Shown: positions 1 to 63,553, numbered from the whole stretch's first letter. The stretch: DNA of 63,553 nucleotides, filler included, from Sphacelaria rigidula (GCA_964200075.2; 8 parts of 8 records of this genome joined end to end with filler, not necessarily neighbours in it), one strand, 5' to 3'. A program made the numbers and translations. Notes: generated from the letters alone by a model not told the origin.

Positions 1-45
1 GGGGGGGCGTACTCATTCGTTGCTTGCCTTAGTCATTTGACCATT
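1..45 (-). mobile_element. 3' tip of a LINE (same family as 22269-22560 and 58885-60244)
   Basis: GGGGGGGCGTACTCATTCGTTGCTTGCCTTAGTCATTTGACCATT is nearly identical to the 3' ends of the two longer LINE copies. Confidence 0.75.
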
Positions 46-360
46 GGGGGGGGGTTCTCATGATCGTGCATGCCATAGTTAAAAGACCATTGACCTCGCA
101 TCCCTACAAAGCCGGTACGGGGCACGCCGGGTTTTCGCCGGACCAGGCTCGCCCTCAAACCACCGGGCGCGAAGCGCCGTGGTGTGCTCGGCAACTCGCA
201 TGAAGGGTGAGCTGCATCCTGGTAAGATGGTTCGGCCCGAAGCCTACTGATTGTCTTGCATTAGGATGACAGCCTACAATGAGTTGCTTCATAAAGGGGG
301 GTATCGCCACTTGCAGAGACAGCCATGGCTTATACACAGCCTCGTGGGTGCGTCACCAGA
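46..360 (-). mobile_element. SINE-like element or LINE 3'-UTR dispersed repeat ending in oligo-C
   Basis: Its reverse complement matches 7671-7753 (3' part) and 7767-7857 (5' part); it ends ...GATCATGAGAA-C10 and both flanks carry G runs. Confidence 0.6.
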
Positions 361-589
361 AAAATGGGGGGGGGAGGGGGTGAGTCTCTCACGGTGTAAG
401 TTGTAAGGAGACCTTTTCAGTAGCTCATCCGAACAACGACTCACGAAAGATTTCAGTGCACGCTACGACTAGCATTCTAATGGGCTTGGGACATCTCGAG
501 TGAATTTAAAAGCGGAGATGACCTGGTCAGTATTCTTGCGTAGCTCGTAAGTTTAGGGGCCGGCCGATGACAAAAATCTAGGCCAAAAT

Positions 590-838
590 GACACTTTCTA
601 CGATAGCCCCCCCACAAAACCAGCTACAAGTGTCACGAAACAATTGACCACATAGCGCCTGATGTTCGGTTTCAGGCTACATGAAGCGCCTCATATTGAC
701 GACATTGGCTGGAACGAACCCAAGCGTGGGAATTCCCAGCTTCACGTTGTGCTCGGCCTTTCCCATTTCGATTCACGTGAAGATTTTGCCTCCTCAAACC
801 AGGCACTTTTGGGGGGGGGGGCTATCGTAGAAAGTGTC
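590..838. mobile_element. MITE, 249 bp, Sola1-like
   Basis: TIR GACACTTTCTACGATAGCCCCCCC / GGGGGGGCTATCGTAGAAAGTGTC; exact 4-bp TSD AAAT at 586-589 and 839-842. Confidence 0.85.
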
Positions 839-2284
839 AAATATGCAACCTCTACCGCGGCATGACTCAAACGCTCGAAGTAAACATATCGCCCTACAAA
901 ATATAGATAGTCTTCATTTGTTCTTCATTCAAATAAAACAGACGATTGTTGTCGGGTTTTGAACGGATTTGCGTATTTTTCTTCATCTCTGTGTGCTGAT
1001 TGAATGATCATCCTTGGGGTTTTCAGCGCTCGAATAAGAAAAAAGCGTTCGTTGTGATTGTGTGCTTCGCTCCTTTCCCCCCCTCTTCACCTGGAAAACG
1101 ATGTGCACTGGCGACACATCGCAGCGTGTGCTGGACGTATCGTGTTTTGGACGATTGAAGCTGGATCCTCGCATCGAGTGCAGCATGTACTGGTCCTGTT
1201 TTTTTTTTAATGTGTTGACGCTGTAATCTTAATGCAGTCAGCGCTTTGACAGCATGGGATGTACTTCAATGGGAAGGACTATCTCGACCTGTAGCAGGCA
1301 GCAGCACGCCCAACATGCCACGTAATCATCGCCTCATAACAAGGCATCATCAGGCCAAAACAACCTCACACTGCTAAAACGAAGCCTATCGAACAACAGA
1401 AAGCACAGCAATAACAGTAGACAGTCCAGTAGTACAAACGTCAAGAATCAGCTCTCGCTTGGAAGTGGGGCATGACAAAATCATGGAATTATAGAACGCT
1501 CGTCGGTATGTGGAAAATACACACACTTGCAGGGATTATGGTACACAAGTTGTGGATCATCAAAAACATCATACGAGTGCCCAGCTGTTCTCGTAGCGCC
1601 TCACCTGTCCTGACAGGCTTGATCCCACGAGCCTCGACAGCCGCCGTCCAACACACCAACGACATACACCGCCGGCCGCAGATCGGGATCGGGATTCAGC
1701 ATCACCTTCACCTGACGCAAACGAACGCAGCAATGAGTGGAAAATGTGTTCAGGAAAACAGTGACTTGAGACATAATTATCTTCTGCGGGGAGCAGTGGT
1801 TACACGCTACAAAAACATGGGTCACTCAATACATCTATTCATATACTGTACATGTGATGTCGCTGTTACCCAAGGTGGAAAAATTAAATCAACCGGTGAA
1901 GCAAAAGACGAGGCATAAAATTCTTCCGCAGGATCTCGTAAGTGGACACAAATAGTTGACCCCACAGCCAAAGGGGGGTAATCCTAGCCCCAGCACTCGT
2001 CCTTCTCTAATGATTCGTTCATACCAACACGTTTTTCTGGTGCTTGAATTTCATCTGCGAACGTCTGCAGCAAAAAATTGAAGACCCGCAAAGGTCTCGC
2101 CGTCAAAATGTCAAACATTTTCACTCAGTGGATATACCAATCAAACTAAAGCGGTGTACGAGTAGTAAGTCCTGACATTAGACTCTGTCAAACAGCCGGA
2201 AAACTTAGCTGTTATGCGTGCGCTTCTTATTTTATATACCGCGTTGAACCGCTTGGATGCACCAGACTTCCTGTCGAAACAATA

Positions 2285-3636
2285 TCACCTACTGATCTGC
2301 TTGATAACCCTGAGACTATCTATGTAGCTGAGCAGCCCCTCTCCATTTTCGAGTGCACCGCCTCCAACAACATATTTAGCGTTTTCGTGAACGTATAGCC
2401 CCTGACTCATGGCCACTTGTTTTTTGCGGTGTCCAGCGGTGTATTCGGAATGTATCTGTGGTATTCGGCGCTCAAAGGGTGAACATACGTTTGAGCATGT
2501 TCTCTGCACACCTTGTCCAAACCTTGTCCGCGAAATACCTTGATACGAAATGTGTGCGCGAGAGAGTGTTATAACTCCCGTGCGTCCGAGAGACGGAGTT
2601 CGTCCGAGAGACGGACCTGTGGCAATACTGTAGCCTCTCACCTCATCAACCCAGAACAATATCCTTGAGAACACGTGTATTAAAAACGACCTCAGGTACG
2701 TTGTGCCGGGACTGTACCCCACGATGACCGTCCCGACGCGGCCGCGATGTTCGCAAGAAGCGTCCCGCTCTGCTATCTGCGTCTTCGACGGAATCGTTTG
2801 GAACGGAGTCTTTTGGGGAAAGATTCGGTCTGGTTTATTGCTCCCCACGTTGCTATCGTTCTTGATGGTGATGGATACGGTAACTGGTGTGGAAGTTTGT
2901 GGAGAGTGGGGGTTGAGCAGAGCAGGATGATACGTGTCTTCACCGTACCGGTTCCGTCGATATTGTTGATATTGTCGTCGTCGTTGTTGTTGTTGTTGTT
3001 GTTCGTATTCGTTGTAATAACCGTCGAACTCTGTGGTTAGCGTTGACGTTGTAGAGACTTTTTCGAGAGCACCGGTAGAATGGTATTTGCTGTTGCTGTT
3101 GCTGTTGTTGTTGTTGTTGCTGTTGCTGCTGTTGCTGCTTCCGCTACTTCCCTCGATTCTGGTGATGTCTCCGTCGTTCGTTGTGGCAGGGTTGCTACTC
3201 TGTCGTCGAAAGAGCAGCTGCCGTTTTCGCCGTACTAGCATGGTGAAGAAACGGTCATGTCTTGGAGGTCAGGCGAGGCAATAACGGGGTTGTCGGACAC
3301 ACGCCATCGACCAGGCAGAGCCATCGACGAGGCAGAGCAGAAAGAAGCATACGCGGGCGCGTTTACAGGAGAGGTGGGGGAGCGTGGGGTGGTATCACAA
3401 GTATGTATCACGGGGTTCTCGCACAACACTTTCGCCATGAGATGAGTGGCCTTCGTTTGACAGACGCCTCTATACTCCCGGAGGATGCCCTGCGCACCGT
3501 GACGATCCTCCCTCTTTCGTTCTGGATTGCAAAGTGCCCATATCAAAAAGCATTTCTCGTACACGTATGCATGTAGTTCCCCATTGCGCAGTTTGCTAGC
3601 TAACCCATCTGCCTGCGAATCATTCAAAATCTTCAC
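2285..3636 (-). pseudogene. Degenerate low-complexity ORF region, possibly a retroelement gag-like relic
   Basis: Overlapping, frameshifted ORFs 3235-3636 and 2285-3241 with poly-N/S/Q tracts; no firm domain recognised. Confidence 0.25.
2973..3140. repeat. Compound trinucleotide microsatellites (GTC/GTT/GCT)n
   Basis: Two tracts visible directly at about 2973-3003 and 3087-3140. Confidence 0.9.
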
Positions 3637-4750
3637 TGCAGGAGAATTGGTACATCGATTACTTGGGCGCGCCGCACCTCATATCGGACTAAACACTGGC
3701 TGGTCTTTGAAGCCAGTAACCCCGGCGTTGTAACCAAGCGGTCCTTCGCTGTTCGTGGAAAGTATCCGGAATGACACCGTACCGTGTTTCGCGGGTTACC
3801 CAAACACCGAATCACGTATACTGCTTGAGGAAATACATTATTTTTTTACATATTCTAGCGGTACCATTTTGGGTCAACTAGTGGCCCCTTGAGCCCAATA
3901 AGGGCTTGAAACAAAGTCACTAAGGGGCGTGTCAGCGATGAACGAACTCAAGAGGATTACTCCCCAGTCGGAGGACTGATCATCAACCTACCTTTCAATA
4001 AACGCATCCCAGGTGAAATCATGCGGGAGGTACCCTGTTTCATGATCCAGAGGTGGAGGATCAGGCGACGACGGCTTGGTGATCCCTAGGGTCTGCCCTG
4101 CGGCGGAGGCCCACATACCCTGTTCATCAGAGCGTTCGCCGACAAGAACAACTTTGATGTTACGAGAAATTTGAGTACTGGAGAATCCGGTGTTGTCACC
4201 GCTCGATGTGAATGAAGCATTCTTGACTTCAGAGTAGTCGTTGGCTTTTCAATCTCATGCGTGCAAACCAGTAACACGAGATTTTACACTTTGAGGATCG
4301 ATATGTTTTTAGAGTGGACCTTCGGGGCCTTATATATTACCTGGGGGAAGGCTTGTTCGGTTCGAAGACCGACAGCATTTCTACAGCCACCTTCTTAGTT
4401 TTCACCGTTCGAGATAATGTAAGGAAGAGACTAGTGGCGAAAAAACATTGAGCGTCGATTCCATGATGCTAGACGAAGCGGATGTAAGTGGAATCATGGA
4501 AATGGAAAATGTGGGGCGAAAAACGGTAATGGTAACAACTGTGAAAAACGACGATGACAACACATATGAGGGACTAACGTCCACCCGTGTCCTCCATCAT
4601 CATGCCCCCCGCGTGCAGGCTGCGGTCACGGCCGGATTCGTAGCGGACCAGTGAATTTGCGACAATCGATTAGCCAACGAATCAAGCAACCAATCGAGGC
4701 TAGGTCCAGCCAGACGGGCCAGAAGCCTTCCCGGGCCGGACACATCCGAC

Positions 4751-5046
4751 CGTAAGCATCGAAATATTCGCGACAACAAAATCCAAACGGACCAGTAGGT
4801 CGTGATATGTGGCCTCGTTCATCCTAGAAAAAAATCATGCGCAGTTTGTAAAATCCTGTTTTCACAGGGGGTTCTGAAAAATAAGAACAGTTGTTTGTAC
4901 GGAAATGAACGGAGGTCGGGATTGTTCCGGTATAAAAACGGGATTTAAGAAAATGTGGATAGATTCTTTTGAGGATAAGAGGGACCACACATCACGACCG
5001 GAGAGTGCGCTTGCTTTTTGTTTCCGAGAATATTTCGATGCTTATG
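4751..5046. mobile_element. MITE-like element with imperfect long TIRs
   Basis: TAAGCATCGAAATATTCGCGACAACAAA vs TTTGTTTCCGAGAATATTTCGATGCTTA, plus an inner inverted match GGTCGTGATATGTGG / CCACACATCACGACC. Confidence 0.65.
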
Positions 5047-7670
5047 ATTGACGTTCCCAAGGTTCATCCTCAATGAAAACTGCGTCCTCATTTTGGCATC
5101 GTCCCGTGTTCAACGCACATGTTTTGTATGTACTTTCATTTCAACGTAAGACCACTTCCGTAGCTATCCTCGCGAAAAATCAAGGTCGAAGGGAAAATCC
5201 CGCTCTTCATTCCTTCATCAGATTCTCAGTGATCGTTTTCTCGTTTGTCTATGTAACTTGTCCGTCACCAAAGATGGACCCAAACGATACAAAGCATAGC
5301 AGCCGCGAACTTGGGCGGACTGTGTTGTTGTGTTCGATCCCTGACGCTACAAGAGTCGTTTCTCTCGTTCGCTTTTCCCGAATACGTGAAAATGTGACTC
5401 GTCAGAAATATGATCGAAATCCGAGACACAAGTTGACATTATCAACTTTGTCACACACGGCCCATGAACAGATGGCATCAAGGACCGATGATGCAAGAAA
5501 CGCGAAGACACCGGTCGGTGCGCGGCGGTGTCCCGCCAAGGCTAAGTTGCTCGATGAGAGCCAGCTTTTGAAAAAACAATTGGAGTAAAAGAATATATAG
5601 AACATGCTGTACAGGACTACAAATATGATGAGACGCTTTACAGCTGTACAGAAGCCGGTCACGTTCTTGACTCTCGACCTCATTAGGGCCGGCAGACAAG
5701 CATGACCAGCAAGTAATGGTTGATGGGTCGTAACTCTTTAGGCGTGGTAACCCCTAACTCACAGGATATGGGTTTCTGACCGATGGCAAAGCAGCTGCCC
5801 CTCACATAAATCCCAGTGGCCGATCTAGGGGTTGACTTGTGCCATGTTGCGCGTAAGCGATTGACGTAGTGACAGGGTCTTCCACGTTTTCTCCGTATTT
5901 GACAGCTGGCGCCTTCTCTATCCTACTATGCATGACGCCATGCTCCATATTATAGTACAAGCTGGGTCCAAAACGCTCAGACACGTGAAAAATGACCAAC
6001 GCGTGCCACGAGAGGAACCACACGCCGCAAGACGCCCCGTGCACGAGATAACACAGCAAAATCGAGAAACGCACCTCCTGTAAAGCGGAGAGTATGGAGG
6101 GCATCCACCGAATGAGGCGTGGCAAAATTCGTATTATCTGTCGAGAGATACATACTACTGAGAAATTTACTTGTTTTGTCCTGGCATTCATGCAGGATCT
6201 GTAGGAGCAGACAGATGTTGCCAAAGACGACTTGCGCCATGTTTCTTCGGCATAACTTACCTCAACACATTTTCGGACAGAAGAAAAAATATGAAGATAT
6301 GGACAAAACAAAAACTGAAACATCGACAAACGTTAAATATCTAACTCGTGGAAGATTTGGAAGCTGGAACTTCGAAATTGGTTAGTAGGCTGCATTATCG
6401 CCATCCAGTGCCATCCAGTACCATATCGAGGAGTGAGTGTCCGTGAAGATCAGATCGTGGCTATTTTCTCAGATCAAGCACTTTTTTTTGTGTCCCACTC
6501 CTAAGCCCTCCCCTTCCTCAGGACGAGACCTCGGTCTCAAGGCATCAACCAACCCACCTTTCCCTCAGTTAAGAGGTTACATTTTTAGTATCGCGGATTG
6601 GATTATGACTATAGTACTATCACCACTCCCTCACCACGTCGACTGTCGCGTGACACACTCAGCGAAACATGGTATTTTTGCTACTCGTATCCTCACGCTT
6701 TCAAGCACAGAAATGAGATGCTTCTTCTCGGAATAACATCGAAGTACTAAATATAGACGCATCTGTCGGGGAATCGAACGCGCCTTTTTGCCAACCTGAC
6801 GGTGCCAGCAAAAAGGCGCCGAGACATTGTTCCCTACAGACAGTAGTTTTCTTGCAGCTTTGACATGAGCAACGGGCTGTATTTCCCTTTTTTTCCGATG
6901 GTACTTCATAAGTGTTCCCGTATATCTGCCTTGAGCACGCCTATGCTGTGAAGATGACGGCTGGATTTGATTGACACAGTGGTTCCGTAAGTGTGAAACA
7001 GTCTATCAACTTCATCAACTTCACCAACGGATAGTTTATGTCGCACTTCATCTTCCCGAATGGGCATCGAAGTCATTACTCGTTGTGAGAATACACCGTG
7101 TCAAATCTGTCAATCGGAAGACATCCAGCGAATGACGGTGGACACTTAGTAGAACGCGAAATCAATTTTTGACAATTTGATCAAGTGCACAGCAGTCGAT
7201 GTAACTTCGGCAGATGAATGATGTTGGATTGACAAAAGGTTTCTAACACCGCCGTCGTGTTCCCACCTGTAGGAGCTTGAACGTTCGTCCGGTGTACATT
7301 GAGCAAAAACTGGTCTGCCGTTGACGTCCAAACTACAGAAAGCTAGAAAGAAACCCCAACCTAAAAAAGAAAGTGACGACTGAGTAGTGCCACAGTAGGG
7401 GTGCACGATATATTTCTCACGTTTGCATTGTTGGGAACCCGTCGTCTCATCTTAAACCCAACTTCTAACGTTTGTGAAAGCATGCCACGATTAGAATTTC
7501 AATGACCTAGTGATATCTCGAATAATTTTTGAAACGGTAAATGTCCTGACCCATGTTCTTGTGTAGCTTTTAAGTTTAGGAGCCCCTCCATAAGAAATAT
7601 TTGGCCCCAATTGTCCAACCCCCTACCGTGGTAGTGGTACAACGCCCCCCCCCCCCTCCCCTCCCGGTTA

Positions 7671-7753
7671 AAACCCGGCGTGCTCCGTCCCGGCTTTGTA
7701 GGGATGCGAGGTCAATAGTCTTCTGACTATGGCATGCATGATCATGAAAAGAC
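7671..7753 (+). mobile_element. 5'-truncated copy of the SINE-like element with 13-bp TSD
   Basis: Matches the reverse complement of about 55-137; flanked by direct repeats CCCCTCCCGGTTA (7658-7670 and 7754-7766). Confidence 0.7.
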
Positions 7754-7766
7754 CCCCTCCCGGTTA

Positions 7767-7857
7767 GACACCCATGAGGTAGTGCAAAAGCTGTGGCTGT
7801 CTCTGGAAGTGGCGATACCACAGAATAAAGGAACTCATTGTTGGCTGTCATCCAAAT
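7767..7857 (+). mobile_element. Further partial copy of the SINE-like element, cut by the contig end
   Basis: TGGCTGTCTCTGGAAGTGGCGATACC...AACTCATTGTTGGCTGTCATCC matches the reverse complement of about 260-350. Confidence 0.65.
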
Positions 7858-7957
7858 NNNNNNNNNNNNNNNNNNNNNNNNNNNNNNNNNNNNNNNNNNN
7901 NTTAATTAATTAANNNNNNNNNNNNNNNNNNNNNNNNNNNNNNNNNNNNNNNNNNNN
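7858..7957. other. Artificial contig-joining spacer
   Basis: N44-TTAATTAATTAA-N44. Confidence 0.99.
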
Positions 7958-8129
7958 GCCTGTTGGTGACACATGACCATGCTATGTCATGTTCACAAAG
8001 AAAATGATCATTCGCAAAACGCTGAACAACGACACTTGAACACAGCGTCTCAATCGAATTTAGTGAAGTCAATAATTCATTCAAGGGCAAGTTCAAGTCG
8101 TGGCATGCTCACACAAAGCAAACGCGCCG

Positions 8130-8545
8130 AGGATAATACCATTTCAAACCGTAGCATTCGATCATACCATGCACTCAGAGCTTTATACCATACTTTGCCT
8201 ACAACCGTATCCGCACCTTTTGACTCAGTTTCAACTGACGCAGCTCAGAACAAATATGCGGTGCTCCTTCCAGAAAAATGGGCACACCATCCATATTCTC
8301 CGTTTCTCAGATGCGAAACACCATCTATGAGCTTATCCAAACACATGACAAGCCATCAAAGATGTACCACAGTAAAGGTTCAGTGTCTGCATCAGCCCAC
8401 TGGAGATTTCAGCAATGATAGCTTACAATGTGCGTGATTGCCATATGGTGGTAGAGCTATGCAAGAAGAGGTCAGTGACCAGCAACATCCTGTACCTGTC
8501 TAGGGTTACCGGAGCGCCCCTTGCTGATGTCGTCATGTACCATAC
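8130..8545 (+). pseudogene. Family-B DNA polymerase 3'-5' exonuclease domain relic
   Basis: IAYNVRDCHMVVELCKKRSVTSNILYLSRVTGAPLADVVMY fits the PolB Exo III YxxxD motif and the following helix pattern; frameshifted upstream 'VAFDH' resembles Exo II. Confidence 0.5.
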
Positions 8546-8789
8546 GTTTGCATTCGCGCACGATTTCTTTTATCGTCAACCCCTGGAAATACTCACGTTA
8601 TACTTGTTTACATACAGGCCTACGCATTTCGTAGTTTCCGCTCATTTTCACGCCAGCAGCAGCAATCACCATCTCCTACAGTCATTTTCTGTAAACCGAA
8701 CAAAGATGATTCCACTTTTTTCGCGAACAATAATATACGAGCTTTATTTCATTCAAAACACAGCAGTGTATTGAAAACTGCCTCACTCT

Positions 8790-9720
8790 GACTCTTCATC
8801 AGACACCATGCACATCAGTCACACCTGCATGCTCATATTTCACCCAGCAGCTTCTTTGCAGGGACCACTATGTATCATGCGTGCCAACCAGCGCAACACA
8901 ACAGACAAGTCCAGGAACCACATCACCACCATCTACAATCGTCCACAAAACGATTCAGGCATACAAGTCACAATGTGCTTCCTCATTCTCAACAAGCAAT
9001 TCCACTAGTACTTGCTCCTTAACATCACCCAACCCGGCGCTCACCGCAACATCGAGCACCTCAGGCAATGCCTGCCTTGTAATTCTCCTGCGCTCCTCCT
9101 GAGAAACAGCAGTTCTCCGGCTACAATCTGATCCACACCGTAGAGTAGCATTTCCACTCTAACAGTCGCTCCTTGCATCATAGATGCAGCTACAGCTCTC
9201 AAAGCTGTTCCGAAAACCAGTGCGCAATGCCCACTGCACGACAGGTACCAAACTCAATCAGGCGTTGTGGCATCGCGTCTTCCTCTCTGCATTATGACCT
9301 TCAAGGTACGAACAATGTCACGCACCATTCGCTCACATTCACGATGAGACAACCGCGAGTTGGCCACCACGAACCTGTGATCCATCAATCAGCGCCTTCT
9401 TGAGCACTCTCACCACACGATTCTCATAGTGCGATAGCGTATCGTTGACCCATCCCTCCTGCGGCCCTAGCGCGTTGCACCATGTCAACACATGCTTCAC
9501 CGTCGTTGCCGCCGTACAAGACTCCGCGGGCTCCAACCGCACGAAGCCACCCGGGTCATCCATCCTTACCAGTATGTACTTGAACCGATCTCCTTTGTCC
9601 AAGCCATTATCTCCCAGCGGACCACCCTCGCCAACACTGAGAAAATTGAAATGAAAAGCCTTCCCTGGGCGAGCACCATGCACCACCTCCTTGTGGTGAC
9701 GGGAAACTTCCTCCCCCGCC
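8790..9720 (-). mobile_element. Ty3/Gypsy integrase relic
   Basis: VHGARPGKAFHFNFLSVGEGGPL...FKYILVRMDD...LEPAESCTA...WCNALG aligns by eye with the integrase at 44430-45194; frameshifted. Confidence 0.85.
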
Positions 9721-10038
9721 TTGTATACACTCATCCAGCGAAAACAGGACTTCTTGGGCGTTGCAGCAACCCAAGTCGAGAATTTCATTTTTGAGGATCT
9801 CAGGCTCGTTTTGGTCAAACATTGAGACTCTACGGGTAAATATCTGTGCTGAACTCAAGGGGAAGATAAGAATTAAAATAGGAAGGTGCAAGACGGTCGG
9901 CAGGTAAGAGGCTGCAAGAATGCACCGCACCTCAGAATTACAAGAAACTACCTTCATAATCACCATGGCCACATCAGGCCCACAAGGTTATCGTTCCGCT
10001 CCATTGTCGTTCAGCTCTAGTGCCCATTTCTCACTCAC

Positions 10039-11900
10039 TTGCACTCGTCTTCCTTTGCCGTTATTTTGCCACTCAAAAGGGACGAGGAAGGTTATCCGTT
10101 CGGGAAAAAGAAGTTCATGGGCGAGCTAACACCTTCTCAAGTGGAAAACACTGAAGAAAATGTCGCCGGCGTCGATTTTGGCGAGGTGGTGTGCAAGATG
10201 ACGCCGAAGCCGGACCCCAGATCGCTCCCGGCATCCAAAAGCACGAGCGGCGCTGTTAAGGCAGCGGAAACTAGCGACCCCACTCGTAAGACTAGGGGGG
10301 AAAGCAGCGGAGGTATGAAGACGGGGGGGAACGATCGAACTTCGGATGGAAGAGCGCGTGAAAATGCCGAAATGGCAGGGGAGAACATTCAAAGTTCCTT
10401 CCCCCACTCGGAAAGTAGGGATCAGGGGAAGGAGGCGAAGCGTACGCCGGAACGCGAACGGCGGCGACGTCCGAGGGACAAGGGAGTAGAAGTAGATGAA
10501 GCTCGATTGTCGAAAACCAAATTATCGAAGCGTTACAAAGCCGATCTGAAGTCGTTCAGCGAACGTGAGCCCCGCAATATCGACAGAGGGGATGATAACG
10601 GCACCACGTGGATGAGAGAATCGAAAAGAGGAGGGTGGGGTGGATGTTGCCAGGAAGCACGGACAAGATTGCGCCAAACAAGGCGCAATAAACTAGCGAG
10701 GATATAAACTCGAACGGCGACGGCGCCCGCGAGAGTCACATCGTGGCGAGCAATAACCGATTGCAACGTGTTCGAAAGAATGTTATATCGAGTCGACAAT
10801 CGATGGGAACCGACGCTGCCGAGGGCCACAACGCGATTAGCAACATCAGATCGGAGAACCTGGGCGGGGGGGAGGTTTAATGGGAAGGGCAGGACCTCGA
10901 GGGGCAACAGCTTCCTCGAGGACCATGATGCGGGCAATCGCGATCAATCGGCTGCCTGCCCCGGGGAATAGAAAATCGACGATGTTGGATGCCGTCCGAT
11001 CAAACAGAAGGGAAACTCGATGGCAAAGACCGCCAACTTGTTGAAACACGCGGAGGGGAAGGAAAATGGCGCTGGAAATGGCGCTGCCCTTATACCATCC
11101 TCCCAACCCAAGAGGACGAGTCAGCCGCCACTCCCGAGTTGAGGTGTCAAAGGTATTCGAAAGACATATACGGAGTAAACACGGATATGACGTCGATTCG
11201 AGTGGCTACACAGGCGACAAGATCGATCATCGGAATAGAAACCAGAAGAGCAAGCTGATATGCAGATATGAGAACGAGCCAGAGCAAGGTATCGACGTTT
11301 GGTGAGTTCCTGTGCTATGTCATACAAACCGATGCTGTTTGCGCTGGGCTGCAGCATTTGGCGAGATATCGCAATGGGTTCCTCTACAGCAGTCTCCGAG
11401 CTCCGATGAAGTATGATAGCGTACCGTGGAGAACCGTACGTATCACGGAGAAGGTCGTTAATTTCACTGTTCTCATATTTCCGTCATTTCACGGTTCTGT
11501 AGTATTGATCCCTCCGCGACGATGGGATAACCTGTAACCTGTGAAGTGATGTCCGCACAATCTGTCGATCTCATTTGGTGCTACAGATACAACCGTCCCA
11601 CAATCACGACTCGATTACTCTCGTCCAACTGTCCATAACTTGCAACCAGCCTACGAGTCGGGCCGCCGCAATCATGAAGGGCAAGCGGATAAGCATGCGG
11701 TTGAAGATGAGAAATTGTGGTTCCCTAGTTTCAAATCAGGCGATCAAGCGATACAGGACTGCTGTCGCCTTTCAACTGTACGAGGACAGTAAAGTCAACT
11801 ACAGTCATCGATAGGACAGAGGGTATATTTCATTTCGGGCACAGCTTCCACAAAATTCAACTTCGAATCATAGCTGTAAGCACCAACGAGTGTCCGATCG
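10039..11900 (+). mobile_element. Highly degenerate LTR-retroelement relic, possibly Copia-like
   Basis: Charged gag-like ORF 10039-10707, then an integrase-like stretch (SIIGIETRRAS) and an RNase H-like stretch (AFQLYEDSK); many stops. Confidence 0.3.
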
Positions 11901-12172
11901 CGCTTGTCACCGATAATAAACGCGCCGTTCCACCCAAATACAAGCGCACGGCACCTGTGAGTCTTTTACCTGTGGGATCAAACACTCGACCTGACGTCGC
12001 ACGCCTGACCCTCTGACACGCTCTTTCGCGCTGTACGGTAATAAGGGAAGAACCGCACGGTGCGACTTGTACCTCTTCGGCTCATGACAACGGCCACGTG
12101 TCATTCAGAACAAAAATACTGAACCCTGAGAAATTGGGCACGGTCCATATCTGTAAAAGAAAAAGAAAAAGT

Positions 12173-14099
12173 TAGGGTCTAGCTAAACCTAGGACCTAGC
12201 CGCTCAGGCATGCCTTCGTTTTTGCCTCAGGCCGCTCGCTTATTATAGCAGACAAAAATAAATGCCTGGAAAAGTGTTTTTTTGGAGCTTTGACGTCGTT
12301 TTACGCCTGAACAGAGAGCTGGGCGGTGTTTGACGCCTTGGAATGATTTGCTCTACTTATTGAGGCGGTTCCAGGATATTTTCCCGTTTCTCGGTGGCCG
12401 CAGTTCTTATTTGGGGTCGCCTGAGAGGGGGGTCTTGTGCCTTTGATACCTTACTTCTCTAAGGCAAGTCCAGGGATCACGAAATAGGTCCTGAGGCAAG
12501 GGTAAACCAACGCCAACTTCATGTTTTCAGGGGTGCGGGGCGATCGCGGGCACTATCTGTAAGCTAGTAGTCGAGTATATCCCGCTTGCGGATCGCGGAC
12601 CCCTTTTCAAATTTGAATTACCGCAGTCACCGCGCCATCGCGCGCGAGCTGTCGAGCGGCGGTGTACACCGCACAAGAAAACCTCGTGCGATATGTTTTT
12701 TTACTCTTGTGATGTATATAACTACTAGGGTTATTCCCTTGGAAATTTGTGTCACTCTGATCATTTTCTCCGGAAAAAAGCAACACGTGCGAACTGTTTT
12801 GTTCTGGTTTTTTCCTCGGCGGAGCTCTTCCTGCGATTTCTGCTGCTTATAGATCATTTCATTCATTTTCTGCAAGTCTCTAGCGTCTGGCTCTCCGATG
12901 TAGATCACAGTGGAGTAGGGGGTGGAAGAGGAGGGAGGGGTGCGATTGGGTTCGGTCCCAAGATTGATTGATTGATTGATTATCTCACATTAGCTGATTG
13001 CAACAATCCAGCCCGTGGTCAGGATCAGCAAAGATGAAACAGAATAATAAAAAACAGAAACAAAAGAAGAAAGGGAGGAACAGAGAAAACAGCAGAAGCA
13101 AGGGCCTCAGAGTGGAAAGAAAAGGAGGCAGCGATGACAACGACAAAAAAAAAGACCACCACCATCACCACCATCAAACAACCAGAACAAACAACAGCAG
13201 CAGTAACGACAAAATAACGACAACACAAACACAAACACAAGCACGAACAGCAGCAAAAAAAAGATGATGATCGCGCATTACGTAGCTGACTGCAACAATC
13301 CAGCTCGTGATCAGAACAAAAATAGAGACATGAGAAAAAATGATATGAACAAGGAGTGTACAGAAAATAAAATAAAAGAATAACAGAGCGTAAAAAAAGG
13401 AATAAAATACACAAGAAAACAAGAAGTCAGAGCCAGGCTCGTTCCGGCGGCGGGGAGGAAAGGGGGGGGGGGAGGGGGCATAGACGAGACAAAAACAACA
13501 ACAGACAAAAAAAAGAGCATCGAGGTCGTGAGGGTCGACGTGGGGAAGGATACTATGGAGTATCTTTTTTTAGGCAATATTGGTGGAGGAAAATATTCTT
13601 TTTGAGGCACTAAACGCTAACTAACACCATCACCTCTTCACAATCACCGGGGCATGTACCAATGTGCGAAAATACCAAAAATATGCCACTGGGGTATGTA
13701 CGTGCCTCGTTAGCACAGGCTGTAGAGTTTACCGGCGTTGGGCGACAACATGCGTCCTACTTGAGTTGAGTATGTACAACGAGAATCCAAACCTTTGGTG
13801 GGGCTGATGCGTTGGGTTGGGGTTAGAGGTAGTGATAGTTGAAATAAGTGTCAACCATTTTCAATTGTCGCCCAACGACGGTAAACTAACCTCCGCATAG
13901 GACACGGTTCACCTGGGGCTTGTTGAGGGTGCGCAAACAGCAACACAGATCTAACGCACGTCTGAGGCAAATCTAAGACACGGTGCCTAAGTCATGCATA
14001 AAATTTGGTCTAAGGCATGTGCCTTAGTTTTTGCCTTACCCCCATATTTTGTGCCTAAAATGCCTTTAAAAAGAATGCCTGAGGCCTAGCTAAACCCTA
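12173..14099. mobile_element. Non-autonomous TIR element, hAT-like termini
   Basis: Ends TAGGGTCTAGCTA / TAGCTAAACCCTA with CTCAGGCAT / ATGCCTGAG and clustered subterminal GCCT(A/T/C) motifs at both ends; no TSD seen. Confidence 0.5.
13726..13887. mobile_element. Small MITE nested in the 12173-14099 element
   Basis: TIR AGTTTACCGGCGTTGGGCGACAA / TTGTCGCCCAACGACGGTAAACT (1 mismatch). Confidence 0.7.
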
Positions 14100-14658
14100 C
14101 CCCACGTTTGTCGTTTATCCGTAGGTCTTGTTTTGTTTTTCCGGAACTCACTATTGGTGGTCATTACACGTGGGGTAGGAGCCGGTTCGCCGGATAATTT
14201 CCAGTACCATCTAGACTTCCTCAACGTGGAGTATGGCAGTATCATCGCATCATTCCACAATGTCGAGAGATGATTGAATCCTACCGCCCTGCAAGTGTCA
14301 AAGGATCCAGCAGAGTTTAATCCCCGACGGCGAAAATGTCGAAAAGGATCTGCCAGTGTCGAGTAGCATAATTTTTGGGGGACTGTCCGTGGACTTCGAT
14401 AGCTGTCTAACACAGCATCCACTGTCTGCATCAGTCTAGCAACCACTGATGCGCACCCATAGCAACATGTACCATCGTTTTGTCAGAGAAATTTATGATT
14501 TATCCTCTTCAGGTTATCAAACCTATATAGCTTGTTCAGCGCGAAGTATCGCGCACGCGTTGAGGTGTTGCCAGAAGATCCTGGACAACGAATCTTGCAC
14601 AGGTCGGACGAGTCATTACTCGTCTAGACGAGTGCACTCGTGGGTGTTTTTCCAAAAC

Positions 14659-14915
14659 ACAACGAGCATGACTCGTGTGCTCGAGTCATTACTTTTTTCT
14701 ACAACGAGCAATGACTCGAGTGCTCGCCCTTTTACTTTTTTCACAACGAGCAATGACTCGAGTGCTCGCCCTTGTTATTTTTCCACAACGAGTAATGACT
14801 CGAGTGCTCGCCCTATTCATTTTTTCACAACGAGCAATGACTCGAGTGCTCGCCCTATTAACTTTTTCCCCAACGAGCAATGACTCGAGTGCTCGTGCTC
14901 GAGTCATTTACTTTT
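14659..14915. repeat. 42-bp minisatellite, 6 units, palindromic core
   Basis: Units start at about 14659, 14701, 14743, 14785, 14827 and 14869; consensus ACAACGAGCAATGACTCGAGTGCTCGCCCT plus a T-rich linker. Confidence 0.95.
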
Positions 14916-15814
14916 TCATATGGTATGAGTCGCTTGCTTGTGTCTTTTCTGGACAACCCAAGGACCAATCATCAATCACTGAAGTAATGGACGAGTGTGG
15001 CACGAGACATGGTGGGAGCCTAGTGAACCAATGGTAGGATTTGGTAATATCGTGACCACTACAAATCGTACTACCCCCTTTGGATGGTATGCTTGTGGCC
15101 CTCTTCTCCACCATCGTGTGTTTGCGGTAGGTGTCAATTTGTGTCATTTTCAAGTGAAATGATCAGTAAGGCCCCTGCAGCATCCTTTTTACGAAAAATA
15201 GCATAAATGGACACCTCCCGCAAACACACCATTGTGGGGAAATAGAACTCAAGCCGAGTACGTACCCCTTTTCAAATCGATAATTGCTCTGCAAGAAAAA
15301 TGGTGGCGCAGAGACCTACCTGAACGAGACAACCGTGGCTCCGTCGGCCACAACACCATTCAGTAAAATAACCACCGACGGACTGTCAAGGTGTCTACAT
15401 CTCTTAGCTTCTTCTACATCCGCCCCGGCCCCTAGGGTGTCCGCCCCTGACGGAACTACATTTCTCTCGTCTTCGCCTCCCGCGACGATGGATACATTTA
15501 AGTCATCGAGTTCCGCCAGTCGCGCAGGCGAGTACTTGAACACCTGTGTTTGCGGCTGACACATGTACATGTGCAGGTATGCAGATGAACTTGGAGATTC
15601 TTTGTTCAAAATCGTCGAAGAACTCATCATCATTACTCGCTCGTCGGATTGCCGACTCTTCATTCAAGTCGTTCATCACGAGCAATGCTTCTCCTTCGCC
15701 TCCGGCCTCGGCCCGAGCGCTGAGGCCGGTTCGGGCTGCCTGACGGCAGCGGCCCAAGGAAAGAGGCAGCAACTTGGCTAGTACGGAGTATCTGTGATAT
15801 CTACTGTCAATCTA

Positions 15815-15914
15815 NNNNNNNNNNNNNNNNNNNNNNNNNNNNNNNNNNNNNNNNNNNNTTAATTAATTAANNNNNNNNNNNNNNNNNNNNNNNNNNNNNN
15901 NNNNNNNNNNNNNN
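15815..15914. other. Artificial contig-joining spacer
   Basis: N44-TTAATTAATTAA-N44. Confidence 0.99.
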
Positions 15915-16530
15915 GTTTCGCAGTAGTCGCTGAGGCGGTTGGCCACTATCTTCAGGAGCACTTTCCCTGCGTGCGATACCAGAGAGATACAGTTGGACCG
16001 GTCCGATTTCTTGTACAGCACCTTGATGGTTGCATCTTTCCACTCCTGCGGGACCTTCCCTCCGTTCCACACCTCGACGAGAATGGTATGGAAGCGTTCG
16101 AGGACGATGGGCTCGACGCGGCCGTCGATCTTGAGTAGCTCCACAGGGAGGGAGTCGTGTCCTGGCGCTTTCCAGTTGTGCATCCCCCGGACTGCTCGTC
16201 TGGTTTCCTCTAGTGTTGTTGCTGCCCCGAGCGGTACTGAATCCCCGGTGGTTGATGCTGCTCGTCGCTGCTTCACCTCCTCGATTATGGCTGGATTCAG
16301 CGTGGGCGATTTGGCGTTGAGCAGGGTGCGGAATAATCTCGCCCACCGTTCAAGGATGGTAATTTCTTCCTCAGTAGGACGCCGTTCTCGTCCTTGATGA
16401 ACTGCTGCCCCCTGGATTGCCTTCCACCAAGACCCACCGATCTCTTGAGGTGTTTACAGGCCTCTCATGTCACGATCCTTGTAGATCGCTTCTAGCCTTG
16501 CCACATACCTCTCCAGATCAATATGGAGGC
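15915..16530 (-). mobile_element. LINE (RTE-like) ORF2 fragment, N-terminal RT region
   Basis: [14 protein letters not shown]...[41 protein letters not shown] corresponds to non-LTR RT domains 0-1; runs off the contig. Confidence 0.92.
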
Positions 16531-19500
16531 GGTATTTTCGGAGATTAGGCGCCCCAACACAGTACACCAGGCGTCTGATGATACTGAAACTTGAAGTATG
16601 TGTGGACTGAAGCCGCAGGTAGGTGTTGACGCAGCAGTTTCGGCGACCCAAGGCGTCTTGTGCGCTGCGTGGCTTGAAAGGATGACTGTGCACGATGCTG
16701 CAGTGATTCCGAAAACAATAACACTTTCTGATTGCAATTCCAGAGGGTAACGATATGAAATCGGCACGGAGGCAGGAGTAGATCTTGCCATCCTTGTCGT
16801 TTACATCGGCGCCCTGTTGGTCGAGGCCGGCACCAAGGCCGCAAGCAACCACCAGTTAAGGTTCTCCATATTGTTAGAGGCAGATCCCCTTGAGTTTTAT
16901 ACGCCGTGCCGAGCAAGACGCGGCCGCACAACGCAGCCGAAGAGATGCGTGTCTTCTGTCAAGGACCACCGCGAACCTTCTCGGGCAGGGGGCAACGTTT
17001 CCTCCCTCACAGTGCCAGACTTGGCGTGTCCGTTACCGCGATGGTCTGAAAATGACAGGGGCAGTTACTGTAGGTTTCTTCTATCAGGATCAACCAGATT
17101 TTCCGTGGTGTGCTCCCACGTGAAGATATTACCTTTCTCTGGCAGGCGCGTGATCGCTCTTGTGCAAAGTTTTCGCTTGGTTCCAGACTGAAACAGAGTG
17201 CTACTTGCAATTTGTTTTTTTCTCACGAATGGATCGCGGGTATTCTAGCCCAGTAGAGGCGTGGCTTGTATCGTACAGTCAGTACTACAGTACGGTACTC
17301 GTTGTACCGGCACTTGGAACACACAGTACTAACTTCGTCGGGTATTACCGTGCGCGGATACATATCGTGCAATAAACGCTTTCCACATTCGCAGTGCTAT
17401 GCATCCTTTCCAATCCGGCTGTCAAACGCGCGAAAGCTGGTCTGTAGCGCCAGGTATCCGTGCTGATGTGGAGACCTCTCTTCCAAGGACGTCTGCCCCT
17501 TTAGTCTCACCATATTTCAGGCCGTAGAGTATGACCGTCTCCAATTGATGCCGCGGATAATGAATCATTTCAGTACAATGCCTCCGTAATATTGAAAAGA
17601 AACAACACTGCTACTGGTTGAGACCGTTCCTGGGCAACTGTTTGTTTCCCGCCGGCCGGTAGTTTTTTTGTGTCATCAAAAATGCAAGTTTGGCCAAGAA
17701 CAACGTTGCGGCCAGCGGGAAACGCAAAGTTGCCGTGGAACGTTCGCAACGAGTAGAGCAAGCCATTCCAAGGTGTCAGTATCCGCCTGGCCCTCATTTC
17801 GGGAGAAAAGCGGCGGCGAAGGGCCCAAAAGGCAGTTTTCAACCGTTTTTTTTTTTTTTTCCAAACCCATGAGAAGTGGTCTGAGTTCTGGACGAACGGA
17901 CCTCAAACGGCTCACTGAAAACAAGGAAAAACTTGGACTGGTGTCCATCTTTTACATCGGCATCATCTTCCCTAGAAAACTGACCGGTGCACCCACGCGT
18001 CCATCCATTCCGGGGCCCGGAAAGGGTCCATCGCACCACGTTACATAATTAGGGGTTGGGGCCACAAAAAACGCGGTATGCTGTAACTGGTAGTGCTCAC
18101 GTCGTGAGGTTGTTCAGCTTAAGCTTGAGGGTTGATCGTGTTGAAGGTCAGCCAGCGATATTGTTTCGACAGGCGGCTTGCGCCCGAAGTGTTGAGAACC
18201 CACCGCGGCGCGCAGTTGTTAGTGCTTCACTGATTGATTGGTTGGCTGGTTGATCGTCGCACTTTATCTGACCCCCCAGGGGCCCAGCCGTGGTCGCACG
18301 ATAGACGTGACCTACCCAAGAAAAGCGAAACTGAAACACTCGCTGAAGAAAAGAAAGAACAGAAGAAAAGTCGACCAGAACGACAGAGTAGACGAAGACG
18401 TGAAGAAAATAAATAATGAAAAAGTCAACGAACGCGAAGCACAGGAAGAGATGGACGACCCAAAGCAACAAAAGGGGGGGGTGGGGGGGGAGGCGGAGGA
18501 GCAAAAGTACTGAACACGGTTTTTTGCCGATAGTTACTGTATTGGATGTACGGTGTTGTTGGCGATGAGAGATATTTCGAAGAAATATCTCCGCATTCCT
18601 TTTGCCGATGCCACGGCTCAATGTCACTGGCACTGTAATTATGTAACCATGTCGTTTTTTCGTTCGTAGCGTCGGCGTACCCCCGCGTTTCTCGATGATT
18701 TTACCTATTATCTACAGCCCGTGCGATGTCGCGGAACATGGCGCAGTACGACGCAGTACATATCCAGCACAGTGGCTACGGTAGGGGTTATTAACGTAGC
18801 CGTAGTCAGAGACTCGGAGTAATTCGAGAGTTGTCGCCAACATCTCGGGTGAACAAACGTTCTGCAGGGGCGGGCGAGGAGGGGGGTAGTTCAACAGGCG
18901 AGGTACTCTGCCACATAGGTACCAGTTGTGAAGGTTGCGTCCTGTACTGTGCACACGGTGCGATCTGGACGAAAGTGGTATTGGTGTACACTTTCGAGTG
19001 TAACACGACACTGTTTGCATAACTTTTCAGAGCCTGCGCAGAGAGAATCACAACAATGTTCTCATGGACCAGGTTTTGGCAAAGAAATTCGATATTCAAT
19101 CAAGACAGCATTCTGATTCAGAAGTCAGCACTGCGTTGACGATCATGTGCGTATTTAGGTCTTAGTGCGGGACAGCGCAAGATATTCGCGAAGGGGCTGA
19201 AGACCAACGGAGCCCTCGTACTGGATTATGGAAATACCGGAGATGGAAGCGCTTCTCCTAAGCCCAGTCTTCCAAACGCTGCTCAGCTTCTCATGTCCGC
19301 CGCGAGGACGAACAATGGTATGCTCGCTTTTCCATTGCACGACAACGACAAGATATAGATAAGATAGGGTACAGTAGTGTACTATTTGACTGTAAAAGGG
19401 GTAAGCCTACCTCGTCGGTGAGCAAGTCGCGTGATGATGCTGTATACAGATATTCAGCGGTACTTGGGGGACTGGAGGTCTAACGCCACACACGCTATAT

Positions 19501-20909
19501 AAACCATGATGCCCCGTGGTCTTGTTTTTACTCATCTTGTCCAGGGGCACCTACCGCATCCACGCGTTTGGGTCTGCGCATAAATATCGGACCACTCCTA
19601 GATCCGCGGCGTAAAATTCTTGCTTATGGGAAAGTTGGCGACCAAACAGCTCTTGGGGTATTGTTTCCTGGACAGCAAATATTGGTGATAATATTGTATG
19701 GCAGTTGGGCCAAAGCTCCACCCGAAGACTGCCAACCTCCGTGCCCCTTCTCTACGTTTGCGTAGCACTTCTTTCGCCTCTTCCTTCACCTCATTGCCTC
19801 GCCTCGTTTTTTTTTCAGGAGGCAGCAAACGGAAACGCCACGAAAAAGAGAGCAATCCCAAAGGTGCTGAAAACGGGGTCACGACGAAGAATGGCGTGGC
19901 AGCCCCTACGCACGTAATTTGTAGCCGGGAAGCTTTTGCGGCGGGGAAGGTTTCCAAAGATATGGACCAGATACTTTCCAAGTACCCTCTGTCGAAGGGA
20001 GGTGGATCGGTGAAGGTACGCCCCAAATCTGTCAACAAGTCAATGCTCAGCGCCTATCCGCGTCAATCCCTTAATCGTACAGGCTGCAAGGAGGCCAGGT
20101 TCGTAGTACTTGTTATTGGTGGAAGGAGGACACTTGCATAGGAAAAGACGCTGCCGCGCGCATGTCTCGAGCCTTCGTTGTTCGTGCATAACTCACGGGC
20201 ATCAGCCCATTGTTTGGCCTTCACGGTACGACGTAGCAGTGTCGGAAATCGCGGCAGCAGAAGATGAGTTTTGTGCATGCACGATTGTTCCGCGCCACAT
20301 GGCAGAATGACGCATCAACGAAAGAAAATACCCTGGACTCCGTCAACCGCAACAAGAGGCTGCGGCTGAATATGACTATTGGCTGGAAGATTCGGTTCGT
20401 GCAGCCTGTGCAAACCGCCCCCGCCCTTCTAACGTGCGTCCCCGCCGTAGATCCTCCACGGGGAATCAGCGATCAAGAGGCTTCACCTGTCGTTTTGGTG
20501 TAGTGAAACCTTTCACTTTTAGGTTAGACGTGCATTGAATAGGGTTGGGTTAGGATCGGTATTCTGTTCAACGGTAGTGTCGCGGCACTTTTGGAGAAGC
20601 ATCCCTTATCAAATGGAGGAGAGGGCTTCGTGAACAAGTCCACTATCGTATACGCTAGATGGTACAGTCGGTTTAGCTTCCACTCCGATCTTATCACCAA
20701 GAAGGTTTGCTACTAGCTTTGCACGCAAGCCGTCATTGCCCGTAGTGAGTAGCGGGCTCCACAGCTCTTTTCATGACTACATCACACGTGAAACGCGGGG
20801 TCAACAACGGTGAAGGACTTCTTCATGCGGGAAGCTTGATAGGAAATACAGTCACGGGTCCTTCCCGCTGTGAAGATTCCGGTTCTAGGAAGCCCCATGC
20901 CCTCTCCCT

Positions 20910-23390
20910 ACCTCTGTGCTGGGGATATTTCTCGGGGTATCGTGCGGGGACATGGCTGTACACGAGGCACGGAGAAGCTCGTATACGGTGGTACATTTTA
21001 CATCAGTACGAAGAACCATGGTCGTTGCAAGGTCAATATTTGGCTGTGATGTTCTTGTGTGTGGTGCAGTGTTGCCAAAATACAACGCCTTGGAAGGCAC
21101 ACTGAGATGCGCACGACGAAGGTGGAAGGAGCATGTGATACCTACGGAGAGCTGAGAAATTCAGTTGTCCAATGAATGTACGTCCTGCGTTCTGCGATTA
21201 CGGGCCAGCCTCTGCATGAGTGAAAAATAGCACCGTAAAGATTGTCCTCGCTCATGAGTTTGCACTGAGCCGAGCTTTATTAATCGGTACGCTCCCGCTC
21301 CCTTGAAAAGCCTCGAACACGATTTTTTTTTGTCCTGTCAGGTTTCTGTTACATTGTTCGGAGTTTTGGTCGTTCGATCATTTAAAACAAGATTATATAG
21401 TTGCTGCAGATACATGGTATAATGTCGGTTGGAAAGACGTCGGGACGACTCTATGTTGCCTAATGTTGGGTTCAGCCCCATGACATTATTATTTTCCTCC
21501 TCTGTGCCAGGAGTAAAGTCTTCCGCGTTTACAAGGACCCTTTACCGTGTCCCGAACAGGTACCGTTTCTGCCAGATTCAGGTGTAGTGCGGTGTTTAGG
21601 TATAGGTTCCGGAGAACAGACGAAATCCCCAGATATATCTGTTGTTTTCCCCTTCACGGCGAGGTGTTGCACGATTTTGCCGATCGTATGTCCGTATTTA
21701 TAAGCATCTTTATCGCTATACATCCTGTACCTGTTTCTGGTCCAAACCTGGAGCTGTAGTTTGCCTCTTTCATTATTTGACTCTTCTCGTTCGTGCGGTG
21801 AGCTCCCACACTATCGCCAGAAACCGCTCTCAGTATTTGCGGAGAAAATGAGCAGTCTCTTCCGTGAATAACTCGAAGAATCTCCGCAATTGCTCATCTC
21901 CTCGTCCACCCATTTTGTCTTCGATCTCAGCCATTTTGGGCCTGAGTTGTTGCACGAGTTTCGATCTTCTGAGTACGTCGGTGACGAAGAGCTCGAAGGT
22001 TTCGTTCGCACTCCATAATTCACTTACTGTGAATGCAGACTTGAAACACCCTGCAGGGGGAGTGTTCCTCATGAAGATGATCCGCAAGTGGCACATATTA
22101 ACAGCCCAGGTGGACCCGCGGTATGGCCACACCTGGTGAACGTCCCATATGTAGGTCTCCGAAGTGTTGAATGATCCATATTGCAAACGATTTCGCGTCG
22201 CTAGGAAACGTTGATGGGTAACAGGTGATATCGATCGCCTTTACGATACGCAAAGTTGGGGGAAGGGCGGGGGGGGCGTACTCATTTGTTGCTTCCTTGG
22301 TCGTTTGACCGTTGACCACGCATCCCTTTCGAGACGGAGCACTGTTCCTACTCCTAGCAGAGACACGTTCAACATTCTGGCGCTCATCACGTTTCTTCCA
22401 TACATTACACAAAAACCTTTTATATACCTTATCCCCGTCCTGTTTCGCCGTCTGTGGCCACCATCTATCTCCTTGTATAGCCATCGTTTTCTCCCTACTA
22501 TCTGATGCATCGAACGATTTCATACCACCTTTGTTCACGTCCCGCATTTTCCCCTAGCACCCGGGAAAAGGGGAGGGGTTGAAATTGTGGCTGGGAAGTA
22601 AGCGATTGGTGGGTCTATATCAAATACAAGTGTTTTCAGAAACAAAGCATGCCTGAATGTAGGTCAACGTGCTCGATTTCGATGGGCGCCGTGTATTGGA
22701 ACTATCTATAGGCGCTTCTGGTGTACCGGAACAAAACTTTCCTCATGTAGTTCCATTACCTTTCATGGATATACTTTGTGTAGGTCCGCGTACCGCGCCA
22801 AGAATAGATTTGTAGTTTTGTGACGGAAATTACATAGCGCATAACGCGTTTACCGCGACCGCATGAAATCATGAGCACTACGCTTGCGTACAAGCCACTC
22901 CGAAAAAGAAAAAACAGAAATTGATTTGCGATTCAACCCCTGGTCGAGGGCCACCTTCCGCGGGCATCGCTTTTTTCGGAGATAATGCTGTGAGTCATCT
23001 AATCGTAATCGCACGAGAACTATACACAGTGGTATTATCACAATTTACAAAGCTTTCAATGTTATTTCCCCCTTTGTAAATTCGTGGCGCGACCACCTGT
23101 GATATATACCCATACATACGGGCAGCAGCATTTGGATGTTATTGCCCACTTTGTACATGCGTGCACCGCTCGAACCTTTACACGTGAGCCGATGTTGACA
23201 TTTCGAGCTTCGCGTGTTAGTCTCAGCGTTTCCGTCATGTTCCACACGTAGCATGCGAAAAGTGTACTTCGTCCCTGTTGCCCCTTTCCTGCCCCACGGG
23301 TATACCTTGGCTGCGGCCTTCGAGTTTGGGCGGGCGAATGTTGCCTTGGTTCTCGTTTCTATCTTGTGTGGATAGTCCTTGTACCAGGGG
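20910..23390 (-). pseudogene. Decayed multi-exon gene of unknown product, interrupted by a LINE fragment
   Basis: Series of exon-like open segments (23045-23390, 21790-22250, 21529-21750, 20910-21100) with some AG/GT boundaries, frameshifts and stops. Confidence 0.3.
22269..22560 (-). mobile_element. 5'-truncated LINE 3' fragment
   Basis: Encodes ...SREKTMAIQGDRWWPQTAKQDGDK..., homologous to about 58885-59196; ends in oligo-C. Confidence 0.92.
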
Positions 23391-23771
23391 TGCACCAATA
23401 TGTATATATATATATATGTATATAGGGTTTTTTCTGTTTATGGTTGTTTGTTTGTTTTTTTGTTTTAGGGCAAGGGGAAGACAATATCCAAAACATCGGG
23501 ACACATACTGCAGATACGGAATATGCATCGAAGGAAAAGTCATGTCGCATGAAATGATGGCCGGGAGAATGTGCATCTAATTCGTGTCGCATGAATAACG
23601 GATGGGAGAAAGAAACAATGTTATCTTTATTCATGCGTATGAGTGAAAGGTGGGAAATACTATATACACGCGCAGTTCATGCCGTATGACCGACATGTGG
23701 GAATGATGCACGGTTAGGACAAATCATCACGACTCAAAATCACCAAATTCACGATTTCTTCGGCCTGATTG

Positions 23772-23871
23772 NNNNNNNNNNNNNNNNNNNNNNNNNNNNN
23801 NNNNNNNNNNNNNNNTTAATTAATTAANNNNNNNNNNNNNNNNNNNNNNNNNNNNNNNNNNNNNNNNNNNN
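23772..23871. other. Artificial contig-joining spacer
   Basis: N44-TTAATTAATTAA-N44. Confidence 0.99.
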
Positions 23872-23895
23872 AAACACTGTTATCCCACCTTGGTT

Positions 23896-23925
23896 GGGGG
23901 GGGGGGGGGTATCGTAGAAAGTGTC
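23896..23925. mobile_element. Right TIR of the 590-838 MITE family
   Basis: G-run-TATCGTAGAAAGTGTC matches the TIR at 815-838; lies near the contig start. Confidence 0.65.
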
Positions 23926-24407
23926 TAGTACTGTCCTGCCTGTTAATCAAAGGAGGGCGGTAGCGTAAGGGTGGCTACCGCTTACAGCACTAACCGAAAT
24001 ACTAAACAAGAAACACCAGTCAGCGGAGGATTCACCAGCTCAAATCATAAGGCCTTGGTGTCTTTTTTCTACCTTCACAGGTACTCTCAGGGTGCCTTAA
24101 ATAGTGTGGTGGCCCAGGGACCACCCAAACACTTCGAGGTCCGCTCGTTGTGGTTAGTTGGTGAAAGGGTTCGGCAGCGAAACGTTTCTCAGGATAGAAG
24201 GCGCGGAGCACGTGATCGCCCGCCCTCTCTGGCACATGTCCATCGTATTCTGACCTACAATAGCCCTTCACGTCCGATGAGAGCGATGGCAGTGCCCTCT
24301 TCTTAATATACAACCATGTACATCGCGGGAGCACCGTCGTTCGCGGACACCAGCCGATGCTTTGTTGATGCAACAGTTACTCCACAATACACTGGTATCA
24401 GTTCTTA

Positions 24408-24886
24408 GGCCGCTTCTTATAAACTGAAGAAAAAACTTTCTCTGAGAACGGTCCTTTTGAACCTTTCTATCGCGGATTATTGGCGGAATACGAGCCTCGG
24501 CGAATTTGTCCTCCTCGGGATGATTGGCGATATTTTTCACTAGGATTCTAGCGCACTTTTCCGATTGTTTTTACGCCCAGATTACTTTTGACAGGATTCT
24601 GAATTTTTTCAGTCGCCCCAAAAATCGTCGAGTTATCGGGAAAAAGACGTACTGTTTCCCGAAAACTCGAAGTTTCTGGTGGCGACTGAAAAAAACAGTA
24701 TCCGGCCAAAAGTAAAACTGGGCATACGAAAGATCGGACAAGCGCGCTGGAATCCTCGTGAAAAATATAGCAAACCCACCGAGGAGGCTCCGTCCGCCAA
24801 GGCCCGTATTCCGCCAATTATCCGTGATAAAAGGTTTAAAAGACCAGATCTCAGAGATAATGTTTTTCAGTCTATAAGAAGCGGCC
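24408..24886. mobile_element. PIF/Harbinger (Tourist-like) foldback MITE, 479 bp
   Basis: Whole element is an imperfect palindrome (arms about 235 bp); termini GGCCGCTTCTTATA / TATAAGAAGCGGCC; TTA TSD at 24405-24407 and 24887-24889. Confidence 0.9.
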
Positions 24887-27800
24887 TTAGTCCGGAAGTG
24901 CATTGGCACTGATTATATCGTACGCCCGCAGCCATGCATTTCAACGATTCGCAAAATCGCACGTCGTTCACCAGGAAACGAAAGATTTCTGCATGGTTTT
25001 AGTTGGGAACACCCTGCAGCACCTGTCCGAAGCCATTTGTCTCCATCCACGCGTTAATATCCGCGTCGCTCAAGCCAGGATCCAATTCCTTGGCTACGTA
25101 ACGCATGTCAGACGAGTTGATGTAAGGGCTTTCCGGATGAGTTGCCGGCGCTCTGCCCAATCTGCGTCATGTCGGCAAGGTGAGGATGACGGTAGATTAA
25201 AAAATAAATATCGTGGATGGCGCGACGTTTTCAGGGGGATCACAGAAGAAGCCAGGGGGTCTTGGCACTTTTCGTTCGCGAGTGATTTTGCGTGTATCTT
25301 CGTAGTAGGACCTCGTATGTGTGCATGTCACCGTTTTCATGTTATTCCTAAGCGCACTGGCGTCACAGACAACTGCCGGCCGTCCACAGCGCAACACCGC
25401 GATGAGTTGGAGTGAAAGATGCATGCTTTCGATTCCCTTGCCTGCGCCAATGGCATTGCTTCAGAGTAGAGTCAACGCGATGAAGACGGATATACTATAC
25501 GCTGTTCCTCTTCTACGATCAGTTCCGGGATTAGGAAAAAAAGGCCAGACGCAGCCTCTCAAAGCGGAATGAATGGGAAATCTGATAAAATTAGAGTGGG
25601 ACAAGGTTAGAGGCTCGCCTTTGCTTCGCCACAAGGTGATCATGGCGACACGGCTGGTGTGGCCACATGATACGGGACTATACTGTATTGTTGTACTGTG
25701 GTTGAGCCCCGAAGGAATAGAGAGTGGTGAAGCATGCGGGTATACTGCAAAAACGTTCTTAAACAATGTTGTTATCATGCTGTTCTTATGTTGATTTGCA
25801 TCGATCGTTCGTTTGACGGAACGTCCTTCGTGGATCAAACCCACCATATGGAATGTGACAATATAAATATTTTCATTCCCGTTCCCATTCCCATTTCCTT
25901 TCCATTTCCATTTGTTTATTGTGAGGACGGGCCCCTAGTCAGCGACCGGCCAATGTGTGTGGCGCCTACAAGTGTCTGTTTTACATATCATCACTTCTGA
26001 AGATTATGCTCACCTGCGGAATATCACCAATGCATCACCAGCCAGTCGATCCGAAACTAACGAGCTCTGCATCTCTGGCGCAGCCCTCGGCGACCGCCGA
26101 TGCTCATCGTGGGCAGTACCGTGTTCGGACCGCAGGTGCGGAAGGCTGTAGCACTTGGATATAGTGGACACGACGCTGCGACTTCCGGCCAACATCCTCG
26201 AGAAGCTTTCCACACTTTGCCACGCAGAGGCGCATAGATCAATCTCTCTCGAGCCATCGCCATCGTTGAGATAATTTGAGATTGAATTGCCCCGCCACGG
26301 TTGCCCGCCGCTGCAAGTATTTTTAAAGCAGGCGTCCGTCAGCCCAACTGTCGGTCGCGCAAGTTTGCGAAGGAGTTGTAGTAGGAAGCGTAGAGTATAG
26401 CGTGTACCGCTTGAGATTGTTCAAACGCACCCAAGGAAAAAACAGTCATAATGCGCCAGGAGCAAAGGATATCTGCCGAAGCGTCTAAGTGTGAGAGGAC
26501 GAGGGAGAGGAAATATCAGACGAGACCGAGATAAACATTGCCCATCCCAACTTGCAGACAACAGTCAAGATTGAGAGTCGAAACCAACGGGCTTAATTTT
26601 CACCCAATTTCATCCGTTTTCATCCATTTTCATACGTTTTATAATGGAATCTGGATTAAAATGGTGAGAAAGAAAACTCGTTAATAAGAGGTCCCTTACC
26701 GTGTGGACCATAGGCCCTCAAAATGGGGGTTTTCGTATGAGAAATACATGACATCAACCCAGACACGGGTGACAGTCCAAACATGAATAGCAGAGTACTC
26801 GGGTGTACTCGTGGATCAATGGAAATTTGACTTGTGAGTGATGATAGATATCAGGTATCGACGGAAATGCAAGTGATTTTTTGCTTCCAGTCTGCGGTGA
26901 GTAGTCTCGTCGTTGTCTGGTTACTTGATTTTGACTTCGACTGAGGCCGTGTCTTGACCCATAAACAGAGACCCCCCGCAGATGGAATGAATTGGGCTAT
27001 GCCACGTTTGGGGTTCAGGACAGCTCTTTTCTCGCCACACAGAACACCTTTTCCCGTAAACGTGTGGATGTTGAACATCTGTACAGAAAATAGTCCCGGA
27101 TAATCCCCCACAATTTTTGATCCTGCAGCCTATTGCGTGTAGAGTCAGTTTGTGTGGTGTACGTCTTTGCTGGATACAACAGCAAGACACAGTCAGCGTG
27201 CCATCGCTCTCCACTGAAGACAGTCTACTGCATGCTGCTGATGTCCCTGCTTAGCGTTCCACGACAATATTACAGACGATGTGAATGTATTCTGGCAACA
27301 CATGAGAGTTGGGCAGGCGGCATAGACCACGAGCACACCAACAGTCACGTTATTTGTTCCCATGTGATCTATGATTTAATCACCATGATCAAAATGAGAA
27401 ATACGGCTGAACGGCGAAGTAGTTCACTTGTAGGGGGGAAACGTGACCATTTTGACAGCCGTGATTGGTCAAAATGGTCGTTCCGCGCCCCTCGGACCTC
27501 GTTCCTGGCCTAGAATCTTCCGGGGGAAACTTTCAAATAGACATGGTTGACTTGTGAGCTTTCCGGCTGCCCCCCGAACCCCCCCCCACCCCTCCAAGAA
27601 CCACCCCCCCCCGCACTCTGGAAACCCCCGGATGTCTCTGGATTTTCAGCCTGTGCAACTACTGCGAGGCGACGCTCGTTGTCCAAAGGTGATGAGTCGT
27701 GATTTCAACCATCGGAATTTATGCTCACGATAGTTGAAATCACGGCCTATCAGGTCAGAATAATTCTGGCTTCTCACCGCACTTCTTCGATCAAAAACGT

Positions 27801-27889
27801 TTGTGCTAAGGGCGTATCTTAGCACATTAGTTTTCGATCGAAAAAGTGCGGTGGAAGACAAAAATCCCGATCTGATAGGTCGTGGTTTT

Positions 27890-28720
27890 AACCATCTTCA
27901 AATTTGTTACGAAAATCCGGAGACAGGCCAATTTCATCCCCGAATTTAACCTTTTCCCTCTTTGGTGCCGGAAAGTGATGCGTTGTGATGCATTGCGATG
28001 CGTGAAGGTTTGTGCCAAAGGAAAATATCTGGAACGTCCTAGCTCTAGATGTTCCATTTTCGTAGACTTTGTCGATTTCTGGCGATGAGGAGGCATCACT
28101 CAACGTGCGTCATAGAGCTAGTACCTTAATCGTAACCCATGGACATCAAATTTTGGGAGATTACTGTTAAAACGTATTTCGATGGGTTAATAAAAGAGAA
28201 GAAGGGAAAAAAACGTGTTCGTCGAGTATGGCGTTGCCAAACACAGACTTAGTGGCCAAATTTGTTCCGAAAAACAGGGGATGGGCCATTTTCATCCCCG
28301 CCTTATATTTTTTTCAAAACGGACCGCACTAGTCTCATGAACATTTGTACCAAAGGAGAAGGTCTGAAACGTCCCAGGTGTTCCATTTGCGTAGTCATTA
28401 CCGGAATCTGGTGAAAAATGAGTTATTAGGGGCATCACTCAACGTGCGTCATAGAGTACCTTCATCGCAACCGATGAACACCAAATTTTTGGGAGATTAC
28501 TCTCCAAACGTATTTCAATAGGTTGAAAAAATATATGTATAGTTTTCGTCGAGTCCGAAGTTGCCAAACACCGACTAAATGGCGAAATTTGTTTCGAAAA
28601 TTAGGGGATAGGCGGTTTTCATCCCCGCATTGAATCGTTCATCTTTTCTTTTCTTCAAAACGAACCGCACTAATCTCATGAATATTTGTACCAAAGGAGA
28701 AGATCTGAGACGTCTAGGGT
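27890..28720. repeat. Diverged tandem repeat, unit about 340 bp, about 2.5 copies
   Basis: GGCATCACTCAACGTGCGTCATAGAG at about 28092 and 28431; TTTGT(G/A)CCAAAGGA at about 28008, 28343 and 28685. Confidence 0.85.
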
Positions 28721-29108
28721 CGCGAGAAATCAACTGCTTCGTAAAGTGTACCGAAATTGAAACAAGGGGTGTTTTGGCCGCATTTTAACGTCAATAGAGC
28801 CATACTCCACATCTACTCCTGCAACTTAGTTTGATTATTTTTCAATTTTGAAACGCTCGGGTGATACAGGATTAAATTATCTCTCCCCGGATACTCTGGC
28901 CATTGTTCTACGTGTCGTGGTTCCCACGAACCCTAGACTTTTCCGTCAGGTGCCTTAAGCGTACCTTAATTGGGACATTTACCTCTAATACATAATACAT
29001 AATAATATAATGTATAAAACATAACACACAATACAAATTTTATCATACATAATACATAATATACTATACAATATACAATATACAATATGTAATGTATATT
29101 GTATAATA

Positions 29109-29218
29109 CACGGGTGGCCGCTGGGGTGCCTGTAACCTCAAACTTGGACGGTACAGGCCTTATGCAACGCCTGCACAGTCCAAATTTGAGGTTGCAGGCA
29201 CCCCAGTGGCCATCCGTT
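29109..29218. mobile_element. 110-bp hairpin mini-MITE (Tc1/mariner-like) in an AT-rich island
   Basis: About 49-bp arms ACGGGTGGCCGCTGGGGTGCCTGTAACCTCAAA... / ...TTTGAGGTTGCAGGCACCCCAGTGGCCATCCGT, flanked by TA on both sides. Confidence 0.7.
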
Positions 29219-30141
29219 TATATAGTAAATGATATATGATACTTGATATTTGATGTTTGATATTCATCATTTCATATTTAATATATGATACATAATATTT
29301 CGTTTTTAGTATATGACAAATAATATAATATTTTCAACAAATGTAATGTGTATAAGGATATCTATTGTCCACGGCAGCTGACCGTGTCCACCAACACTTC
29401 GGCAATAAACCAGGGGACACACGACTGGGTGTTCCCTCCCCTCCCCCCTCCCTTTCCCCCCCCCCCCCGCGCCCCTTCAAAGACTTAATTATTCGATATT
29501 GGGGTCTACGTGTCCCGATTTGTTTTTTCGCTGTCCCCTGCTCTTATCAAACTTTTCATCAATCTTCATCCATTGGCATTCATATTTCATCATAAAATGG
29601 ATGAACATGGGTGGAAATGGATGAATAAGACCAGGGACAGTGAAGGGAGAATAGGAGAGCATGAAAAGAAACCTAAGGGGATACAAAGAAGACAGAGGAG
29701 GTTTAAAGGAAAACAGGAGAGGAATGAAGAAGACAGAAAAAAGCCACATCGGGGCAGATGACGGGGAAAAGGACAGAATATAATAAACGGAACGGTTTTT
29801 AAACGGCGAAGGCGCCGGCCAATATTTTGAGTTCGAGCGTCAAATTGATATAGTAATTAATTGATTATTTTTTGTTGGGATATGGTTTTTATTTTTTGGA
29901 GTGGTCGGGGTTGGGTGGGTTCTTTTTTTAAGGGAACACAACAAAACACACACAATATGGATCGAAAAATAATCTGATAACTCGTCAATTTCCGCAATCA
30001 GACCAGCACCCGACGCAAATATTTACGAAGAAAAGGAAGAGCAGACCAGCGATCCTTCGCAGAAGAGGAGCGTATGTTTTTTTTCCCCCGACCACAGTGA
30101 TATCCGTTATCGTTCGTGATCAAGCGATCTATGTAGTTGGT

Positions 30142-30495
30142 GAGAACGGTTTTCCCATCAAAGATACCTCAAGGCACAGGGTTGTAGATACCTCCAAGAA
30201 GGGGTCGACGGGGTCATACTTCCGTCTTCCTGATTGCTGTCAGCCTGCGGCGCTGAGGACGCCAAGAAGGTCGCATCCGGTCTCAATAGCTTCATCCGGA
30301 CTCGTATCCGATCTCAAGCTTTCAGCTTGAACGGTCCGGATGAAGCTCTTGAGACCGGATGCGACCTTCTTGGCGTCCTCAGCATCGCAGGCTGGCAGCG
30401 CCCAGGAAGACTGAAGAATGACCCCGTCGACCCCTTGTTGGAGGTACCTACAAAACCCTGTGCCTTGAGGTCCCCTCGGATGGGAACACTGCTCT
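30142..30495. repeat. Long inverted repeat or foldback (arms about 155 bp)
   Basis: Arms about 30142-30301 and 30335-30495, including a 35-bp perfectly paired block GCTGAGGACGCCAAGAAGGTCGCATCCGGTCTCAA. Confidence 0.9.
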
Positions 30496-30699
30496 CCACG
30501 AGTATCGTGTACGTGGGACGTGGATGGAGATCAGTGGGGCCGACATATTATATGCAGCATACTTGATGCTGTGTTGTGGGCGCCAAAAAAAGATGACAAA
30601 GGGATTGCGTGGTGGCAATACAGTTTGACATGTCGGTACGTCCGCTGATAGTGATGGGAGAATGTGGGGCATTTATCGGGATATTAACAGTGGACTGCT

Positions 30700-30934
30700 G
30701 CCGAGATAGCCCCCCCAAAAAACCGGCCAAAAACATGCACGGAGGCGATGATCATAACTGCCGTTAAAGCTGGTTTCGTGATGCACGACGCGACTGATTT
30801 GGGCGTTGTAGCTGATTTCGGACTGCTACACGCCTCTCATGTGGGCGGAGTTGCTGCAAACGAGCTCAATAGTGGGATCGCAGCCGGTTCGTTGGATGGT
30901 GCCGGTGCACTGTTTGTGGGGGGGCTATCTCGGC
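30700..30934. mobile_element. MITE related to the 590-838 family
   Basis: TIR GCCGAGATAGCCCCCCC / GGGGGGGCTATCTCGGC; shares the GATAGC-Cn-AAAAC motif and a similar size. Confidence 0.8.
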
Positions 30935-30941
30935 ATTAATC

Positions 30942-31324
30942 AGTGGATTCTCCTTCAAATTCGTGCTTTCCCTGACCTAAATTCATGATAACCGATTTTC
31001 GTACGGACGACCTCATCCCTCCCGACCTCCCTGAAACTATTTCGGGGGATTTTTAGCCTTCCGTTCCCCCAAAGGATATGTGCGAAAGCAAGATTTTTGG
31101 GCCAAAAAACGTCCTTTTTTCACCCCAAAATCGAGGCAAAAGTGTGCTTCCGCACATACCCTTTGAGTGAACGGAAGGCTAAAAACTTTCCGAAATAGTC
31201 TAAGGGAGATCGGAAGGGATGAGGTCGTCCGTATGAAGTCATTTGTCATGAATTTAGGTCAGGGAAAGCACAGCTTTTGAGTCGAACCTCATTTTTTTTT
31301 CAACCCTATTTTCGAGAATCCACT
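30942..31324. mobile_element. Foldback MITE
   Basis: Inverted arms about 30963-31097 and 31139-31271 (GTGCTTTCCCTGACCTAAATTCATGA...); outer AGTGGATTCTC / GAGAATCCACT. Confidence 0.8.
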
Positions 31325-31728
31325 CTTGACTGGAAACACATCGATGTACTGGCCGCGCAGCCAGTTCACAACCCTACTTCTCCCTAAAATGCCTGAATTT
31401 TGGGTGATATACTGAATCACTCACTACCTGATTGTAGTTTAGCTGCTGTTCGGAAGACCATGAAAAAATATTGCTATGCATCCGAAAAACGTAAAATGTA
31501 TCCAAGGCTTCAACGTTGGCCCCGGTAGGGGCCCAAACAGTTTGAAACTCGTTCTTTGTTTATGACCACCACCACTGGCCCTATTAGAGTCCACAACATT
31601 CAGATACAGTACAGTACATGTGATGTGTAGCGAGAGTGTTACCGCTTGTACCGAATGGGGTCGCGAATTACGAGCTGGGCCAGCCTAAAAACGGATTTAA
31701 GCTCTAAAAGCAATATATCATCGACACA

Positions 31729-31828
31729 NNNNNNNNNNNNNNNNNNNNNNNNNNNNNNNNNNNNNNNNNNNNTTAATTAATTAANNNNNNNNNNNNNNNN
31801 NNNNNNNNNNNNNNNNNNNNNNNNNNNN
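31729..31828. other. Artificial contig-joining spacer
   Basis: N44-TTAATTAATTAA-N44. Confidence 0.99.
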
Positions 31829-31897
31829 CCTTTTGCACGTCTAGGAAGAAACAGTACGTGGTCCGCCCGGTGTCTTTCCTACCCTGAATAATCTTAC

Positions 31898-34800
31898 TTG
31901 GGGTAGAGGGACGCCAGGCGACAGTGCACGGCATTGTAGCGAGCCAGAACGCATGCCCGCGCGACTGCATCGACGACCTTCAGGTTGAAGGGAGGCGCTA
32001 ACTCCATATCTGGGACACCCGCTCGGAAAAGTAAGTGTGGGGGGCCTTCGAAGACACCGCGAGCCGTCATCCCGGTGGAGTCAGGCTTGTGCATGTACTG
32101 CTTCATACCAACGCTGACCTGGGCTGGCCCCGCAGGCCGGATCTCGAACGACCGCGGCGCCGTTATGCCGACGGTGGGAAACACGCGACCGCCGTCTGTC
32201 AGGGGCCCTTTGAAGTTGCCCAGAGAGCGGAGCGTGGTGGTGTAGACGGACAGGCTCGTGCACGCAGCACTGAAGACCTCTGCCTGCTGTTGTCTCGTAA
32301 ACAGGCAAGAACCCTTGCAGTGTACGGCGATCCTGTTAAACAATCGTAATTAAGTACCAAAAGTGGTCATCAATGACATACTCCCACCTACACACTGACC
32401 CTTCGATGTCCAAAGTAACTCGTGACATCGAGATATGTGTGAACGCTCATGTACTGTGCAACCATGTCTTCTTACCCCTGCGAGAGTCGTACTGATGATA
32501 CCGTACATAATTTGACATCGGAAAAGACCACCCGCGTATCGGCATTATTTGCAGGACTTGCTCCGGGATTTTATTTCGAATTTTTTAATTGTTTGGAATT
32601 GCGTCCATATATTTCGTTATTTGATGACTTAGACTTCGTTCAAAAAAGGAAGAGTGAGGTTTTGCGAATACGAACTTAACCACGGTCTCGGTCCTGAATA
32701 TTTCTACCTAGGTTGGGAGTTATTATAGCCGATGCACAGCCCAATTACCAAGGTCAATTACCGCGGTAAATTCCAAAGGTTTACTGAGTGATCCCACAGT
32801 GGAGGTGAATTTGTAGGAGCCCTCCATCTCATTGGGGTTAGGGTTACGGTTAGGGTTAGGGTTATGGTTACGGTTAGGGTCGGGGCTTAACCCTGGGATG
32901 AGCGAGGCCATACATCACAGCCGGATGACCCAGTCGCATTTTCTATTTCGAAAATTTGCATTGCTCTCGGAGGTCCCCCACGTTCACCCCCAATAACACA
33001 GTCTAGCCGCAGTTTATGCGGTGAAAAACATATACGATATGGGTTGCACGCGTTCTCGGTGCTTTGTCGCAACAACTCATCCCTTCGTGTGCCATACGCG
33101 CGTACTGTCTGCGTTGGTGCCAAACACATCGCAGGGATTTGGGTCTGTCGTCCAATTGGCAACTCCGTAAGACCCCCCCAGCCACAGAACTCTTGTAAAC
33201 CTCTACTCTGCCTCCAGGCACAGACTGGTCCGCCGCGAGGTGTTGTGTTGTGTGTGGTGTGCGGTTGTGCGGTGTTGCTCCCCGGTTGTGTGATTAGAAG
33301 TAGTGGTGAATGAGTGCAGCCGTAGAAAGTACGGGAATTTTGGGTAGCTGGCATCACCATTCTATACCTTTTGTTCATAATTTACGCGAAATGTGTAAAT
33401 TATTATCATTACTATTCTCGTCATTATTAGTATTTCCGCGCAATAGCCCGACCTCTCATGGTCACAGACGTGGGCTCGTCTTTCCAATATCATCCCTGCT
33501 GTTCCTTGCAAAAGGGTTCTCATTGCTTCTTTTGAGCCTCTCGAGAAACAAACACACAAATAATAAGTAAGAATCAAAACAAAATCGTAAGAGGGCACTC
33601 CAAGACAGTTGAAAATAAAAATAAAATAGCCCCGCCACGAGCAGGCCGGGGAGTGTAAACAATCGATAATCTATTCTAGATTTTGATTCGAATTGACCAA
33701 TGTCGGCTTCTCGGTCTTCCACGTCCGTACGCATGATCGACTGTTCTGATCACGATATGTTCTTGAATTCGATACCGATCTTCAACTTCGACGGACACTT
33801 CTTTGTACACACCTCGAGAAGACCTGGTCGATCATGATGTGGGTATGTCTAACCATCATGAAGTTGACCTCAACCCGTCCGATTATGCCTCGAGCAACCA
33901 GAGAACCCAGGTACGTTAAGACGATGTAGTTCTTAATCTCGCCCACGCAGTTGTCGAATTGGGCGTATAGTTCGTCGATGTACGCTGGGGTGCCGACGCT
34001 GCAGTGCGTGTCGAACAGTCGCGTCAGTGCCCGGTGAATGGAGGTGCATATAAGATTGCTGCCTGCGAAACAAGTACACGGCAAAGTGGTGGCGGGATCG
34101 CGGGACGGGCAGTGTGCGATGTTCGTTAGGTCTGTGGAAGAAATGTTGTGGTGGGCTGTGGTGCAGTGTGCTGTACCGAACCACGCGCCCCGGCGGTAGA
34201 AGTATCGAACGAATAGACTAGGGCAGACGAACAGTTACTTACTTCGAATTGGGTGGGCGGCGTTACTACGCTGAAAGAAAATCGAGATGCGAACGAATCA
34301 TGCCGACGATCGCCTCATGGTATAATTCGGCGACTGCATAACACGAGCATCGTACTCGAACTTACCAACTCCGACGGTCTGAGGTGCCAGGAAGAACTCC
34401 ACGAACTGTCCCTCGACGAGAACTGCCATGATTTTTTGGCGTTTGGCATATCCCCTGTCAGTCGCCATATCGCGCATCGTGCATAACCGGGGAGTCGTAT
34501 CAGACACGATACAGTCTACATCGACGTCGACGCACGCGCGAGTGAGTATACACCAGCGCCATGACCGTGGGTGTACGCGAGTGTTGGAGGCGCTAACCAA
34601 AGGGGGACACCATCGAATGCACGGTCAATTGTTGTTCGTACTCACTTGTCTGTGCCGTGCGTCACTGGAGAGCACATAGGTAGAGCGAACACCGTTTGAG
34701 CTGCTGCATCGGCTTGTAGAGACACGAACTTCAACGGCTCCTGATTGGCCTTCGCTCGAATGACAGCCTGACTCATGAAAGCCAGGCGCTGACGGTCTAG

Positions 34801-36200
34801 AGTCACCAACTGTAACGGTCGAGGGGATGTCCGCATCGTAAGATTGATGAGGAACATCTCGAGCGTTGTATCTACCACTGGGACAAACCACGTGCCTCAA
34901 GCCGTGGTCCCATGGAAGACGAACTCGGGATTGAAGAAAGCACAGAAACACCCGCTCAGGAGGCGTGAAGTAACCACAGATATTAAAAACACAAACATAG
35001 CTTATAAATTCAGATCAACATACACACAATAAACGAAACCAATCCGAAATAACGAACTAAAAAACAGCTAAGTAAATGATAAGAAAAACGGTCGGCTGTT
35101 GATAGGCGGCTCGGGCGGAGAGAGTTTCCGCCAAGACAACGTGTAACTGGGAAACGCTACTCGACCGCAAGGACCTGGGAAACTCGAATGGAGGGGCACT
35201 CGCGACTTACGATACCGTGACGCAATGAGCCGAGGTCGCATAGGGAGATGGAGGTTTACTCGACAGAATTTTGATGCGTACTTGCGTCGAAACATTTGAT
35301 ATCGACGGGTCGCTGCAGGTACGAGCTGAGGAAATATAGTGGTCGGGAAATATCCTCCCCTTGACTGATTCGATACACCTGCGGCTGTTTCGGATGCTAT
35401 TCGTGGCGTAATCTCACATATTGTGTATCCTCGTTTTCCCGGTGACATCACGAGCTGCCGACAATTTTGACGAGAGGACGACTCACATGCAAGTGCGCCC
35501 CCTGCTCCATAGCGACCTCCTTCATCTTGCCGGGGTCAGCGGTGATCCTCACACCAGAACTCCCATTAAGGGTGTCATGGTACAGAGTGCACACGTTACA
35601 CTTCATGAATGTGCGGCCGACCTTGGCCTTGTAGTGGGGTCGGTCCTTGCGCATCGTGGTGTAAAAATAGCTAAGACTTACGGCCACCTCCCCTCCCGTA
35701 TTACGCATATCCTCCACGAACGCATCGTACACTCCCTGTCATTGGGGATGTTAGGTGGTCGCGTGTTTCGAGGGATCGTGCGCAGGAAATTGAGCCCGCA
35801 ACGCCGGATAGTTACGCTATATGGCTAGGAAAATGTGCGCGCGTATGAAGTTGTTAGCGCAACATCAGCGTGCGCATAAAGCCAAACAACTAGCACACAA
35901 GCGCGATGCGCTGCGTCCTGGGCTCCGGCGCGTATATCTGTACTGTCACCCACCGCATTGCATCTTTCTGCGGCGCTATTCGCAGGGGGGATGGACCCGA
36001 CTGTTGAACTGAATCAGAGCACGCGATATCGAAAATTGGGGATGGATATTTTATTGTGGTTGAGCCTTGGGAACCTTCGTAAGCATCACAACATTTCCGC
36101 AATGCAAAAAAGAATCTGCCCTCTCCGATTGTGCCGTGTGGCGTGGCTCCTCCTGAACAAAAGTCGGCATCCTGTACTTACACGGAACAAGTTAACCCTC
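31898..36200 (-). pseudogene. Spliced Sola1/DUF7869-like DDD transposase gene, decaying
   Basis: Exons ending 35487, 34809-34646, 34454-34366 and 34062-33813 join in phase via GT-AG introns, giving VSLSYFY...FMKCNVC...SLQADAAAQ..LP...GSNLIC...YAQFDNCVGEIKN...NFMMVRHTHIMIDQVFSR. Further exon pieces at about 32830-32708 and 32332-31898. Stops and frameshifts in the 5' and 3' parts. Confidence 0.75.
32834..32880 (+). repeat. Interstitial telomere-like (TTAGGG)n tract, degenerate
   Basis: GGGGTTAGGGTTACGGTTAGGGTTAGGGTTATGGTTACGGTTAGGGT. Confidence 0.85.
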
Positions 36201-39200
36201 CGATCCTTCCTGTATTTTTCACTGCTCTTGTATTCCAGAATCCCCTAAAAAACACGGGATTTTACAAATGACCGGCGTTTTCTCCCATGATGAGCGACGC
36301 CACACATTACGGCCGGAGAGTGCATTTGTAATTCTACTTCGAAAACATTTCGATGCTTGTGGCGGTTCCCAGCGTTATTCCTCCATAAAAACTGTGCTCA
36401 ATTTCCGAAATCGCGTGCTAGATGCGCTAAGTGGTAGTCGATGGTCCAGTAATTTGAATTGGAATCGAAGACTATGAACACCGTCGGGGATCGAAGTGTT
36501 CCAGGCCCGTACCTCTAGCCCGACAAAAACACAAATCGAAACGATATTCACCAACTGCTTCCTCAAATGGTTTGGCAAAAAAACTAAAATCAAACTAAAA
36601 TAAGACGCGGTTTACCGAGGGTGATGCCGCGAAAGCCCCCCCCCCAAAACCACCCGCCCACATACACACGTATCAGTCGATAAGCGCGACCGAAATAATG
36701 GCTGTGCAAGCGCTACCTACATTTACCCACCTGTTTGTTTCTCATGTAGAAGTATATAGCATTCTGGTGCGGCATGTGTTGCCCGTACATCCCTGAGTAT
36801 CTGTCGAGGAACGCGAGGATTTTGTTTCGGTGGACAGTATCCCTACCGTCTCGTGGTCCACCGTCGCCCCTGACATAACACCCGAAACACTACATTCGTG
36901 AGATTCAGAGGGTTGTTTCAGATTCAGAGTGAGACCCGAAACAATCGACTTTCCCGTCGATTTTGACATCGCCACAGTTCGAAGAGTAATGCGCTCAGCT
37001 GGTGAAGCGGTGGCTTCAATGACAGCTGTCACCTACACAATCATTTTGACACATCACTTGATCGCAACTACGTAATCAGTCCATTGTAACAAAAGATCCC
37101 CTCTTTCAGGAAAAACCGATTAGTGCCTGAAACAGTTTCAATTCCGAAATGCCCCCCAGGCGTAAAAATGCTTCGTGGGGTATCTCACCAACAAGACTGC
37201 CCGAATCCTCGAATGGGGTACTCTACGGTAGCCGCATGCACAGCACGTGTGCTCCAGCAAAAACAAAAATGAACGTTTCCTGTTGGGAACGCTAGAGTAT
37301 CCACTCCGAATCTGATACTACCCTCTGAATCTCACGAATAGGGTCTTCCGGGTGCATCGCGGTGAGAAACCCAGTTGAGCAATAAATTTTGCCCTCAGAG
37401 GTGTTCCACGGGTGTATGTCGCATACAAAACCGCATGTAGACTGGGTTGGACCATGCCATGTTTGATGTTCAGAATCATTATTTCGCCATAATATCACAC
37501 GCCTCTTTTTATGACCATGTGAATGTAGGACATATGCATAGACAATAGTACAGGAAAGTCCTTGACCGGTTTTGAGCGCAAAAAGTATATCCACCTTATA
37601 GGCGGATCCTTATTTCCACCGTGACCCTTCATCATGACCGATCCCGCGTTGTTTTGTTTAAATCGGGAGCCTTCATTTTTTCAGTCAGCTGCTCAACCGT
37701 CAGAAGGTTTCGAGGTTACCAACTGAGCCACCGGGGCGACCGGCATACAACAGAGACAAACGCAAAGCGTACCGACGGAGTATCGAAGTCCAGCCAGCAC
37801 GAGTCAATGTTGAGCACGACGGAAAACACCCACTTCGATCTTCCATCATCCGCTAGTACCGTCGATGAGATTTGTTTTTCGCGAGATGACGGGTACAAAA
37901 CATAGTATTCACACTACAGGCCGTGGGTTTTGCGAACAGTACGACATTACAAGTACAGGCTACGCTTCGCAAACACGGCACAGTTGTAGCCTGTACTCGG
38001 TATCTTGTACTACTCCATGTCCGAGTACAGGCTGTACTCTGTCAGGTAACAAGCACGGTCTGTACTCGCGAGCACAGGAGGTAGCTGTGCTTTGCCGATA
38101 CAGTACAGCACTATCGTAATTATGCGAGTCAACGCACACCCCCCGGGCCGAGTTTCAAAGTTCGATTACTCCATGACGAAGAGGGTGCCAATACCAAACG
38201 ACGCGTTTTCGGACAGCTATTGACGAGATCTTTTCCGCGTCACCCTCTTCAGAACTGATGCCCTTCTTGTTGTGGAGTAGTCGAGCTTTGAAATTCGGTC
38301 GAGGGGGTGTGCGATGACTCGCGACAATTACGGTGTACCGGTTTCACTGTAATGTAGGGTTTGAGGTTACATTCAGATGCACGTCCATGGCAGTGGATAC
38401 AGAAGCAGAGGATATGACTACTGAATACTGCCTGCACTACGGTTCTACACGTGAAGGCTTAACTTCGTTTACTGTGCGTGTGTTACTGCTGTGTACTACT
38501 GCCTGCACTCCAGTACTACGCGTGAAGGCTTCGTCTTGTTTGAAAACATCCGTAACGGGCAGCTAATTCGAAACGTTTGGGCTCCTGAATTCAAAAACAA
38601 TGCGGAATCGGTCATGATAAAAGGTCACGGTGGGAACAAGGATCTTGCTGTGCACATCTACCCAAACTTGGCGATCATACTCACGTGGTTCACGACACCG
38701 ATGGAGCACCCGGGTTCTTTTTGACGTTCTCAACGAGGTTCTTCGACACCCCACAGGCTGGAGCGAAGAACCGATTACGAACCACGCCGTCGGAAGCATG
38801 CACTGATCCCATGTTCTTACCGGGTTTTTGATACGGCACGTGCCCTCGAACCCAAGCCAGTCTTACTTTGCGCACGACGACACGACTGAGGTCCTCTTGC
38901 TCCAACGCCAACCTCCGAGCATCAAGCGTCCCTTCAACGAACCGCTCAACACACCGTAGACTGCGGCAGCACTCGAAACTCGATGCAAGCATATCTTACA
39001 GCGCCATCGGCTGTGTAGGGAGAGCTGCACCCGACACCGAAACGATCGACTCGAGAGGGGACTGCTCTTGTTGCCGTCTTTTTGGAGTCAAGCCGCCGGT
39101 ATGCCCACATGATGATTCGATGTTCCGCCCTGCGGGTTCAAGCCAGGTAGTGAACAGGAGGCGATCCGCCTCTGTAATAGGCATAAACGCACGCTCCACA

Positions 39201-39685
39201 CTACTTCCTCTGGTAAGTGGGTGTTTGAGAGTGGGCGATGCCGATACGTTTATGGCAGCGTGGGCGGGGCGGTGATGTTTGGACAGTAACGAAGGTGTTG
39301 GCGTTGTTCCACGTTTAGATCAATCTCTCCGGGATTTAAAATCAACATGCTCTGACCGCCAGAATCTCGGGATAAATATCCTGTGGTCCTGTGTGCAACT
39401 GACCATTGTGCACCCGAAGCGCGATCAGAAAATGGGACACATGTCGACAAATATCGGAGTCGTTAGGTCTTTTCACCTACCTGGCTGGTATGATTGTTTC
39501 GGTGGTATGGCAGTTGACGCGCTGCAAATGGGTCACCATTCCACCGAAAATGAAGCCCGTAAAAAACACGCCGTCGTACTAGTCACCAAGTACGATATTA
39601 ACAGCAAATTGTGATAATTGAGGTTTAACTCTGAATTGAGGCTCAAGTGGGCAACTCAACTTGCGAACTGTTTGTAGCAGAAGTA

Positions 39686-39785
39686 NNNNNNNNNNNNNNN
39701 NNNNNNNNNNNNNNNNNNNNNNNNNNNNNTTAATTAATTAANNNNNNNNNNNNNNNNNNNNNNNNNNNNNNNNNNNNNNNNNNNN
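39686..39785. other. Artificial contig-joining spacer
   Basis: N44-TTAATTAATTAA-N44. Confidence 0.99.
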
Positions 39786-41252
39786 ATAAAATATGTATTA
39801 TTCTCTCCACCCTAGTACGTAAAAATCCAGAAACATGTTGTGCCAAAAAGGGGGGCTGGGTCAATCGTAAAGAGCCACTCATCCAAAAGTAACACGTCAG
39901 GTCCTAATTCCTTGGCCACGCGCTGAGCGTGTGCCTCCAACAGATTCTTACTGCAACCAACATATCGGGTATACCTTTAATAACAGAACTGTATCTCTTA
40001 TATGCCCTTCACCCATATGTCATAATCCAATCACTATATCCATTTCCAACTCATCCAGGCCTGTCCGCGTGTATCCAACATTGAGTGTGAGTATACTCGA
40101 TTAGACTGTTTGTACAGTACTCACAACATGCATGAAGACTCGAGGACGCGCAGCAATGCAATTCGCCTTAACAAACGAAGGCATACTATGAACCTTGCCA
40201 GCGGTGGCGGGGTCACCTTTCCTGACCATCCTGTTTCTCCAGCATCAACATCGCAGTGCTGGTATCTATTTCATGCACGGATTAGGTTCTACTGCCACAA
40301 TCATTTGTCTCCCCGCACACAAACGCAAATATACTCCTTTCTACTGATCGATACGAGAAAAATGTACACTGTACTATGCAAGTTAAGTGAGGAGCCGGCA
40401 GTGCATCTCGAGAAACATCGAGCTGAGGTAAGCAAAGGTAACTGGTGATTAATCACGGCTCTGAGCACTCACACGACAGGGGAAACAAACCGTGAGTGAT
40501 ACAACTACAGACCCCACGCATATTACAGGACAGCATGACGAGAACTGTCCGTGTACAGTAGATTTTGAGACATCGTCCCAAAGACTTTAAAACTAGAACA
40601 CTACCCAGATATAACAAAGTGAACTGATTGCTGGGTCGGACCGAACATAACGGATGTGCGCTTTTTTTGTGCGAGTTAATGAACATATATTTCCAGGCAG
40701 CGGCGACGATCAACTTTCGCATGAAACGAAGCTTGTTATAGACCTGATGTATATCCACGTGGTGCACACTTGGTGAATTCATCAACATGAAATGTTAACC
40801 CACATGCCGAAAAACACCTCGCATGCAATTCACAAAATAACCGCAGCCGCTGCCACCGGAAAAATTGCCGTTGACCCCAAAAACAAGTCGCTACACTGCT
40901 CATCCACAAGCAACACCCACGTCATATTTTTTTCTGACCCCTCATGTACCGTATGTCTTTCCTTTTCATGCTACAAGCGGACAAGTATTTACCATGCATG
41001 TGAGTCCCCACGTGGCTAATAGAACGTAGCGTAACGAACAGTACGATCGACCAGACTCACATCCAGGGCAACGCGTATTTACCCCCGCACAATTTATTGT
41101 GAAGGCACCGATCTGAGGACCCCAGAAGTAGAACACTTTCCGAGCCGTTGGCATCACAATGAGTTGCTTACCAGCTCTGAATATGTTTCTACAATTCCCC
41201 CCTTGACTATTATATCAGTGTAACGTGTGCTGTCTCTGCTGGATCTACAACC

Positions 41253-41500
41253 TGTGACGAAAATACGCCGTTACGTTGAGTTTGTAGTGGTGATATGGAT
41301 AATGATCGTTGGTAGTTATGATTTGGATAATGACCGGGGACACTAGGTGGATGCCCTGGCGTGTCTAGGTGTGTGCCTTGGAAGGTCACTCCTGAATAAT
41401 GAGTATGTTGCAAAGGCTGACAACCGAAACTGAGGCCAGTAAGACTGGGGAGTCCCTCAACAGCAGTGATCCAACAGTGCTTCCACTGGCTGGCGTCACA
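41253..41500 (+). repeat. 5' LTR (248 bp)
   Basis: Direct repeat of 45856-46102; by eye 10 substitutions and 1 indel. Confidence 0.97.
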
Positions 41501-41806
41501 ATATCGATCGTAGTGCTACTGCTCGTGTTAGTGCTAGAAACCTGCTGAAAGGACTTCGGCGGAGTGAGTCTGGCAGCGAGGGACAACCTGACATCACGGA
41601 CGCGTGATGCGGGTTCAAGCTGGTGGTGGCTGCAGAAAGGTAGCTGGCCTGTGATTGGTCCAGACTGGAGACTTGCTGAAGCTGCGTGCAGCGGGAGTTT
41701 GGAGGCTCCTACGACTGTGTGGTACGGCGACGAAGCAAGGGAAGTGCAATTCGAGAAGGTCCGCTGGCCTGCAGAGGTTCGCAGGTAGCCGGTTACAGCT
41801 ACAACT

Positions 41807-42747
41807 ATGGCTACCGGCTCACGAGGTACGTCCACCGTGACACCCATGGTCATGCGGGAAGAATTGCGACCTCCCCAATACGGGGACAGGTACTCAGAGA
41901 GTGCATCTCGCACTTTTTACACGAGGTATTTGGAATACAAGAAGCGTGTGGAGCACGCTAATGCAGAGGGTGCCGTGCGGCATCAGGTGGTGACAATGGC
42001 TTAACAAGTGCCGACTCATGTACAGAGAGTATTCGCTCGTTTGGAACATAATGAGAGTACTCTCACCTCGCCGCAATTGGTTGCGGCGATCAAAAAGCAT
42101 GTTTGACATGCGGCGGGCGCCGAGGTAGGTCTGACCCAAGCGTCCGCGGCCGTGGCGAAAGCTGTCGCCGTGGATTTTGGGGGGAAAACGATGCTGGAGC
42201 GTGTGGAGCCTATCTTGGCTAATTTGGAGAAGTACTTCACGGAAAATCCGAACGTAGAACTATATATCGTTCCCCCGATGGTGAGTTCATTCCCGGCCCG
42301 GCAACAGTAATCACTAAGGCTTTGGTGGAGGGGTTGGCACCGGAAAATTCCGAGCAAGCCGTGCTTATCAAGCTGCAGCACCAAACAGACTGGAAGGCCG
42401 ATCCTTACCTGGTGATGAGCATCGTCGTGGCCGAGACCAAGGAGTGGCGGGAAGTAGAGGTGTTCGGCCAGTCGTGCACCTCTTCGCCGAAATCTTTGCG
42501 CAACAATGGCTCGAAATCGGCCGGTCGCGCCGCGAGTATTATTTGCCACCGCTGTGGCCAGGTCGGCCATTACGTGCGCGATTACCCAACGTCTTCCGGT
42601 GGAGAGTCTGGGCAGTCTAGTGCCGCGCGCCATCAGCATCGTCAGCACAAGCGCAAAAGACGAGGTAATCGTGGTGGCGGCGGCGGATCCTCCGGCGATC
42701 GAGAGTCGCATGCGAGCCCTCAGCAGCAGCAGAACCACCAGCAGTAG
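41807..42747 (+). pseudogene. gag: gag with degenerate zinc knuckle
   Basis: ORF pieces with stops and frameshift; CHRCGQVGHYVRDY (last Cys of CCHC lost). Confidence 0.8.
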
Positions 42748-42882
42748 AACCAGCAGCAGCAGGAGCAGCGGCGTCAGCATGGATCTCGCTTTAGGTCCGG
42801 CGCCGCCGTAGGTGCTGCTGCTCCGCAACGGGCGGTGCAGATGGGCCCGACTTCTACATAGTCGAACACTGCGCCGGCACCG

Positions 42883-44388
42883 GTGGTGGCGCCGGCGGCG
42901 ACACCGGCAGCAGCGCCAGGCGCGACGCCTATTAACGCGCTGGTCGGAGGGTCGCCAAATTCTTGGTTTGCTGGCTGGGGGGCGTACCCGCCGGCGGTGC
43001 CGTTTGAACATGCCGGGGCGTCTTCGCCTGCGCAGCTTACGCAGCCGTGGCGTCAAGTGGGATTAGCGGCGCACAGGTCAGCGGAAGAAGTTCCCGTGGA
43101 GCTTGCCGACAGATACATTCCGGCGGACTTATGTCTTCCGAATCAACGGCAGCGTGGAGCCATTGTGGTTCGGTCTGTGTTGGATTCTGGCGCCCATTTC
43201 ACTAGTCTGCCGGTTCAGATGGTTGAGATGCTGGAACGACAACTCCCTGGTGTGCCGCTGCGCATCCCGTTTTCGCTCGGGGCGCGGCATGCAGTCACCG
43301 CGTCCGGTCAGCATGTATCAGTCACGGAGCGTACTGTTCCATTGCAGCTAGCCTTCAAGACTGCTTGGGGGCTGGCGCGGTTGCCTCCGATCTCGTTTGC
43401 GATTATGCCAGGGTCGGATGGTGTTGTTCTTCTGGGGCTGCCGACGCTACAGGATCTAGGAGTCGACCCGTTTGAGCGGTTGAAGGACTCCATCAAGACG
43501 CGGGTGTCTTCGCCTGGTCCGCACGTGGAGGCGCCCGCCTTTTTGGGCAGTCGTCGCGTGAGCTTGTCGGTGGGTGCTTTTCAGGAGGCTGGGGGGCAGG
43601 TGACCGAGGAGCGGGATGCGGCGGTGGAACGCTTAGTAGAGCGCGGCCCGGATATGTTCATGGACTCGGCGGAAGAGGAGTGCGCTCGGGAGGTCGCGCT
43701 GGAGGAGAGCGTGGCGGATGCTGTGGCGAAAGACCTCAGCGTCCCCAAAGCGGAACGCCTGCGCGGTATCTTGCATTGCCGCGTAAACGCGTTTAGTCGT
43801 GCGCTGCGGGGTGATCCCCCTGCGCGCGTGGAGCCCATGCATGTTCAGCAAAAACCTGGGGTGTCCGTGGCGAAGACGAAGCCGCGACGGTACGATCCAG
43901 TGAAGTCGAGTTGGTTAGCGTTGTGCATGGCGGTTCTTTTGGCGCTCGGGGTGGTAGTAGAGAATTTGCAGGCGGGGTGGTCCAGTCCAGATATGGCGTT
44001 TTCGAAGAAGGCTGCATCGTGGACGAAGGGTAGGCTGCAGGCGTGGGCGGCAGCGAAGGATCTTGTGGCTAATGCCGTGACGCTGTTCCATCCTCGTCCT
44101 GATTGTCAGGTTTCAATGTCTCCGGATGCATTCGAGTGCCATTGGGGTAGTTTGGTCATGCAGGTGCCTACAGTTGAAATTCAAATGCCTGTGCGCGCTG
44201 TGGCTGTTTATGTTCCATGTGAACCTGATGACTCGATGCCGTCCAAATCTGTTGTCCGCCAAGCGCAACGAAAAGACCTTGGGGCCGAAGATGCGGATGT
44301 GCAATCCTTCGAGTCGGACGTTGGTACTGCTATCTTGGACAATGAAGGTCTGTTTCGTGTGCATGTGCGTGGCGAAAACGTTTTGTAG
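42883..44388 (+). pseudogene. pol: pol: aspartic protease plus RT and RNase H remnants
   Basis: VLDSGA protease motif; RT start (GWSSPDMAFSKK) fused directly to the linker/RNase H start (SWTKGRLQAW...SPDAFECHWG); no YxDD motif. Confidence 0.9.
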
Positions 44389-44429
44389 ATTCCGAGTTCT
44401 GACAAGTAGTTGCAGGTAAGTCTGATGAT

Positions 44430-45780
44430 TTGCGCGCACATCACGACGCCGGGCATCGTGGTGTGGCTACGACGCTCGTGCGCTTGCAAGAGTTTTGTGT
44501 CTGGCAGGGGATAGAAACTCATGTGCGCGAGTTTGTCCGTCAGTGTCTTCACTGTGCTGATTCGAGGGCGGGCGATGTTGTTTCCCGCCCGCTCGGCGAA
44601 ACGGTCCATGGGACCACGCCGAATAAAGTCGTTCAGTTTGACTTCTTGTTCGTGGGCGAGAGTGGGCCGCTAGCTTCCCAAGGTTTGTCGAAGGATGCTG
44701 GATTTCGGTACAGTTCGGTAATCATGGATGATTTGAGTAGCTTTGTGGCTCTGGAACCAGTAGCAGTGTGTACTGCTGAATCGACCGCTGTATTTTTGCT
44801 GGATTGGTGCAAAACTTTGGGGGTGCCGCGTGTGTGGGTGACTGATACCGCCACTAATTTCAAGAATGCGATCGTGGCCAGCTTGCGAGATGCTTTGCGC
44901 GTTGACCACCAGTTTGCCGTGGCGTATTCTCCGCGGTCTAACGGTACGTGCGAACGCCTGGTCAAGGAAGTAGTTCGTGCTCTTCGCTCTATTCTTCTGG
45001 AGCAGCGTAGAGCGGTTTCCGAGTGGGTGGACGTGTTGCCGGCGGTGCAATGGGCGCTAAATACAACGTATCGTCGTCGGCACGATAGTACGACGTACCA
45101 CGTGATGTTTGGTCGTGCACCTCGGACGTCTTTTTCGGTGTTGGCGTCTTCGTCGGCGGGGGAATGGAAGTGTGATATTTTGGACGATGTTTAAATCAAG
45201 AGTGCATTGCAAAGAGTCTTGGATTTGCTAGAACGTTTCCACGTTCAAGTGCAGGAACGTGTTGCCGCTGAACGTGCGTGTAGACGTGAGAGGTCGTCGT
45301 CGGGGCTGGAATTGCCGAATTTCGAGGTAGGCGGCTATGACTTGTATGCACGCGTACGTCGTCCGCGTGTTACGCCTAAATTGATGGCGACTTGGACTGG
45401 TCCGTGGAGAGTGGTTGGTGCTCACCACCCGCACGTGTTTGAGATTCAGAGCATTGTTTCGGGTCGTGTTCAGACCGCCCATGTAGCTCGTTTGCATTTT
45501 GATCCAAACTCGAAGCGAAATGTTACGGTTGACGTTGAGGACGTGTTCCAGCATGCTTTCAACCGGGGGCAATTTCAAATGGCTGGTATTGTCCGAGTGG
45601 CAGAAGCAGAGGATCGTTCGTTGATCGTGTTGGTCGACTGGGTTGGTTTCAACGTACGTGGGAGCCTTTGAAAAATATTTTTGAGGCCGCTCCGGAATTT
45701 TTCACGCAGGAGTTGCGTGAATTGCGCGTGACTCGTGCCGTTGCTGCTCGCATTACGAGCGAGTTTGGTATTCAGTTGTG
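44430..45780 (+). pseudogene. Integrase (HHCC, DDE) with chromodomain-like C-terminus
   Basis: HHDAGHRG...CLHC; QFDF, VTDTATNF, NGTCERL; WTGPW; VLVDWVGF...TWEPLKNI split by a stop and a frameshift. Confidence 0.92.
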
Positions 45781-45855
45781 ACTTACTCGTCGTTTTGGCG
45801 TTTTCTATGGGTCAAGCTTGTTGATCGATTTTCGTCCAACGCGCTTTGGGAGTGC

Positions 45856-46102
45856 TGTGACGAAAATACGCCGTTACATTGAGTTTGTAGTGATGATATG
45901 GACAATGACCTTTGGTAGTTATGATTTGGATAATGACTGGGGACACTAGGTGGATGCCCTGGCGTGTCTAGGTGGGTGCCTTGGAAGGTCACTCCTGAAT
46001 AATGAGTATGCTGCAAAGGCTGACAACCGAAGCTGAGGCCGGTAAGACTGGGAGTCCCTCAACAGCAGTGATCCAACAGTGCTTCCACTGGCTGGCGTCA
46101 CA
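45856..46102 (+). repeat. 3' LTR (247 bp)
   Basis: Direct repeat of 41253-41500. Confidence 0.97.
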
Positions 46103-47641
46103 AACCGAATTGCGATCATCACTGACTGTCTACATGTACATCACCACGGCACCGAGGTGGCTCGTGCATTTCTACGTGCACAACACTAAACAGTGGATCC
46201 TAGAAAATGGGGTCCATCTCAAGAGTAAGGTTAAAGTGGCATTTATTTTTCGCAGGGATGGCGCGAAACGCTTACTACCGAGCGAAGCCATCTTCCCCCC
46301 CAAATGACCGCAGCAGTTAAGCAGCTGTGGCTAGGGGCACCGAACGAATGCGGTGTACACGCGTGTCGACGACGATATCACCAGAGAGAGAAGCAACGGC
46401 AGAGAGGAAGCTCCTCGCCCGTGTCCTTTGTGTGTCCTCACTCGGCGATTACCAATCGCTCGAGAGACTGGCATCATGCATGTTACCAGCATGTCAAATT
46501 ATTGTTGCACAGCCCATCAAAGAACGTCGAGGTGCGGAGGGATTTCGTCTCGTCTTGTCTTTGGAGCTCACCACCGATGCAACAATCGACTTCTCTCTGC
46601 CTCTCTTTTTGGACAGGACGCGCCTCTGTGCGCTGCAGAACACGGTGATGTTCCCGTCACCGCTACTGTTGTCTGCCATACACATGCCAGCAAAGACAGT
46701 GCTGCGGCAATAGCAAATAGATTCAATTTGAACTTGGGGGTGTTATTCATCGTTGATTTTACCCCACATCTGACCCTCTAGCTGCCCGAGCAGAAGAGCG
46801 TACGACACGCCGGTTGAGGGGGGTGTATAAGAGATCGAACACTTGTAGAGACCTTCTTGACATGCGGGGTGAAGAAAGATACCTATAGTGGTGACCTAAC
46901 TGTTGCTAGCGTGGGGCAGAGGGGTGCATCCAGCATGGACGCACCGAATTACTGCCTGACCACCTCGCCACAGTACAGTAGCTTTGCATATTCATTCCGA
47001 TATAAAAAAATCATGCATTACAAGCTGGACCGAGATATGACCCCACGAGGAACAAGAGTGCTCTATGTATGAGCAACCACTTGTCGTTGCATTTGACACC
47101 TACGCCATCAACCGCCGGCCGCAAAGGTCTTCTTGTGGCTTTCAAGCAACGCTGGCGGCAATACGGCAGGCAAACGCGATCATAGCTAACTTTCGTTGCT
47201 CTACCGTACTGACTGTCGCCTGCACCGAGATCACCCCTGATTGATAACAACATGCTATACACCGAATTTCGCACGAGGTTGAAAATACGCAACAGTTATG
47301 TTTTCTCCACTATGTCCACATCATTTAAAGGGCTCTTGTTACCTGAAGAACTGTCGCTCCTCCCCCGTATGAAAGAACGACGATATAGGTTTTTGACCGC
47401 ATGTAAGACTCACGGGGGAAGAGAGAGTTTCTCCACTATGAAAATCCGCGCTTTCCCACCTGCAAAACGTTTCATGCGCGTTGCTCTCTAATCAGAACGC
47501 CAAAAGGTCGATTTCTGTTTCGTTCTGTACTTATTGCCGTATGTCAATTTCAGCAAAGTTTGCAATTGACAGCCGATTTTATATTTTGGGGTTTATACAA
47601 AATATGGGGCTGAAGTGGCATATCTCTCTTGCACGGAAGAC

Positions 47642-47741
47642 NNNNNNNNNNNNNNNNNNNNNNNNNNNNNNNNNNNNNNNNNNNNTTAATTAATTAANNN
47701 NNNNNNNNNNNNNNNNNNNNNNNNNNNNNNNNNNNNNNNNN
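47642..47741. other. Artificial contig-joining spacer
   Basis: N44-TTAATTAATTAA-N44. Confidence 0.99.
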
Positions 47742-48700
47742 CCGCCCAGACGGAGACACGATCGAGCTCGACAAGGCCTTGGAGGATGTCGTGTTTAATG
47801 TCGCCGGAGTAGAGAGTGCCCAGCTGCTCGGCATGATGATTCCAAGTCTTTTCGATCGCGAGCACCCGCCTAGTGTTGAATGTGTCGGTATCGTCCTCGC
47901 GTGGTGTCAAGTAAATGGGTACGTTTGGAAGCATCATCCCCACACGGGACAAAAGGACGTCCTGTTTGCGCCAGTTTCTAATTTGAAGTTGTTGAAATTC
48001 ACCCAGCTGTACTGAAGCGCCCGATTTATCGGCTGTAGCCTGCCCCATTAACTCTTGCGATCACCCGTACCCTTCGCCGCTGCCCCCGATCAATCATTCC
48101 CGCAGGATCATCCAGAAGACGTGCAAGACGCATCTCTTCCAAGTGTCGACGCTCGGCGTGAGATCAAATTGCGCAGAGTCGGCGATTTGTGCAGGCCACG
48201 TACTGTGCCTCAAGGGGGAGAGCATGGATGGGGTAGAGGTGGTGCAGGAGCGGTGGTCTTGGAGCCTACCGAGACCCAGCGTCCGGTGCTCGTTGTACCC
48301 TCGATTGCTGTTCAGCACAGCATGGTGTTTTTGTTTTGGTTAGCCAGTTCCAAGTGCTCCCGGTGTTTTGCAGCTAATTTGTTGATGCGGTAGTATTTGT
48401 TTTCCCGTGTTGATGGGTCATGAGCTATCCTTGATGGGTCCGTTGGCTCATGTTTCGAGTCCATTTTCGGAAATCCGATGCGGTTGGCGAGGGTCCCTGG
48501 CAAAATCGATTTCCTGCAGCTCATAGACGGGAGGCGCTCCATTGGCCTCGTGCAAGAGAATTTGTTATGATCCACTGCCATCGAGGGTGAGATGATGGAA
48601 CATAATCCATGGTCCCACCACGTTTCGCGACTTTTCTCGGCACGAAAAGGCGGGATATCAGCACTCATATCACACGCGATGACTTGCGCTTTCAAAAACA
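47742..48700 (-). pseudogene. Possible hAT-like transposase relic
   Basis: BED-like KSRETWWDH...KFSC, then LTPSVDTW and RVLAIEKTWNHHAEQLGTL in hAT-like order; stops and frameshifts; runs off the contig. Confidence 0.4.
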
Positions 48701-49659
48701 ACGACGGAAACTGCCGCGAAATGTTTGAACAGAAACGTGATTTCAAGATATCCACGAGCCCCCCAAGTCCACACGAATGGTGGCATCAACTGCATTTGCG
48801 AATGAAGTCGGGTACAACCTGGCCAAATCGTATCTTTTACTCGAACCACACGACCAACACTACTTTGGAGACCTCTCGAACAGTGCATTTTTCCACAAAT
48901 GCGCGCCTGTGGGCCAGCGCGCAACATTGTCCAACATTATTCTGCCATTCCATTCAGGCAACGGGTGGCAGGAATGTTACAACATGCTACACACTTAAGC
49001 TTTTCGTCTCATTATCGGAACGGGCGCAGCGAAACCTGTAATGAATAAAACCTCACTCTCAATCGTACTTTCAAAGCTCGATTTCTTGGAAACATTGTTG
49101 GGTTTGCCGGCAGGATTTTGCACCAATGTGCGAGGTAAGCATTTTCTCCACTAATGATGCAGACACACCCGGACGCGGAAAGCCATCAAAAGCCTGCTCT
49201 CAATCGTATCCTAGATTCTCAATTTGACGAAAACATGTTTTGTAACCTCGACCTTGTTTGGTTCTGAAAAACACCGGTCCTGAGGTGTTTCGAACTACGA
49301 TGCGGACCGAAAAGAGCCGTGTTTTAACGAAAAAAGGGAAATGATAATCATTTAGTGATAGTGATAGTGAAGTGACGGTTCAGAACGTCATGATCACGAG
49401 AAATTAGGCGCCGTTCTAAGCGAGTATGCTAGGGTGGGAAGCAAGTGATACAGAAACGGTAAAACAGCCCGCGAACAGACCAGCGACTTCGAGGAGGGCA
49501 GCAATCACGCGCAAGGGGGTATGGGTATTGTCGCAGGTCGAAGAGCGAACCGCCTTCCGCACGAGAAGGAGAAGGAGCAACAGCAGCAGTATCAGCAGCA
49601 TCTCTACTGCCAGTAGATGTACGCGTCTGGGGGTGGGTCTCAATCAGCCGGTGCCGATA

Positions 49660-49696
49660 CTGCTGCTGCTGCTGCTGCTGCCGCCGCTGCTGCTGC
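49660..49696. repeat. (GCT/GCC)n microsatellite
   Basis: Visible directly. Confidence 0.9.
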
Positions 49697-52390
49697 CGAA
49701 TTTCCTCATGAAAGAAACGGTACGCGTTTCAATCGTGCTACAACACACCTTATACACGGAACCGCCTTTCATCCAATACTGGACGGATTCCGTCAAACAA
49801 AGGCCGTCTTGTGTGGATGATGAGCTAGCGCTTGAACAATGCGCGAGAGTGGCGGGTGCCTATGCGTCGCAGACATCCAATGCCGGACCTGGAATAGCCT
49901 GAAACAACAACCAATTTGAAATTTGGAATGGCCGATGCTGCGTCGTTTTTTTTAATCTGGAGCCCACGCAGCAGATTTGAACAACACGACAGTAACGAAA
50001 CAACTCACGCAGAAATGGGGGGGGAACTATTACATGGGACATCAAGGTAGGCAGCTCCTGTCATCAAACGCTTTGGATAGAGCAGCTCCGTGCTAGCTCA
50101 GTTTGTTCGCCCAAACGTTCACGCGTCCGCCTTGCGTGTCTTCTCCGATCCAAGCACCCGACTACAGCTGAAGTACGGACGGAGACGCAAGAGACAGCTG
50201 GACAGTCGTCACGTGATCGTTTCATCGTTTCACCTTTGTGTAAAGAAAGTAGCTAGTGTACAGCACTTTGATCTCACCCCACTTCTGTGCTTACCGGAAC
50301 ACCACATGCAGCACTACAACTGTTCAGGCACTCTCCAGCGCACATCACACCATGTTCGTCGTAGAGTGTTCAAATGCACGACAGCACAGCGACAACTGCA
50401 GCATAGAAATGATGAGTGTAGGAAGCGCCTTGTTCGTTTGACGACATATTCTGAAAACAAAAATGCTGTTGTCGTAGTAGTATGGCAGCAGCAGCTGGAC
50501 ACTATGAATTTTGCAAGAAGAGGAGCTGATGCATACTGTATACAGTCCGTCTTCAGGTTCTAAAACTAAAAAACACTGCAAAACTGCTGTATTGTCTTGT
50601 GTTCAGTGTAGTATTTTGTGCTCCATATACCACTGCAAAACTGTGTTGTGTTCAGTGTAGTACCCTGTACTCCAGATAAGGGGTCACGTTTTGAGCAGTT
50701 TTTGAAAAGTTCTGCTTGCTTTTAAAAGTTCTCGAAAGATTCTGATAGTCTTCCTGTCACAAAAATCCAATGCCGAATCTGGAAGAGCCTGAGACAACAA
50801 CCGATTTGAAAATTGGAACTATGTGTGTATTCGATAGTTTTTGCTGTTGTTGTTTCCACAGGTTATTGAGGTTTTTTGCTTGGGTAGTCTGAGGGTACGG
50901 TTTGGCTTCGGTGGCGTGTGGTCAGAACTGGACGTGAGTTTCTCGACGACTTGAAATTGGCCTACCGATGGCCTCCTTGCTGTCCGATTTGTTCTTTGTA
51001 TATGCTAGCTTCTCGCTCGTCAACGTGTACGAGCCTTTGTGGGGCTACGTATGTGTAAGTATTGGTCAACGGTTTCATTTTAGCGCACCAGGTGCTGTTT
51101 TGAACTCGTGCAAGCTTTCCGCTGGTCAACATGGACGTGCCGTTGCCCAGGGTTGCTGCTATGGAACTGCCAGACAACGGATCTTCTGCACCTCCATGTT
51201 TTTTGCTCCCCTCAAGTTACTGGTTATCGAGGTTGCACGCTTTGCGCTCGTCAACGTGGACTTGATTTTTGTTCAGGGTTCCCTCGGAACTGCAGAACGC
51301 CGGGTATTTTTCTGCACTGGGCGTGGTGCGAATCTCACGGGGAGCATGAGTTCTGTTAGTGCTTGATCAACAACGTCGAGGATTTCACCTGCGCGTGACT
51401 GCCGAGCACCGGGTCTTCATCTGTACGATCATCGTTGGTTCCAACTCTTGCAAGCTTTCCGCTCGTCAACATGAAAGAGTTGTGTGCGACCATTCTCGCC
51501 CGGTTCGGCTTTGATCGCTTTCCTTCTGGATAGCTCCGTCCGAAAACATGCAGACAATCCCCACCTGTTTTTGGGACAATCATCATCTCCCCTCATGCGG
51601 ACTAGCCGACTCTCCCCTGGCGAGCCTGGACTTGTGTGAAGGCTTCGAATAATGCCAAGGTAGTAGTGCACTGTTCAGTCCAAAGGTTTCCTTAGGCTGC
51701 ACGCTGAGGCTCAGATGTTCATCATCGAGAAGCTCTTACTCAAAGGAGTCTCAAGAGACAAAAAAAGTGTACGCCTACGGTGGCAATTCTTCTTACTTGT
51801 GTATACCGTGCCATATGCTTCGTATCCTTCAATAAGAAATCATCTTGGTCGATTGCGTACACATCTCAAAGAGGCCAGCTCATGAGGAGCACAACCCGAT
51901 CCATGCCGCAACTGTAGTGTGAGCCAGAGCATTCACATTCGAGGGAATCATGAGCCGAAAAGGGAAACCTCCTCCGATCAAGTATGATTCAGATAAGATG
52001 AACTAGAACACCCGAGCCTGGAAATACTTCACGGACCTCGCAATAAGCTAAATATTATCACGATTTGAACAGACAGTCCAACAGCAGTGTTAAAGTTCCT
52101 CAAATAGCCCACTACTACAGCGCACCTTCTTCTGGCCAAATCATGGCATATTGGTCATACAATAACACATGGCCATCGCATCTACCGTGACGATCGTTCG
52201 ACGAGACTCTGGATAAACGTAGCTTGGGACACCAGGACCTTACAACCCCATTAACGCTTCCTATCGAGACGAAAGAAATACCACACCAACCGCGTCTCGT
52301 TGCGAGTGCTGACAGTTCACCCTAAGGTACGCCAGAATACTCCCCGCGGAATCTCAACGTCAAAATCGGCGCAAGGACGTGCATCACCCG

Positions 52391-54388
52391 TCATCTTTCA
52401 GGCGTCCAAGGTAGAGAACAAGACGCTCCTAGCCCAAACTTTGAATTCTCCCGAGTCTCCTCAGCTTTAACGTCGTCGAACGCGCCAGTGCACACAGGCA
52501 TCACTGCTGGCAAACCACACATCCGTCCCGTGGTGAAACCACGACTACTAATGCTGGGGCTATTACAACCACCTGCGCTGCTCCAACTACGAGAAGAGGG
52601 AGCCTGCCTGCTATACTCTCTAACCCCATCGACACCGCGTGCATCAGAAGAGACTGCCAGTTCTACCTTCATTCCTACCACCGTCCTTGCCTCTGAAGAC
52701 ACTTCATCATCAGACCCTGTGGGGAGTTGTCCTATGAGCGACGGTGGTGTTGAGTCACCCCGCCTAGGATCTGCGTACACACTCTGGCAAGCACCAACAC
52801 TGTCGCTTGCACCAGAAGCCCAACAAGCTGCACGCTTTCGCTTCTCTTCTCGCACGTCAGCAATGCTTCCTCGACCGCCCTCCGTCTCGCCACGGCCGGA
52901 GGTGGTCAACCCAGTGGTGGGCTTTCCGGTATCGCTCACAAGAGCTGCGTCGTGTGCAGTAGCATGCCCTCGCGAGTACTTTACCTCATCAGGGATACCC
53001 CTCTGAAATATATCGAACTTGGAGCATCCATCTTTGCTGAACCCCTGGGTGACCGCATTTACGACAGTCGCCCTGTCATACTGGCAGCAGCACTTCGCCT
53101 TCTTGCTTCCCGCTACACCAAACGACGCACACTTGGAGCAGCCTTCATCTCCGCACCTCTTGATTTCGATACCCATTCCTGTTCCAGCGTGCTTAGAGCA
53201 GAACTCCGTCTTCTTACTTCCCGCTACACCAAAAGACGCATGCTTGGAGCAGCCGTCGTTGCCACACTTCTTACTGATCACGTAGATCATTCGCGCTCTG
53301 GCATGCTCGGAACAGAACTTCTTGCTTCCCGTCACACCAAACGACGCACGCTTGGAGCAGCCTTCATCTTCGCAACTCTTGTGTTTGATACTTACCATTC
53401 CTGCTCCAGCGTGCTCGGAGCAGCACTTCGCCTTCTTGCTCCCCGTCACACCAAACGACGGATACTTCGAGCAGCCGGCGGTGCCGCACTTCTTACCCTT
53501 TACAGCGACCATTCCCGCCCTAGCATGCTTAGAGCAGAACTCCGCCTTCTTGCTTCCCGCTACACCAAACGACGGCCGCTTCGAGCAGCCGTCGTTGCCA
53601 CACCTCTTTTTTGTCACATCGATCATCCCCGCTCCGGCATGCTTAGAGCAGAATTCCGCCTTCTTGCTTCCCATCACACCAAACGACGCACGCTTGGAGC
53701 AGCCTTCATCTTCGCAACTCTTGTGTTTGATATTCACCATTCCTACTCCAGCGTGTTCGGAGCAGAACTCTGCCTTCTTGCTTCCCGCTACATCAAAAGA
53801 CGGATACTTCGAGCAGCCGGCGGTGCCGCACTTCTTACCCTTTACAGCGACCATTCCCGCCCTAGCATGCTTAGAGCAGAACTCCGCCTTCTTGCTTCCC
53901 GCTACACCAAACGACGGCTGCTTCGAGCAGCCGTCGTTGCTGCACTTTTTACGCTTGACATCAATCATCCTCGCTTCGGCATGCTTGGAGCAGAACTCCG
54001 CCTTCTTGCTTCCCACCACACCAAACGATGCACGCTTGGAGCAGCCGTCGTTGCCACACTTCTTATTTGTCACATCGATCATCCCCGCTCTGGCATGCTT
54101 GGAGCAGAACTCCGTCTTCTTGCTTCCGGCTACACCAAACGATGGTTGCTTCAAGCAGCCTTCATCTCCGCACATCTTCTTATTGGTATTTACCATTCCT
54201 GCTCCAGCGTGCTCGGAACAGAACTCTGCCTCGCAGCCCAATAGACCGTGCGATGGGCGCTTGGAGCAGCCCTCGTTGCCGCACTGTTCTTTCGCAACCG
54301 GGGCCATTAGCTCCCTCCTCGTGGCGTGGAATCGTGAGGACGACCTTGTCACACAAGCACAATTCACCAAGCGACCGAGAGTTTGCAT
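52391..54388 (-). CDS. EsV-1-7-like Cys/His tandem-repeat protein
   Basis: Uninterrupted ORF with 11 repeats of about 38 aa (C-x4-C-x-K-x2-SFGVxGSKKxxFCSxHxxxGMxxV) plus one degenerate repeat, then a low-complexity tail with KRKR. First ATG at 54388, alternative ATG at 54307; extra exons cannot be excluded. Confidence 0.88.
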   Translation of the reverse strand: MQTLGRLVNCACVTRSSSRFHATRRELMAPVAKEQCGNEGCSKRPSHGLLGCEAEFCSEHAGAGMVNTNKKMCGDEGCLKQPSFGVAGSKKTEFCSKHARAGMIDVTNKKCGNDGCSKRASFGVVGSKKAEFCSKHAEARMIDVKRKKCSNDGCSKQPSFGVAGSKKAEFCSKHARAGMVAVKGKKCGTAGCSKYPSFDVAGSKKAEFCSEHAGVGMVNIKHKSCEDEGCSKRASFGVMGSKKAEFCSKHAGAGMIDVTKKRCGNDGCSKRPSFGVAGSKKAEFCSKHARAGMVAVKGKKCGTAGCSKYPSFGVTGSKKAKCCSEHAGAGMVSIKHKSCEDEGCSKRASFGVTGSKKFCSEHARARMIYVISKKCGNDGCSKHASFGVAGSKKTEFCSKHAGTGMGIEIKRCGDEGCSKCASFGVAGSKKAKCCCQYDRATVVNAVTQGFSKDGCSKFDIFQRGIPDEVKYSRGHATAHDAALVSDTGKPTTGLTTSGRGETEGGRGSIADVREEKRKRAACWASGASDSVGACQSVYADPRRGDSTPPSLIGQLPTGSDDEVSSEARTVVGMKVELAVSSDARGVDGVREYSRQAPSSRSWSSAGGCNSPSISSRGFTTGRMCGLPAVMPVCTGAFDDVKAEETRENSKFGLGASCSLPWTPER

Positions 54389-55597
54389 GTAAGCCACAGG
54401 AAAACATCACTTGAAGTACTTCCTGAAACGGATAGCATTCGAAAGAACGGGAGTCACTTCCCCGCACATCTACAGATATATATATTCCCACGCTGATTTC
54501 AGCTACTGTGATCTCTTTGACATGACAGTACGAGTCAGGAGCGAAGAGAGCAAGGGAAAAGAGCAAAAGTACAGAGACCTTGGAGGAAACGTTTGAAGCG
54601 AGATACCTATGCCACAGCGTTCGCACCGTATCGAATAACACTTATATAATGATACACGGCAGAATTCTGAAGGCCTTACAGGACAGACAGGACAGGCCAG
54701 CTGGAGAGTAGTTTGCACGTGAAATATCAGACAGCTTTGTCGTCGAGTTGAGTAACGATAATGCAGCACCACGTGCATGTTGTACATGGGTACGCACTCG
54801 TACGAGCGCGAGGTGGGCGGGAGTCGTCTCCGATACTCGACAGTGCCAGAAACGTATGTCCTTGTCGTATGATAAAGTACAGCGATGTTAAACTGTCTCA
54901 CGGGACAACTCGACAACGGGCGTGTGTTTCATGCACTATATGTATACGATGGCAGGAGCTCGTTGAACCTCTGCATTGCATTGGATATCCATCTGTGTTT
55001 CACCCTCTGGAAAAATGACGAGACAGGAAGAATCGGAGGAATATATGAACGGTTCGAGGGTAGAATCACATCTACGAGAAGATTGTGTTGGGAGATTTCG
55101 AAGGAATTAGCCCTAGTAGCCTGAAACCGCTGAACGAATTCCTACCTAGGCCAAGCGTATTGTTGGGATCGCTTTGCGGCCTTCGTGAAATGTTCAACAG
55201 TTTGGGAGGTGTGCAGCGACTACGCCCGGTCGATATACCTCCGTGATCCCGGCTAAAGTCTCGTGAAAGCGTATCGATGTGGAGACCTGAACTGAAACAG
55301 AAATGGGCAGTTTGCTTGAAAAACAACTCGGACATCACACGTCTTGCCGTCGGTATGACGACAATCTCAGCCAACACGACTCCATAGGGTGCAAGGGTCG
55401 GACAAATAATGGTTCGTCTGGAAATTACTTGGTTTTAGTATGATGAATCGACTCGTGACGAATCAATTCAAAGGCTTTATTTATTTCAGCGTTGCAACCC
55501 AGGTACACGCAGCCCAGACACGTGGAATGACGCAAAAGTTGCGCGGATACCCCTTGGAACAGCGATCACACTTTTTTTCTCCCTTCTGGGCAATCAG

Positions 55598-55697
55598 NNN
55601 NNNNNNNNNNNNNNNNNNNNNNNNNNNNNNNNNNNNNNNNNTTAATTAATTAANNNNNNNNNNNNNNNNNNNNNNNNNNNNNNNNNNNNNNNNNNNN
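55598..55697. other. Artificial contig-joining spacer
   Basis: N44-TTAATTAATTAA-N44. Confidence 0.99.
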
Positions 55698-58299
55698 TTC
55701 AACCACGATCTGACTCGAAATTTCGAGCAACAAATGCCCCAAAATACCCCCACCCCTATCGTAGGATGGCTCACTTGGAGACATCTCGCTTGCAAGCAAG
55801 CCAAGAGCACTTCTCTGCACGTGAAAGTGAGTCTACGTTTGGCCTTATGATGCAGCGCTGGTTTGGACTCAAGGGTCTATGCGCCACGAGCTGCATTCGG
55901 CTACAACCGTGCTCCAAGTCGGCTGATTGCACATTGCAACCCTCGACTATACTTGTTCCTCGAGAGTGACGCCCTTATCACCTCGTTGCCAGACCACAAC
56001 ATGGTGCCCAATCGAGAAGATGACCAATACTGCATAGTCGCATCGCTGTAGGGGTGAACAGGTTAGCGTCTTGTCTGCACACGGTGTAGCGCAACAATCG
56101 TGCTTTCTGTGTAGCTTGGGGTCCTCCGAGCACCGATCCCGTGTTTTAAATGCCAAACGTTTACATGCCTGTCGGCTCCTCGATGAGACCATCGGCTGGG
56201 CAGAATAGGGCTGGTACACCTGGCTGTAGCGTGTGCCCGATACCTTCCGTGCCAACACGACACCACAGGTACGTCCTGTGGTTAATACTTTCACGTGCAC
56301 CTGTGCGCGCACCCGCGTATGGCTAAGTACCCCACGCACCCTCATGATCACCCAGACGGTGTGCTGTAGAGCGCCTGCTTCCGTGTAAAAAACCTATTTT
56401 TGTTTTCAAAAAATTGAAAATCCCCGTTCGGGAATCCTACAGTGAAGTGCACATTCTCCAATAGCAGGTCCGGATGTTACGACGTGCATTTGTGTACAAA
56501 GTGCTTCGTAGGCAGGAGGTAAGATGCTGTTGATCCACTTCTAGAGAGTAAAGTATCCCAAGACGGAAACCGGCGAACATGCGTGCGCAGAGTACACATA
56601 GCCAGTAGTGGGGGGTAAAGTCCGCGTGGAGGTGGGTATATAGAGGCTCTTGACTGCTTGTGAAACGTCAGATATTGTGAGACCGTACTCCGCGTGCAGC
56701 GCTCGGGGTTCATATGTTTCTTTCATGTCGAACTCCTGTTAGCTCTGGTGCCCCTGCCTACCCATGTTAGCCAGAAAGGTGATCGCACGGTGTTTGCACG
56801 GTGCTGTGTGCAGTGGCAGCGGGTTTGCACGGTCTGCTACTTTGTACCAAACACTCTGAGCACACGCACAGGACTGCTGCAGCAATTGTTCCGATCATTC
56901 TTTGTGTGTCCAAATGTATTACTGACCGACGACCGCGGAGCATCTGTGCTGGACTCACCATGGGGGCGAAACACATTTTACGCCCAGCAGTGACGAAAAG
57001 CCCCTATTAATAGTATGAATCGATTGACGTGCGGCATTGTAAAACGTCATTGTTTGGGTTCAGTCGTTTTGGATTCGCCTCCGCTCCACGTCACAACATG
57101 TCGCCACTACAGTGGTATCTTCACGCCGGCCTACAATTCGACACATCACATCTACTCGACAAGCGGAATCTTCACTTCGTCATGGGGCAACCTATCTTCA
57201 CGCCACTTCATAGGGAAACCTATCGTCACTTCATGAGACAAACAGCGTTTCGCCACGACACTACGGAGGCATCGTGGTTTCTTCACATCGGCAAACTTGG
57301 GGCAACCAGTGCCGTTGCTCGGCAGCAGTAGACATACCGATTGTGTAAGGTATCATATGCCGGGCTCACGCATTGATCGTTTTGTCTTGTCCACCCTTCC
57401 TCTAACGTAGCGTTGCGTTTGACTCTTGCCTTCACAGTGACCCGTATTTTATTTTTATTTTCATTTCTTGTACTTCTTCTATTCTATAGTTATCTACTAT
57501 TTACGTCTTTATTTATTTTGAGGTTCGGAATTGCAGACGAACATCAGAAGAGCCCGCACTAACACTACGCCCCCACGTCCGCCCCTGCCGCGTTTGCTGT
57601 TCAATTTTGCTCGCCCCGAACGTACCTGCGCAATGCCGCGAGTCATATCATGGTCGTTGGTATCGCATCATACCATGTCAATGATCTGGGGTTTTCCCCC
57701 TCCTATTCTTTGTTTTTTCTGTTCGTTATTTCCTCTCCGCTTCCTCTGTCTTCTGTTTTTTCATATCATCAGTCACCTCTTCCGCTACTATACTGTTTTT
57801 ATTTCCGGTCTTTTCCATACGTTTTCTTCTCTCCCGCTTGCCCTCCTCAATATATGTTTTTTTTATTAGCCATCACTTTCCTACTCCGCCACTATTCTAT
57901 TTTTGCGGCCTTTTCCGCATTCAGCAGTCGTAGCCCACGATGCATTCTTTACGCCATTTTCTCATTTCACAGACTCACATATCCGATTTTTGTTTCTCTT
58001 TTTGTTCCCCCGTCTACCCGTACCCCTCGATTTTCTGCCGTGTTTCGTCTCTCGCTCTCTATAGTTCAAGATATATTTTCTTCACTTCCCGTGGTAATTT
58101 TACTCTACAGCCAGCTTTGCTATTGTAATTGATACTTTGATGTTGCAAGCGTATAGCCCGCCCCATCCATGGTGTTTCTTTAGCGCACATTTTGCGAGAG
58201 CCGTTCCCTGATGCACGAAAGTACACCCCAGGTACACTTGTCCTGAGAAACCTGCGATGGCAAACTTCAGGGATGACCGCGAAGCGCAACGAAAGCCAA

Positions 58300-61200
58300 C
58301 TCGGGGTAACGGGTCAGATCGGGCATCGACAGCGGCTCCACCAATCGCAGCCAATCGAGGTTTGCTAGATATCGGAGAAGGTGGTGTAACTATATATCGG
58401 GAAGGTCGTAGCGTAAGGTTAATAGGTGGGTGGACCGGAGAAACGGAAGCTGGTGGACGTCCTGCTGGGCTTCCTGGACATTGGGCTGTTCTCCACGGAC
58501 CCGAAACAGGTTCTGGTCACCATCAGCGGTGAGCTAGAACTACCCCTTGTTTGAGAGTACTTTACTTCATTCGCAGCGAATCAACTCCACGTTTGTTTTG
58601 CCGAGTAGGGTCACGTAGCTCCCCACGTGGTAGACTTGAGACCGCCCGCACAACACCGATCAAGGTTCCGTAACAGGTGAGAGTACTGGTCATTGCGCAC
58701 AATCAGCGAACGAACGAAGGTAGGCGAAGTGCTCTCCGCAAGGGGGGAGACGCCTAGTTCATTCTCAGACCTCCGACTGGACACAGTGGCGAATGATCGT
58801 GCTCTGCAGACCCTTACTAGCGCATCCAATCTGATCGCCAGCTAGGAGGCCCTTTGCGAGAACAGGTGCAATCGGACCTGAGGGGGGGCGTACTCATTTG
58901 TTGCTTGCCTTAGTCGTTCGACCATTGCCCACGCATCCCTTTCGAGACGGAGCACCGCTCCTACTCCTGATAGAGACACCTTCAACATTCCGGCGCTCAT
59001 TACGTTCCTTCCATTGCTCATTACGTTTCTTCCATACATTGTACAAAAACCTTTTACACATCTTATCCCCGTCCTGTTTCGCCATCTGTGGCCACCATCT
59101 ATCTCCTAGTAGAACCATCGTTTTCTCCCTACTGTCTAATGCATTAAACGATTTCATGCGAGCTTCGTTCACGTTCCGCATTTCCCCCTCTAGCACGTGC
59201 CATTCCTCGTTGTATAGTTCACATTCTGCCACTACATGGCTTCTGCTCTCTATTGCTTCGCCACAGAGGCAGTTCTGTCCATATACTTTCTCCTCCTTCC
59301 GACCACTGGTATATATATTTCTTCTTTCTGGCAAGTCCAGGCCCCCCACCCGAAATCGCAGTTTCAATTTCTTCGCCGCGTCCATGGGGCCATGCAGATA
59401 TATATGGTTTCATTCCGACCCCCTCTCTCAACCACCCTTATATCTCAGGATGTTCTTTCTCGTCTACCTTACGTCTGAGCGCTCCCTTCCCCCCCTATTT
59501 CTATCGTGTCTCTCAATTTTGTCTTGCACCCCGCGCCTTCATCTATGAACAGTTTTTCGCCTTGGTGTCCTCCTATCTCCTTCCATACTTTGTCGACTTC
59601 TCTATCCCACCTTATTATGGCATGTCCTTTCGTACTTCTCTTCCATACAGCCTTATCAACTATTGCTGGCAGTAGCTTTGCATGTTTCTCAAGCTGTATT
59701 ACCCTCTCAATTTCCTCATGCCTCTGTTTGTAGTGAGTACATTTCCCGCTCTACTCTCAGTGCTGTATTCCTCGTTGTCTTCGAGCATCCAAGTATGTTC
59801 TTAGCTGCTGCCATCTGTACTGTTTCCAACCTCTCGACCAATTTCACGTTCCACTCCCATACTTCTTCTGCATATTCCAGCTTTGATGCAATCATGTTCA
59901 TCAGGATACATCTCTTAATCCTAGTGTCTAGGTGCGAATCTCTGAGAAATACGCCCAACCTGCCTATCTGTACCTTACCCTTTTTCTATTGCTCTATTTA
60001 CGTGTGCATCCCAGCAATAGTGTTTCGAGATCTTTACGCCCAGGTATGTATACTCGTCTACAATTGGCAGTTCCTCTCCTCTCCACTTCCACTTGAACTC
60101 TATTGGATTCGTCTTATCTTCGTTACAGATGAGTACCGCGCAATTGTTGACATTCGCTGTCACTCTCCATTTCCTTGTATATTCTAGCGCCTTGTCTATC
60201 TGTTGTTGCAATCCTTCTGCTGTTCCTGAAATCCCCACAAGATCATCGGATCTGAGGGCAAAACGACTGCCGAAACGGTAGGTGAGAGGCGATCTGAGTA
60301 CAAAATAGAAGCGATAACTGAGAGTCGATGATGAGGAGCTGCCGGCAGTTCCAAAAATAATGATCGCCGACCTGCTGGCACTCGTTCACACATTTCATGA
60401 AAAATTAACAGGAGGTTCCACCTTATTATCCACGATGCGTGACCGCTTCCTTTTGTCAACAGGTACGGAAGGTATCAGGCATGATGTGCTGTCATGCAGT
60501 TGCAGGAGGCCCAAGAGATCAAGCGGTCGTCAAACGACCATGAGGTAGGGGCGTGCGGTAGACCCATGGGACGAGGTGGTCAACTTGGCAACGATTGAGG
60601 ACATACTGCACTCACATACATCTGCCGGGCAGTTGACCTCGCTTCCCGATCCCCATTTGGCTTTCCACAACCATCAAAATAAGCCAACTCGGTGGTCCTT
60701 GCCCCTGTGGATTGTGCCTAACTTCCGGTGTCCCTCAAACGATTCGCTGAAGAGAGGGAACGCTTTTAGCGTGGAGGTAGTCCCCCATTTGCGCAGGTGA
60801 CTGAAAGAGGATATCGCTTTCCGAAGCGTCAGATCTCCCACGCGGTCAGGACGCAGTCGTCAGCCCAGGAGGATGGCTACTGAATATGTTGTCGGAGCTT
60901 TGCGAGTCATAACGTCAGGTGGAGTGAGCAAGTCTAATTGGCTCTTTGAATCAAGCACACATTGCTTGACACGCTGCTTTCCTCCCCGAGTTGCCGTGTC
61001 GACGCAAAATCACGCATATATCTAAGCTGACTTGCACTTATCTCACAAGAAGCTTAACCGAGTGTAGAACTGGACCCTTTCGTAGAACAGCGCGAAGAGC
61101 ACCTATGCGAGGTAAGACTGGGGATGGATCCGGAGAGAGAGATCTGAACGGGTCGGGATGGCAACGGCAGGAACCTGCAGCACTAGTACACGGTACATGA

Positions 61201-61850
61201 AAAATTGACAAGGATCGATGACGGCACCCGGTCTGGAGGGGGTGATGCAAAGACACAAACTACGTACGCGCAAGATAGTCCGCCATTGGTCGAACCGTAT
61301 CTCGTTACCTGCTTCATCTGAGATGTTTAGTTGCTGACGGGTTCGCCTAGTCTGATTGAACATCAGACTTCCAGGGCGACGCCAACCTTGAACCCAAAAC
61401 CCCACCTCCTCACCCTGAAAGACCGTCGCGAGTCTAAATCCAGAAATGAATCAGGTTGGAAATAGCGAGGAAGGGCCCAGGATGGAGCAATGTCGGAGGG
61501 GCTACCAGTAAGCGGAATTCTGGAAAGCCTCACGCTTCCACGAGTGGACGGGTTCCACGCCCTTTGACACCTGCACCACCCAGCCAAGGCATCGAGTATG
61601 CCATCCCGCCCGAGCACGCCATGTCCTTTTGTCGCGCAGTCATGCTCTGAACTTGTTCCCCATAGGTTTCGCATTCCAAGAGGCTTTTGACGGAGCTGGG
61701 CAAAAAGGACAATTGTTCGACGGCGGCAAACACTTCGGGGGAGTGATGAGACGACGAAGACTGCGTGGAGTCTTGAAGTGAAGAGCTCCAGCAAGTGGCC
61801 CAGACGAGCGAGTCTATGGCATTGAGCGAACGAAGAAGAGAGAAGCATAA
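58300..61850 (+). mobile_element. Degenerate Ty3/Gypsy pol relic, split by a LINE insertion
   Basis: VPKIMIADLLALVHTFH...TLLSTMRDRF...IRHDVLSCSCRRPKRS...DPWDEVV (about 60345-60580) has the integrase zinc-binding layout; outer boundaries approximate. Confidence 0.55.
58885..60244 (-). mobile_element. 5'-truncated LINE (RT C-terminal half plus CCHC finger) with 14-bp TSD
   Basis: DDLVGIS...GLQQQID...YTYLGV...CLCGEAIESRSHVVAEC; TSD ATCGGA(C/T)CTGAGGG at 58871-58884 and 60245-60258; stops and frameshifts. Confidence 0.95.
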
Positions 61851-63553
61851 ATATTATACGAAGGAGAGAGTAGGAGACCGTTCTGTGCTGCATTACAGGA
61901 GCGAGCAGCAGTTTGTATTTTCCTTATTTTTTTTATGGTGATGAGCAGTAGTTCAGTACTGTCTCTTTTTTTCCATTCGAACAGCTGTTCAGCATTCCTT
62001 TTTCAACTCTCTTCGCGTTTGTTTTCACTCTTGTTTTCCCGTTGGTCATGAGCTCAGTTACATATCTTGTTATCGTTTCCGGCTTTATTTCCTCACTCTA
62101 TAACGATTGATCTTGATTTTGTTTTGAGGACATGGTCTGCCTTCTTGATTTTTTTGCCTCGTTTTTTCGGATCAGAACCGTCCCCTTAGGTCATCATCTT
62201 TTTGTCTCCGTTCGGTTTTCTGGTCTGGATTCCATTCTTTTTTCCTCTTCCCCTTTGGTTTCTCTTGATTTCGTAGGACCTGATCCCATGTCTCGTGTCA
62301 GTCCTTTTTTATTTTTTATTTGTTTTCATGTTTCATGAGTTGTTTTTTCGTTTCATGGACCTGGTATGTCCTTTCTAGTTTTCCTTCATGTTTCAGTTTC
62401 CTTTTTCCCCTTCTCTTTTTTCTTGTGGGCCTGGTTTGTTCCTCCAGCACTATTTTCGGTTACTCTTTTCTTTTCACGTTTTCGCGGGGTTGATCTTATA
62501 ATGCCCTTTGTTTTGTTTTTTCCCGGTCTTGCATTTCATGGAGATTATGTCTTGGTTTTGTCAGACCTGATCGCATCCTTTGCTCCAGGTACCCGGTCCG
62601 TTCATCACGTTTCTTCGTCCTCGGAGAACGATGATCCGATTTTTGGGTGCTCCACCCCTTTCGAGTAGAGGCATTCATGTCGTCGAGTCAGCGTTATTGG
62701 CCTTATGACTATGGCGTGCATGATCATGAGTGCACCCCGGTGTCCAGTAGGCCAGTTGTTGCTGGTCGGTGAGAGAAAAGCCTACGCACTCCCATCAACC
62801 AGTAAGCGCTTTCTTGGTTTTTTTTGAGTGAGTCAGTTTTTTTTGCGAGTCCTACACTACTTAGGATTGGTGTAACCAATCAGGGTTGTCTAAGCGCCGT
62901 TACCATCGGAAAATAGTCACCGGCTATTCTCGGTGGTTACTGTTCCCAGTGTAACTAGGATCCCGGGACGACATAGCACATGCGAAAGCACTCGCTATGA
63001 TCTGAAAGGGCGTGAGAGATTTTTTCCCCACAAACGATAGGGCTTTTCCCTCCTGAATACCAAGTTTTGCCCATCTTTATGATTTCATAACGAGTTTTTC
63101 CCGCGGTCATCTCTAGCCTCGAAATTCTGTGGTTTCCTCGTCTTTGACGCAAAAGTAGGCTGACGTCATAGAAAATTGAGTGAATCACCCCCGGAGTGAA
63201 TTGAGCTGTGACTTTCCTCGTCTTACATGAGCAGCGTGCACAAAGCAAGGGAGGGCGATGTTACGGCGGATACCTGCTGTATATGTAGTATCCGCTTCGA
63301 AGTGCGCATCGCATAATGGGGGCCGTACTATACGGATACATGACGTGGGCCCCGCGCCGCGAACACTACGACTTGCTGGGAACGGTGCACAACCGGCTCC
63401 TCCTGCGAGTCATCGAATACCGCCGAGTGCGTGGCACATACCGACAGCTGTCGTATGCACAAGCTATTAAGAAGACCGGATGCCAAAGTGCCGAAGCCGT
63501 CGTCTGGCAACGACGACTGCTGTTCGCGGGAGCCCTGGCTAGACAACCGGACG

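Follow-up and report, generated by a model that had tools for sequence, protein, structure and literature searches.

KRAB/C2H2 arrays and PRDM9 belong to large, young, lineage-specific families that combine a minisatellite-like exon, few diversifying positions, a conserved linker, and a separate effector. TAL effectors carry near-identical repeats with focal variation, together with a C-terminal NLS and effector region. In I-Bth0305I, an N-terminal arm binds largely non-specifically, and most of the specificity comes from the nuclease dimer (PMC3239194; published sources are cited here and below from excerpts of their text). The brown-algal EsV-1-7 family, which includes the developmental regulator IMMEDIATE UPRIGHT (IMM), numbers 95 genes in Ectocarpus and up to 335 in Ascophyllum (10.1101/2024.02.19.579948), and EsV-1-7 genes make up the largest brown-algal orthogroup (10.64898/2026.04.27.720984). 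The brown-algal expansion, the viral affinity, and the idea of a new class of zinc finger have already been published (10.1101/2024.02.19.579948; 10.64898/2026.04.27.720984; PMC7457493; PMC12993054), and EsV-1-7 proteins were earlier hypothesized to be zinc-finger transcription factors (Macaisne 2017, cited in PMC12629598). An EsV-1-7 domain also occupies the N terminus of the Ectocarpus mariner transposase TcMar-2_Ec32 (PMC12477816). Within these excerpts of the EsV-1-7 literature we found no per-residue selection, nuclease fusions, or SUMO/NLS tail pattern; the original family description and the supplements may bear on these points.

Here, we describe an EsV-1-7 array gene of Sphacelaria rigidula (GCA_964200075.2). 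Judging from sequence patterns, we lean toward reading its product as a nuclear modular DNA reader that would work like KRAB zinc-finger arrays on another fold.

An intact EsV-1-7 array gene and its paralogs

The window, i.e., the whole stretch of DNA analyzed (63,553 nucleotides), consists of eight contigs with N spacers between them, so that the seven contigs other than the one bearing the array gene (G000:C13213) provide no neighborhood for it. The gene is an uninterrupted ORF of 638 amino acids (P0001; Table 1) that scored 480.1 bits against PF19114 (EsV-1-7; cut-off, 25) over 11 stretches. It contains 10 complete tandem Cys-Cys-Cys-His repeats within the 35 to 38 residues typical of the family, plus one without the His, in agreement with the 11 C-C-C-H modules of an earlier, sequence-only reading. 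The variable di-residues listed by that reading (RP, QP, RA, QP, YP, RA, RP, YP, RA, HA, CA) and its linker words (NTNK, DVTN, DVKR, AVKG, NIKH) are likewise correct; the KRKR motif that it reported after the array is present, but at 52843-52832, outside the interval it gave for the feature. The gene is a real, intact EsV-1-7 family member. Orthologs of IMM are defined by an IMM-specific N-terminal domain followed by five repeats (10.1101/2024.02.19.579948), a definition from which P0001 departs: it has 11 repeats, its first Cys is already at residue 9, and there is no long N-terminal domain. The Cys/His pattern suggests that EsV-1-7 repeats bind zinc; since the repeats analyzed below were chosen by this very pattern, Cys/His invariance among them is no test of zinc.

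Table 1. Features of the array gene and its contig (positions counted from the first letter of the window)
Feature	Position	Strand	Details
Contig G000:C13213 with the array gene	47742..55597	.	5′ and/or 3′ noncoding flanks collinear with L041-L044
ORF P0001	52391..54307	-	ATG at 54307, stop at 52391; 8-residue leader, repeat array, and ~215-residue tail
11 EsV-1-7 repeats	53042..54283	-	C-x4-C-x14/16-C-x2-H, 36-38 aa; residues 9-421; repeat 11 without His; starts at 54283, 54172, 54058, 53944, 53830, 53716, 53602, 53488, 53374, 53266, 53155
Triplet duplication, repeats 4-6 = 7-9	53267..53944	-	342-bp higher-order period
Column-9 codon, repeat 4 (Gln)	53918..53920	-	Example of diversifying position
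Column-9 codon, repeat 7 (Arg)	53576..53578	-	Duplicate of repeat 4
KRKR, monopartite NLS-like motif	52832..52843	-	aa 489-492; putative NLS function
psi-K-x-E consensus MKVE, K547	52661..52672	-	Motif match
psi-K-x-E consensus VKAE, K614	52460..52471	-	Motif match
Possible 3′ UTR (weak hint)	51767..52390	-	Guessed-RNA contigs (two runs) end at 51767 and 51780; DNA-like runs continue; collinear with close paralogs

The array is net basic (76 K+R versus 35 D+E over 413 amino acids), and TRF returned periods of 114 bp (10.1 copies) and, at a higher order, 342 bp (3.2 copies). Only 3 of 114 nucleotides distinguish repeats 4 and 7, one of them in the codon of column 9, the residue three after the second Cys of each repeat (Q to R), and repeats 5 and 8 differ at 12. 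Given the triplet duplication, the repeats of the array are not independent. Contig pieces listed from four public runs agreed in their letters with the array gene; none spanned the whole array, which leaves the count of 11 repeats without independent confirmation. No run on record as RNA was found to contain the gene. In two runs guessed to be RNA, both from one study, contig depth was ~44 to 80 over the gene and 5 to 7 upstream, and it was flat in the DNA-like runs, which is a weak hint of expression, as the assembled contigs of public runs can give neither expression level nor strand.

A PF19114 search of the S. rigidula genome (G000; 244 Mb) yielded 4,575 first-look candidates, of which 150 were scored, and 100 stretches around matches were taken, a sample that favors repeats near the Pfam model and relatives of the array gene. 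Arrays were observed in 99 of these stretches and in the window, amounting to 108 ORFs and at least 100 array loci, with a median of 13 repeats per locus (range, 3 to 37). The column-9 strings were all different among the 108 array ORFs, and several arrays were dominated by one column-9 residue (ten Q at L111; mostly Q at L091), which fits simple expansion. The nearest named homologs of P0001, among the best 120 of 187, were brown-algal; ten proteins labeled S. rigidula were identical, letter for letter, to portions of G000 ORFs. In four close paralogous loci (L041-L044), the noncoding flanks of the array gene recurred collinearly on one side or on both, suggestive of duplication at the DNA level rather than retrocopying; an origin as retrocopy or transposon cargo is disfavored on the same grounds. 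Regarding a giant-virus insert, inspection of the 7.9-kb contig revealed no second gene-like ORF, and the flanks are shared with host paralogs.

Variation and selection along the repeat

Per-column variation was assessed on 1,399 repeats of canonical spacing (1,395 unique), a set from which repeats with indels between Cys residues, including 3 of the 11 in the window, were dropped. Entropy peaked at column 36, in the linker (3.24 bits), and at column 9 (3.23 bits), and was 1.24 bits at column 10 (P, 76%; A, 12%; S, 6%). At column 9 (n = 1,395), tallies were Q 362, R 306, H 178, K 146, L 108, Y 47, E 8, P 7, and D 1. Most of the common residues can be reached from CAG in one step, and the column avoids acids and Pro although E and P are just as close to the prevalent Gln codon.

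Counting over 711 of the 1,394 minimum-spanning-tree pairs, namely those with no more than 12 differences, and using four-fold-site rates and the most synonymous path, gave omega values of 1.34 (CI, 1.15 to 1.53) at column 9 and 1.37 (1.20 to 1.55) at column 36, the only two columns with a lower bound above 1. By the same approach, 32 of the 38 columns were purifying (upper CI below 1), and columns 2, 7, 24, 28, 29, 35, and 38 fell at ~0.75 to 1. Between-locus pairs alone gave 1.19 (0.96 to 1.45) at column 9, which is not significant. A per-column codon likelihood on a FastTree tree, calculated with a home-made grid rather than PAML or HyPhy and on trees that are rough, being built from 114-nt repeats, returned 1.73 and 2.15 at column 9 (2dL of 21.6 and 50.1) and 0.90 and 1.73 at column 36. 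In the in-register subset (1,213 repeats, each with another repeat next to it in exact register), three models put column 9 at 1.77, 2.31, and 2.00, and no other of the 38 columns was positive in all of them; values at column 36 were model-dependent (1.00, 1.77, and 1.33). Eight null simulations, with omega set to 1 at columns 9, 35, and 36 and the tree re-inferred, produced a maximum 2dL of 2.0 at column 9 and of 4.7 over all 24 tests. Two artifacts were rejected. Four of the eight simulations included gene-conversion tracts in 40% of repeats and raised no false signal, and four-fold sites were without the consistent excess expected of a CpG hot spot behind column 9 (C, 0.129 versus 0.085; G, 0.069 versus 0.104).

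Column 9 is thus one robustly diversifying residue per repeat, with omega at 1.3 to 2.3 under every model and clean null simulations; the effect, obtained with a home-made method, is modest. This upholds the focal variable site proposed from the sequence alone, but not its TALE-like di-residue, because column 10 is purifying (0.53 by counting, CI 0.39 to 0.69; 0.61 to 0.65 by maximum likelihood) and columns 9 and 36 change independently (100 joint changes observed versus 108.9 expected; z, -1.5; 713 pairs). Both a di-residue and a two-site code were rejected accordingly. As for the second variable patch claimed for the linker, column 36 indeed matches column 9 in variability, but omega there ranges from 0.9 to 1.8 depending on the model, which makes column 36 a possible second diversifying site.

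The same figures bear on a reading without any code, in which the array is a basic low-specificity DNA clamp whose variable columns are relaxed exposed sites reshaped by repeat turnover, with weak selection for affinity. It would accommodate the neutral-like column 36 of one model (0.9 to 1.0), the counting values of ~0.75 to 1 at the seven columns named above, the absence of joint change among variable columns, the proximity of the common column-9 residues to CAG, the splitting of the array across more than one ORF at 5 of 100 loci, and the largely non-specific arm of I-Bth0305I (PMC3239194). We consider this reading unlikely, since omega at column 9 exceeds 1 whichever of the three models is used and stands clear of the null simulations, and since the column excludes E, D, and P while its R/Q-led set stays constant from virus to alga and the adjoining columns change.

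Fused relatives, repeat structure, and tails

A C-terminal domain with the motif E-x-D-E-x-x-H was found in 34 of the best 120 of 187 homologs, within the motif string K-x-K-E, R-P-D, E-x-D-E-x-x-H, and R-x-N-P-D; P0093, a candidate 35th case, was discarded as a false regex match. Of six IMG/VR loci, two of them read in part, three show the same fused domain, which is missing from the four array genes of locus L062. No Pfam family was found for this nuclease-like domain. The AF2 model of one fused homolog, P0109 (pLDDT, 86.7; pTM, 0.47), has a nuclease fold, matching I-Bth0305I (3R3P; Z 8.2, rmsd 3.2, 95 aligned) and Vsr (1CW0; Z 8.1, rmsd 4.4, 119 aligned), and it also matches the RAP domain of FASTKD4 (Z 8.0, rmsd 3.5, 110 aligned), which ties with the DNA nucleases. 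Foldseek rows were mostly PD-(D/E)xK-type nucleases, none of them at E 0.001. In BFVD, the model retrieved giant-virus proteins, several labeled Endonuclease, as well as EsV-1-7 itself and some labeled C2H2-type; C2H2 fingers may thus occupy the array slot in some viral proteins, the BFVD rows carrying no match ranges. Compared without superposition, the motif order of the fused domain fits the catalytic residues of Vsr/I-Bth0305I (PMC3239194).

A search with the fused domain yielded 4,676 relatives; among the best 120, PF19114 was present in 116, with 0 to 7 repeats counted, and the motif string was kept in 118. Column 9 in these 120 was Q 34%, R 32%, I 15%, L 6%, and H 5%, and column 36 held N, S, H, and D, as in the alga. 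In the nuclease-fused arrays (214 repeats), R, Q, H, and K together made up 59% of column 9, and D and E 1.4%; in viral arrays, column 11 was more variable than column 9 (3.07 versus 2.37 bits). The E-x-D-E-x-x-H motif was seen in none of the 108 S. rigidula array ORFs, nor was the fused nuclease domain found in the genome (best match, E 0.68). Screening for longer fusion proteins produced one match among 7,379 candidates, which is weak evidence. Equating the viral nuclease fusion with a MIGE element was rejected, as MIGE is described as consisting of one zinc-finger ORF preceded by a short noncoding piece (excerpt of 10.1101/299784).

The nuclease fusions of homologs, along with the published transposase fusion (PMC12477816), support a nucleic-acid-binding role, as the sequence-only reading had suggested. 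Because the arm of I-Bth0305I is largely non-specific, a nuclease fusion is no proof of a code. Repeat arrays joined to a RAP domain are known from RNA-acting proteins. The tie of the viral domain with that of FASTKD4 (Z 8.0) could therefore speak for an RNA reader like PPR, OPR, or CCCH proteins, acting post-transcriptionally, for instance on viral or transposon transcripts, and basic repeats fit RNA as well as DNA. We hold this distinctly improbable: the top structural matches are DNA nucleases, with whose catalytic residues the motif order agrees, the transposase fusion favors DNA (PMC12477816), and the SUMO-consensus tail described below fits chromatin regulators.

For the repeats themselves, an AF2 run on window repeats 2 to 8 with 107 sequences gave a weak model (pLDDT, 63.9; pTM, 0.26), from which the exposure of column 9 cannot be taken. 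The predicted repeats are small modules set apart from one another, bearing strands at columns 12 to 14 and 31 to 33, and the array has no fixed overall shape. Neither AF2 model had a helix of at least 4 residues in the repeats, whose pLDDT in the P0109 model was ~80 to 90. Single bridge residues appeared at column 38 and at the next column 9 in two of six junctions, and the viral model showed one such case; if these pair, the linker patch and column 9 would lie close together. No solved fold emerged for the repeat from PDB sequence matches or from Foldseek at E 0.001, and an Atlas search skipping PF19114 gave no match either. The best VIA for a single repeat, in a low-confidence model, was a Z of 3.5 to a RING domain (RING/B-box rows), and weak Pfam cross-matches to SBP (E 0.7) and Zf_WRKY19 are leads only. 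Missing fold matches show neither novelty nor absence.

The tail is low-complexity and contained no Pfam domain at E up to 0.01, signaling and enzyme domains included; compared with Pfam at E up to 1, the whole protein had neither a C2H2 finger nor a KRAB-like effector domain. A K-K/R-x-K/R motif was present in 69 of the 85 S. rigidula tails of at least 120 amino acids versus 14.0 in shuffles. The SUMO acceptor consensus, psi-K-x-E, occurred in 80 of these 85 tails (148 motifs versus 11.6 shuffled), which are related to each other. To control for kinship, 59 nuclease-free homologs not labeled Sphacelaria were grouped into 32 non-repeat clusters, each represented once. The enrichment was observed in these unrelated tails as well, with 20 motifs versus 4.9 shuffled (maximum of 16 in 500 shuffles) and 17 of 32 proteins bearing one versus 4.3 expected. 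Four control motifs were not enriched in the 32 clusters, nor was psi-K-x-E in nuclease-fused tails (10 versus 14.4). A SUMO-like gene is present in the genome. These motifs suggest that the array protein may be nuclear and SUMOylated.

Diversifying selection is silent on the ligand, and the array could also be a protein-recognition surface, comparable to the variable LRR/TPR receptors of Ectocarpus, whose diversification is directed at proteins of viruses or of other origin; the best structural rows for the repeat, weak as they are (Z of at most 3.5), are RING and B-box. This seems to us still less probable, as the tail is devoid of signaling or enzyme domains, the fusions go to a nuclease and a transposase, and column 9 avoids acids and is not aromatic-rich, unlike typical protein-binding variable sites. 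Finally, that the gene is a mere passenger, either belonging to a viral insert or transposon or in decay, is hardly credible in spite of a domain common to giant viruses, degenerate last repeats, and a coding region without introns in an intron-rich lineage, because the ORF is intact, 32 of 38 repeat columns are purifying, the nuclease domain was not found in the genome, and the contig combines collinear paralog flanks with no second gene-like ORF on inspection.

A putative modular DNA reader and its relation to known systems

If the array protein is the nuclear modular DNA reader that we favor, each ~38-residue repeat would form a small C3H zinc module, and the modules would make up a flexible basic string along DNA. 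Column 9, perhaps with column 36 (and 11), would tune base preference under diversification, while duplication of repeats within arrays and of whole genes would endow each paralog with a different string. In giant viruses, the array precedes a Vsr/EDxHD-type nuclease, for which it would serve as the DNA-binding arm. The algal protein, with no nuclease, instead bears a disordered tail with NLS-like and SUMO-consensus sites, as for a transcriptional or chromatin regulator, and would act through this SUMO-modifiable tail. DNA binding, sequence specificity, the direction of virus-alga transfer, and the targets are what we infer here; transposons or viral inserts are hypothetical targets.

More broadly, and tentatively enough that we would rather doubt it as a whole, EsV-1-7 repeats might constitute a new class of modular DNA readers that serve viruses as nuclease-targeting arms; algae would have dropped the nuclease, added NLS/SUMO tails, and expanded the family to hundreds of KRAB-ZF-like repressors of transposons or viral inserts, with IMM co-opted for development. 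Should a code exist, EsV-1-7 arrays would be a novel kind of modular nucleic-acid reader, paralleling animal zinc-finger arrays independently and with a link to viruses. The model species of the lineage is without 5mC and H3K9/H3K27 methylation (PMC12477816), and such a reader could explain silencing targeting in Ectocarpus-like algae, which the same source, as excerpted, calls largely unknown. Our analysis narrows the EsV-1-7 question to one residue per repeat, links the repeat to DNA-acting enzymes, and highlights putative NLS and SUMO sites in the tail. The old transcription-factor hypothesis can thereby be put to a direct test with few constructs.

Among known systems, the EsV-1-7/IMM family has the same repeat and the same expansion as the family of P0001, and the ORF-based arrays of S. 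rigidula (median, 13; up to 37) are longer than most of the matching public EsV-1-7 models. TcMar-2_Ec32 has an EsV-1-7 domain placed N-terminally on a DNA-acting enzyme (PMC12477816), but that enzyme is a transposase, of which no fusion was seen among the tails examined here. Giant-virus homologs share with I-Bth0305I/Vsr-type enzymes the order of N-terminal arm and C-terminal Vsr-like nuclease; their arm, however, is an EsV-1-7 array rather than NUMOD motifs, and P0001 has no nuclease. The likeness to TAL effectors lies in near-identical repeats, focal variation, and a C-terminal NLS-like motif and tail, whereas a zinc module replaces the helical-hairpin solenoid and there is no variable di-residue. 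Compared with KRAB/C2H2 arrays, the EsV-1-7 module is of the C3H type and, as modeled, has short strands but lacks a recognition helix; selection is clear at a single site rather than at three or four, the array is N-terminal, the tail is free of KRAB or other Pfam domains, and DNA binding and repression are putative. With KRAB/C2H2 arrays and PRDM9, the P0001 family nonetheless shares its large size (at least 100 loci), its youth and restriction to one lineage, its tandem putative zinc modules on a minisatellite-like exon, a conserved linker, a separate putative effector region, and a column, column 9, that diversifies module by module.

Array length and integrity in the brown-algal genome

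EsV-1-7 repeat arrays are cut to their C-terminal portion in eight of the ten public protein models matching ORFs of the 244-Mb brown-algal genome (G000), one such model keeping only 5 of 23 repeats. The truncated models and their loci are P0004/L083, P0006/L071, P0022/L142, P0037/L067, P0050/L139, P0051/L082, P0057/L144, and P0063/L069. Because the N-terminal portion is missing from these models, public annotation may count too few repeats per array. At 5 of 100 loci in the same genome (L047, L049, L073, L129, and L138), stops or frameshifts divide the array into more than one ORF.

Features beyond the array gene

The contigs of the window are joined by artificial spacers, and sequences on either side of a spacer are not adjacent in the genome. 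The minus-strand ORF fragments resemble the remnants of a LINE reverse transcriptase; a Pfam search with them gave no match at an E value of 0.01.

Coordinates of features in the window and of the SUMO-like gene exon
Feature	Position	Strand	Remarks
Spacer N44-TTAATTAATTAA-N44	7858-7957, then six others, spaced about 7,957 bases		Joins the eight contigs of the window
Telomere-like repeat, GGGTTA, 7.7 copies	32835-32880		Contig-internal
LTR-retrotransposon integrase, broken	44403-45671	+	PF17921, PF00665; different contig from array gene
ORF fragments	58894-60385	-	Different contig from array gene
SUMO-like gene exon (L149)	G000:C1675:5327-5521		Di-Gly motif at exon end

Viral array genes and related Cys/His families

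Q8QNG4 (EsV-1-115 of the phaeovirus EsV-1) aligned over 450 columns to the array-nuclease model, at rank 14 in the BFVD comparison, and this virus of brown algae may encode an array-nuclease fusion. A single viral contig carries four EsV-1-7 array genes side by side, all devoid of the nuclease (L062:1410-6149).

Among the nuclease relatives listed, P0151 combines the nuclease of the array fusions with the label Zf_WRKY19 (PF24906), a family that is also cross-matched by the EsV-1-7 arrays P0048, P0064, and P0118. SBP was weakly cross-matched from an EsV-1-7 array. The Cys/His modules of EsV-1-7, Zf_WRKY19, and SBP may share a common kinship.
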